This document shows, one piece after another, positions 1 to 20,104 of a stretch of DNA of 20,104 nucleotides. The translations under genes were made by a program, and so were the position numbers. The notes beneath the pieces are model-generated. The model had not been told where the DNA came from, made no database searches, and saw only the letters and a list, made by a program, of their open reading frames with translations. The DNA is from Myxococcales bacterium (lineage in GTDB: Bacteria; Myxococcota_A; UBA9042; JABWCM01; BTVJ01): NCBI GenBank assembly GCA_045863395.1, contig BTVJ01000117.1:1-20104 (forward strand), written 5' to 3'. Position 1 is the stretch's first letter. Every line of letters begins with the position of its first letter.

Positions 1-87
1 CCGCCCGAAGGCGGCCATGAGGGGCGTGCAGCTATTTGTTGCTGACCCTGTCAGTGGGAGCCATCAAGACGCGGCCGTGTCGGGAGG

Positions 88-126
88 ATAAACGACGAGA
101 GGCCGAACCTTGCGGTCCGGCCTCTC
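88..126 (-). terminator. Probable intrinsic terminator of the minus-strand ncRNA unit
   Basis: Minus strand 126..97 reads GAGAGGCCGGACC-GCAA-GGTTCGGCCTCTC: a 13-bp stem with one G.U pair (it would be an A.C mismatch on the plus strand) and a GNRA loop. It is followed by GTCGTTTAT, a weak U tract. Confidence 0.6.
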
Positions 127-128
127 AA

Positions 129-1072
129 CGAGATTGATTGGTGATGGCGACGACGGGCCCCGTGGCCTGCCCCTCTTCAAAGCGTCTACGAACATGAAGT
201 CGAGCCAGCGCAATGCGCTGCTCCTCCTCTCCTGCAGTTCATCCGTCCTTCGATGTGTCTGGCTCGCCTGTCGTAGCGCCTCGGTGGCTTTGGCGCTCCC
301 TCTCGGTCCCTTCGCGCGAGGCGTCGGGCTTCGAGGTATTCCTTCAGGCGGCTCGGGCTAACCAACGGCGAATTGGAAGCCCGTCCATCCATGGACTTGG
401 ACCCTGCTTCAGAGTATCACCTCACGTCGCTGCACAGAACCACTCGACCGTGATCGAGCGATGCTCGCGGGAGCGTCCTGCGCGCGCTCTCCTGAGGTTG
501 GCGTTTGCGCCCCTTCAGCGCCTTTACAACATTGCCGAGCCACGTGCGCTTCGTCTCCGCCGCTCCCCCGAAGGGTCTCGACCAAGTTCGTCGCGCCAGC
601 CAGCCAGCTCCCATCCTCTCGGAGGGCAGCTCGCAGACTCTCCCGAGCTTGCCAGTCTCGGGCTTCGATGCGTCCACAGGTTTTCTCAACCTCTCGACGC
701 CTTGCTCCCAGCAGTGCCGCCCCGGCCTTGTCTCATGCCGGTTTCGCTCTTGGGGTTCGCTGTCCTTCAGAGGGTTTCCCTCCAACGCCGCCGACGAGGT
801 CGCACCTTGCGATGCGTCTTCTCCTCTCGGAGTCGCCTGCCCCTCCTGGCGTTGGCCGTGCCATTTGCCTGCGATTGCGACAAGCGCTATCGCCGACGGG
901 CGCCGGCTGCCTTCAGGGGTGTGAGCGTGCGTGGAGTCCGTTCCGCGCCGAGGCGTGGTTTAGGTGCCTGGCTTGGTCGATCCTCTCTTGGACTTTCTGG
1001 GGTCGTCCTTATCTCGGTTCTCAAAGAGCTTCGAGTGTCGGACGGGGCAACGAGGTTGCCGCCGTGCCATCT
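129..1072 (-). ncRNA. Candidate large (~0.9 kb) highly structured non-coding RNA, class not recognised
   Basis: No credible CDS. Ends pair: CGAGAT 1016-1011 with ATCTCG 134-129, and GACGAC 1007-1002 with GTCGTC 154-149. Seven non-crossing helices are each interrupted by a GAA/ARG-type 3x3 loop. GNRA/UUCG hairpins occur on the minus strand (832-821 GAGA, 816-801 GCAA, 575-566 UUCG). It has its own promoter and terminator. Boundaries are approximate. Confidence 0.75.
1018..1060 (-). promoter_or_regulatory. rrn-like boxB hairpin plus boxA-like antitermination element
   Basis: Minus strand: hairpin GGCAAC-CTC-GTTGCC (1060-1046), then GCTCTTTGAGAA (1029-1018), resembling E. coli rrn boxA TGCTCTTTAACA. 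Confidence 0.55.
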
Positions 1073-1079
1073 GCTGTGC

Positions 1080-1108
1080 ACTGTAGGCCAGACTGCCGGG
1101 TCCGTAAA
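1080..1108 (-). promoter_or_regulatory. Sigma70-type promoter driving the candidate ncRNA
   Basis: -35 TTTACG (1108-1103), 17-nt spacer, -10 TACAGT (1085-1080), with an AT-rich tract upstream (~1126-1150). Same geometry as four other promoter-like sites in the window. Confidence 0.6.
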
Positions 1109-1183
1109 CCCTTGGCGCGTCGACGAAGTGAAAAGCTATTTAGATTCAACGAGTTGATCCCGTGACACCAGGCGCGCACAGTT

Positions 1184-1390
1184 TCGTCCACACCCTGTCC
1201 ACAGGATCAAGCTCGCTGAAATTGCAGCGGTTCCACCCCGCCTGATCGCGGCCCACCAGCAACCACGCGGATTTGCGATTCTCCACACCTGTGGACAACC
1301 GCCGCGTGGATGAAATTGCGCCGATTCTTGCTGGATTCAGGAGGCAATCCACGGAAACAAGAGAATCAACGAGGCGGAGAATCGTTCACA
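1184..1390. promoter_or_regulatory. Cluster of DnaA-box-like 9-mers
   Basis: TCGTCCACA 1184-1192, CTGTCCACA 1195-1203, TTCTCCACA 1279-1287, TTGTCCACA (minus) 1290-1298, TCATCCACG (minus) 1305-1313, CAATCCACG 1345-1353 and TCGTTCACA 1382-1390, compared with consensus TT[A/G]TCCACA. The region is intergenic and lower in GC. Confidence 0.55.
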
Positions 1391-1434
1391 GGACCATCTC
1401 TGTGATCACGGTGAAATCCAGGAAAATCCGACGA

Positions 1435-2766
1435 TCACCGCCTGTCGCTTGACATGCTGAGGGGATCGACGGACAGCGCCTCCAGGAGGTCCATCGCGGC
1501 CAGGTCACGCTGGAGCCGTGCGCGAACGAGCTCCGTCTCCGCTGTGAACAGGGCGACGTCTGCGTCGCTCACCTCCAGCGAGGTCGCCTCCCCCAGGTCG
1601 GCCCGCGCGTGGACGAGCCCGTACTGCTCGAGAGCCACGTCACGCTGGCGCTCCGCCGTGGCGACCGTCGCGATTGCGGCCTTCAGATCCAGCGCCAGCC
1701 GCCGCACGTCGCGGGCGAGCGCTTTCTCTGCGCGGTCCAGCGCCAGGGCGCCGATGCGCTGCTCTGCGGCGGTCTCTTCGATGTCCGCGTAGCGCGCTCC
1801 GCCATCGTAGACGAGCCACTCGGCGACGAGGCGGATGTCCCAGCTATCGGTGTCGCCAGCGATGCCCGCGCTCTCGGATGCCTGGTAGTTGAAGACGACG
1901 CTCAGCTTGGGGAGCATGGACCACCAGGCGCCGTCCGCCAGGTGCTCGCTTGCAAGGAGGCGAGCCCGGGCGGCCACCAGCTCGGGGCGCTGGGCCGCGG
2001 CCTCTGCGATGGTCGCATCGGCCGGCACGACGACGGTCCGCGACGGTGCCTCCACGCGGACCGCCGTGTCCGCGTCCGTCAGGAAGCGCAGCAGCTCGAG
2101 GAGGGTGTCGCGCACGTTCTCCGCGGCGAGCAGGTCCCGCTGGGCCTGGAGCAGCACCAGCTCCGCGCGGCTCACATCGATGGGGATGCCCACCTCCCCG
2201 TCCAGCCGGACTCGCGCGGTCTCCAGGGACACCGTGGCCTTGTCGACGTTGCGCCGCACCACGGCGACCAGCATGTCCGCAGCAGCGGAAGACCAGTAGG
2301 TGCGGGCGGTCTCCCACAGAATGGCGCGCCTCACGGCCTCCGCATCGGAGCGGGCTGCCCGCAGCGCCTCGTAGCTCGCCTGGATGCTCTTGATCGCCCG
2401 CGCATCGACGAGCTGCATGGACGCGGACATCGTCGCGGTGAGGTCGTCCTGGCGCGTGATGATCCGCCCCCCGAAGGCGACCTCCTGGTCGCGGTGGACG
2501 TACTGCCCTTGCAGGCGGAGATTGGGCTTGAAGGAGGCCCAGGCGCGGTCCCGCCGCGCCGCCGCCTGGGTGGCACGCTCCGTGGCGGTCGCGATGTCCT
2601 GGTTGGCCCGTGCGGCCCGGGACAGGGCGTCATCGAGCCGCAAGAGGGTGGCTTCGGCGGACGTCGCCAGCAGCGCCTGTGGCACCGCGTCGGGCTGAGC
2701 ACTCGCCGAGGGAGCAGCGAGCGCCACCGCCCACAGGATGAGCTTGGAGAGAGGACGTGCGTTCAT
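1435..2766 (-). CDS. TolC-family outer membrane efflux protein
   Basis: 443 aa with a signal peptide. Two OEP-like halves show the typical patterns LDDALSRAARAN...FKPNLRLQGQY and AAAQRPEL...LPKLSVVFNY...W.VYDGG...GEATSLEVSDA. Confidence 0.9.
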   Translation of the reverse strand: MNARPLSKLILWAVALAAPSASAQPDAVPQALLATSAEATLLRLDDALSRAARANQDIATATERATQAAARRDRAWASFKPNLRLQGQYVHRDQEVAFGGRIITRQDDLTATMSASMQLVDARAIKSIQASYEALRAARSDAEAVRRAILWETARTYWSSAAADMLVAVVRRNVDKATVSLETARVRLDGEVGIPIDVSRAELVLLQAQRDLLAAENVRDTLLELLRFLTDADTAVRVEAPSRTVVVPADATIAEAAAQRPELVAARARLLASEHLADGAWWSMLPKLSVVFNYQASESAGIAGDTDSWDIRLVAEWLVYDGGARYADIEETAAEQRIGALALDRAEKALARDVRRLALDLKAAIATVATAERQRDVALEQYGLVHARADLGEATSLEVSDADVALFTAETELVRARLQRDLAAMDLLEALSVDPLSMSSDRR

Positions 2767-2859
2767 GGATGAGCTCCGGAAGGGGGGACGACGGGCTCAG
2801 CGCCGGACGAGCGCAGCCGCCGCACGAGTCCGGGGGCCGTCGCGAGGCGCAGGCCCGGC

Positions 2860-5469
2860 TCACTCGAACTTGAGGGAGTCCACCAGGATGGCCGTGTCGT
2901 AGATGCTGTCTCCGGCGTCCGTCGTGAAGAACTTGAGGGTGATGGGGCCCGCACCCGCGAAGGTGGACACGTTGGCCGTCGCCTGCTGCCACTGGGTGCT
3001 GTGGACGTCGCCCTGATCAAAGGACAGGTCGCTCGGCGTGAGGGGTACCGCCTTGGCTCCGCACCCTGCGCATTGGTTCGCGGGGCACAGGTCGTCGACC
3101 CGGACGTCCACGGTGGACAAGGTCCCCTGCTCTCCCTGGATGGACGCCTGGAACGTGTCCTGGTACTCGGAGCCGCACCACTCCAGGAACTCCTCCGAAT
3201 AGAACTTCCAGTAGAAGCTGAGCTGGGTCTTGCCCGACGGGATGCAGAACGTCTGTCTCAGCTCGCCGGTCTGGACGGTATAACCCATGCCGGTAGAGAT
3301 GATGCCCATGAACTTGCCGAGCACGGGCAGCGCGGCACCGAACTGGGAGATGACCCGCCCGTCCCCTTGGATGTCCCAGCCGATGGAGTTCCCCTTCTCG
3401 AAGTCGGCGTTGATGATGTCGGACTCGTTGATCGACAGGTTGGAGGCCCCGAACAGCCGGAAGAACGAGCCCTCGTGGTCCGGGTCCTGCTTGGACACGG
3501 CTGCCGCGCCCGCCGGGAGCTCCAGCTCCAGCATGTTGTTGAAGAAGTCGAGGCCCCGCTCCTTGGCGAACGTACTCGTGACCACGCCGGAGAAGCCCGC
3601 GATGGCCTTGGCGCCCGCGCCATAGAGCTCGCGGGCCAGCGTGCCGTTCCAGAGGGAGCTGCACGCCCCCAGGTAGACGAGGCTGTCGGGGAAGGGCTTG
3701 TTGTTCGCGTGGTGCGAGAAGAAGGACGGGAGCACGCCCCACTTGCCGCGGCCGTTGATCGCGACGCGCCCCATCTTGGCGTCCACCTGGGTGTTGTCCA
3801 GGCAGTAGCCGCTGGCGCTCGTCCCCTGGGCGTTGGTGAAGATGCACTCCGCGTTGCCGCCGCACTTGTTGTTGGCGTTGTCGCACGCCTGGACCGCCTG
3901 CATGAGCTTGGCGCACTCCACGGGCTCGCCGGTCCAGAGCACCTCCTGGTTGCCGGAGTGGTCCCACCGATAGCGGGCCTTGGCGTCGGCCGACAGCCCC
4001 CCGAACAGGGCGTCACCATGGGTCGCGATGGCGGCGATGCCCTTCTGGTGCAGGGTCCGGAAGGCTGCGAGGTCCGCGTGGACGTCCGTGCGCTCGTCCA
4101 CCGCGAACTTGGGGCAGCTCTTGCTGCGCAGCGATGACGCGATCTCGGGCGTCTCGTCCACCCCTTGGAGCTCCTGCGCGAAGGGGGAGAGCACCGCCAC
4201 GGAGCGGCTCTGGATGGGGACGCCGCCCAGCGCCGCGGACGGGACCGTCGTATAGCCCGGAGCGCCGCCGCCGCGGGTCCCGGGGGCGCTGCCGTCCACC
4301 GCCGCGAGGACCCCCGAACCGAAGGCAGCCCACACCCCGTTGCCGATGGGGCTCTTGCCCGAGGAGACCACCGACGGGTTCGCCTGGAGGGACGCCAGGG
4401 CCGCGTCCTGGGCGACCGCGGCGCCTTGCGCCCACGCTCCGTCGAAGGCGGCCTGGGCGGCCTGCGCGGCGCCGAGGACGGCCTGGCACTCCTGACCGGT
4501 GAAGTGCTGGAGCGCGTCGACGGTGATCACGTCCGACCAGGCGTTGAAGCCGGCCCCCCCGTCCGCCGGGATCACCTTGACCCGCACGCGGAACCAGAGC
4601 GTCTCGGGCGTCGGGTGCGTCACGGACAAGCGCACCGAGAACACGCCGTCCCCCGGGACCTCGTCGCCGGAGGTCGCGAAAGCGCCATTGTCGTGCATCT
4701 TCCAGACGGCCACCTGGTTGCCGGACGCGTCCACCTGGATCAGCTCCGCCGTGCTCGGGTCGAAGTTCGGGTAGAGGCTGATCGGGATCGTGAAGAACAG
4801 CTCGGTCTTCTCACCCACCCAGATGGAGGGCGGGCGCGCCACAGGGGGGCCATCGAAGTCGAACTGGGGGTTGTAGGTGATGCGGACGTGGTCGGTGACG
4901 GTGCTGCCGTCCGCGCCATGGGCAGTCACGGTGATCTCGTTGTCGCCCACGGTCAGGTTCAGCGGCGGGGAGCCCCAGAACGGGGAGCCGGCGCCCTCGA
5001 CGGTCTGGCCGCAGGAGCAGACGACCGAGATGGACGAGGCGTTGCCGAACACCAGGCCGTTGATGCTGACCACCGCGTTCTGGATGGCCACCGAGTCGGC
5101 GCTCGACGGGCCAATGATCTTCACGCCCAGCTCGGCCGCGGGGAACTCCTTGCCTCCGACGCCGGGAGTGGAGCTGGCGTCGCCCGTGGGGAGCGTCCCA
5201 CCGTCCGTGGAGCCCCCGCCGGTGCCTGCATCGGCCCCGCCTGTGCCGCCGCCCGTCCCGTCGCCGCCCGTGCTGCCGCCGTCGTGGGTGGGGCCGCCGC
5301 CGAAGCCGGGTCCCATGGAGCCATCCTGCTCCGTGGCGCCCGTCCCGTCGCCCCCGCTCCCGCCGCCTGAGCCTTCGTCGGCTCCCGGGTCATCGCACCC
5401 GCCGAGCAACACCCCGAGCGCACCGGCGAGCACCACCGCTCGCCATGACCACATCACGCGCAACTTCAT
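2860..5469 (-). CDS. Large multidomain lipoprotein: Gly/Thr linker, Ig-like domains, caspase/CHAT-like (clan CD) domain, C-terminal beta-sandwich resembling choice-of-anchor L
   Basis: 869 aa with lipobox LLGGC. Motifs: HDNG...GDEVPGDGVFS (choice-of-anchor X-like), IATHG and VYLGACSS followed by LARELYGAGAKAIAGF, and FYSEEFLEWCGSEYQDTF...DAGDSIYDTAILVD. Domain names assigned by eye. Confidence 0.75.
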   Translation of the reverse strand: MKLRVMWSWRAVVLAGALGVLLGGCDDPGADEGSGGGSGGDGTGATEQDGSMGPGFGGGPTHDGGSTGGDGTGGGTGGADAGTGGGSTDGGTLPTGDASSTPGVGGKEFPAAELGVKIIGPSSADSVAIQNAVVSINGLVFGNASSISVVCSCGQTVEGAGSPFWGSPPLNLTVGDNEITVTAHGADGSTVTDHVRITYNPQFDFDGPPVARPPSIWVGEKTELFFTIPISLYPNFDPSTAELIQVDASGNQVAVWKMHDNGAFATSGDEVPGDGVFSVRLSVTHPTPETLWFRVRVKVIPADGGAGFNAWSDVITVDALQHFTGQECQAVLGAAQAAQAAFDGAWAQGAAVAQDAALASLQANPSVVSSGKSPIGNGVWAAFGSGVLAAVDGSAPGTRGGGAPGYTTVPSAALGGVPIQSRSVAVLSPFAQELQGVDETPEIASSLRSKSCPKFAVDERTDVHADLAAFRTLHQKGIAAIATHGDALFGGLSADAKARYRWDHSGNQEVLWTGEPVECAKLMQAVQACDNANNKCGGNAECIFTNAQGTSASGYCLDNTQVDAKMGRVAINGRGKWGVLPSFFSHHANNKPFPDSLVYLGACSSLWNGTLARELYGAGAKAIAGFSGVVTSTFAKERGLDFFNNMLELELPAGAAAVSKQDPDHEGSFFRLFGASNLSINESDIINADFEKGNSIGWDIQGDGRVISQFGAALPVLGKFMGIISTGMGYTVQTGELRQTFCIPSGKTQLSFYWKFYSEEFLEWCGSEYQDTFQASIQGEQGTLSTVDVRVDDLCPANQCAGCGAKAVPLTPSDLSFDQGDVHSTQWQQATANVSTFAGAGPITLKFFTTDAGDSIYDTAILVDSLKFE

Positions 5470-5505
5470 GGGTTCACTCCAAGCGCTTCCGACCCGTGGC
5501 GGGAA

Positions 5506-5534
5506 ATGCTAACCAACGGGGGCGGCAATGGCAA
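5506..5534 (-). promoter_or_regulatory. Sigma70-type promoter for the 869-aa lipoprotein gene
   Basis: TTGCCA (5534-5529), 17 nt, TAGCAT (5511-5506), about 35 nt upstream of the ATG at 5469. Confidence 0.5.
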
Positions 5535-5549
5535 CCGGAAGCATGGAGG

Positions 5550-6563
5550 GTGAGCGCGTTGGGCGATGGTCGGGGTACGGACGCGACGACGGACGATCTC
5601 TGGGCCGCCCTGGGGCTGTGGGAGGAGCACGTCCGGGAGGTGCGCTTCGTCGCCCGCGGGGAGGGGACCGTCGGGGCGCTGCTGGCCGCTCGCCTGCGCG
5701 GCTGGCCAGAGGAGGAGATCCGGTTTGCCCTCGCCAGGTCGGGGGCCCTGGGCGCCGAAGGAGACGGCGCACGACCGTTGGTCCCCGGAGACGAGGTGCT
5801 GATGCGGCGTGTGGTTCGGGAGCCCCGGGTGCCGGTCCGGTGGCACGTGGTGCATGAGGACGCCAGGGTGGTGGTGGTGGACAAGGGCCCTGGCTATCCG
5901 GTCCACCCCGCGGGCGCCTTCGTCGAGCGGACGCTGCTTCGCGCCATGAGGCGAGGGGGCTACGACGTACACCCCGTGCACCGGCTGGACCGAGAGACGT
6001 CGGGCCTGGTGGTCCTGGCGCGCGACCGCTCGACGCTGAGGGACCTGAGCGAGACGTGGGGGTCGGTCCGCAAGCGCTACCTGGCCATGGTGGCGCCGGC
6101 CCCGGACTGGGACGTCCTGAGCACGAGAGCGCCCGTCGGACCGGCCCGCGGGGCGGAGCAGGTCCGGCAACAGGTGAGATCCGACGGGAAGGAGGCGGTG
6201 ACCCACCTTCGGGTTCTCCGTCGCTCGCCCCGGGCGGCCCTGATTTCGTGCGAGCCGGAGACGGGCCGCCAGCACCAGATCCGGGTGCATCTCGCTGCGC
6301 TCGGGTGCCCGCTCGTCGGCGACAAGCTATATCGCGACGACCCGCTGTACCTTCGCCTCGCGCGGGGTGAGGCCACCGCGGAGGAGCTGCGCGGGCTCGG
6401 TCACCCGCGCCACGCGCTGCACGCGGCGGAGCTGTGGCTTGCGGACGGGCTGCACCTGGTCACTCCCCTGCCCGCAGACCTCCGCGAGCTGGCAGCGGCG
6501 CTTGGGCTGCCCGACGGGGGGAACGAAGTTTCTCCTCAAGCGGCCGGGTGCCCCTCCCGATAG
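5550..6563 (+). CDS. RluA/RluD-family RNA pseudouridine synthase
   Basis: Motifs VDKGPG.PVHP, HRLDRETSGL (catalytic Asp), TGRQHQIRVHLA, PLVGDKLY and ALHA. Start is uncertain (GTG 5550 or TTG 5559). The ORF-track start at 5445 overlaps the divergent gene. Confidence 0.9.
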   Translation: MSALGDGRGTDATTDDLWAALGLWEEHVREVRFVARGEGTVGALLAARLRGWPEEEIRFALARSGALGAEGDGARPLVPGDEVLMRRVVREPRVPVRWHVVHEDARVVVVDKGPGYPVHPAGAFVERTLLRAMRRGGYDVHPVHRLDRETSGLVVLARDRSTLRDLSETWGSVRKRYLAMVAPAPDWDVLSTRAPVGPARGAEQVRQQVRSDGKEAVTHLRVLRRSPRAALISCEPETGRQHQIRVHLAALGCPLVGDKLYRDDPLYLRLARGEATAEELRGLGHPRHALHAAELWLADGLHLVTPLPADLRELAAALGLPDGGNEVSPQAAGCPSR

Positions 6564-6596
6564 GTCACGCATCCGTTTTGGGACGCAGAACCAAGG

Positions 6597-7409
6597 ATGA
6601 AGACCATGGCCAAGCTCAGAGAGGAGCTGCGAGAGCACACGCGGACCGCCCACCAGATGGCGGCTGAGTACCGGGACGTGGACGGAGCGATCCAGGAGGC
6701 CGTGACCGTCGATGTCAGCTCCGGGGGCGCCTTCTTCCGATCGGCGCGGCCCCCGCGACCCGGCGTGAAGGTCCCGATCAGTCTGTGGCCGGACCCGCGG
6801 AGTGAGGCGTCCATCGAGGCCCTCGCCGAGGTGCGCTGGACCATGGACCCCGGCGGGCGCTCCAGCGGTGGCTTCGGGGTGCGCTGGGTCGCGGCCGCGT
6901 CCTCGGACGGCTCGGTGATGCGCCACTTCGTGGAGAACGTGCTCCGCGTCACCCATGGGGTGGTCAAGGTGGTCCGGGACCCCAAGTCCCCCTCCGGCAA
7001 GCGCTACCTCTACCGGTTCCTGAAGGCCGTCGCGGCCGCCCCCGAGGCGCCCTGCACCGATGCCCCGTCCGCGGGTCCCTCCGACGGCGAGGCGGTGTTC
7101 CTGAGCGCCACGGTGAGGCACGGAGTGGTCAGCGTGGCTGGCTCCGTCATCGGCCTGACGGGCGACCGCCTGCGGGTGAAGGTGCCCCGCGGAATGCCGG
7201 CGTCCTTCCAGCGGGCGCAGGTCCACCTGCTGCTGGACTCGAGCACGGGCATGCTGCCCATCGTCTTCGAGGGGTCGGTGTCCTTCGCCCGCCCCGATGG
7301 CGTGCACCCGGACGCCGGAGAGTTCGTCCTGCGCATCACCAAGGTGGACGAGTACGGCCGCAAGGGCCTGTTCGCCCAATACCTCTCCTACCTGGCCAAG
7401 GCCGCCTGA
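6597..7409 (+). CDS. PilZ-domain protein (N-terminal PilZ plus a second degenerate PilZ-like barrel)
   Basis: RxxxR (REHTR) and DxSxxG (DVSSGG) motifs, followed by AEVRW...GFGVRW. The C-terminal half lacks clear c-di-GMP motifs. Confidence 0.75.
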   Translation: MKTMAKLREELREHTRTAHQMAAEYRDVDGAIQEAVTVDVSSGGAFFRSARPPRPGVKVPISLWPDPRSEASIEALAEVRWTMDPGGRSSGGFGVRWVAAASSDGSVMRHFVENVLRVTHGVVKVVRDPKSPSGKRYLYRFLKAVAAAPEAPCTDAPSAGPSDGEAVFLSATVRHGVVSVAGSVIGLTGDRLRVKVPRGMPASFQRAQVHLLLDSSTGMLPIVFEGSVSFARPDGVHPDAGEFVLRITKVDEYGRKGLFAQYLSYLAKAA

Positions 7410-7519
7410 GCCTCCGGTGACAGCGTTTCAAACCTCTGTGGCGTGAGCTGCCGACGGGCGTTGCGGCCTCCAGGGCGATGTGCGAGCCTTCCGCCCGGAC
7501 CAGCCCTGGAGGAGACGCC

Positions 7520-9181
7520 ATGCCGACCGACCTGGAGATCGCCCGCTCCGTCACGCCCCGCCCCATCGCCGACGTCGCCGCCGACCTGGGGATTGATCGG
7601 GGGCGGCTCATCCCCTATGGACGCGACAAGGCCAAGATCGAGGCGCTGGGGTCGGCGGAGCCCCGGGGGCGGCTGGTCCTGGTGTCCGCCATCACGCCGA
7701 CACCGGCCGGCGAGGGCAAGACCACCGTGTCCATCGGGCTCGGGCAGGCGCTCGGCCGCCTCGGCAAGAAGGGCTGCGTCGTGCTGCGGGAGCCGTCGGT
7801 CGGCCCGGTCATGGGCATCAAGGGCGGCGGCACGGGCGGGGGCCGCTCGCAGGTCATCCCCATGGACGACATCAACCTGCACTTCACGGGTGACATCCAC
7901 GCGGTCACTGCGGCCAACAACCTGCTCTCGGCGGTGGTGGACAACCACCTGCACCACGGCAACGAGCTGGACCTGGAGGCGCGGTCCATCGTGTGGAAGC
8001 GGGTGATGGACGTCAATGACAGAGCGCTGCGGCAGGTCGTCATCGGCCTGGGCGGCACGACCATGGGCATCCCTCGGGAGGCGGGCTTCGACATCACGGC
8101 CGCCTCCGAGGTCATGGCCATCCTGTGCCTCGCCAATGATCGGGAGGATCTGGTTCGGAGGCTGGGGAGCATCCTCGTCGGGCAGCGGCGTGGCAAGGGC
8201 GGGGGCGTGTTCGCCCGGGACCTGGAGGTCGCGGGCGCCATGGCGGTGCTCTTGAAGGACGCAGTGCACCCCAACCTGGTGCAGACCCTGGAGGGCACGC
8301 CGGCCATCGTGCACGGCGGCCCCTTCGCCAACATCGCGCAGGGCACCAACTCGGTCATCGCGACGCGGACGGCGCTCTCGCTGGCGGACTACGTGGTCAC
8401 GGAGGCGGGCTTCGCGTTTGACCTGGGAGGCGAGAAGTTCCTGGACATCAAGTGCGTGTCGGCGGGGCTCCAGCCGTCGTGCGTCGTGCTGGTCGCCACG
8501 GCGCGGGCCCTCAAGATGCACGGCGGCGTGGGGAAGGAGGCGCTCGGCACCACGGACGTCGAGGCCGTGATGCGCGGCATCCCCAACCTGGAGAAGCACA
8601 TCGACAGCGTGCGGGCCTTCGGCCTCGTGCCGGTGGTCGCCATCAACCGCCACGCCGCGGACGCGGATGAGGAGCTGCGCGCCATCGTGGACTGGTGCGC
8701 TACCCAGGACGTGCGCGCCGCGGTCAGCCGCGGCTGGGAGCTCGGCGGGGCTGGCGTCGAGGAGCTGGCGCGGGTCGTGGTGGAGACCGTCGACCGGGTA
8801 CGCCCCGGCTTCACGCCGCTCTACCGCTGGGAGGAGCCCATCAAGGCGAAGATCGAGACCATCGCGACGCGCATCTACGGAGCGGGCGGCGTCACCTACA
8901 CGGCACAGGCGACCCGCATGCTCTCGCAGATCGAGTCCCTGGGCCTCGCCGGCCTCCCCATCTGCATGGCCAAGACCCAGAACAGCCTCTCGGACGACCC
9001 CCGCAAGGCCGGCCGCCCGCGCGGCTTCGAGCTGACCGTTCGCGAGGTCACCATCGCCGCCGGTGCCGGCTTCATCGTCCCCATCACGGGCGACATGATG
9101 CGCATGCCGGGCCTCCCCAAGGTACCCGCGTCCGCCCGCATGCGCCTGGAGCCCGACGGCACGGTCGTGGGGCTGAGGTAG
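7520..9181 (+). CDS. fhs: Formate--tetrahydrofolate ligase
   Basis: TPTPAGEGKTT, GIKGGGTGGG, INLHFTGDIHA, HGGPFANIAQG, VTEAGF, PICMAKTQNSLSD and MRMPGLPK. ATG 7520 follows a GGAGGAG RBS. Confidence 0.97.
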   Translation: MPTDLEIARSVTPRPIADVAADLGIDRGRLIPYGRDKAKIEALGSAEPRGRLVLVSAITPTPAGEGKTTVSIGLGQALGRLGKKGCVVLREPSVGPVMGIKGGGTGGGRSQVIPMDDINLHFTGDIHAVTAANNLLSAVVDNHLHHGNELDLEARSIVWKRVMDVNDRALRQVVIGLGGTTMGIPREAGFDITAASEVMAILCLANDREDLVRRLGSILVGQRRGKGGGVFARDLEVAGAMAVLLKDAVHPNLVQTLEGTPAIVHGGPFANIAQGTNSVIATRTALSLADYVVTEAGFAFDLGGEKFLDIKCVSAGLQPSCVVLVATARALKMHGGVGKEALGTTDVEAVMRGIPNLEKHIDSVRAFGLVPVVAINRHAADADEELRAIVDWCATQDVRAAVSRGWELGGAGVEELARVVVETVDRVRPGFTPLYRWEEPIKAKIETIATRIYGAGGVTYTAQATRMLSQIESLGLAGLPICMAKTQNSLSDDPRKAGRPRGFELTVREVTIAAGAGFIVPITGDMMRMPGLPKVPASARMRLEPDGTVVGLR

Positions 9182-9299
9182 GGGGGTCAAGTATACTCAA
9201 TTCTCATATCCCGCGACGCCCTGCCCACGCGCGCGGGCAGGGGGGGGTCAAGTATACTCAATTCTCATATCTCGCGACGCCCTGATCACGCGCGCGGGC
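9181..9299 (+). repeat. Two tandem copies (61-bp period) of the left REP-like end
   Basis: GGGGGGTCAAGTATACTCAATTCTCATATCYCGCGACGCCCTG..CACGCGCGCGGGC at 9181-9238 and 9242-9299, with 3 mismatches between copies. Confidence 0.95.
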
Positions 9300-10343
9300 T
9301 ACGCTGCGCATCAGGCCAGCTAGCGAGAAGCCATGCGGGCCCGCCAGGCGTCCTTCCATTCAATCGCCTCGGCGCTCAGCCCGACCTTCGCCGCACGATG
9401 GCAGATGTTGGCCACCTGGCGCGGCGACATGTCGAGGGCCTCGGCCACGTCCCGGTAACGGAGGCGCGGACACTGCGCCAGTGCCCAAGCGGCGAAGCGA
9501 CGGCAGGGATTGGCTCGAGCCCCGCGCACGGTTGAGCGGAGCTCCGCCACGGTGGCCCCCGTGATGTCCGCCACGGTTGCGAGCAGCTCTTCCGTCGAAG
9601 CGTCACCCGCGGACGCCTGGCGCTGGGGCTCCTCGGCCCGCTCCCGGTCACCGCGCAGCCGCCACCCGGTGTCCAGCTCCAGATCCGGGGGCCACTGTGC
9701 CCGCCCGTTCCAGAAGTGGCCGACGAGGTCGTGGAGCTTCTTTCCGCCACCGGCCAGCGAGCGTATGGCAGCCGTAGTCAGAAACGGCGGTGGCGTCTCG
9801 AGGCCGACGAGCGCACGGTGGCTGGTCCAACAGTCCGCGTCGGGGCGCGTCGCCAGGTGAGCCCGCAGCGGGTTGAGGTGGATGTATGCGACCAGCGTGA
9901 TGAGATACGCCTCATCTTCTACGAGCTGGCTCCGGAACCGCCCACGAAACAGGGGCCCGTCCCAGGAGCACACCCGGTTGAGCCGCTGCGTGTAGGTGCC
10001 GTTGAGGTGCCGCATCGCGCGCGAGAGGTTGCCATGCACCGACCGCACCAGGAGGTGGTAGTGGTTGGGCATCAGCGCGTAGGCGTGGACCTCGATCCCG
10101 TGCTGCCGGACCGTGTCCTCGAGGGTCTCGAGGAGCAGCGTACAGTGGGAGCCTTCCGTGAAGATGGGCGCACGCCGCGCGCCCCTGTGCATCACATGGT
10201 GCCATGCTCCCGGATAGTCGATGCGTGGTTGTCGTGCCATGTCGCGGGAGCATGCAGCAGACCGCGCCAATTGAAAAGTGAGAATTGAGTAGGCTTGACC
10301 CCCTCAGCTTGAAAAAAGTGAGAATTGAGTAGGCTTGACCCCC
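9183..10343. mobile_element. RAYT-REP locus: transposase gene bracketed by 2+2 inverted REP-like repeats, between convergent fhs and parC
   Basis: Left copies GGGGTCAAGTATACTCAATTCTCA and right copies (reverse complement) GGGGTCAAGCCTACTCAATTCTCA enclose an HUH-Y1 transposase gene. Confidence 0.85.
9320..10240 (-). CDS. REP-associated tyrosine transposase (RAYT, IS200/IS605-superfamily HUH Y1) with C-terminal DnaA-domain-IV/TrpR-like HTH
   Basis: MARQPR...WHHVMHRG, LMPNHYHLL (HUH), GPLFRGRFRS, YIHLNP (catalytic Tyr), WTSH. C-terminal LLATVADITGATVAELRS...RYRDVAEALDMS. ATG 10240 is preferred, giving 306 aa. Confidence 0.92.
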   Translation of the reverse strand: MARQPRIDYPGAWHHVMHRGARRAPIFTEGSHCTLLLETLEDTVRQHGIEVHAYALMPNHYHLLVRSVHGNLSRAMRHLNGTYTQRLNRVCSWDGPLFRGRFRSQLVEDEAYLITLVAYIHLNPLRAHLATRPDADCWTSHRALVGLETPPPFLTTAAIRSLAGGGKKLHDLVGHFWNGRAQWPPDLELDTGWRLRGDRERAEEPQRQASAGDASTEELLATVADITGATVAELRSTVRGARANPCRRFAAWALAQCPRLRYRDVAEALDMSPRQVANICHRAAKVGLSAEAIEWKDAWRARMASR

Positions 10344-10345
10344 TC
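10274..10345 (-). repeat. Two tandem copies (40-bp period) of the right REP-like end
   Basis: AAAAGTGAGAATTGAGTAGGCTTGACCCCCTC is identical at 10274-10305 and 10314-10345, and inverted relative to the 9181/9242 copies. Confidence 0.95.
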
Positions 10346-12853
10346 CTCCGGGGGGCGTTCCCGATGCTCCGCTCCCCCGTTGGAGCCACCGGAGGTGCTC
10401 GGGCCCGCCTCGGTCACGGGCTCCAGCTCGGGGAGGACCGCGACGAGCCGCTGCTTCACCTCCAGCAGCGTGAAGGCGTTGCCGTCGCGAGTGGTCGTGC
10501 GCAGGAGGGCCAGGTCGAGGGGGTGGCGCGAGCCGTCCGCAAGGACGGCCACCGCGGGCGGCGGCTCCACGCCGAGGCACAGCACCTCCACGATTCGGTG
10601 CGGGTTCTTGAGGAGCCGCTTGAGGCTGCGGATGCCCTTCCCCGCCCGGAGCTGCGGGTTGTACTCGGCCAGGGGGGTGGCCTTCGCCTTGCCCTCCGTC
10701 GTGATGACTGCCACGCGACGGCTCGCTTCTCCTTCAGGCGACACGACGAGCAGGGCCGTCGCTACCCTGTCACCCCGGTCGAGGCCGATGCCCCGGACAC
10801 CCTGCGCGGCCCGCCCCTGCACGGCGATGTCGTCGGCAGCGAAGCGGATGGCCTGCCCCAGGGTCGTCACGATGAGCAGATGCTCGGCCCCGCCCGTGCG
10901 AAGCACCCTCGCCACGCCGTCGCCCGTGCGGAGCCCCATGGCGATGATGCCGCTCGACCGGGCCGCGTCCAGGTCGCCGAGCGCCACGCGCTTCACCATG
11001 CCCTGCTCGGTGACGAAGACGAGCGACTCCTCGCCGCCGAAGTCGTCGACGGCGTGCATCGCGACCACCGCGTCGTCTTTGCCGAAGGGCACCACGTTGA
11101 CCAGCGCCGTGCCCGCGTCGCCCCACTTGTGGTCGGGGAGCTGGTGCACGGGGATGGTGAAGCAGGTCCCTCCGCGGGTGAGCACGAGCACCTTGTGGGT
11201 CGTGTTGGTGCGGGCCGCCCACCGCGTGTAGTCCCCCTCGCGAGCCCCCGCGTCGCGAAGGGTCTCACCGCTCGCCCGGAAGGACGCCATGGACGACCGG
11301 CGGATGTAGCCGCCCGCGGTGACGCCGACCACGACCTCTACGGGCTTGACCACCGCCTCCAGCGTGACCTCCAGGGTCCGAACCTGGGCGTGGATCTCGG
11401 TGCGCCGGTCATTCCCAAATGTCGCGGCGACGGCGCGGAGCTCCCTCTCAACCACCGCCCGCAGCTTCCGCTCGTCCGCCAGGATGGCCTCCAGGCGCGC
11501 TATCTCTTTGGAAAGCGCGGCCTCCTCCTCCCGGAGCTGGAGGATCTGGAGCCCGGTGAGCCGGTGCAGACGCAGGTCCAGGATGGCGTCGGCCTGGGCC
11601 TCGCTGAAGCCGAAGCCCTCGACGAGGTTGTCCCGGGCGTCGGCGCGGTTGTCCGAGCCGCGGATGGTCGCGATGATCTCGTCGAGGATGTCCACGGCCC
11701 GGATCAGGCCCTCGACGATGTGGATTCGCTCGCGCGCCTTGGCCAGATCATGCTCGCTGCGGCGTCGGACGACGAGCACCCGGTGGTCCAGGTAGGCGAG
11801 CAGCAGGTCGCGGAGGCCCATCTGCCGAGGCGTTGCCTCGTGGATGGCCACCATGTTGAAGTTGTAGTTGATCTTGAGCTCGGTCTTCTTGAGGAAGACG
11901 GCGAGTACACCCTCGGGATCCACCGCCTTGGAGAGCTCGATGACGATGCGCATGCCCTCGCGGTCCGACTCGTCGCGCACGTCGAGCACGCCCTGGACCG
12001 TCTTGTCCGTGCGCAGGGCGTCCATGTCCGCGACCAGCCTGGACTTGACCACCCCATAGGGGATCTCGGTGATCACGACGAGCTGCTTGCCGTCCCGCTG
12101 CTTCTCGACGACCCAGCGGGACTCGAGCACCACCTTGCCGCGGCCGGTCTCGTAGGCCTCGCGGAGGCCCTCGGCGCCCATGAGCACGCCACCGGTCGGG
12201 AAGTCCGGGCCCTTGACGTGCTGCATCAGGTCGCTCACCCCGAGGGACGGATCCCGCAGCAGGGCGACCGCGGCGTCCGTGACCTCCCGCAGGTTGTGGG
12301 GCGGGATGTCCGTCGCGAAGCCCGTCGAGACCCCCGCCGCCCCGTTGACCAGGAGGTTCGGGAAGCCGCACGGCAGGACGACCGGCTCCAGCTCCTTCTC
12401 ATCGAAGTTGGGGCGCCACTCGACGGTGTCTTTCTCCAGATCCCGGACCAGCTCCATGGCCACGCCCGCCAGGCGCGCCTCCGTGTACCGCATGGCGGCG
12501 GCCGGATCGTCGTCGATGGAGCCGAAGTTGCCGTGGCCGTCCACCAGCGGGTGCCGCATCTTCCACGGTTGGGCCAGGCGCACCAGGGCCTCGTAGATGC
12601 TCTGGTCCCCGTGCGGGTGGTAGTTGCCCATCACGTCGCCGACGGTCTTGGCGCACTTGCGGTAGGGTTTGTCCGGCGTGTTGCCCGCGTCCGCCATGGC
12701 GTAGACGATGCGTCGCTGGACCGGCTTCAGCCCGTCGCGGGCGTCCGGGATCGCCCGGTCCAGGATGATGGTCTGGGCGTAGCGGCCGTAGCTCTCGCCC
12801 AGCTCCGTCTCCAGGCGGACGTCGCGCACCCGCGGGCCCCGCTCCTCGGTCAT
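10304..12853 (-). CDS. parC: DNA topoisomerase IV subunit A
   Basis: [32 protein letters not shown] (catalytic Tyr) and a beta-pinwheel CTD. There is no canonical GyrA box in the first blade ([13 protein letters not shown]). The N-terminus ([14 protein letters not shown]) is ParC-like. Confidence 0.85.
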
Positions 12854-14847
12854 TGCGCAGCCTCCTCGACCACTCCGGGAGTCGTGTCACGGTCCAGCTC
12901 GAAGTCCTCGTCGAAGCCCGGCTCGTCGACCGCCTCGGGCGCCTCGTCGCGGTCCACCCCAAACCGGACGTTGCGCGCCAGCCACTTGCGCCGGAGGTCC
13001 GCGTCCTCGCCCATCAGCACGCGGAGCTGGTGCTCCGACGCGGCGCCGTCCTCGATGCTGACCTGGAGCAGGGTGCGGGTCTCCGGGTTCATGGTCGTCT
13101 CCCAGAGCTGCTCTGCGTTCATCTCGCCGAGGCCCTTGTAGCGTTGCACCGTACAGCCGGTCCCGCCCACCTCGATGGCGGCCTGCATCTCTTCCTTGGA
13201 CCAGCAGTAGGTCGAGGTCTCTGCCCGCCCACGCCGCTTGGGCGCGTCGACCTTGAACAGCGGCGGCTGGGCGATGAAGATGCGCCCCGCGGCGAGCATC
13301 GGCTTCATGTAGCGGTAGAAGAAGGTGAGCAGCAGGCACCGGATGTGCGCGCCGTCGTCGTCGGCGTCGGCGAGGACGATGACGCGCCCGTAGTTGGACT
13401 CCTTGATGTCGAAGTCCTTGCCGACGCCCGCCCCGACTGACTGGATGATGCTCAGGATCTCTTTGTTCTTCAGGATCTTGTCGAGGGCCGCCCGCTCGGT
13501 GTTCAGGGGCTTGCCGCGCAGTGGCAGGATGGCCTGGATGCGCCGATCCCTGCCCTGCTTGGCCGAGCCTCCGGCCGAGTCCCCCTCGACGATGAACAGC
13601 TCGCACTCCTCGGGCTTGCGGCTCGCGCAGCGCGTGAGCTTGCCGCCGAGCGAGGTGTGTGACGTCGCCGTCTTGCCCGTGCGCGTGAGGTCCCGCGCCT
13701 TGCGCGCCGCGTCCCGGGCGTTGCGCGCGAGCCCCGCCTTGTCGATGAGCTTGCGGGCGACGTCCGGGTTCTCTTCGAGGAAGCGGTCCAGGTGCTTGGC
13801 GACCACCGCGTCGACCGCCGCCCGCGCCTCGGGGTTGCCGAGCTTCGTCTTGGTCTGCCCCTCGAACTGGGTCTCGGTCATGCGCAGCGACAGGACCGCG
13901 GTCATGCCCTCGCGCAGGTCCTCGCCCGCCAGGTTCTCCTTCTTCTTCCACAGGCCCATGCGGCGCGCGTACTCGTTGGTCACCCGCGTGTGCGCCGTGC
14001 GAAAGCCCGTCTCGTGGTGGCCGCCCTCGGTCGTGCAGATGCAGTTGACGAAGCTGACCAGGCTCTCCGCGTAGCCGTCGTTGTACTGGAGGGCGACGCT
14101 CACCTCGATGCCGTCCGCGGTGTCCGTGAACACGACGGGATCGTGCACCGGCTGGGAGCCCTCGTTCAGGTACTCCACGAAGGCGCCCGCCCCGCCGGGG
14201 TACACGAAGACCTCCTCCCGGCGCTCGGCGCGGCGGTCCGTCAGCTTGATCTGGAGGCCCGGGTTGAGGAAGGCCATCTCCCGAAAGCGGTCGGCCAGCG
14301 TGCGGAAGTTGAGCTCCGTCGTCTCGAAGATGGACGCGTCCGGCTGGAACCGCACCGTGGTGCCCGTGCGGCGCGCCGTCCCCCGCTCCTCCATGGGGAC
14401 GGCGATGTGGCCGCCGCGCTCGAAGCGCCCATAGACCAGCTTGCCGTCGCGGGCGATCTCGTACTCGAAGGCGCTGGACAGCGCGTTCACCACCGAGGCG
14501 CCGACCCCGTGGAGGCCCCCCGAGACCTTGTACGACTCGTTGTCGAACTTGCCGCCCGCGTGGAGCTTCGTGAAGATCAGCTCCGGCACCGGGATGCCCG
14601 CCGTCGGGTGGAGCCCGATGGGGATGCCGCGCCCGTCATCCCGCACCAGCACCCACCCGCCCTGCTCGAGCACGACGTCGATGCGGGTGCAGTGCCCCGC
14701 GAGCGCCTCGTCGACCGCGTTGTCCACCACCTCGTAGACCAGGTGGTGGAGGCCCCGCGGCCCGGTGGAGCCGATGTACATGCCGGGCCGCTTGCGCACG
14801 GCCTCCAGCCCTTCGAGCACCTTGATGTCGCGCTCGGTGTAGCTCAC
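12850..14847 (-). CDS. parE: DNA topoisomerase IV subunit B
   Basis: [17 protein letters not shown] ATPase motifs ([24 protein letters not shown]), [21 protein letters not shown] and [11 protein letters not shown] start with GGAGG RBS. ATGA overlap with parC. Confidence 0.85.
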
Positions 14848-14878
14848 GCTGCCTCCATTCTGGACATACGTTCAGCGC

Positions 14879-14907
14879 ACCATAGGGCATCACGCGCCGG
14901 CTGGCAA
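14879..14907 (-). promoter_or_regulatory. Sigma70-type promoter for parE-parC
   Basis: TTGCCA (14907-14902), 17 nt, TATGGT (14884-14879). Confidence 0.55.
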
Positions 14908-14914
14908 GCGGATC

Positions 14915-15514
14915 TCAGGGTGTCGCGGTGCGGGTGATGGCGAAGGCGCCATCGCTCAGCTTGATCGTGATCGCCGCGCCGTTCGGATCGAGCGCCGCGA
15001 TGGCCGCACTGAACGTGCCCTCGCAGGGGTCGAGGGAGCTGATCGTGACCTTGGAGCCGTCCAGGATGTGGCTCAGGTTGATGGTCGCACCGCTCTTGTC
15101 CTCGAAGCCGAACGTCAGCGCCGCCTTGCCCAGGGTGACGTTCGAGCCCTTGTCCGGCTGGGAGACGATGTCGAAGGACTGGGGCCCCGTGGAGAGGTCC
15201 ACCGTCTCGAAGATGCCGATGCGCATGGCCAGGGACTCGGCCCCCACGGCGCTCAGGGCAGTGCCGGTCACGTGGAGCTGCCCTGACGCCAGGAAGCGGC
15301 ACTCCTGGGCGACGTTTGCGCTGAACGTGCCCGGCTCGCCGCGCCACGGGGCGACGATGGTGGCCGTGAGCTCTGCGACCTTCGACGGCTCGCCGGGGCC
15401 CGTGTCACCGTCCCCCTGCGCTGCATCCTGGGCCGCGTCCCCGTCGCCGGGACCGTCCGCGGCGCACGCGCCCAGCACCGCCCAAAGCACCCACGTCGCT
15501 CGACTCGCTCGCAT
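14915..15514 (-). CDS. Hypothetical lipoprotein (199 aa)
   Basis: ATG 15514 with GGAGGAG RBS. MRASRATWVLWAVLGAC lipobox, an Asp/Gly linker, then a beta-rich domain. Confidence 0.75.
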   Translation of the reverse strand: MRASRATWVLWAVLGACAADGPGDGDAAQDAAQGDGDTGPGEPSKVAELTATIVAPWRGEPGTFSANVAQECRFLASGQLHVTGTALSAVGAESLAMRIGIFETVDLSTGPQSFDIVSQPDKGSNVTLGKAALTFGFEDKSGATINLSHILDGSKVTISSLDPCEGTFSAAIAALDPNGAAITIKLSDGAFAITRTATP

Positions 15515-15542
15515 GGCTCCTCCGCGCCCCCGTCCGGCGCGC

Positions 15543-15571
15543 ATCCTAGCGCCCACACCGAGGGCGCTCAA
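15543..15571 (-). promoter_or_regulatory. Sigma70-type promoter for the 199-aa lipoprotein
   Basis: TTGAGC (15571-15566), 17 nt, TAGGAT (15548-15543). Confidence 0.5.
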
Positions 15572-15748
15572 GGAATCGCTCGCGACCCAGTGGGTCAGCC
15601 GGGACCTGGCCCCACACCGGCCCTGCGTCTCAAGAGCAGATCCGTTGAGGTCACTCGCGACCCGCCGCGAGAAAACCTTCAACTGTTCCAGCCGCTTGGA
15701 CGATGAACTTGTGCAGCACGGCACGACCCACAGAAGGAGGACCGACCC

Positions 15749-16096
15749 ATGAAGACCATGCGCACCGCCATCGCCACCCTGTCCCTGCTCGCGCTGACGG
15801 GCACGGCCCTCGCGGCGGCCCCGTCCGAGAGCCTCGCCGACCGGTACAACGCCCAGCGCGACGCCATCGAGGCGGCCGTGGACGCGGGCGCGCTCAGCGC
15901 AAGGGAGGCGCAGAGCCTGTACCGCGAGCAGCGCATGTTCCGCATGCAGTACAGCCAGTTCGGGAGCGACGGCATCAGCGCCGACGAGGGCATGGTCCTG
16001 GAGGGCCAGCTCAACGCGATCCAGCAGATGATCGATGCCCACGGCGAGGCCGCGACGGTCAGGTCGATGCTGGGGCCATCGCCGCAACAGCCCTGA
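15749..16096 (+). CDS. Small secreted helical protein of unknown function
   Basis: 115 aa with AAGGAGG RBS and a signal peptide ending TALA. The pattern QRDAIEAAVDAGALSAREAQSLYREQ...SDG recalls a widespread small secreted protein type. Confidence 0.8.
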   Translation: MKTMRTAIATLSLLALTGTALAAAPSESLADRYNAQRDAIEAAVDAGALSAREAQSLYREQRMFRMQYSQFGSDGISADEGMVLEGQLNAIQQMIDAHGEAATVRSMLGPSPQQP

Positions 16097-16102
16097 GGAC
16101 GC

Positions 16103-16131
16103 TTGCCGCACCCCGGATCGCCGGCTATCAT
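16103..16131 (+). promoter_or_regulatory. Sigma70-type promoter for the large Ig/vWA lipoprotein
   Basis: TTGCCG (16103-16108), 17 nt, TATCAT (16126-16131). Supports a start codon downstream of 16131. Confidence 0.5.
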
Positions 16132-16172
16132 GCGTGCGTTGCGCCCAACGCCCCATGGTGGAGCCCCTCGTC

Positions 16173-19100
16173 ATGTCACGGATCTCCCTCGGCCTGCTCG
16201 CCCTGCTCGCCCTCGGCGCGTGTGGCGGCCGTGACGGCGGGGACTCCGGCGGCGGAGGGAAGTTCGGGACGTTGGGGGACGTCCAGCTCCAGGTGACTCC
16301 GAAGTCCGTGTCCTTTGGGAACATCAGTCAGGGCAAGAGCGCCAGCGCCACGGTGCGCATCACCCACGCAGGCACGAGCGGAGCGCTGACGTTGCGCGCA
16401 GCACGGCTCGAGTCCGCCAGCCCCGAGATCACGGCGACCCTGCCGCCAGACACCACGCTGGGGCCGGGCGAGAGCGTGGAGCTCGCGGTCCACTACGTTG
16501 CCGCGGACGGGGTCGCAGACGCGGCGACGATCTTCATCGACCACGACGCGAGCGTCCCGAGCCCCCTGGCCATCCCCGTCGTCACGGGCGACGTGGCCGG
16601 CGTGCTGCGGGTCTCGCCGCAGCAGATCGACTTCGGCGCCGTGACCACCGGAGCCCACTCCGACCGGGTTGCCACCGTGACGAACGTCGGTTCCGGGAAC
16701 GTGCAGGTGACCGGCATGACCCTGGAGGGAGCCACTGACTTCTCCCTGACGCCGCCGGTGCTTCCGGCGGTGCTGGCGCCCGGTGGGTCTCTGAGCGTCG
16801 GGCTGCGCTACACGCCGACCTGGTGGGACGCGGACAGTGCGACGCTGGTGGTCACCGCGGACGGCGCGAGCGTCAGCGCCCCATTGGTGGGCGTAGAGAT
16901 CGGGCCGAAGGTGGTGGTGTCGCCCGCCAAGGTGGACCTGGGGAGCGCGCAGGTGGGCGAGGAGGTGACGCGGGCGTTCAAGGTGCTGTCGCAGGGCAAC
17001 GCGCCGCTGTACGTGCAGGAGCTCCGCCTGCTGGAGGGCGCCGAGCCGGGTCTCACCCTCGTCGGGGCGACCGAAGACGCGACCGTCGCGCCAGGCGAGA
17101 AGCTCGAGGCAACGGTTCGATTCAAGCCGACGCGGGCCCTCGAGCCGGACAGCCTCGACCCCATCGGGGTCATCCGGGTGGTGTCGGACGACCCGCTCGA
17201 GCCGCAGATCGACGTGCCGGTGTTTGCGTGGAGCGGCTACCCCATCCTGGCCGTGCTGCCCGCAGAGCAGGTGCACTTCGGCATCGTCGCCCAGACCATC
17301 CGCATCGAGCGATCCCTCACGCTGGTCAACCAGGGGTTCGCGCCCCTCGATGTCACGGAGGTCCGCCTCACCGCCGCGACGACGGCGGAGTTCGAGATCG
17401 TTGGAGACGCGACGTTCGGGCCCGTGGCGACGCCACCCGCGCCCGCGTGGATTCCGCCCGGTGGCTCCGTGGAGCTCAAGGTCGGCTTCACCAACTTCGG
17501 CGCAGCGGAAGGGGAGGCCCACGGGGGGCTCGCGATCCACTCCAGCGACGAGGAGCGCCCGGTCTGGGTCGTGGACCTGTTCGCGCTTCGCGCGGGCCCG
17601 CCCGAGTGCAAGCCGGTCATCGTGCCCGCGAAGCTCGACTTCGGGCCCCTCTCCGAGGGCTCGAGCCGGGTGTCCGCCGTCAACATCAAGAATGAAGGCA
17701 ACGGGTTCTGCACCTTCGAGGCGGCGCGCGTCGTCGGCTGCACGGCGCCGTTTCCTCTGATCTTCGAGTGCGAGGAGGGGACGACCTCTCCGTGGTTCTC
17801 GGTCGTGTCGGCGCCGGCAAGCGTCCACGCGGGCATCGGCCCGAAGGAGACGGCGACCATCCAGGTACAGTTCGAGGCGCCGGCGCTGGGGATGAACGAG
17901 ACCTGGGTCGACGTGCGAGGGCTCCTGCAGGTGGACGTGTCCGATCCCCATGCGGGGGACGCGGTCGCCACGCTGCCCGCCCCGTTCACGCCCGAGCTCG
18001 AGCCCGTACCGAATCTGCTCGGGGCGAGCGCGCTGGGGCTCCTGTCGGTCAAGCCGTCCAAGGTGGCGTTCGGCCCGGTCACTCTCGGGTGCAAGTCGCA
18101 GACGCGGGTGATCACCGTCGCGAACAAGGGAGAGGCGCCCCTCTGGGTAGACGACATCACTCTGGAGGGGTGTGGGCCCGAGGTGAAGATCGTCGAGCAG
18201 CCACCCCTGCCCCTGGAGCTCTGGTCGGCGAATCCGGCCGAGATCAAGGTGGCGTACGGCCCGCAGGATCTCGGCGCCGACGCCTGCTCCCTCGTGATCA
18301 CCGCGGGGGGGCAATCGGCCACGGTGTCGCTCACGGGCTCGGGCACGCTGGAGACGCACGTAACGGACGTCTTCGACAAGGTCTTCGACGGAGTGGACGT
18401 GCTGTTCGTGGTGGACGACTCCGGCAGCATGAGCGAGGACCAGGAGAATCTGGCGTCCAACTTCGGGGCGTTCCTGGCCGTAGCCAAGAGCTGGGGCGTC
18501 GACTTCCACCTCGGGGTGGTGACCACCGACGTGGAGGACCCGAAGAAGGCGGGGCGGCTGCAGGGGGAGCCCAAGTTCGTGACGCCGCAGGACGCGCAGG
18601 CCTTTGCGCAGAACGTCCTGGTCGGGACGAGCGGCTCGGGCACGGAGCGCGGCCTCGAGGCGGCGCGTCTGGCACTCTCGCCGCCGCTCACCGACGACTC
18701 GGGCACGCCCTGTTCGGCCGACTCGGGCTGCGCCGCACCCATGAAGTGCGTAGCCGGAGTCTGCGGCGGCCCGAACCGTGGCTTCCTGCGGGACACGGCG
18801 GCGCTCCACGTCATCTTCGTCAGCGACGAGGAGGACCAGTCCCCCAAGGCCCTCAGCTCCTACATCGACTTCCTCCTGGGCCTGAAGGGCGCAGGCTGGG
18901 GTGAGCTGGTCAAGGCGCACGCCATCGTGGGCACCAAGGCCGTCACGTGCGGCGCAGACATCGGGCAGCGCTACATCGACGTGGCCGACGCGACCGGTGG
19001 CAAGGTGGCGAGCATCTGCGACCCCGACTTCGCAGCCGCCCTCGGAGACCTCTCCGGCGGCATCTTCGGCGCGCAGTACAAGTACCACCTGTCGCGATAC

Positions 19101-19265
19101 CCCGACCCCACGACGCTGAAGGTGACGGTCAGCGGCAAGCCCTGTACCAGCGGGTGGACCTTCGACGCTGCAAACGTGGCGGTCGTCTTCTCTCCGACGT
19201 CAGCGTGCATGCCGGCCCCCGGCGACGTCGTCAGCATTGCTTACGACGCCATGTGCTTCCCCTGA
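16173..19265 (+). CDS. Large lipoprotein with six ASH/choice-of-anchor-D-like Ig repeats and a C-terminal vWA domain
   Basis: MSRISLGLLALLALGAC lipobox. Six V.P...[DH]FG.V-type repeats, each followed by an I.N.G...L.V-like strand. MIDAS motif DVLFVVDDSGSM, then ERGLEAA and FVSDEEDQS. Confidence 0.85.
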   Translation: MSRISLGLLALLALGACGGRDGGDSGGGGKFGTLGDVQLQVTPKSVSFGNISQGKSASATVRITHAGTSGALTLRAARLESASPEITATLPPDTTLGPGESVELAVHYVAADGVADAATIFIDHDASVPSPLAIPVVTGDVAGVLRVSPQQIDFGAVTTGAHSDRVATVTNVGSGNVQVTGMTLEGATDFSLTPPVLPAVLAPGGSLSVGLRYTPTWWDADSATLVVTADGASVSAPLVGVEIGPKVVVSPAKVDLGSAQVGEEVTRAFKVLSQGNAPLYVQELRLLEGAEPGLTLVGATEDATVAPGEKLEATVRFKPTRALEPDSLDPIGVIRVVSDDPLEPQIDVPVFAWSGYPILAVLPAEQVHFGIVAQTIRIERSLTLVNQGFAPLDVTEVRLTAATTAEFEIVGDATFGPVATPPAPAWIPPGGSVELKVGFTNFGAAEGEAHGGLAIHSSDEERPVWVVDLFALRAGPPECKPVIVPAKLDFGPLSEGSSRVSAVNIKNEGNGFCTFEAARVVGCTAPFPLIFECEEGTTSPWFSVVSAPASVHAGIGPKETATIQVQFEAPALGMNETWVDVRGLLQVDVSDPHAGDAVATLPAPFTPELEPVPNLLGASALGLLSVKPSKVAFGPVTLGCKSQTRVITVANKGEAPLWVDDITLEGCGPEVKIVEQPPLPLELWSANPAEIKVAYGPQDLGADACSLVITAGGQSATVSLTGSGTLETHVTDVFDKVFDGVDVLFVVDDSGSMSEDQENLASNFGAFLAVAKSWGVDFHLGVVTTDVEDPKKAGRLQGEPKFVTPQDAQAFAQNVLVGTSGSGTERGLEAARLALSPPLTDDSGTPCSADSGCAAPMKCVAGVCGGPNRGFLRDTAALHVIFVSDEEDQSPKALSSYIDFLLGLKGAGWGELVKAHAIVGTKAVTCGADIGQRYIDVADATGGKVASICDPDFAAALGDLSGGIFGAQYKYHLSRYPDPTTLKVTVSGKPCTSGWTFDAANVAVVFSPTSACMPAPGDVVSIAYDAMCFP

Positions 19266-19282
19266 CCAGAAGATCCCCAGAG

Positions 19283-20077
19283 ATGCAGCAGCACGAGATC
19301 ACCGGAGCCCCAGCCGCCTCGGCCCTCGCGGGGGCAAGGTCTCAGCAGGTCTTTCTGGCGCTCGCGGCCACGCTGATCACCTCCCTGGTGCTGGCAAACG
19401 TGGTCGGCGTCAAGCTGTTCCGTTTCGAGCTGGACCTGGGACCGGTTGGGGTCGTGCCCGTCGAGCACACGGCTGGCATGCTGCCATTCCCCATCACCTT
19501 CCTGCTCACGGACCTCCTCAACGAGTATTGGGGCAAGCGAGCCACCCGCTACGTGACGTTCGTTGCGTTCGCCATGGCCGCGTTCGCGTGGGGAGTCGTG
19601 ACTGCTGCCCGCGCGCTGCCAATCCTCGAAGGGATCCCCGGCACGGCGACCCAGGCTGCCTTCGACGAGATCTTCGGGGCGTCGTCGCTGATGCAGATCG
19701 CCTCCATCGGCGCCTTCCTCGTCGGGTCGCTGCTCGACATCCACGTGTTCGGGGTCTTCAAGCGCTTGACCGGGGGACGCATGGTGTGGCTCAGAACCAC
19801 GGGCAGCACGGTGATCTCCCAGCTCTTCGACAGCTTCGTGGTCACCTTCCTCTTCTTCGTCGCCCTCCAAGCCGCGACCGGTGGGGAGGCGGCTCCCTTG
19901 GACTTCGTCGTTCGCACGGCGCTGACCGGCTACGTCCTGAAGTTCGTCATCGCGGTGGCGCTCACGCCGGCCGTGTATGCCGGCAGGGCCCTCCTGCGGC
20001 GAGTCTGGGGGCTTGAGCCCGAGCCCGGCCCCGTGGGGGTCAAGTATACTCATATCTCATATCCGCGAGAGAAGTGA
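19283..20077 (+). CDS. Queuosine precursor transporter (YhhQ/VUT family)
   Basis: Multi-TM protein with LANVVGVKL, PFPITFLLTDLLNEYWG, AFLVGSLLDI, WLRTTGSTVISQLFDSF and YVLKF...LTP..Y. The stop codon lies inside the REPIN. Confidence 0.9.
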   Translation: MQQHEITGAPAASALAGARSQQVFLALAATLITSLVLANVVGVKLFRFELDLGPVGVVPVEHTAGMLPFPITFLLTDLLNEYWGKRATRYVTFVAFAMAAFAWGVVTAARALPILEGIPGTATQAAFDEIFGASSLMQIASIGAFLVGSLLDIHVFGVFKRLTGGRMVWLRTTGSTVISQLFDSFVVTFLFFVALQAATGGEAAPLDFVVRTALTGYVLKFVIAVALTPAVYAGRALLRRVWGLEPEPGPVGVKYTHISYPREK

Positions 20078-20098
20078 GATATGAGTATACTTGACCCC
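20036..20098. repeat. Stand-alone REPIN (inverted pair of the RAYT-associated repeat)
   Basis: Perfect 24-bp inverted arms, GGGGTCAAGTATACTCATATCTCA (20036-20059) and its reverse complement (20075-20098), around a 15-nt spacer. Confidence 0.95.
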
Positions 20099-20104
20099 AG
20101 CAGT

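What the first reader, a model, noticed from the sequence alone, without database searches (positions are those of the whole stretch)
129..1072. Candidate undescribed ~0.9 kb ornate ncRNA with three domains radiating from a central junction
Seen in sequence (minus strand): the two ends pair (GACGAC 1007-1002 with GUCGUC 154-149; CGAGAU 1016-1011 with AUCUCG 134-129). Inside, three long-range helices sit back to back and divide almost the whole RNA into domains: D1 993..762, D2 755..510 and D3 497..172, with 6- and 12-nt linkers. All proposed helices nest without crossing. G.U pairs and GNRA/UUCG loops favour the minus strand. Overlapping ORFs are Arg/Ser/Pro-rich and unrecognisable. Inference: a large structured ncRNA in the size class of OLE/GOLLD/ROOL that does not look like rRNA, RNase P, tmRNA or an intron.
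Basis: partly seen in the sequence, partly recalled or inferred. Interest (0 to 1): 0.92.

Follow-up and report, generated by a model that had tools for sequence, protein, structure and literature searches.

The report
Large modular RNA of Myxococcota bacteria
This stretch is a stand-alone gene for a folded non-coding RNA of about 930 bases, one of an uncatalogued family in Myxococcota bacteria that is built from up to ten copies of one unusual helix joint; its job is unknown.

Summary
The element is real. Window 1072-142 (minus strand) is a structured ncRNA of about 930 nt. It has no Rfam match, and RNA-library contigs from four studies cover it. Homologues occur in four Myxococcota classes: 57 of 107, 33 of 56, 19 of 151 and 3 of 18 genomes searched, 1-6 copies each. 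Another 117 of 121 JGI pattern hits are homologues. New here: the RNA is built from one repeated joint, a 3x3 purine loop whose outer pairs swap A·A for G·G. Full-length members have ten such loops in four domains; this copy has eight, having lost one domain. Members run from 0.9 to about 3.2 kb, sit behind sigma70- or sigma54-type promoters, and have no conserved neighbour gene or ORF. Some dispersed copies are 96-97% identical over exactly the transcript. Best guess (0.45): a self-folding RNA particle in which the loops act as repeated packing joints. Main rival (0.3): a multivalent platform for an unknown protein. No function is shown.

The parts
1080..1108 (-). sigma70-like promoter: -35 at 1108-1103, 17-nt spacer, -10 at 1085-1080; predicts a start at 1073-1072
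   Evidence: Read by eye; 8 of 12 consensus matches, below the scanner's cut-off, so one search listed none. Clearer sigma70 or sigma54 boxes sit at the same place in homologues.
142..1072 (-). the ncRNA (about 931 nt)
   Evidence: Covariation; RNA-library contigs at >=99% identity span 142-1072, 167-1055, 160-1046 and 173-1054 in four studies.
1046..1071 (-). P1 closing stem, 5' strand (1071-1059 pairs with 156-143; 1055-1046 continues with 167-158)
   Evidence: Pair probability about 1.0. In 46 sequences (45 homologues plus this copy) own-end duplexes average -44.1 against -31.1 kcal/mol for swapped ends.
143..167 (-). P1 closing stem, 3' strand
1004..1044 (-). P2, conserved 5' hairpin (GUCC/GGAC base)
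   Evidence: Probability 0.94-1.0. Same 4-bp base in most homologues, conserved but without significant covariation.
994..1003 (-). 10-nt remnant where most homologues carry a fourth domain (D0, about 170 nt, two loop modules)
   Evidence: A 5'-domain profile hits the homologues but not this copy; alignments. Inferred: deletion between two repeated motifs.
762..993 (-). Domain D1, with loop modules H1a (989-987/768-766) and H1b (914-912/847-845)
507..760 (-). Domain D2, best-conserved core: modules H2a (751-749/516-514) and H2b (695-693/677-675), hairpin 741-722 with a conserved A-rich loop
   Evidence: 22 of 26 model pairs change on both sides, 0 of 500 shuffles as high
169..502 (-). Domain D3: modules H3a (493-491/178-176), H3b (410-408/233-231), H3c (392-390/251-249), H3d (332-330/305-303, degenerate here); the arm near 483-432 is where homologues carry insertions of up to 2.2 kb
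86..127 (-). intrinsic-terminator-like hairpin 127-96 with a short U-rich tail
   Evidence: also the only notable sub-threshold Rfam match (BjrC68, 24.5 bits against a cut-off of 39)
1184..1298 (.). DnaA-box-like 9-mers upstream of the promoter (two with 1 mismatch at 1279 and 1298-1290; others with 2)
   Evidence: enriched upstream of homologues, 55 found against 11.3 in shuffles over 47 upstream regions. The DnaA label rests on a recalled consensus.

Best explanation
A stand-alone, stable structural RNA that folds by itself into a compact modular particle, probably also joining with copies of itself. Shown: the secondary structure. Four domains (three here) radiate from one junction closed by a long end-to-end stem. 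Each domain is built from pairs of one module: two adenines, 4 bp, a 3x3 purine loop with A·A or G·G outer pairs and a free middle position, then 4-5 bp. Inferred: the homopurine pairs are shape-equivalent (trans Watson-Crick type) and bend the backbone or widen the groove. The conserved adenines and GNRA loops dock into neighbouring modules, so the ten loops act as repeated RNA-RNA joints. Long insertions hang outside the core, like rRNA expansion segments or the GOLLD/ROOL linkers. The particle would serve as a scaffold or store, dosed by gene copy number and by sigma70 or sigma54 promoters. Its cargo is unknown.
For: Outer loop positions are A·A or G·G in 551 of 616 and 557 of 615 cells, against 30 and 30 mixed A·G cells (63 genomic sequences, 10 loops). 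In 43 further sequences the counts are 344 and 346 of 409. A·A/G·G swaps recur on the tree: 8, 11 and 8 joint changes against 1.4, 2.0 and 0.8 expected. That means shape is conserved and base identity is not. An A sits five or six bases before the loop on the C-ANG strand in 82-100% of sequences at 9 of 10 loops. One inter-domain signal: a D1 linker base tracks a D2 base pair, 3 joint changes against 0.4 expected. No conserved neighbour among 108 flanking ORFs. No CsrA, Hfq, Ro60 or vault match in this genome; 6, 1 and 0 of 107 class genomes have CsrA, TROVE and vault over the cut-off. Two genomes hold dispersed copies 96.8% and 96.1% identical over just the 995-998-nt transcript, with unrelated flanks, as expected if copies must stay compatible. 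GOLLD and ROOL set the precedent of protein-free cages held by A-minor contacts around a variable linker (PMC12286853, passages).
Against: No kissing loop or pseudoknot appears among the 65 pairs at E<=0.1 (47 Watson-Crick, 5 homopurine, 13 other), whereas GOLLD and ROOL cages use covarying kissing loops. A whole domain can be lost: this copy lacks D0, and a second subfamily lacks D0 and H3b. That fits a rigid cage poorly. The two copies in this genome are only 55% identical. The 2.2-kb insertion of L085 has 24 cUUCGg on the sense strand against 1 on the other, yet does not fold better than shuffles in 300-nt windows. No 3D structure, oligomer or phenotype has been observed. The pair geometry is inferred from isostericity, and 10.1101/098723 (passages) says A:A and G:G trans W:W pairs do not generally covary.
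Confidence: 0.45

Rival explanations
1. A multivalent protein platform or sponge. Each loop widens the groove for a basic helix of one unknown protein, as the HIV RRE does for Rev, and the RNA titrates or organises 8-10 copies.
For: One site is repeated ten times and the number varies (10, 8, fewer). Copy number is 1-6 per genome. A sigma54-type box lies upstream in 7 of 47 sequences, 0.06 expected. At the Rev site only the backbone is read, so A:A and G:G can swap there (10.1101/098723, passages).
Against: No candidate partner: CsrA, Hfq, Ro60 and vault are not found in this genome and no flanking gene is shared. A sponge does not need a conserved four-domain junction or conserved adenines at fixed spacing.
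Confidence: 0.3
2. A store or sensor for a small ligand or metal, with one pocket per loop.
For: Ten equivalent purine loops. Sharp-turn purine pairs are reported with bound cations and at the vitamin B12 aptamer site (10.1101/098723, passages).
Against: No expression platform and no metabolic theme among the neighbours. Free A·A/G·G swaps argue against base-specific ligand contacts.
Confidence: 0.1
3. A ribozyme or selfish element that spreads through an RNA intermediate.
For: Patchy, multi-copy distribution with changing neighbours. Near-identical copies end at the transcript's ends. One JGI contig (L224) is circularly permuted at the closing stem. Most large bacterial ncRNAs of known function are ribozymes (PMC10861870, passages).
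Against: Only 16 of 900 columns are >=97% conserved, with no catalytic-looking cluster. No group II domain 5 match in Rfam. No reverse transcriptase, nuclease or transposase among 108 flanking ORFs. In the pair read in full, each copy has its own different promoter at the right spacing, which fits gene conversion better. No joints in the four runs laid (contigs only).
Confidence: 0.08
4. Not an RNA gene: a protein-coding gene or a DNA element such as an origin.
For: A 314-codon ORF overlaps it on the plus strand, and its 30-65-codon matches to homologues carry no stops. DnaA-box-like 9-mers lie upstream.
Against: No codon periodicity in the core (0.26, 0.29, 0.27). Anchor distances fall 16, 14 and 20 on the three frames. 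No Pfam hit. Strand-specific folding, compensatory changes and G·U bias.
Confidence: 0.02

Closest known systems
GOLLD and ROOL RNAs (RNA-only nanocages; PMC12286853, passages seen)
   Same: Size class (GOLLD often over 800 nt), ornate multi-domain fold, no known protein partner, tolerance of a long variable insert.
   Different: No Rfam match. Chromosomal in Myxococcota, not in phages or tRNA islands. No covarying kissing loop or pseudoknot found. Built from ten copies of one internal-loop module. Multi-copy, and up to about 3 kb.
OLE and raiA RNAs (PMC12286853, PMC10861870, passages seen)
   Same: Stand-alone chromosomal structured RNAs of unknown biochemistry.
   Different: No sequence or structure match; different phylum; no conserved adjacent partner gene; larger and internally repetitive.
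CsrB/RsmZ and CrcZ sponge RNAs (recalled, not read here)
   Same: Many copies of one site in a stand-alone RNA; paralogues; some under sigma54.
   Different: The sites here are internal loops in a conserved nested fold, not GGA hairpin loops or A-rich single strands; no csrA or hfq found in this genome.
Group II and circularly permuted group II ribozymes (PMC8637638, passages seen)
   Same: About 1 kb; helices radiate from a central wheel (six arms in full-length members).
   Different: No domain 5 triad or domain 6 branch; ends closed by a long stem; own promoter and terminator.
HIV RRE stem IIB purine-purine loop (10.1101/098723, passages seen)
   Same: A purine-purine pair beside a canonical pair in which G:G and A:A can replace each other.
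   Different: One site in an mRNA there; ten symmetric 3x3 loops with two such pairs each here; geometry here is only inferred.

Membership tests
Any Rfam 15 family (incl. GOLLD, ROOL, OLE, HEARO, MISL, raiA) | Covariance-model match at the gathering score | tested here: not met
   0 matches in the window; 4 weak matches in 1-1500, best 24.5 bits against 39 on the terminator; 0 at E<=0.5 in 6 homologous loci.
GOLLD / ROOL | Encoded in phages or prophages, often near tRNA islands | tested here: not met
   0 and 1 IMG/VR hits with two patterns; no blastn match in phages or plasmids; no phage or integrase family among 108 flanking ORFs; no tRNA in the window; one tRNA in 2 of 5 other loci scanned.
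GOLLD / ROOL | Covarying pseudoknots or kissing loops | tested here: not met
   None among 65 pairs at E<=0.1 in 106 sequences; invariant loops cannot show covariation, so absence is not proven.
GOLLD / ROOL | Forms a protein-free multimeric cage | not testable with these tools
   Needs cryo-EM or mass photometry.
OLE | Conserved adjacent partner gene (oapA; recalled) | tested here: not met
   Largest cluster of flanking ORFs is TolB, 5 of 110.
Group II / CP group II ribozymes | Domain 5 with AGC triad and bulge; domain 6 branch adenosine | tested here: not met
   No Rfam group II match; a loose recalled D5 pattern hit 7 of 36 sequences, not this one.
CsrB/RsmZ-type sponge | Host encodes CsrA; repeated GGA in hairpin loops | tested here: not met
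   CsrA in 6 of 107 class genomes, not in G000, against the RNA in 57 of 107; the repeats are paired internal loops.
RNase P, tmRNA, 6S | Model match, or replacement of a missing housekeeping RNA | tested here: not met
   Each has a normal gene elsewhere in G000.
Y RNA / vault RNA particles | Co-occurring Ro60 (TROVE) or major vault protein | tested here: not met
   1 of 107 and 0 of 107 over the cut-off; neither in G000. The vault search had no positive control among the 14 control genomes.
Protein-coding gene | Conserved reading frame with codon-position bias | tested here: not met

The most novel reading that the evidence does not exclude
A natural protein-free RNA particle assembled from one repeated, pseudo-symmetric joint. 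It can gain or drop whole modules, carries expansion arms that make some members longer than 23S rRNA, and in some genomes is kept as homogenised multi-copy genes like rRNA. It would be a new kind of large cellular RNA machine or compartment in Myxococcota, and the 3x3 A·A/G·G loop a new recurrent 3D motif.
Probability: 0.33. Interest if true: 0.97.

Novelty: categorically new. Interest (0 to 1): 0.88.

Why it matters
Few bacterial ncRNA classes reach 1 kb, and those with known jobs are mostly ribozymes or core machinery (PMC10861870, passages). This family spans four classes of one phylum, turns up repeatedly in environmental assemblies, and reaches about 3 kb. Its design, ten copies of one non-canonical loop, is one I did not meet in Rfam or in ten literature searches. 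It offers a direct cryo-EM target, with natural deletion variants (this copy) and expansion variants as controls. It also gives a strong natural case of A·A/G·G covariation and a possible building block for RNA design. 'Categorically new' refers to the family and its architecture; if it proves to be a cage, it would work like GOLLD or ROOL.

Tried and rejected
A kissing contact between the D0 U-rich segment and the D3 A-rich loop, complementary by eye: no covariation, best G 23 against a threshold near 44. Several cross-domain signals looked clade-linked on the tree (p 0.05-1.0) and were dropped. The two D0 outer-loop columns tested were not significant on the tree (p 0.07 and 0.32). In the four runs laid, no contig covered 1-141 or 1073-6000; these runs were found with this stretch and are contigs, so this says nothing about level or ends. 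That one run stops at 1072 and 142, one base beyond the closing stem, is only a weak hint, since adapter ends lie there. BLAST alone missed most members outside the class (18 of 401 phylum genomes, one weak hit outside the class); covariance models were needed. The origin idea was dropped because the boxes travel with the RNA gene to unrelated loci. CsrA, Hfq, Ro60 and vault as partners: rejected. L025 and L265, L267, L272, L293 were pattern hits without profile support and were left out. The G444 pair is identical over 7.9 kb, so it was not counted as gene conversion. In one search, 11 of the 57 positive genomes have only weak hits (E above 1e-9) that I did not verify; the G118 hit (29.5 bits) is also unverified. 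Ten paper searches listed no description of this family. Supplementary files were not searched, and motif lists in supplements or subscription papers could hold it. Presence outside Myxococcota was not tested with the models.

Full report
Observation. The region 129-1072 lies at the end of a contig of the window's genome, G000. It is lower in GC than the coding DNA beside it and is purine-rich on the minus strand. Rfam 15 gives no match at the gathering score. At E<=10 it gives four weak matches, the best being the terminator hairpin. The minus strand folds better than shuffles (z -3.42) and the plus strand does not (z 0.01). A 13-bp stem, 1071-1059 with 156-143, and a local hairpin, 1044-1004, take those bases.

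Homologues. BLAST found relatives in 11 of 40 related genomes and a second copy in G000. An exact-pattern scan of GTDB gave 15 loci, 14 confirmed by a profile. Their titles are Myxococcota, Myxococcales, Deltaproteobacteria or unclassified MAGs, and ten are identical to loci from genomes of the window's class. The phylum name rests on that. A covariance model of the core matched 57 of 107 class genomes, 46 of them at E<=1.5e-10, and 35 of 151 phylum genomes, 18 outside the class. A second model matched 33 of 151 and, in three other classes, 33 of 56, 3 of 18 (one weak) and 19 of 151 genomes. Copy number runs from 1 to 6. Some families had no match in those searched, for example 0 of 13 in f11. 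Phage and plasmid collections gave no blastn match.

Expression. Twenty public runs from 13 studies hold the stretch, 16 on record as RNA. I laid 4 of them, from four studies. Their contigs match at >=99% over 142-1072, 167-1055, 160-1046 and 173-1054, without gaps or joints, so the short 5' part is not an assembly error. Contigs cannot give strand, ends or level. Separately, I took the 48 whole JGI contigs of 1.0-1.5 kb left after dropping two without profile support and one permuted contig. In 45 of the 48 the core motif lies in the central 35-70% (KS p 9e-6), and many begin and end near the RNA's ends. I infer that these are transcript-bounded; the library type is not given. L227 (1621 nt) spans both ends with an insert of about 740 nt, which suggests inserts are transcribed.

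Structure. I aligned 63 genomic members by sequence alone (mean identity 50%) and scored all column pairs by an APC-corrected G-test against 30 tree-simulated nulls. This is my own test, not R-scape. I repeated it with 106 sequences and 47 nulls: 65 pairs reach E<=0.1, of which 47 are Watson-Crick, 5 homopurine and 13 other. On the core, 22 of 26 model pairs change on both sides, 0 of 500 shuffles reach that, and slid registers pair only 30-44% of cells against 96%. The ends pair too: own-end duplexes average -44.1 kcal/mol against -31.1 for swapped ends, and rank in the top three for 31 of 46 sequences. Full-length members have a six-arm junction: closing stem P1, hairpin P2, and domains D0-D3. 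This copy lacks D0 and keeps a 10-nt remnant.

The repeated module. Every domain-closing helix, and one or more inner helices per domain, carries the same symmetric loop, C-ANG-R opposite Y-GNA-G. There are ten in full-length members and eight here, seven of them canonical. Across 63 sequences the closing pairs are Watson-Crick in 590 and 575 of 616 cells. The outer loop positions are A·A or G·G in 551 of 616 and 557 of 615 cells and mixed in only 30 and 30. The middle position follows no rule. In the 43 added sequences the outer counts are 344 and 346 of 409; one loop there was fixed by the search pattern. The swaps recur on the tree. Adenines sit five or six bases before the loop at nine of ten sites. 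A second subfamily (29 sequences) lacks D0 and H3b; a strict filter found five loops there in the expected registers, plus three cross-register matches. A:A and G:G trans Watson-Crick pairs are isosteric and rarely covary, except where only the backbone is read, as at the Rev site (10.1101/098723, passages). The geometry here is an inference from that.

Size and gene context. The span from P2 to the last module runs from 831 to 3091 nt. The largest insertions, 0.5-2.2 kb, fall in one arm of D3 and hold no recognisable ORF by eye. The longest has 24 cUUCGg on the sense strand against 1 but no folding excess in 300-nt windows. Most members end in a hairpin and U-tract. Upstream, many have sigma70-type boxes by eye, 7 of 47 have a strict sigma54 box (0.06 expected), and DnaA-box-like 9-mers number 55 against 11.3 in shuffles. 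Flanking ORFs share nothing: the largest cluster is TolB, 5 of 110, and none of the 108 scanned is a mobile-element protein. No reading frame is conserved. Two genomes carry dispersed copies 96.8% and 96.1% identical over 995-998 nt with unrelated flanks. In the pair I read in full, the identity starts just after two different sigma54 boxes and stops at the U-tract. Other paralogues are far apart: 55% in G000 and 71-78% over the main blocks in G214.

Mechanism. Shown: an independent gene, a nested fold, a repeated shape-conserved joint, tolerance of module loss and of long arms. Inferred: what the joints do. I favour RNA-RNA packing into a particle (0.45). The reasons are the conserved adenines at fixed spacing, one D1-D2 tertiary signal, and the absence of CsrA, Hfq, Ro60 and vault in G000. 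Against it, no kissing loops were found and a domain can be lost. A platform for an unknown protein is the main rival (0.3). A ligand store (0.1) and a ribozyme or mobile RNA (0.08) are weaker. One circularly permuted contig (L224) is noted but may be a library artefact.

Comparison and novelty. It may work like GOLLD or ROOL but fails their model, context and pseudoknot tests. It fails the tests for OLE, group II, CsrB and the housekeeping RNAs, which G000 encodes elsewhere. Papers seen: passages of PMC12286853, 10.1101/098723, PMC10861870 and PMC8637638; all others as search listings only. Ten searches showed no description; supplements and subscription papers were not seen. Earlier scan notes held no look-alike sequence. 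Verdict: a real, transcribed, apparently undescribed class of large RNA with a repeated-module design; function open; interest 0.88.

Noticed in passing
G000:C20 about 49400-50480, minus strand (L086): Second, full-length copy of the RNA in the same genome, with all four domains, 55% identical to the window's copy, between a periplasmic-binding-protein gene and peptide deformylase.
   Followed up: partly
L224:1-1097: JGI contig circularly permuted at the closing stem, the 3' end joined to the 5' end through about 8 nt; single case, circle or artefact.
   Followed up: partly
L357/L358 and L359/L360: Dispersed paralogues 96-97% identical over only the transcript, suggesting concerted evolution.
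   Followed up: partly
L164, L165, L177, L363: Tandem pairs of the RNA gene, 0.8-3.6 kb apart, in three genomes.
   Followed up: partly
L085, 230-2500 nt after the core start: 2.2-kb insertion rich in cUUCGg tetraloop words on the sense strand, like an rRNA expansion; total RNA about 3.2 kb if co-transcribed.
   Followed up: partly
window 1140-1400: DnaA-box-like 9-mers upstream of the RNA promoter, enriched about five-fold upstream of homologues and nearly absent upstream of tRNA genes in G000.
   Followed up: partly
window 297-275, minus strand: The D3 hairpin loop departs from the family's conserved A-rich consensus, and module H3d is degenerate, in the copy that lost D0; no covariation links them.
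   Followed up: partly
window 10304-14847, minus strand: Adjacent type II topoisomerase B and A subunit genes (Pfam DNA_gyraseB, DNA_topoisoIV).
   Followed up: no
window 9320-10270, minus strand: IS200-like (Y1) transposase ORF between formate-tetrahydrofolate ligase and the topoisomerase A gene; similar short sequences by eye near 9260-9285 and 20050-20075 may be REP-like ends.
   Followed up: no
window 16035-19265, plus strand: 1076-aa lipoprotein-like ORF with several ASH/HYDIN-type Ig domains and a VWA-like C-terminal part (the latter by eye).
   Followed up: no
window 1435-2766 and 2860-5469, minus strand: Outer-membrane efflux (TolC-type) gene directly upstream of the RNA, preceded by an 869-aa secreted-looking protein with no firm Pfam match.
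   Followed up: no

What the first reader, a model, noticed from the sequence alone, without database searches (positions are those of the whole stretch)
172..993. One structural module repeated seven times with different helix sequences: helix - GAA/ARG 3x3 internal loop - helix
Minus-strand pairs read directly: (1) GUCC-AAG-AGAGG 993-982 / CCUCU-GAA-GGAC 773-762; (2) CCCCU-GAA-GGC 919-909 / GCC-AGG-AGGGG 850-840; (3) CCCC-AAG-AGCG 755-745 / CGCU-GAA-GGGG 520-510; (4) GCGUC-GAG-AGGUU 700-688 / AACCU-GUG-GACGC 682-670; (5) CCUC-AGG-AGAGCG 497-485 / CGCUUU-GAA-GAGG 184-172; (6) CUCU-GAA-GCAG 414-404 / CUGC-AGG-AGAG 237-227; (7) GUCC-AUG-GAUG 396-386 / CAUC-GAA-GGAC 255-245. Helix sequences vary between copies while pairing and the loop are kept, which amounts to covariation inside one molecule. 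An AA dinucleotide sits just 5' of the ARG strand in essentially every copy. Inference: a repeated tertiary-docking motif (for example for the GNRA loops, allowing self-assembly) or a multivalent protein-binding site. Some local hairpins could compete, e.g. GAGGG-AAA-CCCUC around 782-770.
Basis: partly seen in the sequence, partly recalled or inferred. Interest (0 to 1): 0.85.

Follow-up and report, generated by a model that had tools for sequence, protein, structure and literature searches.

The report
Giant RNA built from repeated joints
This is a roughly 930-letter bacterial RNA gene, shared by several groups of environmental bacteria and not found in the RNA catalogue or papers searched, that is built from one small structural joint repeated seven or eight times, which may be a new way for RNA to fold into large scaffolds.

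Summary
The seven modules are real. They are the repeated building block of a ~930-nt noncoding RNA (minus strand, 1072 to ~142) with its own promoter-like site and terminator. No Rfam family matches, and ten literature searches did not describe it. A core model finds it in 55 of 107 genomes of the class and in two other phyla, with up to 6 copies per genome. Full-length members carry a median of 9 modules. Each of the seven modules is 97-100% paired in 103-167 non-redundant homologues (27-66% when slid), with compensatory changes. The loop is not GAA/ARG but RNR/RNR: both outer positions switch together between A·A and G·G, and the middle is free. An AA sits 4 bp to one side and a 99% invariant G-C pair 4 bp to the other. 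RNA-library contigs from four studies cover the stretch. Most likely (inferred) each module is a bend clamped by A-minor contacts, folding a protein-free scaffold. Multivalent protein binding is the main rival. Biological function is not shown.

The parts
142..1072 (-). Large structured noncoding RNA, about 930 nt
   Evidence: RNA-library contigs span 142-1072, 167-1055, 147-1046 and 160-1046; the two ends pair into a terminal helix; homologues
1080..1108 (-). Sigma70-like promoter, -35 TTTACG (1108-1103), 17 nt, -10 TACAGT (1085-1080); predicted +1 about 1072
   Evidence: Read from sequence. 8 of 12 consensus matches, below the scan's threshold and not called. Similar sites seen by eye upstream of several homologues
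96..127 (-). Intrinsic-terminator-like hairpin (14 pairs)
   Evidence: 2 such sites found in 1-1500, 1.5 expected in shuffles; similar hairpins seen after many homologues
143..1071 (-). Terminal helix closing the RNA: 1071-1066 pairs with 148-143 and extends inward
   Evidence: MFE; similar end pairing seen by eye in homologues
762..993 (-). Module 1: 993-982 with 773-762 (AAG/GAA)
   Evidence: 98% paired in 109 homologues, slid 40-60%
840..919 (-). Module 2: 919-909 with 850-840 (AGG/GAA)
   Evidence: 97% paired in 109 homologues, slid 33-62%
510..755 (-). Module 3: 755-745 with 520-510 (AAG/GAA)
   Evidence: 98% paired in 167, slid 42-50%; found unaided by RNAalifold
670..700 (-). Module 4: 700-688 with 682-670 (GAG/GUG); variant with a 5-bp outer helix, capped by a UGAGA-AA loop
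   Evidence: 99% paired in 167, slid 28-37%; loop AA 90 / GG 75 of 167; cap UGAGAAA in 142 of 166. Part of it was the search pattern
172..497 (-). Module 5: 497-485 with 184-172 (AGG/GAA)
   Evidence: 100% paired in 103 rows (about a third gapped at the 3' strand), slid 56-66%
227..414 (-). Module 6: 414-404 with 237-227 (AGG/GAA)
   Evidence: 97% paired in 103, slid 27-50%
245..396 (-). Module 7: 396-386 with 255-245 (AUG/GAA)
   Evidence: 97% paired in 103, slid 35-45%
299..336 (-).
   Evidence: 96% paired in 103 homologues; window fold
722..741 (-). Conserved hairpin with a UGA(A/G)A T-loop-like loop
   Evidence: Five pairs 100% paired, all with two-sided changes, in 27 sequences; loop profile; the T-loop label is recalled
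275..297 (-). Conserved hairpin whose loop is AACCAAU-like in homologues and a variant here
1019..1029 (-). boxA-like word GCUCUUUGAGA near the 5' end
   Evidence: Sequence; GTTCTTTGAAA is the commonest form, 23 of 65 rows, in the family 5' domain; boxA label recalled; the window's copy is not shown to be in the same position

Best explanation
Shown: 1072-142 is a noncoding RNA gene of a widespread family whose secondary structure is assembled from one repeated module, 5'-AA-NNNC-[R N R]-RNNG-3' paired with 5'-CNNY-[R N R]-GNNN-3'. Inferred: the two outer loop positions form like-with-like purine pairs (A·A or G·G, most simply trans Watson-Crick), the middle bases are not read, and the loop bends the helix sharply. 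The AA four pairs out on one arm then docks (A-minor) at the invariant G-C four pairs out on the other arm, of the same or a neighbouring module. Eight to ten such clamped joints fold the RNA into a rigid protein-independent scaffold, possibly one that also oligomerises as ROOL and GOLLD do, with variable insertions hanging outside.
For: Helices covary in all modules. Loop ends are A·A or G·G in 934 of 1009 and 960 of 1016 ungapped cells. Parsimony on a core tree gives 87 A·A<->G·G switches over 10 modules, and in module 4 all 14 changes hit both columns together. All 16 middle combinations occur. Among 738 intact modules (module 4 excluded), A is at -6/-5 in 94%/96%, inner pair 4 is G-C in 97-100% per module, and the outer helix stops at 4 bp (fifth pair 0-15%). 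Median 9 modules in 44 full-length RNAs, antisense 0.07. bioRxiv 10.1101/098723 (passages, section 3.7) reports that A:A and G:G W:W trans pairs beside a canonical pair make a sharp backbone turn and covary only where their surfaces make no specific contacts. RNA-library contigs of 4 studies cover the stretch. Neighbour genes differ between loci.
Against: No 3D data. A·A/G·G exchange does not fix the pair geometry. Loss of the AA and loss of the G-C do not go together within modules (68 lack AA only, 10 lack G-C only, 1 lacks both), so the clamp has no direct covariation support. No pseudoknot or kissing-loop covariation stood out in 64 stitched sequences or 44 four-domain sequences, unlike the cage-forming RNAs. 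Thermodynamics alone gives six modules only P 0.27-0.39. Nothing here shows oligomerisation or a cellular role.
Confidence: 0.5

Rival explanations
1. Each module is a protein-binding site. Homopurine pairs widen the major groove as in the HIV RRE stem IIB, and the RNA is a multivalent scaffold or sponge for about 9 copies of one basic protein.
For: A backbone-only peptide pocket built on a G:G (or selected A:A) W:W trans pair is described for RRE-IIB in bioRxiv 10.1101/098723 (passages). Repetition and a variable module count (5-13) suit a titrating role.
Against: No conserved neighbouring gene among 89 flanking ORFs of 56 copies. TROVE/Ro60 in 1 of 107 class genomes. The fixed AA to G-C spacing is explained more simply by RNA-RNA contact (inference).
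Confidence: 0.25
2. The modules are receptors for the RNA's GNRA tetraloops, within or between molecules.
For: The window fold has 4 GNRA-capped hairpins. GAAA-type and GUGA-type caps are conserved in the family. An invariant G-C pair is a typical A-minor target (recalled).
Against: Loop ends interchange A·A/G·G and the middle is free, unlike sequence-specific receptors (recalled). There are fewer GNRA loops than modules, and each module already carries its own AA.
Confidence: 0.1
3. The modules only position a functional core: the two T-loop-like loops and the AACCAAU loop bind tRNA, the ribosome or a ligand, or the core is a ribozyme.
For: UGAGAAA in 142 of 166 and an AUGAAACAAG-type loop conserved in the core. 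Double T-loops stack on the tRNA elbow in T-boxes (PMC12990946, part 2).
Against: No tRNA gene in the loci of 56 genomic copies. No Rfam ribozyme or riboswitch match even at E 5-10. This is compatible with, not exclusive of, the best explanation.
Confidence: 0.1
4. A CsrB-like sponge presenting repeated GGA words.
For: A(N)GGA occurs in 206 of 738 ANG strands and in 4 of the 7 window strands.
Against: Most strands lack it and the word is half buried in covarying helices. No csrA in the 97% complete own genome, while 3 of 14 controls ring.
Confidence: 0.02
5. A mobile element, cis-regulatory leader or protein-coding repeat.
For: Several copies per genome (up to 6), tandem copies and patchy distribution.
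Against: No Pfam match for the four overlapping ORFs. Anchor spacing mod 3 is 70/50/47, and sense frames are open in only 8-22 of 167 cores. No transposase or reverse transcriptase among Pfam hits of 89 flanking ORFs, and orientation to neighbours varies. No match in viral contigs, phages or plasmids.
Confidence: 0.03

Closest known systems
GOLLD RNA (Rfam RF02032) and ROOL RNA: large ornate RNAs forming RNA-only nanocages (PMC12286853)
   Same: Size class (0.55-1 kb core), elaborate covarying structure, no ORF, a variable-length linker, and probable A-minor architecture (the last is inferred here).
   Different: No Rfam match. Not found in viral, phage or plasmid collections or beside tRNA genes. 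No pseudoknot covariation seen. Built by repeating a single motif, which the passages read do not describe for GOLLD or ROOL.
OLE RNA
   Same: Chromosomal, large, structured, stand-alone RNA of unknown biochemical function.
   Different: No Rfam match. Different phyla. No conserved partner gene beside it (the oapA linkage of OLE is recalled).
Sharp-turn motif (A:A or G:G W:W trans next to a canonical pair; bioRxiv 10.1101/098723), including HIV RRE stem IIB
   Same: Like-with-like purine apposition flanked by Watson-Crick pairs, with A·A<->G·G exchange.
   Different: Here two such appositions flank a free N/N step, exchange is frequent (that paper found it rare), and the motif comes with a fixed AA and G-C and is repeated about 9 times. 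Geometry untested.
Kink-turn and the P4-P6 J5/5a hinge (recalled)
   Same: An internal loop proposed to bend a helix, with A-minor contacts across the bend.
   Different: Symmetric 3x3 loop without the 3-nt bulge and tandem G·A register; shifting the register by one destroys pairing.

Membership tests
GOLLD / ROOL / OLE / any Rfam 15 family | Match to the family covariance model | tested here: not met
   0 matches at gathering in the window; only scattered weak hits, none to a large RNA family, in 1-1450, 17 loci and 20 further loci
GOLLD / ROOL | Encoded in phages or prophages, often near tRNA genes (PMC12286853) | tested here: not met
   0 hits with 2 patterns in viral contigs, 0 in phages and plasmids; 0 tRNA genes in the loci of 56 genomic copies
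GOLLD / ROOL | Pseudoknots or kissing loops supported by covariation | tested here: inconclusive
   None stood out in the top 110 APC-corrected pairs of 64 sequences or with the 5' domain in 44; invariant loops cannot covary and variable loops were poorly aligned
GOLLD / ROOL | Homo-oligomeric RNA-only nanocage | not testable with these tools
   Needs mass photometry or cryo-EM
Sharp-turn motif | A·A or G·G apposition adjacent to a canonical pair | tested here: met
   702 of 738 and 715 of 738 intact modules at the two loop ends
Sharp-turn motif | W:W trans geometry and backbone turn | not testable with these tools
   No RNA 3D tool
Kink-turn | 3-nt bulge followed by tandem G·A/A·G pairs (recalled definition) | tested here: not met
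   Loop is symmetric 3x3 in the covarying register; slides of +/-1 give 27-66% pairing; A·G or G·A at the loop ends is rare
CsrB/RsmZ sponge RNAs | Repeated unpaired GGA words and a csrA gene | tested here: not met
   206 of 738 strands hold A(N)GGA, partly paired; no csrA in G000
Group I/II introns and known ribozymes | Catalytic-core model match; interruption of a host gene | tested here: not met
   No Rfam match; copies are intergenic with unrelated flanks

The most novel reading that the evidence does not exclude
An undescribed class of abundant kilobase-scale bacterial RNA, spread over several phyla, that is built like a repeat protein: one previously uncatalogued 3D joint (double homopurine loop plus AA clamp) is reused 5-13 times to fold, and probably self-assemble into, a protein-free particle that carries expansion segments of up to about 2 kb.
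Probability: 0.4. Interest if true: 0.95.

Novelty: categorically new. Interest (0 to 1): 0.88.

Why it matters
Only a handful of large bacterial noncoding RNA classes are known, and their functions are an open question. This one is large, occurs in several phyla, and has at least one cultured carrier (Enhygromyxa salina SWB005; its copy looks shorter, about 0.6 kb), so it can be tested. A natural RNA made by repeating one tertiary motif about nine times, with hundreds of natural variants of that motif, would add a new element to the RNA motif catalogue and a ready part for RNA design. It is also a direct test of whether cage-like or scaffold RNAs exist outside phages.

Tried and rejected
Local hairpin 782-770: favoured by thermodynamics but with no two-sided change in 27 sequences; in homologues the adjoining purine strand covaries with an upstream strand. 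A tRNA-like ACCA after the terminal helix (142-139): present in the window, not conserved by eye in homologues; the automated duplex test was uninformative. The four RNA runs show no cover at 1-120 and 1081-3600; this is not used as evidence, because the runs were found with this stretch and no DNA run was laid beside them. Contigs give neither strand nor level. GOLLD search of 107 class genomes: 0, but no control rang, so uninformative. TROVE/Ro60 partner: 1 of 107. Weak Rfam hits (BjrC68, anti-hemB, GcvB, leaders) mostly fall on terminator hairpins or flanks and differ between loci. Coding by the overlapping ORFs: rejected; antisense frames are open in 64-104 of 167 cores but no frame is kept. 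Fisher p-values ignore relatedness and are not relied on. Earlier findings of this scan: nothing bearing on this RNA. The supplement of PMC5737381 (224 motifs) could not be read and may bear on novelty.

Full report
Observation. All seven strand pairs are at the stated coordinates, and each ARG-type strand has an AA directly or one base 5' of it. Five loops are strictly ARG/GAA; module 4 is GAG/GUG and module 7 is AUG/GAA. A descriptor finds 5 nested modules against 0.41 in 500 dinucleotide shuffles (none reach 5) and 0 on the other strand. Of 37,168 overlapping genome windows only this one has 5, and the only other window listed is a paralogue on contig C20 (descriptor drawn from this sequence). 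The region folds at z -3.5. All 61 module pairs are in the MFE of 1072-139, but six modules have ensemble probabilities of only 0.27-0.39 and the local hairpin 782-770 scores 0.58-0.67, so single-sequence folding does not decide the matter.

The unit. The modules lie in an intergenic stretch downstream of an outer-membrane efflux gene; the four overlapping ORFs scanned have no Pfam match. A weak sigma70-like site (1108-1080, read; not called by the scan) precedes it and a terminator-like hairpin (127-96) follows it. The ends 1071-1066 and 148-143 pair. Six RNA-library runs hold 0.80-0.83 of the words of 60-1150. Four of them, from four studies, were laid: their contigs span 142-1072, 167-1055, 147-1046 and 160-1046, with adapter-like loose ends at 1072 and 142 in one run. 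Contigs show neither strand nor level and no DNA run was laid, so the ends are a hint. The strand is inferred from promoter, terminator and module asymmetry.

The family. BLAST-type searches found a second copy in the own genome and matches in 11 of 40 relatives (the single match of one of these was too short to follow up). A 23-letter pattern found 22 loci in named genomes: mostly Myxococcota MAGs, also Enhygromyxa salina, a Planctomycetota MAG, an Ozemobacteraceae MAG and an Acidobacteria-labelled MAG. RNAalifold on 27 cores recovered modules 3 and 4 unaided; 89.4% of cells pair, 30 of 38 pairs have two-sided changes, and slid controls give 36-46%. The core model hits 55 of 107 class genomes (E<=0.001, a few weak), 34 of 151 phylum genomes with up to 6 copies, 22 of 151 around the Planctomycetota genome, 30 of 61 around the Ozemobacteraceae genome and 3 of 121 in a third phylum; each tally includes its centre genome. 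Of the metagenome loci, 50 of 52 with a detected 5' domain begin within 249 nt of it and 29 of 30 end within 42 nt of the 3' domain, as assembled transcripts would (inference). Domain-to-domain spans run from about 0.55 kb (5' domain not detected) to 3.0 kb, the longest through an insertion after the 5' strand of module 5. No tRNA gene lies in the loci of 56 genomic copies, and 89 flanking ORFs share no family beyond close kin. Anchor spacing keeps no reading frame.

The module across species. From 217 hits, 182 distinct elements were kept, 181 aligned and 167 remained below 90% core identity. Each of the seven modules is 97-100% paired in 103-167 rows, against 27-66% when slid by one or two, with many two-sided changes, including between strands hundreds of bases apart. 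Three more modules appear: an eighth (degenerate in the window, 336-299) and two in a 5' domain that the window lacks but its paralogue has. Many rows were collected with a pattern lying on module 4, which biases that module's inner helix but leaves the two loop purines free. The loop rule is new: the first loop base and its opposite are A·A or G·G in 934 of 1009 cells, the third and its opposite G·G or A·A in 960 of 1016, and the middle takes all 16 combinations. On a rough core tree these are 87 separate switches; in module 4 all 14 changes hit both columns at once. In 738 modules selected for two intact pairs on each side (module 4 left out), A stands at -6 and -5 in 94% and 96%, the outer helix is 4 bp, and inner pair 4 is G-C in 97-100% per module. 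Module 4 lacks both features in that register. Loss of AA and loss of G-C are not coupled within modules. The refined descriptor finds a median of 9 modules (5-13) in 44 full-length RNAs, 0.07 on the antisense strand, and 2-12 in 16 of 19 loci not used to derive it (0 in three that were only partly spanned; antisense 0 in all).

How it most likely works. Shown: secondary structure, motif rule, distribution and presence in RNA libraries. Inferred: like-with-like purine exchange fits isosteric trans Watson-Crick pairs. bioRxiv 10.1101/098723 reports that such pairs next to a canonical pair force a sharp backbone turn, and that A:A and G:G covary only where their faces make no specific contact (abstract, passages, section 3.7). 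Frequent exchange here therefore points to a shape role, not base reading. An AA and an invariant G-C, each four pairs from the loop on opposite arms, are what an A-minor clamp across a bend would need. I put this clamped-hinge scaffold at 0.5, multivalent backbone-reading protein binding (RRE-like) at 0.25, GNRA reception at 0.1, a T-loop-based binding or catalytic core at 0.1, and CsrA sponge, mobile element or coding at 0.05 together. Oligomerisation is possible by analogy to ROOL and GOLLD but has no direct support: no kissing-loop covariation stood out.

Comparison and novelty. It may work like the large ornate RNAs but is not a member: no Rfam 15 model matches the window or 37 further loci, and the phage and tRNA association described for GOLLD and ROOL is absent. 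Ten full-text searches of the open library listed no paper describing this RNA or motif; most listed papers were seen as title and abstract start only. Read: PMC12286853 part 1 of 9 and passages; PMC12990946 part 2 of 5; PMC11109978 passages. PMC5737381 was seen only as a listing and its supplement could not be read. Subscription papers and RNAcentral were not searched, so a prior description cannot be excluded. Labels T-loop, boxA, DnaA box, kink-turn, J5/5a and A-minor preference are recalled.

Verdict. A real, strongly covarying, widespread large RNA that appears undescribed, built from one repeated motif that I could not match to a catalogued one. Function is not shown. Interest 0.88.

Noticed in passing
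window 1180-1300; upstream of homologues: DnaA-box-like words (TGTGGA(T/C/A)AA, TTTTCCACA and similar) lie upstream of the promoter: at least one in 14 of 50 upstream stretches versus 1 of 43 downstream, genome rate 0.002 per 440 nt (pattern chosen after seeing them). May tie expression to DnaA or mark origin-like DNA.
   Followed up: partly
window 1019-1029; family 5' domain: A boxA-like word (GTTCTTTGAAA and close variants) is common near the 5' end, as in rRNA operons, suggesting antitermination for a long untranslated transcript (label recalled).
   Followed up: partly
L042 (G033:C3), L041 (G012:C4): Insertions of about 1.2-2.2 kb, in L042 rich in UUCG-capped hairpins, sit between the 5' strand of module 5 and module 6, making RNAs of up to about 3 kb.
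   Followed up: partly
L065, L089, L106, L112; G063:C114 and C217: Two copies of the RNA in tandem about 0.8-1.1 kb apart, some on a single 2-kb contig.
   Followed up: no
G000:C20 near 49,900 (L002, L048): A second, diverged copy in the same genome that keeps the 5' domain with two extra modules missing from the window's copy.
   Followed up: yes
window 139-142: The terminal helix is followed by ACCA, like a tRNA acceptor end; not conserved by eye in homologues.
   Followed up: partly
window 9320-10270 (-), and near 9250-9285 and 20040-20077: An IS200-like Y1 transposase ORF. Two frames ending near 9285 and 20077 translate to a similar short peptide, suggesting a shared DNA repeat or element end.
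   Followed up: no
window 10304-14847 (-): Adjacent type II topoisomerase A and B subunit genes, judged from the translations, not scanned.
   Followed up: no
L035 (Enhygromyxa salina), L039: Short versions that seem to start about 100 nt before the core and lack modules 1, 2 and the 5' domain; candidates for a minimal form.
   Followed up: no
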